DNA of 32,000 nt, taken from the NCBI GenBank assembly GCA_040882285.1, contig JBBEBQ010000010.1, positions 238,147 through 270,146 of the forward strand. The letters run 5' to 3'. The first letter of the stretch is position 1. Each line of letters starts with the position of its first letter. Below are positions 1 through 32,000 of this stretch, piece after piece. Origin of the DNA: Gemmatimonadaceae bacterium. Its GTDB lineage: Bacteria; Gemmatimonadota; Gemmatimonadetes; Gemmatimonadales; Gemmatimonadaceae. The position numbers and the translations under genes are program-made. A model generated the notes under the pieces. That model was not told the DNA's origin and searched no databases. It was given only the letters and a program-made list of their open reading frames with translations.

Positions 1-5
1 AGCGG

Positions 6-1016
6 ATGTGGCTTGTGCATGTGGTTGGGAGATCGCTCTCACTCGACACGGGGTTGGCCGCGCACAAATTATCGGGAGTGGCGCATACACGCTCGCTGTT
101 TCTGACCGCCGGAGTCGCCGTGGCGCTCCTGACCGGTTGCGGGGAGCGCGAGCCGGAGCCGCGCCCGCCCGAGCCGCAGCCGCCGGCGGTCGTTCCGTCC
201 CCGCCGGTAGCCCAGCTGACCGGCTGGCCCGCTGGACTTGGACGTGCTTTCGTACTGCGTCTCAGCTCGTCGGAGGAGTCTTATCGGCTGATCGTTCCGG
301 AGCTCGGCGACACGCGCTTCGCGGACAGCTCCATTTCCGTGAAGGTGGGCGATTCGCTGCCGGTTATCCTGGTTGGCCGGCGCGGCAACGCCGGAGAGGC
401 CGTGCTCAGCGTGGTAGACGCGGAAGCCGGCACGGGGGCGTGTGTTACATGGCCCGCAGTGGAGATCGCCGGTAGGAGCGTCGGGCAGCGAGCCGGGTCC
501 GGCGCGTGGCGCGTGGCGATGGAGCGTGACTCGGTCACGCCGGTGGTCATCGACACTCTCCTTGGAATGCGATCCGAGGACTCGGCAAGTCTCACCCGCG
601 CCATCTACTCCCTGGCGGCCGACGTTACCGAGCTCACGGATTCTACCCTGCGCGGAATTCCGTTTGCGATACGCCGCGCGTACGCTCTTCCGGCCGGCGG
701 TATCTCGATCGTCGCCGCCGAGCTCGTTCGCACCTCGCGCTCGGAGGCCGATCCACGGGAGCAGCGGCTGTTCCTCGTCGGCGAACGGACGGGTGATCAA
801 CAGGCGCATCAGCTGGCCTTCTCCAGCGACATGACCGGCCGCGCGGACAACACCCCGGTGACGGAGCTTCTTGTCGCGGTGGTGTCACGGCAACCGCGCA
901 GGCCCATCCTCGTGCTCGGCGTCGAGGGCACCGAGGGCATGCGGGTTCACCTGCTGCAGCGCGTCGGCCGGCGGCAGTGGCGCAGATCGTGGACGAGCGT
1001 CGTGAGGTTCTGCTGA
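6..1016 (+). CDS. Hypothetical secreted lipoprotein (no family recognised)
   Basis: 336-aa ORF. A hydrophobic N-terminal segment ends in a lipobox-like L-T-G-C (AVALLTGCGEREPEP), followed by a Pro-rich linker. The true start is probably internal (for example GTG at 78, VAHTRSLFLTAG...). Confidence 0.5.
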   Translation: MWLVHVVGRSLSLDTGLAAHKLSGVAHTRSLFLTAGVAVALLTGCGEREPEPRPPEPQPPAVVPSPPVAQLTGWPAGLGRAFVLRLSSSEESYRLIVPELGDTRFADSSISVKVGDSLPVILVGRRGNAGEAVLSVVDAEAGTGACVTWPAVEIAGRSVGQRAGSGAWRVAMERDSVTPVVIDTLLGMRSEDSASLTRAIYSLAADVTELTDSTLRGIPFAIRRAYALPAGGISIVAAELVRTSRSEADPREQRLFLVGERTGDQQAHQLAFSSDMTGRADNTPVTELLVAVVSRQPRRPILVLGVEGTEGMRVHLLQRVGRRQWRRSWTSVVRFC

Positions 1017-1137
1017 TCCGCTTGTAGTCGACCAATTCCGATGACGGTCACCTGTGATTGCAGATTGAGGCCGCAAAGTCCTCAGTCCGAAGTCGTAAAC
1101 AACATCACCATTCTGACCCACGACAGCTGCCGCTCGT

Positions 1138-1917
1138 TCAGAGTCCCGTAGGGTGTTGCAGGAAAGTCCAGGGGAGCGAGAACTTTTCGCTCACGTGCTC
1201 CGCGAGCGCGCGCACACCGAGCGTCTCGGTCGCGTAGTGACCGGCGTATAGAATCGCGAGCCCGCTGTCGGCGGCGCTCACCGCCGTCCAGTGCGCGCCC
1301 TCTCCCACTATCAGCGTATCGATCTCCTGCTCGGCGGCCTCGCGTAACGTTTCACTCGACGCGCCCGCGCCTGTGCAGATCGCCCACCTGCGGGTTCGAT
1401 GTCCGCTCGCAATCGGCGTTGTGCGCAGAGTGCCGCCGTGCTTCTCGGAAAAAGACGCGGCGCGCAGCGCGAGCTCCGCGGTGTCGATGTCGGCTTCGCC
1501 GCGCACGCCGATGTCGATCGTCTGAAAGCGGGCGAACCCGCCCGAAGGCTCAAGCCCGAGCTCGCCGGCCAGCAGGACGTTGTTCCCGAGCTTGTCGTGC
1601 CGGTCCAGTGGGAGGTGCGACGAGTACACGGCCAGGTCGCCCGCGATGAGCTGCTTCATCCGCTCGTAGGCCGTTCCTCTGACCGGTTCGAGCCCGCTCC
1701 AGAACATCCCGTGATGCACCAGCAGGAGTGTCGCCCCCTCGCGCACGGCACCGGCGACGGTCCGCGACGAAAAATCCACCGCTACGGCGATCTTCGACAC
1801 GGCGCCGCTGTTGGCGAGCTGGAGGCCGTTGACCGCGTTCGGGTAGTCGGGAGTGCTGTCTGTTTCGAGCAGGTCATCAAGGTGGCGAACCAGCTCGGAA
1901 AGCTTCGTGCCGGTCAT
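1138..1917 (-). CDS. Nif3-like dinuclear metal centre protein (YbgI / GTP cyclohydrolase 1 type 2 homologue family)
   Basis: 259 aa. It has the typical Nif3 N-terminus (LDDLL...DYPNAVNGLQL), an HHG motif (LLLVHHGMFW) and a C-terminal GHYATE motif. Confidence 0.85.
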   Translation of the reverse strand: MTGTKLSELVRHLDDLLETDSTPDYPNAVNGLQLANSGAVSKIAVAVDFSSRTVAGAVREGATLLLVHHGMFWSGLEPVRGTAYERMKQLIAGDLAVYSSHLPLDRHDKLGNNVLLAGELGLEPSGGFARFQTIDIGVRGEADIDTAELALRAASFSEKHGGTLRTTPIASGHRTRRWAICTGAGASSETLREAAEQEIDTLIVGEGAHWTAVSAADSGLAILYAGHYATETLGVRALAEHVSEKFSLPWTFLQHPTGL

Positions 1918-2077
1918 TTCGCTTCGCCGGGCATATCACAAATATGCGGGAAAGTACTATGTGTTTGCGACCGATTCGCGATCCCACATCGCTGTGGAGA
2001 AGCTGTGGGCCAACACGAAGTAGGAAAGACTAAATCATTATGAGGCATTCAGTTGCGAAACTTGTGGAAATGCCCGG

Positions 2078-2977
2078 CTACAACAGCTCTTCGGTGCGAA
2101 CGCCCACAGCTTCCAGGATTCGCTCGAAATCCTCATGGGAGTAAAAGTGGATCGTCAGCTCCCCGCGGCCCTTGTCGTCGGCTGAGATTTTCACGTCGGT
2201 CTGCAGCTGTTTCCGGAGCTTGTCCTCGACGCTTTTCGTGAACGCCGAGCCGGCGTTCCGGGGTTCCTTTTTTTGTCTTTTTGGACGCTTCGTCGCCGTC
2301 CGGACGGTGGACTCGACGTCGCGTACGTTGAGCTGCCTGTCGACGATGTTGCGCGCCGCGGCGAGGATCTCCGCGTCGTCCTTGAGCGCGAGCAGCGCGC
2401 GCACATGTCCTGCCGTCAACTGCCCCGATTGGACCATCTCGCGGACTGCCTGGGGGAGGTCCAGCAGGCGCAGCAGGTTGGCGACGGTCGGACGACTCTT
2501 GCCGACGAGCTCCGCTACCTGTGCCTGGGTCATCCCGAAATCCACCGTCAGGCGCTTGTACCCTTCCGCCTCCTCGATCGGATTGAGATCTGCGCGCTGC
2601 AGATTCTCGATGAGCGCGAGCGCGAGGAGCGTCGAGTCGTCCACGTCCTTGACGAGCGCCGGGATGTCCTTCCAGCCGAGTGCGATGGCCGCGCGGAACC
2701 GTCGCTCGCCCGCGATCAGCTCGTAACCGCGGCCTGCCTGCGACGTTCGCACCGTCACCGGCTGCAACATCCCGTGGGCGCTGAGACTCTGCTGGAGCTC
2801 GGCCAGCTCCTGGGGCGCGAACTCCTTGCGTGGCTGCAGAGGGTTCGGCTGAATGTCGGAGATCGCGATCCTGCGTAGTCCATCGGCTGCGGACTGCTCC
2901 CGGGAGGCGGATCCGAGGAGGGCGTCGAGTCCCCTGCCGAGTCTGCGTCCGGGCTTTTCAGTCGCCACGCTTCGCAC
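2078..2977 (-). CDS. parB: Chromosome partitioning protein ParB (CTP-dependent parS-binding clamp)
   Basis: Motifs seen: RGLDALLG, the GERRFRAA arginine patch, an HTH region (TQAQVAELVGKSRPTVANLLRLL) and ENLQRADLNPIEEA. The ORF-track ATG at 3136 lies deep inside parA. In-frame GTG codons at 2977 or 2968, just before VATEKPGRRLGRGLD, are more plausible starts, so the start is uncertain by about 10 nt. Confidence 0.9.
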   Translation of the reverse strand: MRSVATEKPGRRLGRGLDALLGSASREQSAADGLRRIAISDIQPNPLQPRKEFAPQELAELQQSLSAHGMLQPVTVRTSQAGRGYELIAGERRFRAAIALGWKDIPALVKDVDDSTLLALALIENLQRADLNPIEEAEGYKRLTVDFGMTQAQVAELVGKSRPTVANLLRLLDLPQAVREMVQSGQLTAGHVRALLALKDDAEILAAARNIVDRQLNVRDVESTVRTATKRPKRQKKEPRNAGSAFTKSVEDKLRKQLQTDVKISADDKGRGELTIHFYSHEDFERILEAVGVRTEELL

Positions 2978-3785
2978 CCTCCAGCTGGCGTCCGACCTTC
3001 GCTTCCTGCTTGTCGGTCTGCTCGGTCCGCTTGACCAGCTCTTCGGCGGCGGCGAGATACGCCTGCGCGCCGGCTGACGCGATGTCGTACAGGATGATCG
3101 GCTTTCCGAAGCTCGGGGCTTCGGCGAGGCGGACATTGCGCGGAATGACGGTCTGGAAGACCTTAGCGCCGAAATACTCGCGCGCCTCCGTCGCGACCTG
3201 GCGGGAGAGATTCAGCCGTGCGTCGTACATGGTGAGGATCACGCCGTCGATCGCGAGGTTTTCGTTGATGCCGTGCTGCACCCGGTGCACGGTGTTCAGC
3301 AGCTGCGAGATCCCCTCGAGCGCGTAGTACTCGCACTGCAGAGGAATCAGCAGGCCGTCGGCCGCGGCGAGCATGTTGACGGTGAGAAGTCCCAGCGCCG
3401 GCGGACAGTCGATGAGGATGAAGTCGTACTCGTCGCGCACTTCCTCGACCGCGGTCCGCAGACATTGCTCGCGTCGCGGGCGGTCGATGAGTTCGACCTC
3501 CGCGCCGGCGAGATCGGGAGTTGCCGGCACGACGTCGAGGTGTTTGAGCGCAACGCTTCGATGCCGGACGTTGGCAATAGATGTCGCACCCAGGAGGACT
3601 TCGTACAGGGTGCTTTCGATGTCCGCGCGCTCGACGCCGATCCCGCTCGTGGCGTTCGCCTGTGGATCACCGTCGATGAGCAGCGTGCGATGCTCGGCAG
3701 CGGCCAGACTGGCTGCGAGGTTTACGGCCGATGTGGTCTTTCCAACCCCACCTTTCTGGTTCGCGACTGCGATAATTCTGCCCAC
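2958..3785 (-). CDS. parA: Chromosome partitioning ATPase ParA/Soj
   Basis: 275 aa with a deviant Walker A (KGGVGKTT) in MGRIIAVANQKGGVGKTTSAVNLAASLA and ParA-type LLIDGDPQANAT. It sits immediately upstream of parB and overlaps it. Confidence 0.93.
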   Translation of the reverse strand: MGRIIAVANQKGGVGKTTSAVNLAASLAAAEHRTLLIDGDPQANATSGIGVERADIESTLYEVLLGATSIANVRHRSVALKHLDVVPATPDLAGAEVELIDRPRREQCLRTAVEEVRDEYDFILIDCPPALGLLTVNMLAAADGLLIPLQCEYYALEGISQLLNTVHRVQHGINENLAIDGVILTMYDARLNLSRQVATEAREYFGAKVFQTVIPRNVRLAEAPSFGKPIILYDIASAGAQAYLAAAEELVKRTEQTDKQEAKVGRQLEGAKRGD

Positions 3786-3854
3786 GGCGTCCTGATAGGA
3801 GTTAGCGGGCCAATATAGAGGCGGGGCGCCCCGATTGTAGCCGTGTTGTGGGGC

Positions 3855-3870
3855 TGTTTCACGTGGAACG
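3855..3870. promoter_or_regulatory. parS centromere-like site 1 (TGTTTCACGTGGAACG)
   Basis: 15/16 match to the canonical parS consensus TGTTNCACGTGAAACA when read on the opposite strand. It lies 70 nt upstream of the parA start. Confidence 0.85.
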
Positions 3871-3880
3871 CCGATATAGA

Positions 3881-3896
3881 CGTTCCACGTGAAACA
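3881..3896. promoter_or_regulatory. parS centromere-like site 2 (CGTTCCACGTGAAACA)
   Basis: 15/16 match to TGTTNCACGTGAAACA. It is the exact reverse complement of site 1 and is separated from it by 10 bp (CCGATATAGA). Confidence 0.85.
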
Positions 3897-3902
3897 TTGT
3901 TG

Positions 3903-4640
3903 TTACCTGCCAGGCAGGAAGTACCACCTCGTGCTGACCTGGACCGTTAGAAGCTCGCTCCCAGGCTCGACCGGTGTGGGGGGAGGTGCCGCCATCTCCG
4001 CGGTTGCCCGCATCCTGACAACCCCGCCCATCGGGACCATGTAGGCGCCCACGCTCGCCTGGGCAAGGCTCCCCAGCGTCCCCCCAGCCGCGCGCGCGAT
4101 GATCTCCGCGTCCAGTCGCGCCTTCGCCACAGCTGCAGCGAGAGCCACACGCCGAGCTTCCTCGGTGTTGGAGGCGTAGAAATTCAGGGAGTTGATCATG
4201 TTCGCGCCGGCGCCGAGCGAGGCGTCGATGACCCGGCCAACCTGCTCTATCTGACGCACGTCCACAACGACGGTGTTGTGGACCATGTAGCCGATGACTT
4301 CCGGCCGGCGATTCTCGATGTGGCGGTACTCCGGATTCACCGAGTAATTCACGGTTGAGATCTGCTCTGCCCCGATCCCCAAGGCCTTGACGGCCGCGAT
4401 GACCCTCTGCGCGACGCGCGCGTTCTCGGCGCTCGCCGCCGCGGCCGTGGGCCCCTGAGTCTGGACGCCGATCTGGACGGTGGCCCTGTCCGGCGTAATT
4501 CGAGTGCTTCCTTGCGCAGAAACGCTAATAGATGGTTTTTCTGGCGCTCTACTGGCGTCCTGTTGGCCTTGTAATGGCGCAGCAATCGCGCTCAAACCCG
4601 CCAAAACGAGGGCTGACGAGGTGAGAAATCTGGCTAGCAT
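3903..4640 (-). CDS. SIMPL / DUF541 family periplasmic protein (26 kDa periplasmic immunogenic protein-like)
   Basis: The start was moved to the internal ATG at 4640 (MLARFLTSSALVLAGLSAIAAPLQGQ, a signal peptide). The body is typical of SIMPL (ISVSAQGSTRITPDRATVQIGVQT...; ...LTVQVSTRWYF). The upstream 148 aa of the track ORF are Arg/Gly-rich noise. Confidence 0.8.
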   Translation of the reverse strand: MLARFLTSSALVLAGLSAIAAPLQGQQDASRAPEKPSISVSAQGSTRITPDRATVQIGVQTQGPTAAAASAENARVAQRVIAAVKALGIGAEQISTVNYSVNPEYRHIENRRPEVIGYMVHNTVVVDVRQIEQVGRVIDASLGAGANMINSLNFYASNTEEARRVALAAAVAKARLDAEIIARAAGGTLGSLAQASVGAYMVPMGGVVRMRATAEMAAPPPTPVEPGSELLTVQVSTRWYFLPGR

Positions 4641-4829
4641 GAAGAAACGCTCCTTTCTGGAAGTGTGGGACGGGATCAGCGCTGCGTACTGCGTGAAGCA
4701 GCGGGAGCAAATGCGCTGGCTGATGCCGTTCCTGTTATGACGCTGTCTTCTCAAAAACATGCACACCGCGCCTCCCGTTCGAGTAAAGCTGCACAAAGGA
4801 CGCCGAAGTCCGCCGTTTAGCTTGTCGCG

Positions 4830-5795
4830 ATGCAAACGCCGCACGTGCCCCACATCCCCGCTTCGACGGCCAGAGCCACGCTGCTCGTGCTGCTGTCCGC
4901 GGTCAGCTTCGGATCGATCTCGATTCTGACCATCTTCGCCGTTCGCGAAGAGATGACCATTCTGAACCTCGTCTTCTGGCGCTTTCTCTTCGCCGCGCTC
5001 GCGCTGTTCGTGATTGCGCACGCCCCCGTGCGCGCGCACTGGCGCGCCGGGATCGGACTGCTCGCCATCGGGGGTCTCATACAAGCAGCGTGTACGTACA
5101 TAAGCCTGTCAGCGCTGCGCTTCGTTCCGGCGAGCGTGGTAGCGTTTCTGTTCTTCACGTATCCCGCATGGCTCGCGCTCACCGGTGCCGCGCGCGGCAC
5201 CGATCCGCTGACACCCAGGCGCGGCGGAATCCTGCTGCTGGCGATGACTGGAGTCGCTCTCATGATCGGCATACCAGGCGTGGGCGCCGGCACGCACCTC
5301 AACCCTGTGGGAATCGTGCTCGGCCTCACCGCGGCGCTGCTGTATTCCACCTATCTGCCGATCGTCAATCATCTGCAGCGCGCGATACCGCCGATCGCCG
5401 CTTCGTTCTACATCATCCTCGGTGCGCTGCTCACGTTCTTTGTCGCCGGCGTCGCGGCCTCGCGTCCGTGGCTGCCAGACGCGGCCATGCTGGGCGCGCT
5501 CGCCGCACCACCAACGACCTTCGCCTGGATCTATGTGCTCCTGCTCGCGTTCGTGTCCACGGTGATCGCGTTCCTGGCGCTGCTGGCCGGCCTCAAGATT
5601 CTCGGCGCCGCGCGCACGAGCATCATCGCCACCGCCGAGCCGTTCTTCACGACTCTGCTCGCGATCGCGCTTCTCGGCGAGCGGCTGCGCTGGACGACAC
5701 TGGTCGGTGGAGCCTGCATCGCCGCGGCGGTCCTCGCGATAGCTGTAGAGCGGCAGAGCGTGACAGCCAAGCAGTCACTAGTCACTAGCCACTAG
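4830..5795 (+). CDS. EamA/DMT-superfamily permease (about 10 TM)
   Basis: 321 aa, hydrophobic throughout, with a duplicated EamA-like architecture (LLSAVSFGSISILTIFAV...; ...TAEPFFTTLLAIALLGERL). The last codons and the stop lie inside the heptamer repeat. Confidence 0.8.
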   Translation: MQTPHVPHIPASTARATLLVLLSAVSFGSISILTIFAVREEMTILNLVFWRFLFAALALFVIAHAPVRAHWRAGIGLLAIGGLIQAACTYISLSALRFVPASVVAFLFFTYPAWLALTGAARGTDPLTPRRGGILLLAMTGVALMIGIPGVGAGTHLNPVGIVLGLTAALLYSTYLPIVNHLQRAIPPIAASFYIILGALLTFFVAGVAASRPWLPDAAMLGALAAPPTTFAWIYVLLLAFVSTVIAFLALLAGLKILGAARTSIIATAEPFFTTLLAIALLGERLRWTTLVGGACIAAAVLAIAVERQSVTAKQSLVTSH

Positions 5796-5815
5796 TCACT
5801 AGTCACCAGTTACCA
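5774..5815. repeat. Tandem heptamer array: GTCACTA GTCACTA GCCACTA GTCACTA GTCACCA GTTACCA
   Basis: Read directly from the sequence: six consecutive 7-nt units. The array contains the stop of the EamA gene (TAG 5793-5795) and the stop of mnmG on the other strand (5799-5801). Confidence 0.9.
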
Positions 5816-7736
5816 CGCCCCTCCGCCACCGCTCGACCTCGATCACGAGGTTCTGCAGATCGCTCGGATTCACTCCCGGTATCCGCGATGCCTGCGCCAG
5901 CGTGCGCGGCCGGACGTGCGCCAGCTTTTGCCGCGCCTCGAACGAGAGCATCGTCATCTCGTCGTAGGGAAGATCGGCTTCAAGCTTCATCTCCCCCATG
6001 CGTGACATGCGGTCCGCGTGCGCCCGCTCGCGCTCGAAGTAGCCGGCGTACTTGATCTCCAGCTCCGCGCTCAGCACCGAGTCGGCCCCGAGCTCCGTTC
6101 CCGCTCCGACGGCGGCGAACAGCGCCGACAGCGCGACACCGTTCCTCTTCGCCACTTCGCTGATCTTCATTGCGTGCTTGAGCGGCGTCCCGCCCGCGCG
6201 GAGCAGCACCGGGTCGGCTTGCTCGGGGCGGATGCTGCCGCTCTCGGCCGCGGCTATCGCGCCGCGAACCTCTCCCACGCGCCGCTCGGCTATCGCGCGC
6301 TCGTCGTCGGTGTACAGGGCGAGCCGGATCGCGATCGGCGAGAGGCGCTGCAGCGCGTTGTCCTGCCGCACCGTCAGGCGAAACTCCGAGCGCGAAGTGA
6401 ACAGGCGATACGGCTCGTCCACGCCCCGCGTGACAAGGTCGTCTACCAGCACGCCGATGTACGAGGTCTCCCGACCCAGCACCAGCGGCTCGCGATCCAA
6501 CACGCGCAGCGCCGCGTTCGCGCCGGCGACGAGCCCCTGTCCCGCCGCTTCCTCGTATCCGGTCGTGCCGTTGATCTGTCCCGCGAAGAACAACCCCGGC
6601 ATGGCCTTTACCTGGAGCGTCTGGTCGAGCTGCGTCGGTGGATAGTAGTCGTACTCGATCGCGTAGCCCGCGCGGTTCATCCGGACCCGCTCGAGCCCGG
6701 GAATCGACCGCAGGATCTCGAGCTGTACCGGCGCAGGCAGCGACGTCGACAGCCCGTTCACGTATAGCTCCGCCGTCTCGTGTCCCTCGGGCTCGAGGAA
6801 AAGCTGGTGACTCTCGGCCGCGGGAAACTTCACGATCTTGTCCTCGACGGACGGGCAGTACCGTGGCCCGCGCGACGCGATCGCGCCGCCATACATCGCC
6901 GACTGCTCGATGTTGCGGGTGATGATCTCCTTGCCGGCGGCGCCGAGGTGCGTGATCCAGCAGGGAAGCTGCGGCGGATGACGCGTGGCCCCGTTCGACA
7001 CGCGCGGCTCGGTCCAGAAATGCGACCATGAGTAGTCGAACTGATCGATCTCGCTCTCCTGGATCGCGAGCGAGCTGAAATCCACGGTGCGTCCGTCGAT
7101 GCGCGGCGGAGTTCCCGTCTTGAAGCGCGCGACCTGAAGGCCCGCGCTCTCCAACTGCTCGGCGAGATGCGTGGTCGCTGCGTCGCCCGCGCGGCCGCCG
7201 GAGATCTGCGTGGTCGTTCCGATGTGCATGCGCCCGCGCAGGAACGTACCGGTGGTGATCACGACCGTCTTCGCGCCGAAGCGGCGGCCTTCGAGCGTCT
7301 CGACTCCGCGGACCGAGTCGCCGTCCATGAGCAACCGCGCGACGGTGCCCTGGATGGTTTGCAGGCCGGCGTGCCGCTCGAGCAGCGAGCGCGCCGCGCG
7401 GCGGTACAGGCCGCGGTCGCATTGCGCGCGCGGAGACCATACGGCCGGTCCTTTGCCGCGATTCAACATCCGGAACTGGAGCGTGGAGAGATCCGTCGCG
7501 CGTCCCATGATCCCGCCGAGCGCGTCCACTTCGCGCACCACCGTGCCTTTGGCCACGCCGCCGATCGCGGGGTTGCACGACATCTGGCCGATCGTCTCGA
7601 GCGCGCTGGTGACTAGTCCGACAGTTGCGCCGAGGCGAGCCGCCGCGACCGCCGCCTCGGTGCCGGCGTGGCCCGCGCCCACGACGAGGACGTCGAAGTT
7701 CTGTTCCGTCATGGGATTGGTGCGCGCTGCCGCCAT
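5799..7736 (-). CDS. mnmG: tRNA uridine 5-carboxymethylaminomethyl modification enzyme MnmG (GidA)
   Basis: 645 aa. It has an N-terminal FAD fold (FDVLVVGAGHAGTEAA) plus MSCNPAIGG, GPRYCPSIED-like (GPRYCPSVEDK), FFAGQINGTTGYEEAA, and the C-terminal helical domain. The start could instead be ATG 7712 (MTEQNFDV). Confidence 0.95.
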   Translation of the reverse strand: MAAARTNPMTEQNFDVLVVGAGHAGTEAAVAAARLGATVGLVTSALETIGQMSCNPAIGGVAKGTVVREVDALGGIMGRATDLSTLQFRMLNRGKGPAVWSPRAQCDRGLYRRAARSLLERHAGLQTIQGTVARLLMDGDSVRGVETLEGRRFGAKTVVITTGTFLRGRMHIGTTTQISGGRAGDAATTHLAEQLESAGLQVARFKTGTPPRIDGRTVDFSSLAIQESEIDQFDYSWSHFWTEPRVSNGATRHPPQLPCWITHLGAAGKEIITRNIEQSAMYGGAIASRGPRYCPSVEDKIVKFPAAESHQLFLEPEGHETAELYVNGLSTSLPAPVQLEILRSIPGLERVRMNRAGYAIEYDYYPPTQLDQTLQVKAMPGLFFAGQINGTTGYEEAAGQGLVAGANAALRVLDREPLVLGRETSYIGVLVDDLVTRGVDEPYRLFTSRSEFRLTVRQDNALQRLSPIAIRLALYTDDERAIAERRVGEVRGAIAAAESGSIRPEQADPVLLRAGGTPLKHAMKISEVAKRNGVALSALFAAVGAGTELGADSVLSAELEIKYAGYFERERAHADRMSRMGEMKLEADLPYDEMTMLSFEARQKLAHVRPRTLAQASRIPGVNPSDLQNLVIEVERWRRGVVTGD

Positions 7737-7793
7737 GCGACGGAATCTAGGCGGTTTCGTATTTCGGTTTAGTGTCGTGAACTATCGCGCGTC

Positions 7794-9545
7794 TCAGTAC
7801 CGCCAGCTGGCGAGGTCCGCCCCGGCAGGAGCCGTCGCTAACATCCGCTCTACCGCCCACGGCAGCACCATCTGCGGATAGCGCAGCCGCGAGTACGCGT
7901 TGGCCCGCGTGTGGTCGCCGTTCCAGCAGTGCTCGGCGCGGTTGCCATAGTCCACCACCGCGTCGGCGGGAGGATCCGCGGAGCGCAGAAAATCTTCCAC
8001 GAGATAGACCGCGTTGTTCAGGTAGTAGTTGTCCATGTCGCCCACGTAGATGCGCAGCTTCCCGCGCAGCTTGGGGCCGAGCGTCTGCCAGTCGCGCCGC
8101 AGGATGTGCGAAAGGTCGTAGTTCTCGCGCCAGAACTCTGCCACCGAGTGGTCGATCTCGCCGGTGAGCTTGTTCCAGATCGGCTTCGGATAGCCGTCGT
8201 CGCCGACCGGTGAATAGACCGATTCCCACACGTCCCACTGGTCGCCCGAGCGGCTGCGTGTGCCGAGTGCCAGCTCCCTGTGATTCGACTGCTCGAGCGT
8301 CGTCAGGAGATGGCCGAGATAATTGCGCTGACCGGGGCGCGGCACGCGCTTGAAGGGACCGTCGCGGTAGTAGGCGTTGGAGTCCGCGTAGATGTTGACG
8401 ACGGTGTACGCGCGAAAGTCGATCGGGTCCGGGCACGCGACCCACGCGCCGTTGTACTCGTCCGGATAGAACATCTGCACGGCCATCGCTTCCCAGCCGC
8501 CCGTCGAGCCGCCGAAGGTGAATCGCGCCCAGCCCTGGCCAATTCCGCGGAAGCGCCGCTCGATCTCGGGGATCAGCTCGTACTGAATTGCGTCACCGTA
8601 CGGTCCGTTGTTCACCGAGTTCACGGCATAGGAGTCGTCGTAGAACGGAGTGGCGTGCTGAATCTCGATCAGCAGCGCGCGCGGGAACCCGGGCCCGGTC
8701 CAGTCCCGGTAGAACCGCCAGGCATGCTCCTGTTGGATGCGGTTGTAACCCCGCAGGTTGAAGCGAGTGCTGAAGTCGGGAGCGAGCGTGCTGTCGGGCG
8801 GTGTCTCGCGCCATCCGCCCAGGCTGGCCGGAAAGTGGCCGTGAAAGACCATGAGCGGATAACGCGCGTTGGGATGCTCGTTGAATCCCCATGGCAGCAG
8901 CACCCACGCGGCGAGGTGCATGTCGCGTCCCCAGAACCGCGACAGCCGTTCGCTGCGAATCCGCACGTACTTCACGTAATCGGTTTCCTGTCTCGCGAAG
9001 TCCGCGACGGGCGGAATCTCGTTGTCCAGCGTCAGTCGCACGAGGTTGCTTGCTGCGGGATCGAGGGTGACGGCGCGGGGCGTGGAATACAGGTTGCCCG
9101 GCTTGCGACTCCATTGTTGTCCCTCGCCCATGTCGGGCGGGAGCTTCACCACGTGCCCGTCGCTGCGACGGAACGTCTCGTACCGGTTGATGAGCGCCTG
9201 CACGCGGTACGTGCCGCGCGGCATGCCGGCGAGCGAGCGAAGCGGATAGCCGAACGCGCTCGCATCCACTGTGCGCGTCTCTCCCGGCTTCCAGCCATCG
9301 ACGTCGACGCCGAAGACCTGCTGCGTGCCCGGCGCGTCGCTGATCTGGAAACGGGGCTCGCCCGCGGTGTCCGTCGAGATGAGCAGCAGAAGGCGGCCGT
9401 CCAGTGGCGCGCGACTTCGCTCGGCCGGGAAGGTGATCTCGAATCGCAGGCTCGACTGGCGGCCCGTGGTCTGGGCGCGGGTGGTACCGGTCACTCCTGC
9501 GAGCAGGAGCATGGACAGTGGTGCTATGCGAGCGAGGCCACGCAT
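7794..9545 (-). CDS. Secreted alpha/beta-hydrolase-like protein (putative-esterase-like), function unknown
   Basis: A signal peptide begins at the internal ATG 9545 (MRGLARIAPLSMLLLAGVTGTTRAQ), with GGAG upstream. There is a G-x-S-x-G-like nucleophile elbow (FGGSTGGWEAMAVQMFYPDEY). The family assignment is tentative. Confidence 0.5.
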   Translation of the reverse strand: MRGLARIAPLSMLLLAGVTGTTRAQTTGRQSSLRFEITFPAERSRAPLDGRLLLLISTDTAGEPRFQISDAPGTQQVFGVDVDGWKPGETRTVDASAFGYPLRSLAGMPRGTYRVQALINRYETFRRSDGHVVKLPPDMGEGQQWSRKPGNLYSTPRAVTLDPAASNLVRLTLDNEIPPVADFARQETDYVKYVRIRSERLSRFWGRDMHLAAWVLLPWGFNEHPNARYPLMVFHGHFPASLGGWRETPPDSTLAPDFSTRFNLRGYNRIQQEHAWRFYRDWTGPGFPRALLIEIQHATPFYDDSYAVNSVNNGPYGDAIQYELIPEIERRFRGIGQGWARFTFGGSTGGWEAMAVQMFYPDEYNGAWVACPDPIDFRAYTVVNIYADSNAYYRDGPFKRVPRPGQRNYLGHLLTTLEQSNHRELALGTRSRSGDQWDVWESVYSPVGDDGYPKPIWNKLTGEIDHSVAEFWRENYDLSHILRRDWQTLGPKLRGKLRIYVGDMDNYYLNNAVYLVEDFLRSADPPADAVVDYGNRAEHCWNGDHTRANAYSRLRYPQMVLPWAVERMLATAPAGADLASWRY

Positions 9546-9684
9546 GAGAGCTCCGCGAAGATGGGATTGTACCGACAATCCTGCGGGTGAGCGGCTACGG
9601 CTTCAAGATGTGGGCGGGCGAACCGATCACGAAGATCGTGTTACCGAACGGATCCGTCACGCCGAAGGTTGGCGGCGATCGCGT

Positions 9685-10002
9685 TCACGCCGCACGAGTC
9701 CGCCTTGCCTGATGGTTGGACAGCGAGCCAGCCTGATCGTTGACGGATGCTGCGGGAAAGGGCAAACAAGTCGTACGTCGCACGCGATGCAGCCCGTGCC
9801 AGTCGCACTCGTAGCACCAGCTCGAGCGGAACCACGGCATCGCCTTCAACGCACCGCGCGACTCCACACGCAGCGTCTCGGCGTCGCAGCACGGGCAGCG
9901 ATCACCGTCGGGAAGAATCCAAAGAAATACCACGGTCGCCGCGATCAGCCGGATGACGAACAGCCCGCCGAACAGTGCGATGAAGAGCGCGGCATCCGAC
10001 AT
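9685..10002 (-). CDS. Small membrane-anchored zinc-ribbon protein (hypothetical)
   Basis: 105 aa. An N-terminal TM segment (ALFIALFGGLFVIRLIAATVVFLWIL) is followed by CPCC...x25...CYEC. The start lies 3 nt after the stop of the upstream gene. Confidence 0.5.
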   Translation of the reverse strand: MSDAALFIALFGGLFVIRLIAATVVFLWILPDGDRCPCCDAETLRVESRGALKAMPWFRSSWCYECDWHGLHRVRRTTCLPFPAASVNDQAGSLSNHQARRTRAA

Positions 10003-10005
10003 CGC

Positions 10006-10548
10006 TCAGAGACGCGGCTCCACCGACGCCCAGGGCTCGACGTACGCGACGTGGTCTTTCTGTTGATCTATGACGACTTCGGTTCCCGCCGCTATCGGCT
10101 TGCCGTCGAGGCTCCGCGCCTCCACCGAATGATGATGCCCATTGAGCGCGTACTCGATTCTGCCGGGCTGCGTGGGAGTGATGTCCTGAACTACGACGGC
10201 AATGTGTCCCTGGATCAGCTCCTGCAGCTCGTGCGGATCCTCCAGCGGCGCGCGCAGCGCCCACTTGGCGAGTAGCAGCGTCATCCCGGCGTACGCGGCC
10301 CCGCCCGAGAGCGCGGCGATCAGCAGGCGCGCGGGGAATCCCATTCCGCTGTAGCGCGAGAGCAAATAGCCTACGGCCCCGAATGCGATCAGCGCCATCC
10401 CGAATACGGGAAGGTTGAGTCCCGCGAGCGGGCGCTTGATCTCGTCGTCCGTGCGCTTCTCGACTCCGCGCAACATCGCGAACACGGCGAGCACGAGGCC
10501 CGCGATGAAGGCCGCCGTAAAGAACCAGACAGCCGGCGTCACGGTCAT
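10006..10548 (-). CDS. NfeD-like membrane protein (multi-TM N-terminus plus C-terminal OB-fold-like soluble domain)
   Basis: 180 aa. It has 3-4 hydrophobic helices, then GHIAVVVQDITPTQPGRIEYALNGHHHSVEARSLDGKPIAAGTEVVIDQQKDHVAYVEP, which resembles the NfeD C-terminal domain. ATGA overlap with the upstream gene. Confidence 0.5.
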   Translation of the reverse strand: MTVTPAVWFFTAAFIAGLVLAVFAMLRGVEKRTDDEIKRPLAGLNLPVFGMALIAFGAVGYLLSRYSGMGFPARLLIAALSGGAAYAGMTLLLAKWALRAPLEDPHELQELIQGHIAVVVQDITPTQPGRIEYALNGHHHSVEARSLDGKPIAAGTEVVIDQQKDHVAYVEPWASVEPRL

Positions 10549-11387
10549 CTGCCCAGGTGCGTCCGGAACCAGGAGATGGTCTCCGGCCAGGCTGCCGTCG
10601 CCGCGGCGAGGTTCTTTCCTTCGCGCCCGTCCTGCTGCCGGAGGAAGCCGTGTCCGGCGCCCTCATAGAAGATCGGCCGATAGGTCTTGCCCAGCGCTTT
10701 CATGGCGGAGTCCGCTGGCGGAACCGTGGCATTGACGCGTGCGTCGTCGCTCCCGTACAGCCCGAGCACGGGCGCACGGACCGATGTCAGCCGCGCGGGT
10801 GCCGGGGATGTTCCATAATAGACGACCGACGCTCCCAGACCAGGCGAGCGAACCGCGTGCTCGAAGGACACCGCGCCGCCCCAGCAGAATCCCATGATTC
10901 CGTAGCGCGGCGCCGCCGCGGGCAGAGCCATCGCATGCCGCGCGACCGCTGAGATCTGGCGATGCACGTCGTTCATGTCGAGTGTCTGGATGGCCGCTCT
11001 CGCTGCCTGACCGTCGGGATTCTCCGGCGAGCCGGGGATGTTCTTCATGGTGAGCAGGTCGGGCGCGACTGCCAGAAAGCCGTCCGCCGCGAGCTGATCC
11101 GCCACGCTGCGGATCCACGGCGAGAGCCCGAAGATCTCGTGCACCACGATCACGACCGGCGCCTTGGTCCTCCGCTCCGGGTACACGACCCACGCGCGCA
11201 CGCTGTCGCCCGGGCCGGTGGAGACGGTGACCCATTCGGCATGCCTCGGAGACGTGGTCAGCCGCGTCGAGGCGTCCGTCGCGCCAGGCGCGTGTTCGAA
11301 GGGCTCGTCCGCCGCGGGCGTCGATGCCCTCATGCATGCTGTGAGAGCAAGCAACGGCAGAGCGAGCTTTGTGATCACTGGTCTCAT
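10545..11387 (-). CDS. Dienelactone hydrolase family protein (secreted/lipoprotein)
   Basis: Start placed at the internal ATG 11387 (MRPVITKLALPLLALTAC, a lipobox). DLH-type motifs are present: VVIVVHEIFGL, GIMGFCWGG (nucleophile elbow with Cys), and GAGHGF near the C-terminus. The remaining 336 aa of the 616-aa track ORF are out-of-frame read-through of the upstream gene. Confidence 0.8.
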   Translation of the reverse strand: MRPVITKLALPLLALTACMRASTPAADEPFEHAPGATDASTRLTTSPRHAEWVTVSTGPGDSVRAWVVYPERRTKAPVVIVVHEIFGLSPWIRSVADQLAADGFLAVAPDLLTMKNIPGSPENPDGQAARAAIQTLDMNDVHRQISAVARHAMALPAAAPRYGIMGFCWGGAVSFEHAVRSPGLGASVVYYGTSPAPARLTSVRAPVLGLYGSDDARVNATVPPADSAMKALGKTYRPIFYEGAGHGFLRQQDGREGKNLAAATAAWPETISWFRTHLGR

Positions 11388-12391
11388 GCGATTCTCTCCT
11401 GTATTTGCGGACGCAGGTGTGATGCAAGAAAGTCGCACACGCGCCGCTCCGCGAAGTATTTCAATCGCCGGCCATCGCCGGCTATGAACCCGGCGTGGCC
11501 GCCGCGCGCGGGAAAATCGAGCGTCAACCAGCTGTTTCGGGCCGCGATCTCCCGGACCCGGTCGAACACCTCGGATGGAAGGAAGGGATCGTCCGTCGCG
11601 CTCAGCAGCAGCGTGGGCCGCCTGATCCCGTGTAGCCAGCCGATCGAGCTGGACCTCCGGTAATAATCGTCGGCGTCCGCGAAGCCGTGAAGGGGCGCGG
11701 TGATGACGTTGTCGAAGTCGTACATCGTTCTGAGCCGCGGCAGCGCGTCTGCCGGCGCGATGTCTGGAAACTGCTCCAGCTTGGCCGCGGCTTTTCGGCG
11801 CAGCGAGCGCATGAAGTGCCACTGATACAATCTCGCGAATCCCCGCTGGATCTGGATGGAGGAGCGCGCGAGGTCGAACGGAACCGATACGGCGGCGGCC
11901 GCCTTGAGCTGCGGGGGCACGGCCTCTCCGCGCTCGCCGAGGTATTTCAGCAGCACGTTTCCGCCGAGGGAGACGCCGGCCGCGACTATCGTGCGGCCGG
12001 GCTCGGCGGCGACGAGCCGGTCGATGACCAGCGCGATGTCGGTCGTCTCGCCGGAGTGGTAGAACCGGCGCGCGCGGTTCATCTCGCCTCCGCACGAGCG
12101 GAAGATCAACAGATCGGCCCCCCATCCGCGGCGAGCCGCCTCGTGCAGCAGCGCTTGCGCGTAGTGCGACCGGATCGTCCCCTCGAGGCCGTGCAGGATC
12201 ACCAGCCGCGGCGAGCCGGGCTCGCCGGCGATGCGGTGCAGCTCGATGAAATCGCCGTCCGGCGTGTCCCACCGTTCCAGCCGCGTCGGCGCCGGCGGCA
12301 GCTTCCGCGCGAGCTTGCCCCAGAGCGTCTGCACGTGGCGGTTGCGAAGAAGCCAGGCGGGGGAAAAGTCCATAACGATATAATGGCTCAT
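11384..12391 (-). CDS. YheT-like alpha/beta-fold hydrolase
   Basis: 335 aa. Motifs: LVILHGLEG, GVSLGGN (G-x-S-x-G), DDPF, GGHAGF. The layout matches the YheT/ABHD1-3-like family. ATGA overlap with the downstream DLH gene. Confidence 0.8.
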   Translation of the reverse strand: MSHYIVMDFSPAWLLRNRHVQTLWGKLARKLPPAPTRLERWDTPDGDFIELHRIAGEPGSPRLVILHGLEGTIRSHYAQALLHEAARRGWGADLLIFRSCGGEMNRARRFYHSGETTDIALVIDRLVAAEPGRTIVAAGVSLGGNVLLKYLGERGEAVPPQLKAAAAVSVPFDLARSSIQIQRGFARLYQWHFMRSLRRKAAAKLEQFPDIAPADALPRLRTMYDFDNVITAPLHGFADADDYYRRSSSIGWLHGIRRPTLLLSATDDPFLPSEVFDRVREIAARNSWLTLDFPARGGHAGFIAGDGRRLKYFAERRVCDFLASHLRPQIQERIA

Positions 12392-12452
12392 TCACGGACG
12401 CCGTTGTATCGGAACGTCAAATACCTTTACGATCCAATAGCCAATAGCGCCC

Positions 12453-14060
12453 TTGAAATTCAAAGTCCTCCTCACCGACGGCATAGATCCCGAGGGCGTC
12501 GCGTTGCTCGCCGCCGACCCGCAACTCGAGGTCGACGAGGTGTCGACGCTGCCCGCCGCCGAGCTGATCCAGCGCATCGGCGAATACGACGCGCTCGTGG
12601 GACGGAGCGCGACGCGCGTGACGCCGGAGCTGCTGCGCGCGGCGAAGAAGATTCGCGTGATCGGACGCGCCGGTGTGGGGGTGGACAACATCGCGATGGA
12701 CACCGCGACCGAGCTCGGGATCGCGATCATCAACGCGCCGGCCGGCAACACGGTCGCCGTCGCAGAGCTGGTCTTCGGCTCGCTGCTCAGTCTGCTGCGC
12801 GGTCTCCCGATGGCCGACCGCACGATGCACGCGGGCGAATGGCGCCGCTCCGAGCTGCTTGGCGGCGAGCTCAAGGGGAGAACGCTCGGCATCGTCGGGC
12901 TCGGACGCATCGGATCTGAAGTCGCACGCCGCGCGGCCGCGTTCGAGATGGCGGTCGTCGCGTACGATCCGTACGTGCCCGAAACGCGATTCCAGGGACT
13001 GCGCGTAGAGCGCGCCGACTCGCTTGACTCGCTGCTCGCGCTGAGCGACGTCGTCACCATTCACACACCGCTCACGGACGAGACGCGGGGAATGGTCGGC
13101 AAGCGCGAGCTCGGCAAGCTCAAGGCGGGTGCGATCGTTGTGAACCTCGCACGCGGCGGGATCGTCGAGGAAGACGCGCTCGCGGCGGCGCTGAAAAGCG
13201 GCAGACTCGCGGGCGCGGCGCTGGACGTGTTCTCCAGGGAGCCGCTGCCGGCCGACGACCCGCTGCGCTCGGCGCCGAATCTCTTTTTGACACCGCACAT
13301 CGGCGCGTCCACGATTGAAGCGCAGCGCAACGTCGCGCGTGACGTGTGCGCCGCGGTGCGCGAGACTCTGCTGGGCGGCGAGCTGTCGCGCTCGATCAAC
13401 ATCGCGTCCGTCGAGGGCGTGCGCTGGGACGAGCTCAAGCCCGCGCTCCGGCTGAGCGAGCGCGCCGCCGCGGTGGGCCGCGCGATCCTCGCCACGCAGG
13501 GAAATCGCGCGGTGCAGCGCGTGTCCGTCCGCGCGGGCTCCGCGCACGTGGGGGCGAGCGAAGCGCTCCTGGCCGCCGCCGCGGTCGGCGTGCTGGAAGG
13601 CATCGTCGAGGGCGACCGGCTGAACGTGATCAACGCGCGCACGCTAGCCGCGCAGCGCGGCATCGAGCTGTCGTCGCTGGAATCCGCGTCCGGGTCGGCG
13701 GACGATGAGGTCGAGATCCGCATCTCGGCGGGGATGCAGGAGATCGCGGTGGCCGGCACGGCATCGCCGACGGCGCCCGTCCGGCTTACGCGGATCGGGG
13801 CGTTCCATGTGGACGTGCAGCCGCGCGGCACGCTGCTGATTCTCACCAACGAAGACGTCCCGGGCGTGATCGGGCGCGTGGGAACCGTGCTCGGCGAGGC
13901 GCGCATCAACATCGCCGAGTACCACCAGGCGCGGCTTGCCCAGGGCGGCGACGCGCTCGCCGCGGTGTCGGTGGATGGAGCCGTCGGCGAGGAGGTTCGG
14001 GCGCAGCTGCTCGGAATTCCGGGCGTGCGCACGGCGACCGTTGTGACCTTTGCGCGGTAG
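12453..14060 (+). CDS. serA: D-3-phosphoglycerate dehydrogenase, long form with C-terminal ASB/ACT domains
   Basis: 535 aa with a TTG start. NAD-binding motif GIVGLGRIGSEVARR, catalytic region (NLARGGIV...TPHIGAST), and an ACT-like C-terminus (LLILTNEDVPGVIGRVGTVLGEARINIA). Confidence 0.92.
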   Translation: MKFKVLLTDGIDPEGVALLAADPQLEVDEVSTLPAAELIQRIGEYDALVGRSATRVTPELLRAAKKIRVIGRAGVGVDNIAMDTATELGIAIINAPAGNTVAVAELVFGSLLSLLRGLPMADRTMHAGEWRRSELLGGELKGRTLGIVGLGRIGSEVARRAAAFEMAVVAYDPYVPETRFQGLRVERADSLDSLLALSDVVTIHTPLTDETRGMVGKRELGKLKAGAIVVNLARGGIVEEDALAAALKSGRLAGAALDVFSREPLPADDPLRSAPNLFLTPHIGASTIEAQRNVARDVCAAVRETLLGGELSRSINIASVEGVRWDELKPALRLSERAAAVGRAILATQGNRAVQRVSVRAGSAHVGASEALLAAAAVGVLEGIVEGDRLNVINARTLAAQRGIELSSLESASGSADDEVEIRISAGMQEIAVAGTASPTAPVRLTRIGAFHVDVQPRGTLLILTNEDVPGVIGRVGTVLGEARINIAEYHQARLAQGGDALAAVSVDGAVGEEVRAQLLGIPGVRTATVVTFAR

Positions 14061-14087
14061 CCAGTAACATTACTGGCTCGATACTGG
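14061..14087. repeat. 7-2-7 palindrome CCAGTAA-CA-TTACTGG plus a third half-site ATACTGG in the serA-serB spacer
   Basis: Read directly. It starts at the base after the serA stop, and the half-site core CCAGT(A/T)AC also occurs at the end of the heptamer array (CACCAGTTACC). Function unknown (operator or short hairpin). Confidence 0.4.
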
Positions 14088-14094
14088 CGGCCTA

Positions 14095-14754
14095 GTGCCC
14101 AGATTTTCTTCCATCATTCTCGACGTCGATTCCACCCTCTCCGGAATTGAAGGGATCGACTGGCTCGCGGCGCGGCGCGGGCCGGAGGTTGGGCGGAAGG
14201 TGGCGCGTCTGACCGCGGAGGCAATGGCCGGCGAGCGCTCGATCGAGGAGGTGTACGGCGCGCGGCTCGAAGTGGTGAAGCCGGCAGCGGCCGAGCTCGT
14301 GGAGCTGGCGGAAGCCTACTGGAAGAACGTCGCGCCGGGAGCAGCCGGCGCGATCGAGCGACTGGGCTCGGCCGGTGTGCGGCTCGACGTGGTGACGAGC
14401 GGCCTTCGCGACGCCGTCGCTCCCTTCGCCGCGCGACTGGGGCTGCCCGCGGAGCGCGTGCACGCCGTGGCGTGCGGCTTCGACGCGCGCGGAGACTTCT
14501 CTTCGTTCGATGCGACCGAGCCGCTCGTACTCCAGGGTGGAAAGCGAACGGTCGCGGAAGGGCTGCAGCTCGCGCCGCCGGTACTCGCGGTGGGTGATGG
14601 GATGACGGACGCGGAGATCCGCCCCATTGCCGACGCGTTCGCGGCGTTCACCGGATTCGTGCGGCGCGAGCCGGTCGTCGCGATCGCGGATTTCACCGTC
14701 GGCTCCTTCGCCGCGCTGGAGCGGCTGGTGCTCGGCACCGAGGGTTCAGAGTGA
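14095..14754 (+). CDS. serB: HAD-superfamily phosphatase, phosphoserine phosphatase-like
   Basis: 219 aa with a GTG start. HAD motif I is DVDST (IILDVDSTLSGIEGIDWLA), with later VTSG and GDGMTD motifs. It is located between serA and an aminotransferase. The serB symbol rests on motifs plus context. Confidence 0.7.
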   Translation: MPRFSSIILDVDSTLSGIEGIDWLAARRGPEVGRKVARLTAEAMAGERSIEEVYGARLEVVKPAAAELVELAEAYWKNVAPGAAGAIERLGSAGVRLDVVTSGLRDAVAPFAARLGLPAERVHAVACGFDARGDFSSFDATEPLVLQGGKRTVAEGLQLAPPVLAVGDGMTDAEIRPIADAFAAFTGFVRREPVVAIADFTVGSFAALERLVLGTEGSE

Positions 14755-15842
14755 CCTATTCGTTCGGAAGGTTTTTCGTGCCGGGGCCCACCGACGTGCG
14801 CCCCGACGTATTGGCCGCCATGACGCAGCCGATGATCGCGCACCGCGGGCCGGAGTTCGAGGCGCTGTTCGCGCGGATCCAGACGGGGCTGCGGGCGGTC
14901 TTCCGCACGCAGCGTCCCGTATATGTGAGCACTTCCTCCGCGACTGGCTTGATGGAGGCAGCCATCCGGTGCGCGCCCGCCGGAAGAATCCTCGCGCTCG
15001 TGAATGGTGGTTTCTCGGAGCGATTCGCGAAGATCGCGGACATGTGCGGCCGCGAGTGCGACCGGTACGAGGTGCCGGCGGGAAGCGCGCACGACGTCGC
15101 GGAAGTAGAAAGAAGGCTGAGTTCTGCGCGGTACGCGGCGGTGACGGTTGTGCACTCGGAGACTTCCACCGGCGTGCTCAACGACGCGCGCGCGATCAGC
15201 GACGCCGCGCACGAGCACGGCGCGCTCTGCCTGATCGACAGCGTGTCCGGCCTGGGGGGCGCTCCGCTCGAGTTCGACGAATGGCAGTGCGACTACGTGC
15301 TCACCGGTTCCCAGAAGGCGTTGGCGCTTCCTCCCGGACTCGCTTTCGCGGCCGCGTCGCTGGATTTCGTCGAGGGCGCGCGGCGCGTCGCCGGGCGCGG
15401 CGTGTACTTCGACATCGGCGAGTTCGACGAGCTCGCGGCGAAGAACCAGACGCCGAACACGCCGGCGGTCTCGCTCCTCTTCGCGGCGGACGCGCAGCTG
15501 CGGTCGATCGTTGCGGAGGGGATGGAAGCGCGCTGGGCGCGGCATGCCGCGATGCAGCAGGAAGTCGTGGATTGGGCGGGGCGCCTCGAGGATCGCGGGA
15601 TCGCCATCGTCGCGAAGCCGGGCGAGCGATCGCCGACGGTGTCGGCCATCAGGCTGCCCGAGGGCTTCACGCCGCAGTGGTTCATCACCGAAGTGCGCGC
15701 CGGCGGCTACACGGTGGGCGCGGGGTACGGCGCGCTGAAGGAGACGACCTTCCGAATTGGGCACATGGGCGATCACACCGTCGCGACGGTGCGCGGGTGT
15801 CTGGCAGCGTGCGAGAGCGTGCTCCGGGGGAAGCGGGGTTGA
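14751..15842 (+). CDS. Class V (AGXT/SGAT-type) PLP aminotransferase; candidate phosphoserine aminotransferase by context
   Basis: 363 aa with a GTG start overlapping the serB stop (GTGA). N-terminal FVPGPT, TSTG, and the PLP-lysine motif GSQKALALPPGL. Confidence 0.85.
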   Translation: MTYSFGRFFVPGPTDVRPDVLAAMTQPMIAHRGPEFEALFARIQTGLRAVFRTQRPVYVSTSSATGLMEAAIRCAPAGRILALVNGGFSERFAKIADMCGRECDRYEVPAGSAHDVAEVERRLSSARYAAVTVVHSETSTGVLNDARAISDAAHEHGALCLIDSVSGLGGAPLEFDEWQCDYVLTGSQKALALPPGLAFAAASLDFVEGARRVAGRGVYFDIGEFDELAAKNQTPNTPAVSLLFAADAQLRSIVAEGMEARWARHAAMQQEVVDWAGRLEDRGIAIVAKPGERSPTVSAIRLPEGFTPQWFITEVRAGGYTVGAGYGALKETTFRIGHMGDHTVATVRGCLAACESVLRGKRG

Positions 15843-15849
15843 TCCGGAG

Positions 15850-15879
15850 TTGACTTTATAACGCCAAGTACTTTATCGT
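15850..15879 (+). promoter_or_regulatory. Possible sigma70-like promoter (TTGACT - 18 nt - TATCGT)
   Basis: An AT-richer 61-nt spacer lies before the CreD-like gene. The hexamers were read by eye, and the promoter consensus of this organism is unknown. Confidence 0.25.
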
Positions 15880-15903
15880 CCTTGGTAACCTCACCGGATT
15901 ACC

Positions 15904-17184
15904 ATGGGCAAGCGCCTCTTCGCCATCGCTTTCATCTTCGCCGTCACGACCGCCGCCTGGTTGCTGCTCGGCGCCACGATCTTCCAACGGACGCAGTCCT
16001 CCGACCGGCACCTGCGCGGGCGCGTCGGATCCACCTGGGGAACCGCGCAGGCGCAGCAGGCCCCGTCCGCCTACACCGAGCGGATCGAGGTGCGCGTGCT
16101 CGAGGCGCCGCGCCGCCCGCCGCCCGACGCTCGCCGCGACATCACCACTGCTCCGGCCGGCACGACGGATACGCGGTCCGAAACAGTTCGCGTGCGTGTG
16201 CCGCTGGCGCTCGACCAGACGAGAGCGAACGTCGCGTTCGATCTCGACCACCGGCAGAAGGGACTGCTCTGGTACAGCACGTACGGCGTCTCCTTCGCCG
16301 GGACGTTCCGCTTCAGGAACACGACGGCCTCCGACTCGGTGGCGCTCGAGTTCCGGCTGCCGGCGTCCCAGGCGATCTACGACGGACTGCAGGTCACCAT
16401 TAACGGACAGCCGGCGGCGTACGAGACCCGCGACCAGGCGATCATGGCCCTCGCCCGCGTGCCCGTGGGCGATGCCGTCACCCTCGGCGTGTCCTACCGC
16501 TCGCAGGGACTCGACCAGTGGCGGTACGTGCTCGGCAACGACGTGGCGGAAGTGCGCGACTTCGAGCTCGGAATGAAGACCGACTTCGAGGACATCGATT
16601 TTCCCGAGAGCACACTCTCTCCGACCGAAAAAACCGAGGGCGGCGAAGGCTGGGATTTGAAGTGGCGCTACAGCAATCTCCTGTCGGGTTTCCAAATCGG
16701 CATGGACATGCCCGAGAAGCTCCAGCCCGGGCCGCTCGCCGGCGAGATCTCGCTCTTCGCGCCGGTGTCGCTGCTCTTTTTCTTCGCCGTGATCTTCCTC
16801 ATCACCACGATTCGCGGGATTGACATCCATCCGATGAACTACGCCTTCCTGGCCGCGGCGTTCTTTTCCTTCCACCTGCTGCTGGCATACCTGGTGGACC
16901 ACATCTCCATCCACCTGGCGTTTCTCGTCGCGTCGGCGGTGTCGATCTTCCTGGTTGTGAGCTATCTCCGACTCGCTATCGGGCGGCAGTTCGCCTTCCG
17001 CGAAGCCGCGCTCGCGCAGTTCATCTATCTGGTGCTCTTCTCCTACGCGTTCTTCTTCAGGGGCTTCACCGGGCTGGCGATCACCATCGGCTCGATCGTG
17101 ACGCTGTTCGTCGCGATGCAGCTGACCGGGCGGATCCGCTGGAGCGAGGTGTTCGCGAGCAGGCCCGGGGTGACAAGGCCGTAG
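15904..17184 (+). CDS. CreD-like inner membrane protein
   Basis: 426 aa. It has one N-terminal TM, a ~260-aa periplasmic beta-rich region and about 5 C-terminal TM helices, which is the CreD family layout. The assignment is by architecture and general resemblance only. Confidence 0.5.
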   Translation: MGKRLFAIAFIFAVTTAAWLLLGATIFQRTQSSDRHLRGRVGSTWGTAQAQQAPSAYTERIEVRVLEAPRRPPPDARRDITTAPAGTTDTRSETVRVRVPLALDQTRANVAFDLDHRQKGLLWYSTYGVSFAGTFRFRNTTASDSVALEFRLPASQAIYDGLQVTINGQPAAYETRDQAIMALARVPVGDAVTLGVSYRSQGLDQWRYVLGNDVAEVRDFELGMKTDFEDIDFPESTLSPTEKTEGGEGWDLKWRYSNLLSGFQIGMDMPEKLQPGPLAGEISLFAPVSLLFFFAVIFLITTIRGIDIHPMNYAFLAAAFFSFHLLLAYLVDHISIHLAFLVASAVSIFLVVSYLRLAIGRQFAFREAALAQFIYLVLFSYAFFFRGFTGLAITIGSIVTLFVAMQLTGRIRWSEVFASRPGVTRP

Positions 17185-17191
17185 CGCTCCG

Positions 17192-17225
17192 CGCGCCGGG
17201 CGGTTGCGCAACCCCGCCCGGCGCG
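17192..17225 (+). terminator. GC-rich hairpin (12-bp perfect stem, 10-nt loop) 8 nt after the CreD-like stop; no U-tract
   Basis: CGCGCCGGGCGG (17192-17203) pairs with CCGCCCGGCGCG (17214-25). The loop is TTGCGCAACC. This is an I-shaped terminator candidate of the kind common in high-GC genomes. Confidence 0.5.
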
Positions 17226-17267
17226 GCACCTTCGCCCGGTGTTCAGCTGCAATCGGCGGTCGCGCGT

Positions 17268-17918
17268 ATGATCCCGCTCGCATTCGATCGCATTCCGCTC
17301 GATGTGACGCTCACCCGCGGCCGCGCTTTTTACGCTGAGATGAGCAAGCGCCGCACGACGCGCCATTTCTCGCGCGACCCGGTACCGCGCGAGGCCATCG
17401 AATGGGCGATACGTGCCGCGGCTACCGCGCCGAGCGGCGCGCACCAGCAGCCATGGACCTTCGTCGCGGTATCCGATGCGGAGCTGAAGACCCGGATACG
17501 CGCAGCCGCCGAGCGCGAGGAGCACGCGTTCTATCATGGCAAAGCGCCGGACGCCTGGCTCGAGGCGCTCGCGCTGCTCGGGACCGACGAGCACAAGGCG
17601 CATCTCACCGACGCACCGTGGGTGGTGGTTCTCTTCCGTCAATCGTACGGCCTGCGCGCGGACGGCACGCGACGCACTCACTATTATTCGCAGGAGTCGT
17701 GCGGCATCGCCGCGGGCTTTTTCATAGCGGCGGTGCACAGGATGGGTCTCGTGACGCTGACGCACACGCCAAGTCCCATGGGATTCCTCGGCGAGCTTCT
17801 GCAACGACCCGCGAACGAGAAGGCGATGCTGGTGATGCCCGTCGGATATCCGGCAGACGACGCGAAGGTGCCCGACCTCGCGCGCAAGCCGCTGGAAGAC
17901 GTCGTGGTGTGGCGATGA
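17268..17918 (+). CDS. Nitroreductase-family flavoprotein, iodotyrosine-deiodinase-like subgroup
   Basis: 216 aa. Motifs: [78 protein letters not shown]. Confidence 0.78.
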
Positions 17919-18403
17919 CGCTTCCCGCGCCGCTCGAGCCCATCGACATCCGTCTGACCACGTGGATGGCTCGCCATGGGATCACGCTCACGCGAGTCGC
18001 GCTGGGCGTGGTCTTTCTCTGGTTCGGCGCGATCAAGTTCGTGCCGGGCTGGAGTCCCGCGGCGGATCTTGCCGCGCGGACCATCGAGCGAATTACCTTC
18101 GGATTCGTCACGCCGGAGATCGGACTGCCGCTGCTCGCCGCCTGGGAATCGCTGATCGGGATCGGGCTGCTGCTCGGACGATTCCTGCGACTGACTCTGC
18201 TGCTGCTGTTCGTACAGATGCCGGGCACCATGTTGCCGCTCGTTCTGTTCCCGGGAGAGACTTTTACCGCGTTTCCGCATTCGCCGACGATGGAAGGACA
18301 GTACATCATCAAGAATCTCGTGTTGATCGCGGCGGCGATCGTCGTCGGCGCGACGGTGCGCGGCGGGGAGCTGCGGGCGGAGCCACTCGCAACGGAGAAG
18401 TGA
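17915..18403 (+). CDS. DoxX/DUF417-like small membrane protein
   Basis: 162 aa, from the ATG at 17915 inside the 17402 track ORF (ATGA overlap with the nitroreductase stop). It has 4 TM helices and an [16 protein letters not shown] motif. Confidence 0.5.
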
Positions 18404-20286
18404 TGACTCGACGAACCGTCAGTGTTCTACTCGGCGCGCTGGTTCTTTGCTCCGCCGATCCCGCCGCCCAGACGACGGCGGCGAGCGGAGCGGTTCCGGA
18501 TCTCTCCGCGCTCGTCGCGCGCGCGGGCAGCGAGCTTGCGCCGGTCGTGGACCGGTTCAGCACCGACCTCGGGTCCATCAGGCGACGATACGACGCGACC
18601 GCGTCGCCCGACCAGCGCCGCAGGATGCGCGAATTTTATTCCGGCTGGGGCAGCGAGCTCCGGCGGGTCGAGTTCGACCGCCTGAGTCAGGAAGGCAAGG
18701 TGGACTACGTTCTCCTCACCAATTACCTCAGGCATCAGCTCGATCTGCTCGGGCGGCAGGGCACACAGCGCAGCGAAACGGCCGCATTGCTCCCCTTCGC
18801 CGACCGGGTGCTCGCGCTGCAGGACGCGAGGCGGAATCTCACCACTCCGGATGCGCGGGCTGCCGCGAGCACGCTCGCCGAGGTAACGCGCCAGATCGAC
18901 AGCCTGCGCGCGCGCTTCGAGACACCGACTTCGCGCGGTGATACATCGGCGGCGGCGCCGACGAGGGCGCGGGTACCTGCTCCCGCGGTATCCAGGACCG
19001 TCGCGAACCGTGCGGCGGAGAACATCGACCAGATCAGCCGCGTGATGCAGAACTGGTACGAGTACTACGACGGGTACGATCCGCTCTTCAGTTGGTGGGT
19101 GAAGGATCCCTACAAGCGCCTGGACGAATCACTCAAGCGGTACGCGCGCACGCTGCGGGAGCGCGTCGTGGGATTCAAGCCGCAGCCTCCGGCCGGCGCG
19201 CAAGGCGGGCGCGGCTCGGACACGGCGAGCGCCAACGACGGACCGATCATCGGCGACCCGATCGGCGCGCAAGGTCTGCGGGAGGACCTGGAGCACGAGA
19301 TGATTCCGTACACCCCCCAGGAGCTGATCGCGATCGCCGAGCGGGAGTACGCGTTCAGCCTGAGCGAGATGAAGAAAGCCGCGCGCGAGATGGGCTTCGG
19401 CGACGACTGGAAGAGCGCGGTCGAGAAGGTGAAGAACAGCTACGTGGAGCCCGGCCGCCAGCCGGATCTGATCCGCGATCTCGCGCGGGAAGCCGAGGCG
19501 TTCTTCGACCGGCACGACTGGGTGACCATTCCGCCGCTGGCGCGGGAAGACTGGCGGATGGAGATGATGAGTCCCGAGCGGCAGCGGGTTGCGCCGTTCT
19601 TCCTCGGCGGCGAGTCCATCATCGTCTCGTATCCGACCGCGGACATGACGGCGGAAGAGAAGATGATGAGCTTGCGCGGCAACAATCCGCACTTCTCCCG
19701 CGCGGTCGTATTTCACGAGCTGAATCCCGGCCATCATCTGCAGGGCTTCATGTCGGCGCGGTACAATCCGCACCGTCGTCTCTTCAGTACGCCGTTCTGG
19801 GGCGAGGGCCAGGCGCTGTACTGGGAGATGTTTCTCTGGGACCACGGCTTCCAGGAGAAGCCAGAGGACCGGGTTGGCGCCTTGTTCTGGCGGATGCACC
19901 GGAGCGCGCGGATCATGTTCTCGCTGCGCTTTCACCTCGGGCAGCTCACGCCGGAGCAGGCGATTCAGTTCCTGGTGGACACGGTAGCGTTCGAGCGGGC
20001 CAACGCGGAGGGCGAGGTGCGGCGCTCGTTCAGCGGCCAGTATTCACCGCTGTATCAGATCGCGTACATGATCGGCGGGCTCCAGCTCCGCGCGCTGCAT
20101 GCCGAGCTGGTTGATTCCGGAAAGATGACAGAGCGGCAGTTCCACGATGCCGTCTTGCAGGGCGGACCGATGCCGATCGCGATGGTCCGCGCGCGACTCG
20201 CCGGCGTTCCGCTGACGCGCGACGGCCCGCAACCATGGCGGTTCGCCGAGAGTTTGCCGGCGCCGCATCCTTTCGGAGGTCGATGA
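18403..20286 (+). CDS. DUF885 family protein (secreted; metallopeptidase-like HExxH-related fold)
   Basis: 627 aa from the ATG at 18403 (TGATG overlap). Signal peptide [23 protein letters not shown]. The DUF885 signature is HELNPGHHLQ, followed by GEGQALYWE. Confidence 0.8.
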   Translation: MTRRTVSVLLGALVLCSADPAAQTTAASGAVPDLSALVARAGSELAPVVDRFSTDLGSIRRRYDATASPDQRRRMREFYSGWGSELRRVEFDRLSQEGKVDYVLLTNYLRHQLDLLGRQGTQRSETAALLPFADRVLALQDARRNLTTPDARAAASTLAEVTRQIDSLRARFETPTSRGDTSAAAPTRARVPAPAVSRTVANRAAENIDQISRVMQNWYEYYDGYDPLFSWWVKDPYKRLDESLKRYARTLRERVVGFKPQPPAGAQGGRGSDTASANDGPIIGDPIGAQGLREDLEHEMIPYTPQELIAIAEREYAFSLSEMKKAAREMGFGDDWKSAVEKVKNSYVEPGRQPDLIRDLAREAEAFFDRHDWVTIPPLAREDWRMEMMSPERQRVAPFFLGGESIIVSYPTADMTAEEKMMSLRGNNPHFSRAVVFHELNPGHHLQGFMSARYNPHRRLFSTPFWGEGQALYWEMFLWDHGFQEKPEDRVGALFWRMHRSARIMFSLRFHLGQLTPEQAIQFLVDTVAFERANAEGEVRRSFSGQYSPLYQIAYMIGGLQLRALHAELVDSGKMTERQFHDAVLQGGPMPIAMVRARLAGVPLTRDGPQPWRFAESLPAPHPFGGR

Positions 20287-20287
20287 C

Positions 20288-20911
20288 ATGCCGCAACCAC
20301 GAATAGTCGTCACGGCGGTAGCGGTGCTCGCTCTCTGCGCATGCAGCGGAGCCCGCACCCACCCGGAACCGCTTATTCCGCCGGAGGTTCAATTCGTGTC
20401 GCGGGCCGAGTGGGGCGCGCGGCCGCCGGTGCTGCCGATGCAGGCGCACACGCTGAGCCGCCTCACGATCCATCACACGGGAACGAATCAGAACTTCAAC
20501 CGGACGGTGGCGGACAAGCTGCGCGGGCTGCAGCTGTTCTCGCAGCGGGACGACTCGCTCGCGAGCGGCCGGTTGAAACCGGCGTGGCCCGACGTGCCGT
20601 ACCATTTCTATGTAGGCGTGGACGGGGTCGTCGGCGAGGGGCGCGACTGGCGCTACGCCGGGGACACGAACACCGAGTACGATCCGGCATCGCATCTGCT
20701 CGTCGTCGTCGAAGGAAATTTCCAGAAGGACACGCTGACGACCGCGCAGCGCCGGACGCTCGACGTCATCGTGCCCGCGCTCGCGCGTAGCTTCGGGATT
20801 CCCGCGGACCGGCTCGCTTCACACCGCGACTACGCGCGGACGGAATGTCCCGGCGCGAACCTGTACGCCGAGCTGCTCCGGTTCCGCGAGCTCATCCGCG
20901 CGCGGCGGTGA
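20288..20911 (+). CDS. N-acetylmuramoyl-L-alanine amidase, Amidase_2/PGRP family, lipoprotein
   Basis: 207 aa. Lipobox LALCAC. Motifs: LTIHHTG, PDVPYHFYVGVDGVVGEGR, SHRDYARTECPG (Zn ligands His/His/Cys in the expected order). Confidence 0.85.
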   Translation: MPQPRIVVTAVAVLALCACSGARTHPEPLIPPEVQFVSRAEWGARPPVLPMQAHTLSRLTIHHTGTNQNFNRTVADKLRGLQLFSQRDDSLASGRLKPAWPDVPYHFYVGVDGVVGEGRDWRYAGDTNTEYDPASHLLVVVEGNFQKDTLTTAQRRTLDVIVPALARSFGIPADRLASHRDYARTECPGANLYAELLRFRELIRARR

Positions 20912-21273
20912 TGGAAGTACAGATCTTCGGCGTAAAGAAAAGCTCCGCCACGCGCAAAGCTCTGCGCTTTTTCGCGGAGCGGCGGATCAAGACTCACTTC
21001 GTGGATCTGAACGAGCGCGCCGCGTCGCCCGGCGAGCTCAAGCGTTTCGCGCAGAAGTTCGGCGTGACGCGCCTCATCGACCTCAACTCGAAGCGGTACG
21101 CGGAGCTCGGGCTCGGCGCCGCCAGGCTCACGGACGAGCGGTGGCTGGACAAGCTCGCTTTGGAGCCGTTGCTGTTGACGATTCCGCTGGTTCGCTGGCA
21201 GCATCGCCTGACGATGGGGCTCGCCGAGCGCGAGTGGCAGGGGTGGATCGAGACCGAGAAGGGCGGTCACTAG
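20911..21273 (+). CDS. ArsC/Spx/YffB-family thioredoxin-fold protein lacking the N-terminal Cys
   Basis: 120 aa from the ATG at 20911 (TGATG overlap). The N-terminus is MEVQIFGVKKSSATRKALRFF, where family members normally carry C or CxxC at the KKSSA position. Its stop TAG lies in the heptamer repeat. Confidence 0.7.
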   Translation: MEVQIFGVKKSSATRKALRFFAERRIKTHFVDLNERAASPGELKRFAQKFGVTRLIDLNSKRYAELGLGAARLTDERWLDKLALEPLLLTIPLVRWQHRLTMGLAEREWQGWIETEKGGH

Positions 21274-21289
21274 TCACTAGTCACCAGTT
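21266..21289. repeat. Second copy of the heptamer element: GTCACTA GTCACTA GTCACCA GTT
   Basis: Read directly. The 22-nt string CACTAGTCACTAGTCACCAGTT (21268-21289) is identical to 5790-5811. It lies between the ArsC-like stop (21271-73) and the murB stop (21290-92). Confidence 0.9.
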
Positions 21290-22249
21290 TCAAAAGTCCC
21301 CGATAAACCCGATCTCGGGCTCGAGCCGATGCCCGAACTTCTCCTCGACGGCCTTCTGGGCAATGGCGATCAGCTCGCGCACGTCCTTCGCCGTCGCGTG
21401 ACCCAGGTTCACCATGATGTTGGCGTGGATGTGCGAGATCTGCGCGTCACCGTGGCGGTATCCTTTCAATCCGCACTGATCCACGAGCCGCCCCGCGCCC
21501 ACCCCCTCGATCTTCTTGAAGATCGAGCCGGCGCTCGGATGAAATTCCAGCCACGGATGCCGTGAGCCCCGCCAGCTCAGGTTCTCCTGGAGGATCCGGT
21601 GCATCACCGCGGTGTCGCCCTTCGCGAGCTGGAACTCGGCCCACGTCACGATGTCCTTCGTGAAGTGCAGGATGCAGCTGTCGTAGCCGAACTGCATGTA
21701 GTCGCGATCCACGACCTTCCGCTCGTCGGCCTCGGTGAGCAGCTCGCACCGCTCGAACACTTCCGCGATGAACATCGTCCGCTCCCGCTCGGGAGCCGGC
21801 GAGAGGAAATGCAGGTTCTGCCAGACCGCCCCGCCCACCGTGCTCGGGATGCCCACGTAGTGCTCCAGTCCCGACCAGCCCCGCTCCACGGCCTGCGGAA
21901 TGATGTCCGCCATGACGGCGCCGCTCTCCACCCATAGCTTTCCGTCGTCGGAGAACTTGAAGTGCTTCGCTGCGTTCCGGATGACGAGCCCGCGGAATCC
22001 CTTGTCGCCGATCAGGATGTTGGCGCCCAGTCCGAGCACGAAGTATGGGATCCCGACATGGCGGGCCGCGATGATCGAGGATGCGAGGTCGTCCGCGGAG
22101 TCCGCTTCGTAAAAGAGGTCCGCCGGACCTCCTATTTTGAACGTGGTGTATGGAGCAAGCAGCTCGTCGCGCCGAAGCCGCGCGCTGTCGAGCGTGCGCG
22201 CGAGCTCCGCGTAGGAATCTTCCGCAACCCTGGTATCCGGTAAGGACAT
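21290..22249 (-). CDS. murB: UDP-N-acetylenolpyruvoylglucosamine reductase MurB
   Basis: 319 aa from the internal ATG at 22249 (MSLPDTRVAEDSY...). Motifs: LAPYTTFKIGGPADLF, VLGLGANILI, GIPSTVGGAVWQN, AGSIFKK, and the C-terminal domain. Confidence 0.9.
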   Translation of the reverse strand: MSLPDTRVAEDSYAELARTLDSARLRRDELLAPYTTFKIGGPADLFYEADSADDLASSIIAARHVGIPYFVLGLGANILIGDKGFRGLVIRNAAKHFKFSDDGKLWVESGAVMADIIPQAVERGWSGLEHYVGIPSTVGGAVWQNLHFLSPAPERERTMFIAEVFERCELLTEADERKVVDRDYMQFGYDSCILHFTKDIVTWAEFQLAKGDTAVMHRILQENLSWRGSRHPWLEFHPSAGSIFKKIEGVGAGRLVDQCGLKGYRHGDAQISHIHANIMVNLGHATAKDVRELIAIAQKAVEEKFGHRLEPEIGFIGDF

Positions 22250-23648
22250 GGCATTAAGAAAAGGATTGACGAGGTGGCGCGCCACTGTGGGCATCGCTCT
22301 CGCCCTCGTGGCGCTGCCTCCCGCGGCCGCCGCGCAGCGCTCCGACCTCGAGAAGATCATACACCGCCGCGTGCTCGCGAACGGGCTCGAGGTGATAGTG
22401 GTCGAGAACCACGGCGTCCCGCTCGTGACCGCCGAGATCGACGTCAAGAACGGCTCCTTCACGCAGACCCCGGAGACGGCGGGGCTCGCGCACATGTACG
22501 AGCACATGTTCTTCCGCGCCAGCCGGCGGTATCCCGGCTCGGACGAGTTCGTCGAGCGCGCGGCCGACATGGGAGCTGTGTTCAACGGCTCGACCCGCGA
22601 GGAGAACGTCAATTACTACATCACGGTCACCTCGGACCGGCTGAACGACGCGGTCCGGCTGCTCGCGGCGTCGTTTCGCGAGCCGCTCTTCCGGCAGGAC
22701 GAGCTCGAGCGCGAGCGGCAGGTCGTGCTCGGCGAGTACGACCGGAACGAGTCGAACCCGTTCTTCGCGCTGACGCAGGCGCTCGACGAGAAGCTCTATC
22801 CCGGGAACGCGGTCAGGAAGAACACGATCGGCGATCGCGACGTGATCGCCAACGCAACCCCGGCCCAGATGCGCGCCATCCAGCGCAAGTATTACGTGCC
22901 GAACAACTCGGTGCTGATACTCACCGGTGACGTGGATCCGGCCACGGCGTTCGCCGCGGCTGAGCGCAAGCTCGGCGACATGCCACGGGGCGAAGATCCG
23001 TTCGTCAAGGACCCCATCCCGGCGATTCCGCCACTCGCCGGCAACGACGCGATAATCCACGAAGCAGGCGTCGGCGCAGTTACGGTGTTTCTCCAGTGGC
23101 AGGGGCCGAGCGTCGGCGCGGATCCGGACGCGACGTACGCGGCCGACGTCTTCTCCGACGTGCTGAACGATCCCAACTCGCGGCTGCAGCAGCGGCTGGT
23201 GGACAGCGGGCTCTGGGACGGGATCGTGGTGAACTACTACACGCTCGACAACGTCGGGCCGATCACCATCAGCGGGCAGACTTCGCCGCAGCGGCTGCGG
23301 CAGGCGCTCGCGGCGCTGAACGCGGAGATCCCGAAGTTCGCCACCGCGTCCTACTTCGACCCCGAGGAGATTGCCGCCACCAAGGCGCAGCGCGCGGTCT
23401 CGTCGGCCTTCGATCGCGAGCGCTCCTCCGGCTTCGCGCACACACTCGGCTTCTGGTGGAGCGTCGCCAGCCTGGAGTATTACATGGGTTACGTGGACAA
23501 CATGGCCGCGCAGACGCTGGCGGATCTCACCGGCTACGCGAGCAAGTACATAGTAGGAAAGCCGAGGATTACGGGCGTGCTGATCCACCCCGAGGCGCGC
23601 CGCTCGCTCAACCTGACGACAGCCGAGCTGATCGGAGGCGGCCGATGA
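22248..23648 (+). CDS. M16 (pitrilysin/insulinase) family zinc peptidase, active-type subunit, secreted
   Basis: 466 aa. Signal peptide MALRKGLTRWRATVGIALALVALPPAAAAQ. Inverted zinc motif HxxEH present (GLAHMYEHMFF) with a downstream Glu region (REENVNYY). Confidence 0.85.
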   Translation: MALRKGLTRWRATVGIALALVALPPAAAAQRSDLEKIIHRRVLANGLEVIVVENHGVPLVTAEIDVKNGSFTQTPETAGLAHMYEHMFFRASRRYPGSDEFVERAADMGAVFNGSTREENVNYYITVTSDRLNDAVRLLAASFREPLFRQDELERERQVVLGEYDRNESNPFFALTQALDEKLYPGNAVRKNTIGDRDVIANATPAQMRAIQRKYYVPNNSVLILTGDVDPATAFAAAERKLGDMPRGEDPFVKDPIPAIPPLAGNDAIIHEAGVGAVTVFLQWQGPSVGADPDATYAADVFSDVLNDPNSRLQQRLVDSGLWDGIVVNYYTLDNVGPITISGQTSPQRLRQALAALNAEIPKFATASYFDPEEIAATKAQRAVSSAFDRERSSGFAHTLGFWWSVASLEYYMGYVDNMAAQTLADLTGYASKYIVGKPRITGVLIHPEARRSLNLTTAELIGGGR

Positions 23649-24955
23649 TCGCCCGCGCGCGCGTACTCGCAATCATGGCGCTCGGCGCGGTCACGCTCGC
23701 CGCGCGGCCGGCGCCGTCGCCCGACGACAACACGATCGCGTTCGACGTGGAAGGAATCCGCGTCATACTGCGTGAGACCGACAACAACATCGTCGCCGCC
23801 AACCTCTATCTCCTCGGGGGCGCGCGGCAGCTCACGCCGCAGAACGCGGGCGTCGAGCTGATGCTGCTGCAGGCGTCCGAGCACGGCACGAGGAGCTACC
23901 CCAGGGACGTTCTACGCCGCAAGATGTCGCGGCTGGGCACGGAGATCGTGATCGACGCGGAAAAGGACTGGACCATGTTCGGCATCCGCTCGACGACCGA
24001 CGTGTTCGATTCGACGTGGGCGATATTCGCCGACCGGCTGATGCACCCGCTGCTACAGCCCGCCGAGGTGGATCTCGTGCGCGGCCAGTTCCTGTCGGGG
24101 ATCAGTCAGCGGCGGGACGATCCCGACGCGCTCGCGCGCTATCTCGCGGACAGCATCGCCTTCGCGGGACATCCGTACGCGATCCCGATAGGCGGAACTC
24201 GTGGCTCCGTCTCGCAGCTGACGAGCAACGTCCTCCGGGAATATCAGCGCGGCCAGATCGTGAAGTCCCGCATGCTGCTGGTGGTGGTCGGTGACGTGGA
24301 CCGCGCCAGGCTGGAGTCGCTGATCCGGGGATCGCTAGCACAGCTCCCGGCTGGCGGCTACCGGTGGACATTGCCGCCGCCGGCGCCGCGGGGCGAGGCG
24401 ACCGTGATATTCGAGCAGCGCCCGCTCCCGACGAATTACGTGATCGGCTACTACGCGGGTCCGGTATCGAACGAGCGCGACCTGCAGACCCTGCGCATCG
24501 CCACCTCGGTGCTGACGGGCCGCATGTTCGCGGACATCCGGACGCGGCGCAACCTCACGTACGACGTCCACGCGCCGTTCGTCGAGAACGCGGCAGTGCT
24601 CGGCGGGCTGTACGTCACGACGACGTCGCCGGACGTCACGCTCGGACTGATGCGGCAGCACGTAACCGAGCTGCAGCGCGAGCTGATCGACCCGCAGGGT
24701 CTCAAGCGCCTGTCGGCGCAATTCGTGACCGAGTATCTGCTCGACAACGAGACCAACGCGGCCCAGGCGGATTTTCTGGCGCGCGCCGAGCTGTTCCGCG
24801 GCGACTACAAGGCGGCGGAGCGGTTCGTGGACGAGCTGCGGGACGTAACGCCGCAGGACGTGCGCGCGGCCGCGCAGAAGTACATGAAGAACATGCGGTT
24901 CGCCTATGTCGGCGACAGCACGAAGGTGGACCGGAGGTTGCTGCTCGGGTTTTGA
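23645..24955 (+). CDS. M16 family peptidase-like protein, non-catalytic-type subunit
   Basis: 436 aa from the ATG at 23645 (ATGA overlap). It has the same fold layout, but the zinc motif position reads QASEH (LMLLQASEHGT) instead of HxxEH. Confidence 0.8.
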   Translation: MIARARVLAIMALGAVTLAARPAPSPDDNTIAFDVEGIRVILRETDNNIVAANLYLLGGARQLTPQNAGVELMLLQASEHGTRSYPRDVLRRKMSRLGTEIVIDAEKDWTMFGIRSTTDVFDSTWAIFADRLMHPLLQPAEVDLVRGQFLSGISQRRDDPDALARYLADSIAFAGHPYAIPIGGTRGSVSQLTSNVLREYQRGQIVKSRMLLVVVGDVDRARLESLIRGSLAQLPAGGYRWTLPPPAPRGEATVIFEQRPLPTNYVIGYYAGPVSNERDLQTLRIATSVLTGRMFADIRTRRNLTYDVHAPFVENAAVLGGLYVTTTSPDVTLGLMRQHVTELQRELIDPQGLKRLSAQFVTEYLLDNETNAAQADFLARAELFRGDYKAAERFVDELRDVTPQDVRAAAQKYMKNMRFAYVGDSTKVDRRLLLGF

Positions 24956-25096
24956 GTCCCGGCAATGACTCCAAGCCGGCTTCGGACGGGACACGTCAGC
25001 GGTTCGCTGCTTTCGGAGCCCAAGGTGTTATCCTTGACTTGCAGCGTGTGGCTGTCTGAATGTCGTACGTGTTCCCCACCTCAGGCGCATCGAAAA

Positions 25097-26758
25097 ATGA
25101 GACGTAACATCTTTCTCGCCGTGGTCGCCGCCGGCATCGCAGGCTGTGTCCCTTCTCCGGCTCCCACTGTCGCACCGGAGCCGGTCGTGCGTGAATCCAC
25201 CGGGTTGCCGTCGGTCGCCGAGCGCCTGGCGAAATACACGCCGGTAACGCTCGCCGCCGACATGTCCGGCCTGAGCGCCGGCGAGCGGCGCATGCTGCCG
25301 CTCCTGATAGATGCAGCGCACGTCATGCACGACGTCTTCTGGATGCAGTCGTACGGCAACCGTGACTCGCTGCTCAGCTCGACAACGGATCCGCTCGCGC
25401 GCCGGTTCGCGGAGCTCAACGTCGGCCCGTGGGATCGGCTCGACGACAACGCGCCGTTCATAGCGGGTATCGGACCGAAGCCGGAGGGCGCGAACCTGTA
25501 TCCGCGCGACATGACCAAGGCGGAGTTCGAGGCCGCGGTCGCGGCGGGCGGCACGCGGGCGGATTCGCTCAAGAGCCTGTACACCATCGTACGACGGGAC
25601 GCGCAGGGCCGCCTCGTCGCGATTCCGTATCATCACGCCTTCGCCGCGCAACACCGGATCGCCGCGCGCAAGCTGCGTGAGGCCGCCGCTCTCGCCGAGG
25701 ACGCGGGGCTGCGGCGCTACCTGACCACGCGCGCCGACGCGTTGCTGAACGACGAGTATCAGGCGAGCGACATCGCCTGGCTGGACATGAAGTCGAATAC
25801 GCTCGACATCGTGATTGGCCCGATCGAGACGTACGAGGACGCGCTGTTCGGCTACAAGGCCGCGCATGAGGGCTACGTGCTGGTGAAGGACAAGGCGTGG
25901 AGCAGCCGCCTGTCGAAGTACGCGGCCATGCTGCCGGCGCTGCAGCGCGGGATCCCCGTGCCCGACGCCTACAAGCAGGAAACTCCCGGCTCCGACTCGG
26001 ATCTGAACGCGTACGACGTGGTGTACGTCGCGGGAGATGCGAACGCCGGCTCGAAGACGATCGCGATCAACCTGCCGAACGACGAGGAGGTGCAGCTCCA
26101 GAAAGGCACGCGCCGGCTCCAGCTCAAGAACGCGATGCGGGCCAAGTTCGACAAGATTCTGCTGCCGATCGCGCGGGAGCTCGTCGTGGCGGATCAGCTC
26201 GGCAACGTCACCTTCGACGCGTTCTTCTCGAACGTGATGTTCCACGAGGTCGCGCACGGGCTCGGCATCAAGAACACCATCAATGGAAGCGGCCCGGTCC
26301 GCACGGCGCTGAAGGAACGCGCGTCTGCGCTGGAGGAAGGAAAGGCCGACATCCTCGGGCTGTACATGATTCGCGAGCTGCACTCGCAGGGCGAGTTGGG
26401 CACGGCGCCGCTCGACGACAACTACGTCACGTTCCTCGCGAGCCTGTTCCGCTCGATCCGGTTCGGCGCGGCCTCGGCGCACGGCCGCGCGAACGTCGCC
26501 GCGTTCAATTTTCTCCAGGAGATGGGCGCGTTCTCGCGCGGCGCCGACGGGAAGTACCGCGTCGATCCGGTGAAGATGCGCCAGGGCGCCAATTCACTCT
26601 CGCGGCTCATCCTCACGTTGCAGGGCGACGGGGACTACGAGGGAGTCGGCCGGTTCAACGAGCGGTACGGGACCATCGGTCCCACGCTGCGCGCGGATCT
26701 CGACCGGCTGCGGACGCGCTCGATCCCCGTGGACATCATCTACGAGCAGGCGCGGTAG
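25097..26758 (+). CDS. M49-like (dipeptidyl-peptidase III-like) zinc metallopeptidase lipoprotein
   Basis: 553 aa from the internal ATG at 25097 (MRRNIFLAVVAAGIAGC, a lipobox). It carries an HExxH pentapeptide (MFHEVAHGLG) followed by EEGKAD. This resembles the short-motif DPP III subgroup, recalled from memory and not searched. Confidence 0.6.
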   Translation: MRRNIFLAVVAAGIAGCVPSPAPTVAPEPVVRESTGLPSVAERLAKYTPVTLAADMSGLSAGERRMLPLLIDAAHVMHDVFWMQSYGNRDSLLSSTTDPLARRFAELNVGPWDRLDDNAPFIAGIGPKPEGANLYPRDMTKAEFEAAVAAGGTRADSLKSLYTIVRRDAQGRLVAIPYHHAFAAQHRIAARKLREAAALAEDAGLRRYLTTRADALLNDEYQASDIAWLDMKSNTLDIVIGPIETYEDALFGYKAAHEGYVLVKDKAWSSRLSKYAAMLPALQRGIPVPDAYKQETPGSDSDLNAYDVVYVAGDANAGSKTIAINLPNDEEVQLQKGTRRLQLKNAMRAKFDKILLPIARELVVADQLGNVTFDAFFSNVMFHEVAHGLGIKNTINGSGPVRTALKERASALEEGKADILGLYMIRELHSQGELGTAPLDDNYVTFLASLFRSIRFGAASAHGRANVAAFNFLQEMGAFSRGADGKYRVDPVKMRQGANSLSRLILTLQGDGDYEGVGRFNERYGTIGPTLRADLDRLRTRSIPVDIIYEQAR

Positions 26759-26763
26759 CCGGG

Positions 26764-27294
26764 ATGGGCGCGAAGCCGGACATGGCCGGATCATCGGACT
26801 ATCGCGCGCCCGACGGGACCGGCATCGGTCACGTGCATCTCAAGGTATCCGACCTCGAGCGGTCGCTCGCGTTCTACGTGGGAGTGCTCGGCTTTCAGCT
26901 CACGCAGCGGTACGGCAAGCAGGCCGCGTTCGTGTCCGCGGGCGGATATCACCACCATATCGGGCTGAACACCTGGCACAGCGAGGGAGGCAGCCCTCCG
27001 TCGCCCCGGACCACCGGCCTGTACCACCTGGCGATCCGGTATCCGACTCGGGCGGACCTGGCCGGAGCGCTCAAGCGGCTGATCGAAGCCGGGATTAAGT
27101 TGCGGGGAGCGTCGGATCACGGGGTGAGCGAGGCCATCTACCTGGACGACCCCGATTCAAACGGTGTCGAGCTCTACTGGGACCGGCCCGAAGCCGAGTG
27201 GCCGCGGACCAGCGACGGCTCGCTCGCGATGAAGACGGAGCATCTGGATCTGGATGGATTGCTGCCGTCCGCTTCCATCGCGGCGCCCTTGTGA
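26764..27294 (+). CDS. VOC (glyoxalase/bleomycin-resistance/extradiol dioxygenase) family protein
   Basis: 176 aa from the ATG at 26764. Motifs: IGHVHLKVSDLERSLAFYVGVLGF, HHHIGLNTW, LYHLAIRYP, VSEAIYLDDPDSNGVELY. Confidence 0.8.
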   Translation: MGAKPDMAGSSDYRAPDGTGIGHVHLKVSDLERSLAFYVGVLGFQLTQRYGKQAAFVSAGGYHHHIGLNTWHSEGGSPPSPRTTGLYHLAIRYPTRADLAGALKRLIEAGIKLRGASDHGVSEAIYLDDPDSNGVELYWDRPEAEWPRTSDGSLAMKTEHLDLDGLLPSASIAAPL

Positions 27295-27387
27295 ATAAAT
27301 TCACAATCTCGGCGGCGTACGGGTTGCCTCATTGAAATATCACATACTTTGTTGGACCATCGAGCACGGGCGGAGGCCTTTTCAGCA

Positions 27388-27888
27388 ATGAAGATTTCCA
27401 GGATTTTTTTGGGCGCGGCGGGAATGATCGCGCTCGCGTGCGGCGGCGCGGACACCAGCAACACGGCGACGACCGGTGACACTGCCGCGGCAGCGGCTGC
27501 CACGACGCCGGCCGCGACTCCGGCGGCGGCCGGCACGACGGCGCCCATCACGGGCACCACGCACGAAGTGCGCATGGTGTTCGAGAACAACGAGTACAAG
27601 TTCGTCCCCGCGAACATCACCGTTAAGGCCGGCGACGGCATCCGGTGGATCATGATAAGCGGCGCGCCGCACAACGTCGCGTTCGATCCCGCCACGATCC
27701 CGGCGAACGTGAAGTCGCAGCTCTCGGCCAACATGCCGAACCAGATCAGCGAGCTATCGAGCCCGATGATGATCAACCTGAACGAGACGTACACCATCTC
27801 CTTCGCGAACATCCCGGCGGGCGCCTACAACTACCACTGCACGCCGCACCTTGCGATGAACATGCGGGGCGTCATCACGGTCGAGTAA
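27388..27888 (+). CDS. Plastocyanin/pseudoazurin-like type 1 blue copper protein, lipoprotein with Ala/Thr-rich linker
   Basis: 166 aa from the ATG at 27388 (GGAGG upstream). Lipobox IALACG. Cupredoxin ligand pattern: H in GAPHNVAF, then YNYHCTPHLAMNMRG (Cys-x2-His-x4-Met). Confidence 0.85.
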   Translation: MKISRIFLGAAGMIALACGGADTSNTATTGDTAAAAAATTPAATPAAAGTTAPITGTTHEVRMVFENNEYKFVPANITVKAGDGIRWIMISGAPHNVAFDPATIPANVKSQLSANMPNQISELSSPMMINLNETYTISFANIPAGAYNYHCTPHLAMNMRGVITVE

Positions 27889-27915
27889 CCGGCCCGGCAG
27901 CGGACTTGCTTAGTG

Positions 27916-27948
27916 AAACGGGAGCGCGGCATACGCGCTTCCGTTTTT
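27916..27948 (+). terminator. Rho-independent terminator after the blue copper gene
   Basis: AAACGGGAGCGCG (27916-28) pairs with CGCGCTTCCGTTT (27934-46) over 13 bp with one G-U pair. The loop is GCATA. It runs into a T5 tract (27944-48). Confidence 0.7.
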
Positions 27949-27976
27949 CACTTATGGCAGCTCACATTTCAAACCG

Positions 27977-29674
27977 ATGAAGCGTTGGGCCGGTGGGGCG
28001 CTTGGGATGTCGGCGCGCGCGAAGAACGCGCTGCGCAGGCGTGCCCGCATCGCGGTGGTGAGCGGAGTCGCTTTCGTGGCCGCGCTGGTGACCTTCGTGC
28101 TGATTCCGCGCCGCGCGACCCGCGTGGCGACGGCCGTCGAGGCGCGGATCCCCGACCGCCCCGACTCGCAGCCCACGCTCAACGCGCGGATCGCCGCCCT
28201 CGCCACCATCTCGCAGAGTGATTCCCTGCTGGCTCTCGCGCGCCGGGAAGCCGCCCAGGCACTCGCGCAATCCATCGACACACTTCCGTTCTATCTCATT
28301 CCGCGGCGGGACTCGCTGACGGCGCGAGTGGCCGTGCTCACTCGGCTGATCGAGCGCGCGCAGAGCACGCCGCTGCCTTCCGCGTACAGAGCGCTCGGCT
28401 CCTCACCTGAGATCAGGAGCGCGCCGATCGTCCAGTCACTGCTCGACTCGCTGGCGATCATCGAGCGTGAGCGGGAGACGTTCGGCGCGCTCGGCGGCGC
28501 GGACCCGCTGGCGATCGCGTTGTCGGCGCGGGCGAACTCGATCGGCCGCTCGCTGGTCGCGATCGCGGTCTCGCGCCGCAACGAGCTGCGCGCGGCGCTG
28601 CAGCCGCTGCTTCCCCCGCGGGCGCCGTCCGTCGCGGCCACGCCCACCGCCGACACCATGGCGGTGCACGTGCAGCGGAACGAGGCGATCGGCATCCTCA
28701 ACGCGGCCAACGCGCGGCTCGTCGAGATCCGTCGGCGCAACCAGGAGATAGACCGGATGACGGCGCAGGCGCGGCAGATCGCCAACGTCGACGCGCCGCC
28801 GTGGGCGATGCTCGCGTCGGCGCTGGTGATCGCGCTCGCGCTGGGCTTCGCGGTCTCGCTGCTGGTCGAGGTGCGCAACCCGCACATAGCCGACGTGCGC
28901 GAGGCGGAGCAGACCGCGGGGACGCGCGTGCTCACGGTGGTGGACCCGCGCGAGCAGATAGTGGAGCGCGCGCGGCGGCAGTCGGACGTGGAGGCGCCGC
29001 CGCTCATCGACGTCGTCTCCGACACGTACCGGACGCTGTACTTGCGCCTGTCGTCGCTGGACGCGCCGGTGAATACGGTGACCATCACCGGCGACGACAT
29101 GGACATCGCGTCCACGGTCGCGGTGAACGTCGCGGCGATCGCGGCCTACGAAGCGCGGAGCACGCTGGTGATCGACGGCGATCCCGTGACCTGCGGCGTC
29201 GCGGGCGCGCTCCGGATCCCGCCGGACCCCGGCCTCACGGCGGTGCTCGCCGAAAAAGTGGTGCTTGCTGATGCCGTGGTGTTCACGACGATCGGCCGCG
29301 ACCAGATGCTGGCCGTGATCCCCGCCGGCAAGCGCCTGGGCCAGCCGACCGCGAGCGCCGTCAAGAAGGCGAAGGAAGACCTGGAGCGGATGTCGTCGCG
29401 CTACGACATGATCGTCTTCACCGCGCCGCTGGCGCAGACGAAGCAGGACGCAACGACGATCGTTTCCTCGACCGACGTGATTCTATGCGCGCGCATGGCG
29501 AGAACTCCGCTGAAGGAGCTGTCGAGCGCGGTCGAGACGCTACGCGGAGCGGGGATGCGTGTGCACGGTCTGGTGCTGTGGAATACCGAGTCGCCGCGGC
29601 TGCGGACGCGGGACGAGCTGCTCTCCGCAGCGAAAAGGCCTCCACGAGAGGCGACACTCGAACCGGCTGGCTGA
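27977..29674 (+). CDS. Polysaccharide co-polymerase (PCP-2a / Wzc-GumC-like) with degenerate C-terminal BY-kinase-like P-loop domain
   Basis: 565 aa. TM1 spans aa ~24-43, followed by a long Ala/Arg/Leu-rich (coiled-coil-like) periplasmic region and TM2 at aa ~276-297. The MinD/ParA-like domain aligns by eye to BY-kinases (TLVIDGDP, LAVIPAGK, YDMIVFTAP, RVHGLVLWN). Walker A reads ITGDDMDIAST, with no GK[ST]. Confidence 0.7.
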   Translation: MKRWAGGALGMSARAKNALRRRARIAVVSGVAFVAALVTFVLIPRRATRVATAVEARIPDRPDSQPTLNARIAALATISQSDSLLALARREAAQALAQSIDTLPFYLIPRRDSLTARVAVLTRLIERAQSTPLPSAYRALGSSPEIRSAPIVQSLLDSLAIIERERETFGALGGADPLAIALSARANSIGRSLVAIAVSRRNELRAALQPLLPPRAPSVAATPTADTMAVHVQRNEAIGILNAANARLVEIRRRNQEIDRMTAQARQIANVDAPPWAMLASALVIALALGFAVSLLVEVRNPHIADVREAEQTAGTRVLTVVDPREQIVERARRQSDVEAPPLIDVVSDTYRTLYLRLSSLDAPVNTVTITGDDMDIASTVAVNVAAIAAYEARSTLVIDGDPVTCGVAGALRIPPDPGLTAVLAEKVVLADAVVFTTIGRDQMLAVIPAGKRLGQPTASAVKKAKEDLERMSSRYDMIVFTAPLAQTKQDATTIVSSTDVILCARMARTPLKELSSAVETLRGAGMRVHGLVLWNTESPRLRTRDELLSAAKRPPREATLEPAG

Positions 29675-29711
29675 TTCCGAGAGTGGGCAGGCGGATGCAA
29701 GAAGATATGAA

Positions 29712-29731
29712 AGGGCTGGCCCTCCAGCCTT
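29712..29731 (+). terminator. Short hairpin about 40 nt after the Wzc-like stop (possible terminator)
   Basis: GGCTGG / CCAGCC form a 6-bp stem that is extendable by G-U and A-U pairs. The loop is CCCT. There is no clear U-tract. Confidence 0.3.
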
Positions 29732-29835
29732 GGCGTGGGTTAGCGTCTCCCATGTCAATGCAGGAGTTGCCAGAGCCACATACAGAGCGGCGTGATTGCG
29801 CCGGTGGTGCAGAATAACGGAGGAGGACCAGCCCT

Positions 29836-30014
29836 ATGTCCCATACAATTTATCTCGGTCTCGACGCGCACAAGGATTCTGTTATGATCGCCGTCTTCCA
29901 AAGGGGCGGGAGAGACCGAGGGAGGTCACGAAGTTGCCGCACGACCTGTCGCGGCTCGAGCGGTATTTCCGGAGCTTGGCCCGCGAGGGTGCGACGCTTC
30001 GGGCCTGCTACGAG
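29836..30014 (+). pseudogene. IS110-family (DEDD) transposase N-terminal remnant, frameshifted and truncated
   Basis: GGAGGAGG SD, then MSHTIYLGLDAHKDSVMIAV, the typical IS110 N-terminus with the first catalytic D. Homology continues in another frame (REVTKLPHDLSRLERYFRSLAREGATLRACYE), which implies an indel between ~29896 and ~29919. Similarity ends after CYE, so more than 250 aa of a normal transposase are missing. Confidence 0.6.
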
Positions 30015-30176
30015 ACGGTCAACATCCAGGGCAACAGCTACCGCATGCGGCACCACGCCGACCTTCACGCCGAACTCCGCTCCCCCTCCACCACCGGGAG
30101 GGTGTCCGGAGCGTTCATCCTTCAAACGGCGGAACAGCCGCCAGGAGGCCCAGGCGAGCTAAAAGATCGCCCCCTG

Positions 30177-30213
30177 AAAGTGTGCAATTCCAACCCGCAA
30201 AAAGTGTGCAATT
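30177..30213 (+). repeat. Direct repeat AAAGTGTGCAATT x2 with 24-bp period
   Basis: Read directly: exact 13-mers at 30177-30189 and 30201-30213, immediately upstream of a TTGACA hexamer. Confidence 0.85.
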
Positions 30214-30223
30214 TCACCCGCCA

Positions 30224-30253
30224 TTGACACCGGCGCCGTGACGGAACAAGAAT
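30224..30253 (+). promoter_or_regulatory. Possible promoter (TTGACA - 18 nt - AAGAAT) for the island genes
   Basis: A perfect -35 hexamer at 30224-29 and a weak -10-like hexamer at 30248-53. It lies about 100 nt upstream of the 30353 start. By eye only. Confidence 0.25.
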
Positions 30254-30352
30254 TCCTCCACACTCACGCGATCAGGAAAAAACCGGAGGCCGCGGTGCCG
30301 GTCTTTTCCGCTCCTGAACCAACCGCCGCGGAATCCTAATGGAGGCGGAACG

Positions 30353-30862
30353 ATGCGAAACCCGGCACCGACGTTCGCACTCACCTTCGCTGGCACGGCC
30401 CGACCCACATGGTGGTCGGCTCTTGTGCTGCTCGTGGTAGCCACATTCGGAGTCGCGGGCTGCGCCGATCAAGAACCGATTACACCGCCCTCGTTACAAA
30501 AAGCATTAGCACCCTCTGGCCCGGACGCGCTCGGCCACGAAAGAGTCGAGCAGAGTGAACGGCGGGTGACGGAGCTTCCCGATGGGCGTGTCCTTGAGGA
30601 GCTTCATGGAGAACCTGCGTACCGGCACCTCCAGCAACTCATGTCACGGCGACCGGAAGCTTTTGCGAACCTCTCGCTGCCGGCTAAGGGTTACCGCCCG
30701 TCCGGGGAGGTGCTGATCCAAAGAGTTACGCGCCCTCGGCATGCCGCTTTGCGTGGGGACGGTTTTTTATGCTTGCACAATCATACCAAGAGTCGAACTC
30801 GGAGGGGGAAATTATCTTCTGGTCCTGGGACGACGGAGCCCCCGACACTTGGGAAGGCGTGA
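30353..30862 (+). CDS. Hypothetical lipoprotein; the reading frame looks genuine only up to the T6 run at ~30769
   Basis: GGAGG lies 7 nt upstream of the ATG. Signal plus lipobox: WWSALVLLVVATFGVAGC|ADQEP. After 30769 the translation turns into Arg/Ser/Thr/Gly-rich junk (LCLHNHTKSRTRRGKLSSGPGTT) while the -1 frame looks protein-like. Confidence 0.5.
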   Translation: MRNPAPTFALTFAGTARPTWWSALVLLVVATFGVAGCADQEPITPPSLQKALAPSGPDALGHERVEQSERRVTELPDGRVLEELHGEPAYRHLQQLMSRRPEAFANLSLPAKGYRPSGEVLIQRVTRPRHAALRGDGFLCLHNHTKSRTRRGKLSSGPGTTEPPTLGKA

Positions 30863-31293
30863 TCTGGTTCGAGGACTACACTAGAGGCATCGCTGGCACC
30901 AATGAAGCGCAGGTCGACATCTCGTCCACCGAATCGCACGAGCTCGTGTTCTTGGAAAACACATGGGAGTCGGGTGGGGGCGGTGGTGGTCCTGGCGATA
31001 TCGAGCCTATGTGGAATCCGGCACCTTGCGCTACGATCGCCCCAGGGGTGAGGTTCGCAAGCCTTGATGTCGGTTCGACGTGGGTTGCTAGCGGTTACAC
31101 GTTGGCTTCCTCTGCCGGCTGGAGTTGGAGGAGGTGGGGCGGATGCACGGTCGCTGGGGGTGTTGGCGGGTGCGCCGGCGCCGCTACCGGATGCATTTTG
31201 ACCGGTGCGGGCTGGCCCAAGTGCACTGCCGCTTTTTGTGCCGGAGCATTCGTTGGCGCCGCAGTCGGTTGTGGTTTAGCTGAACTAATGTGA
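30769..31293 (+). CDS. Hypothetical protein: acidic Trp-rich domain, G6 linker, Gly/Ala/Cys-rich hydrophobic C-terminal tail. It is either a stand-alone ORF or the -1 frame continuation of 30353.
   Basis: 174-aa ORF whose ATG directly follows the T6 run. EIIFWSWDDGAPDTWEGVIWFEDY...ESGGGGGGPG...WGGCTVAGGVGGCAGAATGCILTGAGWPKCTAAFCAGAFVGAAVGCGLAELM. No family recognised. Confidence 0.55.
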   Translation: MLAQSYQESNSEGEIIFWSWDDGAPDTWEGVIWFEDYTRGIAGTNEAQVDISSTESHELVFLENTWESGGGGGGPGDIEPMWNPAPCATIAPGVRFASLDVGSTWVASGYTLASSAGWSWRRWGGCTVAGGVGGCAGAATGCILTGAGWPKCTAAFCAGAFVGAAVGCGLAELM

Positions 31294-31300
31294 GGACCTC

Positions 31301-31648
31301 ATGCATGCGAACGAAGAACGGACCAACTGCGGACCTGGGCTGACGCGCTGGGAAATGAGCGCTTTTTGGATCACGAGCACTCTAACGGGAGCTTTGTTGA
31401 TGCTCCTCGTTGGGTTCGTGACCCCCAGACTTCTGGCGCCTGTGCTCGTTCTACCGCTGGGTGTTTGGGCCGGCCTGGGATTCCTGGTGTTGGGGCTGGC
31501 TCTGTATCCAGTAATGCGAACCGAGGCCCGGCTCGCCCAGCCAACTCGGGGGTTATCGTTCAAGCGATTTCTGATAGCCATGCTACTCGGTTCCGTAGTG
31601 GGCGCTCTGGTTTTCCTCGCGTGGCGCGCGATACTGGGCGCATTCTAA
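31301..31648 (+). CDS. Hypothetical small polytopic membrane protein (about 3 TM)
   Basis: 115 aa. The SD GAGGA overlaps the upstream stop (TGAGGAcctcATG). Hydrophobic helices: FWITSTLTGALLMLLVGFV, LLAPVLVLPLGVWAGLGFLVLGLALYPV, FLIAMLLGSVVGALVFLAW. Confidence 0.6.
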   Translation: MHANEERTNCGPGLTRWEMSAFWITSTLTGALLMLLVGFVTPRLLAPVLVLPLGVWAGLGFLVLGLALYPVMRTEARLAQPTRGLSFKRFLIAMLLGSVVGALVFLAWRAILGAF

Positions 31649-31814
31649 TCGAAATCGCTCCCAGGTTGCCGAGGTTCCAGACCTCGAAAAGATGGAGCCA
31701 TGAACCCGACGAGGTGGAGCTGCCCCGTTTCGTGGACACCTTCAGACTGGAGAGAAAGGAGGAGTTCACGATGCCGAGATCGAGACCGCCACCCCCGAGG
31801 GATTTGGCTGACAG

Positions 31815-31853
31815 ATGGGCCCGGACTTCACCCGGGCCCATTCTCTTTGTGTG
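31815..31853 (+). terminator. Hairpin with 10-bp perfect GC-rich stem followed by a T-rich tail
   Basis: ATGGGCCCGG (31815-24) pairs with CCGGGCCCAT (31832-41). The loop is ACTTCAC, followed by TCTCTTTGTGTG. It lies about 170 nt after the 31301 gene. Confidence 0.5.
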
Positions 31854-32000
31854 CCCAGCATGAACATCGACCAGGAGGGGGAAGTCCTCTGGGGAGTTGG
31901 TCGCAACGACCTGAGCGAACCGCAAGGCGGTAATCGTGAGAGAGCCGCTGAAAGAAGCGGGTAGCGAGACCTGTGGGGCGACGAACGGGAATCGGATGTT

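Follow-up and report, generated by a model that had tools for sequence, protein, structure and literature searches.

The stretch of DNA analysed here (the window; 32,000 nucleotides from a genome of the Gemmatimonadaceae, G000) contains a tandem array of heptamers at the convergent junction between a gene for an EamA-family transporter and mnmG. A shorter array of the same family lies at another convergent junction of the window. The features are as follows.

4830..5795, + strand: EamA-family transporter gene (ORF; Pfam PF00892, E 2e-27)
5774..5815, + strand: solo heptamer array, six units read directly
5799..7736, - strand: mnmG/gidA gene (ORF; Pfam PF01134, E 7e-148, with further C-terminal domains)
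20908..21273, + strand: ArsC-family gene (Pfam PF03960), TAG stop at 21271-73 inside the second array
21266..21288, + strand: second solo array of the GTCACTA-type family (GTCACTA twice, GTCACCA, GT), at a convergent junction
21290..22285, - strand: murB gene (Pfam PF02873, PF01565), TGA stop at 21290-92, 2-4 nt past the second array; ORF open to 22612, with an uncertain start

The array at the EamA/mnmG junction

The six units are GTCACTA (5774-80), GTCACTA (5781-87), GCCACTA (5788-94), GTCACTA (5795-5801), GTCACCA (5802-08) and GTTACCA (5809-15). Tandem Repeats Finder (TRF) assigned the array a period of 7 and 5.4-6.3 copies, in agreement with the units recognized by an earlier sequence-only reading. 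The 7-nt units run head to tail, as in heptanucleotide simple sequence repeats (SSRs) of the STRR type (short tandemly repeated repetitive, the name of the heptanucleotides of the Calothrix PCC 7601 kind). The ACTAGT palindromes are spaced by 7 bp, as that reading had stated, and successive palindromes are separated by a C, making this a "C-type" array. Its outer-type units (GTCACCA) face mnmG.

The spacer between the two genes is filled entirely by the array, which also encodes both protein termini. The last six codons of the EamA gene and its TAG stop (5793-5795; SLVTSH*) come from units 1-3, and the last five codons of mnmG and its stop (VVTGD*) from units 4-6, the stop at 5799-5801 reading CTA on the + strand and therefore TAG on the other. 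As already noted from the sequence, both stops lie inside the array with 3 nt between them. The final Pfam domain of MnmG reaches residue 630 of 645, and the array-encoded tails of both flanking proteins fall outside Pfam domains. The proposal that the repeat provides stops in all frames of both strands is true of the canonical unit, in which TAG is met within 18 nt on one strand and TAG or TGA within 12 nt on the other, but not of the variants GTCACCA and GTTACCA, which close the array on the right and have no stops on the + strand.

The array folds on itself better than shuffled controls (z -2.9 on the + strand, -4.9 on the - strand), forming 6-bp blocks with mismatches. An intrinsic (Rho-independent) terminator was rejected, with 0 terminator-like sites in 5400-6200 and no T run in the fold. 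A search for a promoter at the junction found none. Neither a partner arm nor an ORF is present inside the junction, so the array is solo, and the locus has no rRNA context.

A family of arrays across the genome and its relatives

In the window the 14-mer of this repeat occurs 8 times with up to two mismatches, against 0.02 expected. The whole genome (~2.9 Mb) contains about 158 arrays of the GTCACTA-type family, 139 of them intergenic, 10 at contig ends and 1 deep in an ORF. The family is also present in 8 of 9 congeners. The suggestion of a dispersed intergenic repeat family is thereby upheld. Each unit consists of the palindrome ACTAGT and a single asymmetric base. Arrays of four units are commonest (79 of 158), and runs of identical variant units occur inside arrays. 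ACTAGT sites are largely confined to the arrays (89% of those in the genome), and CTAG is depleted about 7.6-fold outside them and concentrated within them.

Period 7 accounts for 569 TRF rows in the genome, second to period 9 (597). Several unrelated heptamers coexist, including ACTAGTC (144 rows), AATAGCC (75), AACAGCC (71), ACGCAGC (35) and others. The GTCACTA-type family is thus dispersed, mostly non-coding and one of several unrelated units in its genome, as STRR-type repeats are. Its unit is also scattered over Gemmatimonadota, Bacteroidota, Dialister, Planctomycetota and other groups.

All types of gene junction are occupied, in proportion to their intergenic bases. Convergent junctions hold 34 of the 139 intergenic arrays (24%) against 27% of intergenic bases, and the majority stand between genes read in the same direction or within clusters of tRNA genes. 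The arrays preferentially abut gene 3' ends: genome-wide, the ends of 62 predicted genes are no more than 7 nt from an array on either side, by a crude GC3-based gene caller whose stop positions are exact and whose start positions are not. The flanking genes are of all kinds, including housekeeping genes such as mnmG and murB. The sibling families GGCTGTT, GCTGCGT and AGCTGCC contain stops in no frame, yet their placement is similar; for GCTGCGT, 42% of 3' ends lie within 10 nt compared with 0% of 5' ends. Because such stop-free families also adjoin gene 3' ends, the supply of stop codons is most likely a by-product of the array sequence. For annotation, this means that dozens of genes end in array-encoded tails and stops. 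Assemblies break at these arrays.

The arrays form 37 inverted pairs, the remainder being solo half-elements. All pairs share one handedness, (TAGTGAC)n, loop, (GTCACTA)n (37:0; as the unit is nearly palindromic, the array caller sets orientation by the single asymmetric base), and in loci from other phyla the ratio is 22:2. The polarity of inner and outer units is common to solo arrays and paired arms, and 15 pairs appear as collapsed. The inner unit TAGTAAC / GTTACTA is likewise common to solo arrays, to pairs without a gene and to the cassette of an IVP gene ("23S rRNA intervening-sequence protein"). At C5:268505-269000 of this genome, (TAGTGAC)n/(GTCACTA)n arms enclose an IVP gene (C5:268653-268970). 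The 37 loops are 17-134 nt long and unrelated in sequence to one another; loop contents vary and can include tRNA-Val, a terminator-like hairpin or an IVP gene.

Of 41 relatives, 36 have IVP genes. Inverted arms made of other units enclose 8 of the 10 IVP loci in this genome, and none of the IVP cassettes seen is an IVS (intervening sequence) cassette in an rRNA gene. Elsewhere, inverted arms of the (GTCACTA)n family flank IVP genes in Gemmatimonadaceae (L092) and Hymenobacteraceae (L031), and in Rhodopirellula (L094) an IVP gene is flanked by two C-type arrays in the same orientation. The idea that IVP proteins and heptamer units are matched by a cognate code was rejected: the IVPs beside (GTCACTA)n arms in these three groups are not close relatives. 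A tracking of the family by IVP copy number was rejected as well, one congener (G003) having 10 IVP genes and no RTCACYA array.

Among the nine congeners, the EamA/mnmG junction has a clear array in six (3-7 units), an assembly break in a seventh and a single bare ACTAG core in G003 and G006. The array is probably older than the divergence of the congeners, judging from its presence in most of them and not from a species tree. The EamA tail SLVTSH* is kept in G000, G001 and G005 despite 5-7 units. An ORF that runs into the array meets a stop in one of its first three units, giving the tail H*, VTSH* or SLVTSH*, and copy number therefore leaves the tail unchanged. Of the earlier idea of a slippage-prone SSR that remodels both C-termini, the variable copy number stands and the remodelling does not. 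At 12 other sites position is conserved and copy number varies, some sites being collapsed or empty. Presence also differs between species, as where 7 nt in G005 correspond to an array in G000. Across species at 85-92% identity, positions are mostly conserved and loops at one site are homologous. The share of ATCAC-type units is about 90% in G001, 0-12% in G008 and 10-18% in G000, and both arms switch.

Selection on the hairpin at the RNA level was considered and rejected: it would have led to G.U-tolerant pairing on the transcribed strand, but this strand folds worse in 19 of 26 co-directional pairs. Compensatory evolution of the arms locus by locus was rejected too (rho 0.30 within G000, not significant); rho is near 0 at the second variable position, and arm lengths in G000 are uncorrelated. 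The apparent co-variation of arms across species corresponds to the genome-wide unit shift. Since the transcribed strand folds worse and arm matching is not kept by locus, strong selection for an RNA hairpin is disfavoured. Purine skew of the loops relative to the direction of transcription was not significant (p = 0.21).

Origin of the array and alternative explanations

The EamA/mnmG array is likely a solo half-element of a genus-wide intergenic heptanucleotide family, of the same class as the cyanobacterial STRR and the Xanthomonas GGGAATC repeats. Replication slippage may have enlarged it between convergent genes lying very close together, where a CTAG-centred mini-palindrome was already present, and the growing array would have overrun the native stops of both EamA and mnmG. 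It now ends both genes because the unit contains TAG or TGA in every frame of both strands. The array varies through gain and loss of 7-nt units. Slippage fits the data in that the arrays hold runs of identical variant units. The function, if any, would more probably be that of a transcribed 3'-end hairpin (REP-like protection of mRNA 3' ends or an RNase III-type processing site), or there is none and the repeat is a tolerated selfish or neutral one.

An unlikely alternative is that a mobile or copy-and-paste element supplied the arrays, which would be its arms or arms left orphaned, the copy studied here being a gene-less derivative of an IVP cassette that was inserted at the junction and did not grow in place. 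The single handedness (37 of 37 pairs here, 22:2 across phyla), the inner unit that the IVP cassette shares with solo arrays and with pairs lacking a gene, the flanking of IVP genes by (GTCACTA)n-family arrays in three phyla, and differences in presence between species, as at the G005 site, would all suit such an element. However, the conserved positions and homologous loops at each site indicate vertical descent, loops are unrelated between sites and hold host tRNA or terminator-like hairpins, and the IVP proteins next to like arms are not closely related from phylum to phylum. Target-site duplication was not seen, no transposase is associated with the arrays, and the Y1/RAYT gene is absent. 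Somewhat less probable still is a reading in which a trans-acting factor binds or acts at the reiterated units, reading or writing them in 7-nt steps; it would set unit, arm size and handedness, the candidates being Avd-like IVP four-helix-bundle proteins or a nucleic-acid enzyme. It would accommodate the genome-wide switches of unit between species in both arms (with G001 the extreme case), a four-unit mode identical to that of the unrelated G-rich Xanthomonas unit (PMC4692102), the coexistence of unrelated families that all have period 7, and the distribution of CTAG. But the number of IVP genes does not match the family, the flanking unit is not predicted by IVP subfamily, and unit frequencies could also shift if slippage is biased or if arrays of mixed ancestral composition drift.

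A selected bidirectional stop or insulator cassette for convergent genes, as envisaged in the sequence-only reading, is very improbable. It would ensure that translation ends in every frame and would keep converging transcription or translation apart. Both copies in the window do lie at convergent junctions, supplying or abutting stops, many predicted genes end at an array, and the EamA/mnmG junction is without an intrinsic terminator. Convergent junctions are nevertheless not enriched, most arrays lie elsewhere, the stop-free siblings are similarly placed, the common GTCACCA variant is without stops on the forward strand, and G003 and G006 keep the junction with a single ACTAG core. Least credible of all is a contingency SSR, in which slippage would switch the tails or the expression of EamA and MnmG (phase variation). 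Copy number does differ between species, here and at the 12 other loci, but the tail is set by the first three or fewer units, with SLVTSH* in three species. The tails are outside Pfam domains, the array sits at the 3' end, away from promoters and 5' coding regions, and the genes flanking the window's arrays include the housekeeping genes mnmG and murB; arrays adjoin all kinds of genes, as in Rehm et al. (PMC4692102). In phase-variable SSRs a change in copy number alters the frame or promoter spacing; here both stops lie in the proximal three units or fewer, and the tails stay the same across 5-7 units in G000, G001 and G005.

Any mechanism has to accommodate a four-unit preference that does without G-quadruplexes, the fixed handedness across phyla, the enclosed tRNA, terminator-like hairpins and IVP genes, and the unit switches between sister species. 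Slippage alone does not account for the fixed handedness, the four-unit mode or the genome-wide unit switch between species. A doubtful extension would be a dedicated machinery, possibly with Avd-like IVP proteins, that writes or reads the arrays and lengthens existing hairpins, such as those of terminators, tRNA acceptor stems and IVP cassettes, at the base, one 7-nt step at a time and with a fixed polarity. If true, it would explain the 7-nt period, arms of about four units whatever the unit, a handedness that is the same across phyla and unit switches that extend over a whole species.

Relation to known repeat systems

The sequence-only reading did not recognize the array as a described element. 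The class has in fact been known for decades: reports of heptanucleotide arrays in bacteria go back to about 1990, and in 2007 they were singled out as the most over-represented class of long SSRs (PMC4679880, PMC4692102). In marine Beggiatoaceae, cyanobacteria and Bacteroidetes, TAACTGA direct repeats form intergenic arrays with 2-6 copies of the unit. A genome holds about 170 such sets; most of them closely precede a start codon, and inverted pairs are almost absent (MacGregor 2015, PMC4679880). The present family resembles them in its intergenic heptamer arrays, in the stop codons of the unit and in the scatter of that unit over distant phyla, but it hugs 3' ends and half of its arrays are in inverted pairs.

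Like the 23S rRNA IVS with an IVP/S23p ORF (PF05635), inverted arms in this genome enclose a small four-helix-bundle protein gene (8 of 10 IVP genes). The EamA/mnmG copy differs from such a two-armed cassette in having neither partner arm nor ORF. RNase III excises the IVS stems of rRNA. REP/BIME and REPIN sequences of Proteobacteria are also short, abundant and hairpin-forming, follow gene 3' ends and are rare between divergent genes; here, unlike in REP/BIME, the arms are tandem 7-nt arrays and not a single imperfect palindrome. A role in protecting mRNA 3' ends is ascribed to REP hairpins; those very close to stop codons reportedly affect translation (work of Liang and Deutscher). A REPIN/RAYT system was rejected, the Y1 transposase (PF01797) having 0 matches in this genome (96.6% complete) and matches in control genomes. 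A MITE was rejected as well: the 37 unrelated loops have no conserved internal sequence, and empty and filled sites show no duplication.

The cyanobacterial STRR share with the Gemmatimonadaceae arrays the presence of several unrelated heptamer families per genome in short intergenic tandem arrays; they differ in unit and phylum, and neither a chirality nor an IVP link was found for them in the literature. The heptanucleotide repeats of Calothrix PCC 7601, a heterocystous cyanobacterium, are cited in PMC4692102. That study (Rehm et al. 2015) describes the GGGAATC and GGGGA(C/T)T heptamer repeats of Xanthomonas and Nostoc, which have a strong intergenic bias, are few between divergent genes and often lie within tens of nt of a stop codon. 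Each genome has 70-75 inverted pairs, described as "in convergent orientation"; their gene context is alike between species, and their length and sequence differ (PMC4692102). The GTCACTA-type family has the same four-unit mode and inverted pairs and is similarly built of dispersed, intergenic 7-nt tandem units near stop codons, few of them between divergent genes, that keep their gene context between species and differ in length and sequence. Unlike those repeats, it is a family of Gemmatimonadaceae with a unit that is nearly palindromic, carries stops in every frame and is not G-rich. The four-unit preference here is not explicable by G-quadruplexes, because this unit cannot form them, and such a preference is therefore independent of these structures. 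The link to IVP cassettes and the tRNA enclosed between arms go beyond what is described for Xanthomonas and Nostoc. A literature search found no description of this GTCACTA unit or of such repeats in the Gemmatimonadaceae lineage; within the known heptanucleotide class the family is a new member.

The array at the EamA/mnmG junction

The sequence-only reading described a six-unit heptamer array lying exactly on a convergent junction and supplying the stop codons of both genes. Sequence, ORF and Pfam checks agree with it in all details.

Features at the two GTCACTA arrays of the window
4830-5795, plus strand: EamA ORF (Pfam PF00892), TAG stop at 5793-5795
5774-5815: heptamer array, by direct reading of the plus strand GTCACTA, GTCACTA, GCCACTA, GTCACTA, GTCACCA, GTTACCA
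5799-7736, minus strand: MnmG/GidA ORF (Pfam PF01134 plus C-terminal domains), TAG stop (CTA on the plus strand) at 5799-5801
21266-21288: second array, GTCACTA unit, between an ArsC-family gene and murB (sequence and Pfam)

The two stops at the first array are 3 bases apart. The array encodes the tails SLVTSH-stop in EamA and VVTGD-stop in MnmG, whose final Pfam domain ends at residue 630 of 645. Tandem Repeats Finder reports a period of 7 and 5.4-6.3 copies. An intrinsic terminator was sought at this junction and none was found. The predicted fold of the array is -13.9 kcal/mol on the plus strand (z -2.9) and -32.3 kcal/mol on the minus strand (z -4.9). In the second array the ArsC-family TAG lies inside the repeat and the murB TGA 2-4 nt past it. 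A 14-mer search allowing up to 2 mismatches gave 8 occurrences in the window vs 0.02 expected. The sibling AATAGCC heptamer family is also represented in the window, by a short copy (CCAATAG x2.1, 12434-12448) in the divergent gap between ORF 11384-12391 (minus strand) and ORF 12453-14060 (plus strand).

The junction was found in all nine congeners (G001-G009) of the source genome, G000, with flank identity of 75-89%. In every species the spacer between the conserved EamA and mnmG coding ends is essentially array or core sequence alone.

Repeat units at the EamA/mnmG junction
G000: 6
G001: 7
G002: about 4
G003: single core, palindrome AGCGACTAGTCGCT
G004: about 7, degenerate
G005: 5
G006: single core, small hairpin CCGCGGACTAGCTACTCGCGG
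G007: 3
G008: assembly break exactly here
G009: about 5

Arrays lengthen and shorten by 7 nt at a time, and identical variant units occur in runs. The earlier proposal of a slippage-prone repeat that remodels the C-terminal tails stands for unit number, which varies between species, but not for the tails: SLVTSH-stop is common to the EamA of G000, G001 and G005, since any ORF that runs into the array meets a stop codon within three units, so that copy number has no effect on the tail.

The unit consists of the 6-bp palindrome ACTAGT and a single asymmetric base after it, C or G depending on the strand, and array orientation (C-type or G-type) can be read from this seventh base only. The array had also been called an all-frame stop cassette. 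This holds on both strands for the canonical unit, which gives TAG within 18 nt in all plus frames and TAG or TGA within 12 nt in all minus frames, but fails on the forward strand for the common variant GTCACCA, which has no stop there. In G000, 62 predicted genes terminate within 7 nt either side of an array, and an array edge lies within 10 nt of 79/169 adjacent 3' ends vs 23/137 adjacent 5' ends. However, the sibling families GGCTGTT, GCTGCGT and AGCTGCC are stop-free in all frames and likewise lie near gene 3' ends: 42% of neighbouring 3' ends vs 0% of 5' ends are within 10 nt of GCTGCGT arrays, and 40% vs 21% for GGCT[AG]TT arrays. Lying close to 3' ends thus characterises the heptamer class as a whole, and a stop cassette as purpose is not supported. 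The stops most likely follow from the GTCACTA sequence wherever an array touches or runs over a gene end.

Arrays, pairs and cassettes across the genome

The window corresponds to C10:238147-270146 of the G000 assembly (2.89 Mb, 66.6% GC, 27 contigs; C denotes contig). Counting arrays of at least three units, G000 contains 158: 77 C-type, 67 G-type, 8 with an internal G/C switch and 6 of other mixed forms. The modal size is four units (79/158). Against a gene map built from GC3 (2525 ORFs, 88% coding; stops exact, starts approximate), 139 arrays lie between genes, 10 at contig ends, 8 over an ORF edge and 1 deep in an ORF. The repeat breaks the assembly: several contigs start or finish in arrays.

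Arrays by junction type in G000, with share of intergenic bases
>> junctions: 50 arrays, 26%
<< junctions: 35 arrays, 26%
>< (convergent) junctions: 34 arrays, 27%
<> (divergent) junctions: 20 arrays, 21.5%

These counts bear out a dispersed intergenic repeat family and leave a specific convergent-junction role unsupported, since convergent junctions are not favoured and divergent ones are mildly depleted. The arrays contain 491 of the 553 ACTAGT sites of the genome (89%), and outside them CTAG is about 7.6-fold rarer than expected from base composition (1176 observed, 8922 expected). Other heptamer families co-reside in G000 (AATAGCC/AACAGCC, ACGCAGC, AGCAGCT and others), and 242 of 1882 intergenic regions (13%) have a period-7 array.

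Half of the arrays (80) are paired. The 37 clean inverted pairs among them share one order, (TAGTGAC)n, loop, (GTCACTA)n, with no case of the reverse. Their loops span 17-134 nt and show no sequence relation between sites. The loop-adjacent unit is typically TAGTAAC / GTTACTA and the outermost TGGTGAC / GTCACCA. Solo arrays have the same polarity (GTTACTA is inner in 23/76 and outer in none), and 15 begin with one inverted unit and are therefore collapsed pairs. The EamA/mnmG array is a solo of the right-arm type, with outer-type units on the mnmG side.

A complete tRNA-Val(GAC) gene (C27:21912-21985) forms one loop; it is exactly bracketed by (TAGTGAC)x4 and (GTCACTA)x4 (C27:21830-22019), with a GC hairpin between it and the left arm. 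Of the 48 tRNA genes, about half lie within 150 nt of a period-7 array, compared with 13% of all intergenic regions containing one, and inter-tRNA spacers in the clusters C5:257338-258453, C9:105-666 and C27:21624-22107 are mostly arrays of several unit families. ARAGORN calls the ordinary tmRNA at C18:169216-169572 (tag ANDNLALAA-stop) and a second at C5:218949-219314 with an unusual long tag, AKDSNVLEFRPKAERQSLRPALMAA-stop; the second call may be false.

Among other G000 loops, one has a terminator-like hairpin and some contain arrays of a second heptamer family. In loci from other phyla, inverted neighbours show the same handedness (22 vs 2; 13 vs 2 outside Gemmatimonadota) and several loops are terminator-like hairpins. 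GC hairpins with T runs, resembling intrinsic terminators, lie in the loops between (TAGTGAC)n and (GTCACTA)n arms at G000 C27:20258-20439 and in three Flavobacteriales and Gammaproteobacteria MAG loci (L025, L027, L116). Such loops look as if the arrays lengthen the base of a pre-existing terminator stem.

Genes for the '23S rRNA intervening-sequence protein' (IVP, PF05635) give 9 matches above the curated cut-off in G000, and 8 of 10 IVP loci are flanked by inverted arms of 26-71 nt, often heptameric, whose sequence differs from cassette to cassette. The cassette at C5:268505-269000 is flanked by (TAGTGAC)x4 plus TAGTAAC and, at its other end, by a decayed GTTACTAG; the syntenic copy in G008 (L092) retains both arms in full. 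In a Hymenobacteraceae MAG (L031) these same arms enclose a divergent IVP, its ORF ending in PTSH-stop within the array, and in a Rhodopirellula MAG (L094) an IVP gene lies beside (GTCACTA)n arrays that are both C-type (direct, not inverted). The link between heptamer arrays and IVP is thus real for individual cassettes. IVP subfamily does not predict the flanking unit, and IVP copy number does not track the RTCACYA family (10 IVP genes and no RTCACYA arrays found in G003). IVP genes are present in 36/41 relatives. A literature search found no paper connecting heptamer arrays with IVP genes.

Inheritance and unit shifts between species

Comparison with G001, G005 and G008 covered 12 array sites spread over three 19.5-kb regions: position is kept, copy number varies and the loops of one site are recognisably homologous between species; these conserved positions and homologous loops indicate vertical inheritance. 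Collapsed, loop-less mini-palindromes occur at the G005 ortholog of C7:117646 and in G008 at C5:87860. Empty sites are few (e.g. 7 nt in G005 vs an array in G000 at C7:110376).

Exact three-unit windows (GTCACTAx3; ATCACTAx3)
G000: 86; 17
G001: 22; 61
G007: 14; 28
G008: 52; 0

Unit composition is lineage-specific, and both arms shift in concert between genomes. Within a genome the arms match no better than the genome average, and arm lengths are uncorrelated. The unit shift is thus genome-wide and not a compensatory change of arms at individual loci.

The exact 21-mer (GTCACTA)3 has more than 120 stretches among the matches listed from a species-representative genome collection; carriers among them include Gemmatimonadaceae, Dialister, many Bacteroidota, Saccharibacteria, Planctomycetota, cyanobacteria and Proteobacteria. 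Within a set of 40 relatives, carriers are found mainly in the genus of the window (7/9 species, counts over congeners not being independent), with one further species in another family. The degenerate RTCACYA pattern is present in 8/9 congeners; the relatives are MAGs broken at repeats, so an absence means 'not found' and is not proven. In G003, where no RTCACYA arrays were found, there are arrays of the 'backwards' control unit ATCACTG instead (5+1 and 7+4 matches), and sister species thus differ in the heptamer families they carry.

Possible mechanism and known heptamer repeats

Arrays retain their positions over the long term, pairs can collapse, handedness and polarity are fixed, and species differ by genome-wide shifts of the unit. 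Slippage by itself fails to account for the handedness, the four-unit mode or the lineage-wide unit switches, and this leaves room for a putative trans-acting factor. Arrays would be transcribed together with the upstream gene and then fold (paired arms have predicted folds of -50 to -110 kcal/mol), and such putative transcripts could plausibly act as REP-like 3'-end hairpins or as RNase III-type processing sites. However, in 19 of 26 co-directional inverted pairs the transcribed strand folds less well than the opposite one (Wilcoxon p about 0.009), a bias that loop purine skew does not significantly explain; this test and that of arm matching speak against strong selection at the RNA level.

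Among long SSRs, heptanucleotide repeats form the most abundant category in many genomes (Mrazek 2007, as summarised in PMC4679880), and three heptanucleotides are reported from Calothrix PCC 7601 (as cited in PMC4692102). TAACTGA repeats are known from Beggiatoaceae, cyanobacteria and Bacteroidetes (PMC4679880), and GGGAATC repeats, inverted pairs included, from Xanthomonas (PMC4692102). A literature search found no paper on such heptamer repeats in Gemmatimonadetes. The Xanthomonas heptamers are not preferentially placed at convergent junctions and are mildly under-represented at divergent ones (Rehm et al., PMC4692102), a distribution like that of the G000 arrays. The four-unit mode is also shared with the unrelated G-rich unit of Xanthomonas, for which G-quadruplexes were proposed as the cause (PMC4692102). 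The EamA/mnmG array is real and was described accurately from the sequence, and is a new unit in a new lineage within a known repeat class.

Follow-up and report, generated by a model that had tools for sequence, protein, structure and literature searches.

The end of a 32,000-nucleotide stretch of DNA from a Gemmatimonadaceae bacterium (GCA_040882285.1; the whole stretch is called the window below) raises the question of what is encoded by an AT-richer segment lying next to a mobile-element remnant. An initial annotation, made from the sequence alone, had read positions 30353-31648 as an exported protein followed by a small membrane protein and had proposed a toxin/immunity pair. The answer reached here is that the segment carries two genes which may, with a probability of about 0.45 as judged from their sequence and by analogy with known systems, form a cassette of a new membrane-active toxin and an immunity protein with three transmembrane (TM) segments.

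The cassette lies in a compositionally foreign island (29686..32000, no strand assigned) that runs past the window end. The shift towards AT is real and milder than the previously quoted 55-63% versus 77% GC: the GC content is 0.606 for 29686-32000 versus 0.665 for the rest of the window (z = -3.6) and falls below that of every same-sized segment elsewhere (minimum 0.631), while GC3 amounts to 0.62-0.66 in the island versus 0.77-0.90 in host genes. At about 29686, just past the stop of a 565-aa gene, identity per 100 nt to L001, a related locus from another genome, jumps from about 75-93% to 97-100%; positions 30018-31999 are 98.2% identical to L001, and the flanks 83-85%. GC, GC3 and the identity jump mark the island as foreign DNA recently shared with the L001 genome, as befits the accessory cargo beside an IS fragment that had been suspected here. 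The IS fragment itself is a frameshifted and internally deleted remnant of an IS110-family transposase gene (29836..30227, + strand). By tblastn, its N-terminus (a 94-aa reconstruction) matched annotated IS110 transposases in 609 plasmid records with 41.7% identity over 99% and E = 2e-14, and 310 bp present in L001 (9355-9664) are missing from the window at the breakpoint 30017/30018. On the far side, the 5′ end or a remnant of a group II intron (31930..32000, + strand) is cut by the window end. The L001 equivalent (11578-11749) matches Rfam RF02001 group-II-D1D4-3 (105.7 bits, E = 2e-22), and a reverse-transcriptase/maturase fragment comes next in L001 (11621-11923). The IS110 and reverse-transcriptase fragments gave no Pfam match and were recognized by tblastn and Rfam. 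The island thus sits between IS110 and group II intron debris, and in L003-L005 the cassette adjoins an IS3 element. Two putative signals, both identified purely as consensus matches on the + strand, frame the two genes: a promoter-like site 5′ of gene 1 (30224..30253; TTGACA-18-AAGAAT, 10/12 positions) and a terminator-like hairpin 3′ of the two-gene operon (31814..31842), whose 11-bp stem contains 8 GC pairs and precedes a T-rich tail.

Three separate reading frames had been called in this region, and these reduce to two genes. ORF 30353-30862 and ORF 30769-31293 are, as judged from the alignments, halves of one gene (gene 1, 30353-31293, + strand) that is disrupted in the window copy. Joined at the T run 30763-30768, they encode a 313-aa protein with full-length, single-ORF homologues of 313-324 aa, among them P0001 with 94% identity at 100% coverage. 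The 5′ part (30353..30768, + strand) encodes a signal peptide, a lipobox and the first half of a conserved domain, and corresponds in the alignment to residues 1-139 of P0001 and relatives. Both the good Shine-Dalgarno sequence and the lipoprotein signal noted earlier are present, the former as GGAGG 7 nt 5′ of the ATG at 30353 and the latter as VAGC with Cys37 at 30461-30463. The second half of the conserved domain (30769..30972, + strand; GEIIFWSWDDGAPDTWEGVIWFEDY), delimited by alignment and AF2 modelling, corresponds to the acidic, Trp-rich domain of the initial annotation. Invariant in close relatives are G152, E153, I154, F156, W157, S158, W159 and D160 as well as G162, T166, W167, E168 and G169, and the whole alpha+beta domain is predicted with an AF2 pLDDT of about 83-96 (residues 71-130 and 151-210). 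It is followed by a poorly conserved Gly-rich linker (30973..31134, + strand) that contains the G6 stretch noted before (about 30974-30991) and a short phi-x-phi-A-S-phi motif (VRFASL); its alignment columns are variable and its pLDDT is < 50 (residues 211-255).

The frame is broken at a T6 run (30763..30768, + strand) that is 1 nt shorter than the T7 of L001 (L001 GGTTTTTTTATG versus window GGTTTTTTATG). L001 with T7 reads through in a single frame, as does L009, which carries GGGT6 (GGGTTTTTTATG). The missing T reflects either a genuine mutation or a mistake in the assembly. The frame junction coincides exactly with a homopolymer and with a classical -1 slippery heptamer in the zero frame of ORF 30353, and the L027 copy is truncated at the same point, between RGDGFF and M; a functional split could be imagined in which programmed -1 frameshifting at T_TTT_TTA (30763-30769) would produce a short lipoprotein of 169 aa besides the full-length fusion, or in which the T run would serve as a switch for phase variation. 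Such a split is very improbable. Other disrupted copies are broken elsewhere, by a nonsense codon or by deletions, and programmed frameshifting in particular was rejected on the single frames of the closest relatives, L001 and L009, and on a downstream fold no better than that of shuffled sequences (91 nt, 30770-30860; z = +0.54, with 139/200 shuffles folding at least as well).

Sequence searches place gene 1 in a large, previously unnamed family with no Pfam or NCBIfam match, comprising 353 representatives (clusters at 50% identity) at E <= 1e-3 and 81 at E <= 1e-30. Its members, mostly about 230-340 aa in size, share a Sec signal, an alpha+beta domain (GEIxFWSWDDGxxxTWEG), a Gly linker and a tail of roughly 50 aa. 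A signal-like (Sec-type) N-terminus is found in 111 of 115 full-length members, and the lipobox is confined to the subclade of the window copy, so that lipoprotein export holds for the window's protein and its subclade and not for the family at large. That no family had been recognized for this protein or its neighbour agrees with searches of Pfam, NCBIfam, PADLOC and PHROGs, in which nothing rose above noise for either protein or its relatives, with an hmmscan of the window ORFs and 9 family members (no Pfam match at E <= 1-10) and with a PDB sequence profile search whose only matches, at E about 0.6-0.8, were collagenase fragments. Foldseek comparison of the full-length AF2 model with the PDB likewise gave no family; a likeness to Ups1/PRELID lipid-transfer proteins was dismissed as chance (best E 0.12, TM-scores 0.14-0.29). 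Ups1/PRELID proteins bind a twin-CX9C hairpin partner. In these searches neither protein showed homology to a housekeeping or structural family, an outcome that would have refuted the initial proposal. A scan of viral contigs found no gene 1/gene 2 cassette, and a phage lysis or holin reading was dropped for that reason. Loci were retrieved with a 9-sequence alignment, a 46-sequence alignment being too diverse; genome and metagenome scans returned only 5 and 9 loci because both rely on two peptide patterns. The pair occurs in Gemmatimonadota-like and Acidobacteriota loci.

The most distinctive part of the gene 1 product is its tail (31135..31293 including the stop codon, + strand), which had been described as about 55 residues of G/A/C/V/T with 6 Cys and comprises 52 aa of this composition with 6 Cys. 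The family core reads W-x2-C-x4-C-x6-C-x3-GP-x-W-x2-C-x4-C-x6-C. Among 100 tails, 97 have an even number of cysteines, and these are gained and lost as pairs: columns 31/65 are both occupied in 77 tails and both empty in 17 (p = 1.5e-14; 100 relatives), columns 39/57 in 14 and 86 (p = 2e-17) and columns 27/69 in 19 and 76 (p = 3e-16). Hardly any variation is seen in columns 36/58 and 43/53, and inspection of unaligned variant tails suggests that 4-Cys members lose the 36/58 pair together. In every pair, the column numbers i and j add up to 94-96, the pattern that an antiparallel hairpin folded about the GP turn should give. AF2 modelling of the tail alone yields two helices (pLDDT 90), to which the Tim22 TM hairpin comes closest in geometry among PDB structures (TMq 0.68, rmsd 2.1 A), a likeness of shape only since the Foldseek E value of 8.8 is not significant. 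The covariation and the model indicate that the tail is an antiparallel helical hairpin, and nested pairing with even counts points to 3-4 disulfides arranged as a ladder and not to a classical glycine zipper; for the tail proposed at first to be glycine-zipper-like, a closely packed helical hairpin with a disulfide ladder is the better description. Three other interpretations were considered. One continuous helix, as drawn by the full-length AF2 model, is contradicted by the covariation and the tail-only model, which favour the hairpin. Metal binding is disfavoured because the cysteines come and go strictly in symmetric pairs, and an exosortase- or rhombosortase-type sorting signal because no single TM helix precedes a basic tail.

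Antiparallel helix pairs cross-linked by nested disulfides occur in CHCH twin-CX9C proteins, plant alpha-hairpinins, glycocins and the Tim17/Tim22 TM1-TM2 hairpin. These known stapled alpha-hairpins have one or two disulfides and other Cys spacings, and to our knowledge none shows the repeat C-x4-C-x6-C ... C-x4-C-x6-C. The cysteine-ladder hairpin is well supported as a new structural motif, even should the antagonism reading fail. A profile of the tail alone found nothing at E <= 1 among 5.8 billion proteins, a search with low power for a 50-aa domain; among the best 150 of the 353 family representatives, tails occur only with the GEIxFWSWDDG domain.

Gene 2 (31301..31648, + strand) encodes, as had been reported, a 115-aa protein with about three TM segments, predicted to reside in the inner membrane with N-in, C-out topology. 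Its hydrophobic segments span residues of about 22-40, 46-70 and 89-112, and the loop 71-89 carries 5 K/R. The overlap of the gene 1 stop with the ribosome-binding site of gene 2 was also borne out: the TGA at 31291-31293 overlaps GAGGA, and the ATG follows 7 nt past the stop, an arrangement by which gene 2 is, on sequence grounds, translationally coupled to gene 1. Co-occurrence of the two genes, which the toxin/immunity proposal requires, is demonstrated for 17 of 22 distinct loci (the window and 16 others), where a gene 2 of about 100-115 aa lies 3′ of gene 1 or its remnant, usually at a spacing of 5-17 nt. It does not extend to L002, L015, L017/L024, L023 and L025, five loci with gene 1 and no gene 2 within 3-10 kb. 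In the Thermoanaerobaculia loci L014 and L016 the pair is flanked by housekeeping genes in conserved synteny, an arrangement suggestive of stable vertical transmission.

These features raise the alternative that the two proteins serve the producer's own envelope, the exported protein being anchored in or docked to the membrane through its hairpin and forming with the 3-TM partner a five-helix (2+3) assembly with a structural, sensing or transport-related role and no part in antagonism. Tight translational coupling at most loci would suit a stoichiometric complex, as would the synteny in two Thermoanaerobaculia genomes, the constant pairing of the tail with one N-terminal domain, the gene-1-only loci and the fact that the best look-alike of the tail is a Gly-rich, disulfide-linked TM hairpin of the Tim22/Tim17 type. 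An envelope complex is nevertheless rather unlikely. The cassette is patchy and mobile, adjoining IS3, IS110 and intron debris, and co-translational insertion of the hairpin would place the invariant turn-flanking Cys pair in the reducing cytoplasm. The two genes also decay and evolve in ways that such a complex does not predict.

Gene 2 stays intact beside a disrupted or deleted gene 1 in the window, L021, L027, L028/29, L010/11 and L012. Gene 1 is frameshifted in the window, nonsense-mutated in L021 (TGG to TGA), 5′-truncated in L027, reduced to its last ~30 codons in L010 and L028 and absent from L012; P0006 adds another frameshifted gene 1. Copies of gene 2 left as orphans evolve under purifying selection (dN/dS 0.33). 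This persistence of gene 2 in at least 6 independent cases demonstrates an asymmetry of decay that is unexpected if both parts are needed for one function. For gene 1, omega is about 1.1 overall in close pairs (tail 1.3-1.8, domain 0.5-0.9), all dN/dS estimates resting on small counts, and pairs whose tails share 85% identity have 3-TM proteins that are 32% identical; an omega of about 1 and so fast a divergence of gene 2 are unusual for structural parts of an envelope. Between the window and L001, 12 of 31 substitutions lie in the 156-nt tail (p = 2e-6), corresponding to 8 residue differences there versus one substitution in gene 2. The toxin/immunity pair proposed at the outset thus gains from co-conservation, decay asymmetry and the foreign island, and has to be amended in that gene 1 of the window is itself disrupted. 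The presumed toxin gene of the window copy is probably non-functional beside an intact presumed immunity gene, probably the same state of immunity kept and toxin lost as in several relatives.

A tightly coupled two-gene cassette in a foreign island beside mobile-element remnants, next to IS3 in L003-L005, could also be a self-directed addiction or abortive-infection module, in which the same membrane-active hairpin would damage the cell's own membrane, stabilizing the element or killing infected cells, and the 3-TM protein would be the antitoxin. This is distinctly improbable, since loci with gene 1 alone would be lethal and the frequent lone "antitoxin" is better explained by protection from an outside toxin. 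Moreover, PADLOC and PHROGs gave no match, viral contigs contained no copy, and no conserved regulatory or sensing component lies nearby.

How the cassette might act as toxin and immunity protein can be outlined as follows; the attack on the membrane, the immunity and the way to the target cells are what we infer. First, the gene 1 product would be exported by Sec, as a lipoprotein in the window's subclade. With a hydropathy (KD) of about 1.1-1.2, below that of classical TM segments, the tail would be too weakly hydrophobic to stop in SecYEG and would therefore be fully exported and oxidized in the periplasm, where small Gly/Ala residues may let both helices pack closely enough for 3-4 nested disulfides. 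Next, the rigid hairpin would enter the cytoplasmic membrane from outside and perturb it by pore formation or depolarization, while the N-terminal domain may serve as a carrier or receptor binder. The gene 2 product would intercept the hairpin within the membrane and thereby confer immunity.

Several known systems resemble parts of this scheme. The Cdz system of Caulobacter crescentus pairs the glycine-zipper bacteriocins CdzC/CdzD with the 3-TM immunity protein CdzI; the former have about 85 aa, leave the cell through a type I system of their own (cdzAB), aggregate and contain extended GxxxG zippers (PMC5380434). It shares with the present cassette a Gly/Ala-rich hydrophobic toxic part and a small 3-TM protein in the same operon, which is what gene 2 is predicted to be, with a putative immunity role; a further likeness is that the Cdz toxin, as presumably the gene 1 product, is associated with the producer's cell surface. 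The family protein differs in its about 300 aa, Sec export, folded N-terminal domain and cysteine ladder, which CdzC/D lack; sequence similarity is absent, and no cdzAB-type type I secretion genes were found in the called neighbourhoods of the loci examined. A counterpart of the tail is found in gallocin A and related class IIb bacteriocins. Gallocin A is a disulfide-stapled hydrophobic hairpin that permeabilizes membranes and requires its disulfide for activity; its peptides, 42-60 aa long with one disulfide and a double-glycine leader, work as a pair in Gram-positive bacteria (PMC10100652). Both are low-charge hydrophobic alpha-helical hairpins with a small gene directly downstream (the immunity gene in gallocin), and Cys covariation together with AF2 suggests that the family hairpin, too, is held by disulfides. 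The family has one hairpin with 3-4 nested disulfides, joined to an exported protein of roughly 250 aa, in diderm soil phyla. PF10439 (Bacteriocin_IIc) gave no match in the hmmscan of window ORFs and 9 family members at E <= 1-10, the family proteins with their size and Sec-type signals are unlike short double-glycine-leader prepeptides with a dedicated ABC/C39 exporter, and no exporter gene was called in neighbouring loci.

Immunity proteins of E1/Ia-type colicins have about 110 aa and 3 TM segments, a size and topology like those of gene 2. Pore-forming colicins, which pair with cytoplasmic-membrane immunity proteins (PMC9558359), also insert a hydrophobic hairpin from the periplasmic side. 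In a colicin the pore domain forms a ten-helix bundle (PF01024), is accompanied by domains for receptor binding and translocation, and the protein is released by a lysis protein, whereas the family has Sec export and a two-helix tail after a disordered linker, with no surrounding bundle and no Pfam match to PF01024 in the window ORFs and 9 family members. Ionophore toxins of contact-dependent inhibition (CDI; CdiA-CT) likewise use membrane-spanning helices and have polymorphic, toxin-specific CdiI immunity proteins with about 30% identity within groups (PMC11630599). They are five-helix bundles delivered by CdiB/CdiA and swapped among delivery scaffolds, in contrast to the family tail, which sits on one N-terminal domain with no CdiA/CdiB present. 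SitA lipoprotein toxins of myxobacteria combine Sec/lipobox export, a downstream immunity gene and a link to mobile elements (PMC5562445), a combination that recurs in the window cassette with its lipobox-exported protein, downstream partner gene and mobile-element linkage. SitA proteins differ in their polymorphic C-terminal toxin domains and their delivery by TraAB outer-membrane exchange, and within the gene 1 family the lipobox is restricted to one subclade. Of the hallmarks of polymorphic toxins, orphan immunity genes and decayed toxin genes are seen in the gene 2/gene 1 loci, and display of the tail on varied scaffolds was not observed among the best 150 representatives. Finally, glycine-zipper 2TM lipoproteins (SlyB/Pcp, Rickettsia 17-kDa antigen) are lipoproteins with a Gly-rich two-helix hydrophobic hairpin that have neither the conserved six-cysteine ladder nor a 3-TM partner gene; PF05433/PF13488 gave no Pfam match, and NCBIfam YiaD_Gzip_OmpA reached only E = 4.5 and 6.9 bits, where the cutoff is 175.

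The toxin/immunity reading is favoured by the survival of gene 2 beside a decayed gene 1, by the fast evolution of both proteins and by the foreign origin of the island. Against it stand the five gene-1-only loci, unexpected for a self-harmful toxin, and the neighbourhoods of the loci examined, in which no secretion, lysis or delivery gene consistently lies near the pair, as a diderm producer might need. The tail always goes with the same N-terminal domain, unlike in polymorphic toxins, and its hydropathy is below that of classical TM segments; the housekeeping synteny in Thermoanaerobaculia, the small counts behind dN/dS and the 8 tail residues versus one gene 2 residue that differ from L001 also count against toxin/immunity. 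Homology searches linked neither protein to toxicity or protection.

Antagonism in rarely cultured soil phyla such as Gemmatimonadota and Acidobacteriota is almost unknown. It is tentatively suggested that the cassettes may be the first to be noticed of widespread, unannotated Sec-exported antibacterials of soil diderms, whose warhead would be a Gly/Ala-packed alpha-hairpin with C-x4-C-x6-C on each helix, made rigid by three or four nested disulfides, that enters the target's cytoplasmic membrane from the periplasm, the fast-evolving 3-TM protein neutralizing it there and gene-2-only loci representing acquired resistance. The disulfide map, with its outer, middle and turn-flanking pairs, and the pairing with the 3-TM partner are directly testable predictions, and the two-gene module would merit definition as a database family even if antagonism fails. 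If true, the toxin/immunity reading would add a new family of hundreds of sequence clusters, currently unannotated, a new membrane-active fold in the form of a disulfide-laddered hydrophobic hairpin and a compact toxin/immunity logic for which the general Sec pathway would be sufficient.

The open reading frames that the initial annotation placed at 30353, 30769 and 31301–31648 (+) are present in the window, but they constitute two genes rather than three, one of them disrupted: the upstream two are halves of a single 313-amino-acid gene. Gene 1 starts at 30353 with the good Shine–Dalgarno sequence (GGAGG, 7 nt before the start codon) and VAGC lipoprotein signal (Cys37, 30461–30463) already noted. 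Its downstream frame, from 30769, carries the expected acidic, Trp-rich segment, G6 run and G/A/C/V/T tail with six cysteines, the tail measuring 52 amino acids. The two reading frames overlap and meet at a T6 run (30763–30768), and their fusion there yields a 313-amino-acid protein that is spanned over 100% of its length by single-frame relatives of 313–324 amino acids in a search of 5.8 billion proteins, the best of which, P0001, is 94% identical. At the T run, the near-identical locus L001, which encodes P0001, reads GGTTTTTTTATG, versus GGTTTTTTATG in the window; the equivalent stretch of the related locus L009, GGGTTTTTTATG, is in frame. Since L001 and L009 both read in frame, the window gene is one T short in the homopolymer, which may reflect either a true mutation or an assembly error. 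As far as the sequence tells, gene 1, the toxin candidate, is probably inactive in the window, with gene 2, the immunity candidate, intact. The junction sequence T_TTT_TTA has the form of a −1 slippery heptamer; programmed frameshifting is nevertheless unlikely, because the relatives keep a single frame and the 91 nt 3′ of the heptamer show no more folding stability than shuffled sequences (z = +0.54). In a further locus, L027 (3780–4560), gene 1 is truncated exactly between RGDGFF and M, the frame-change point of the window copy (30760–30771), leaving in each case an open reading frame of ~170 amino acids with the same Met start and no signal peptide.

The stop codon of gene 1 (TGA, 31291–31293, +) overlaps the GAGGA situated 4 nt upstream of the gene 2 ATG at 31301, as had been proposed. 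Gene 2 (31301–31648, +) encodes 115 amino acids with three hydrophobic segments (residues ~22–40, 46–70 and 89–112); five K/R in the loop 71–89 predict an N-in, C-out topology. A partner of 96–131 amino acids with the same three-segment topology is located 3′ of gene 1 in many loci (the window, L001, L003–6, L007, L008, L009, L013, L014, L016, L018, L019/20, L021, L022 and L026), mostly after a gap of 5–17 nt (43 nt in L008, 59 nt in L026). In five loci with gene 1, no partner was found within the available flanks (L002, L015, L017/24, L023 and L025). Between L018 and L019, identity is 67% in the conserved domain of gene 1, 85% in its tail and 32% in the partner, which is evolving much faster than gene 1.

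In agreement with the initial annotation, the gene 1 protein was recognized by none of the family databases searched, and neither a PDB sequence profile nor Foldseek on its AF2 model gave a significant match. A profile built from nine relatives and run against a library of 1.84 billion sequences matched 353 cluster representatives at E ≤ 1e-3, of which 192 pass E ≤ 1e-10 and 81 pass E ≤ 1e-30. Members are mostly ~230–340 amino acids long, and 111 of 115 full-length ones bear a signal-like hydrophobic N-terminal segment, true lipoboxes being limited to the subclade of the window. Genomic matches come from metagenome-assembled genomes of Acidobacteriota and Thermoanaerobaculia; a ‘GEM’ bin label suggests that the closest relatives derive from Gemmatimonadota. 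AF2 predicts a confident alpha+beta domain (residues 71–130 and 151–210, pLDDT ~83–96; low-confidence loop 139–147) with a near-invariant GEIxFWSWDDGxxxTWEG motif at its core, followed by a disordered Gly-rich linker (residues 211–255) and a helical tail. Within the otherwise variable, low-confidence linker, ~25–35 residues ahead of the hairpin (window 31040–31060), there is a short conserved phi-x-phi-A-S-phi motif (VRFASL in the window; relatives have VTFASW, IQLASS and LQLISD), which may form a strand or serve for docking or processing.

The core of the tail, established from 100 aligned tails, is W-x2-C-x4-C-x6-C-x3-G-P-x-W-x2-C-x4-C-x6-C, with C-x4-C-x6-C repeated on both sides of the GP turn. 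The strongest covariation consists of cysteines jointly present or absent at mirror positions: columns 31/65 (both in 77 tails, neither in 17; p = 1.5e-14), 39/57 (both 14, neither 86; p = 2e-17) and 27/69 (both 19, neither 76; p = 3e-16). Columns 43/53 are invariant and 36/58 essentially so, the latter pair apparently being absent together in four-cysteine variants, as inspected in unaligned tails. The cysteine count is even (4, 6 or 8) in 97 of the 100 tails, and column numbers sum to 94–96 for every pair, which indicates an antiparallel hairpin centred on the GP turn. A tail-only AF2 model (pLDDT 90) shows two helices, with the Gly-rich Tim22 transmembrane hairpin as best geometric match (TMq 0.68, rmsd 2.1 Å over 50 columns; E-value not significant). 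The small-xxx-small pattern, previously read as glycine-zipper-like, is present, but its main role, we conclude, is to bring the helices near enough to each other for three or four nested disulfides to form. The residues pointing outward are hydrophobic or aromatic, so that a hairpin on its own would have to be buried, whether by a membrane, by oligomerization or by a partner protein. The mean hydropathy (KD ~1.1–1.2), below that of classical stop-transfer segments, together with the invariant cysteine pair flanking the turn, points to full export and periplasmic oxidation before any membrane insertion.

Both genes reside in a compositionally foreign patch beside an IS fragment, as initially described. 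The AT-rich shift near 29.7 kb is real, if modest: GC is 0.606 over 29686–32000 versus 0.665 elsewhere in the window (z = −3.6), below every equal-sized window of the remaining sequence, and third-position GC is 0.62–0.66 in island genes versus 0.77–0.90 in neighbouring ones. The neighbours are housekeeping genes (MnmG, MurB, M16 and M49 peptidases, a glyoxalase-family protein and a cupredoxin), over which identity to L001 is 83–85%; it climbs to 97–100% at ~29686, directly after the stop of a 565-amino-acid gene, and holds at 98.2% to the window end. Upstream of gene 1, the island contains the frameshifted remains of an IS110 transposase, recognized by tblastn (41.7% identity, E = 2e-14); downstream of gene 2, a strong terminator-like hairpin (31814–31842) is followed by a group II intron of which the window, ending there, holds only the 5′ end (31930–32000). 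In the L001 equivalent (11578–11923), a match to Rfam RF02001 (group-II-D1D4-3, 105.7 bits) is followed by a short reverse-transcriptase/maturase fragment. The high identity, the composition and the element remnants together place the cassette in a recently shared foreign patch rich in mobile debris. The intron begins ~90 nt beyond the hairpin, a position typical of terminator-targeting bacterial introns. Both copies of the IS110 remnant are frameshifted, and that of the window additionally lacks 310 bp of internal sequence (30017/30018 versus L001 9355–9664). A second indel, ~500 bp at 26750–27256, is without counterpart in L001 and holds a C-terminal glyoxalase/VOC-family coding region (Pfam PF00903, E = 2.6e-12); L001 has only ~70 bp between its M49 peptidase and cupredoxin genes, the genomes being otherwise syntenic. 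Elsewhere, the cassette adjoins an IS3-type transposase pair (HTH_Tnp_1 + rve; L003–L005, 2018–3132) or a BlaI/Penicillinase_R-type repressor gene (L009, 1645–2627), which underlines its variable, accessory context.

The partner is intact where gene 1 is frameshifted (window), interrupted by a TGG-to-TGA nonsense codon (L021), 5′-truncated (L027), reduced to a remnant of only ~30 codons (L010/11, L028/29) or absent (L012); P0006 is a further frameshifted copy, covered here at the level of gene 1 only. Orphan partners have a dN/dS of 0.33, and across the clade partner values are 0.33–0.6 at depth and near 1 between the closest pairs. For gene 1, omega is ~1.1 between intact close relatives (domain 0.5–0.9, tail 1.3–1.8, on small counts). 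Between the window and L001, whose islands are otherwise 99% identical and whose partners differ at one site, 12 of the 31 substitutions lie within the 156 nt of the tail (window 31135–31290, L001 10784–10939; 7.7% versus 1.0%, p = 2e-6). Substitutions so concentrated suggest that alleles were exchanged or that the tail is diversifying, and not that a pseudogene is decaying uniformly. The window loop variant GWPKC is common to the L027 allele, which, together with the clustering, hints at exchange between tail alleles.

The proposal of a membrane-active toxin with its immunity protein is thus supported in part, and is given a probability of about 45%. It draws on an exported protein with a rigid, hydrophobic hairpin, tightly coupled to a fast-evolving small polytopic membrane protein, on the frequent loss of gene 1 with gene 2 kept, and on the patchy, mobile distribution. 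Several points count against it: five loci carry gene 1 with no partner, no exit route from a diderm producer is visible, the tail is confined to a single N-terminal domain, and in Thermoanaerobaculia the cassette is syntenic and apparently inherited vertically. A serious rival is a membrane complex of two plus three helices that has no antagonistic role. A toxin/immunity pair would work like Cdz with its 3-TM CdzI (PMC5380434), the disulfide-stapled hairpin of gallocin A, which permeabilizes bilayers (PMC10100652), the CDI ionophores with their polymorphic, cognate-specific CdiI proteins (PMC11630599) and the pore-forming colicins, whose immunity proteins reside in the cytoplasmic membrane (PMC9558359). 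Every homology test to these four systems failed and their defining delivery machinery is absent; the cassette therefore belongs to none of them. Independent of function, two results are solid: the family is large and lacks annotation, and its cysteine-ladder hairpin is a new motif with a testable predicted disulfide map.
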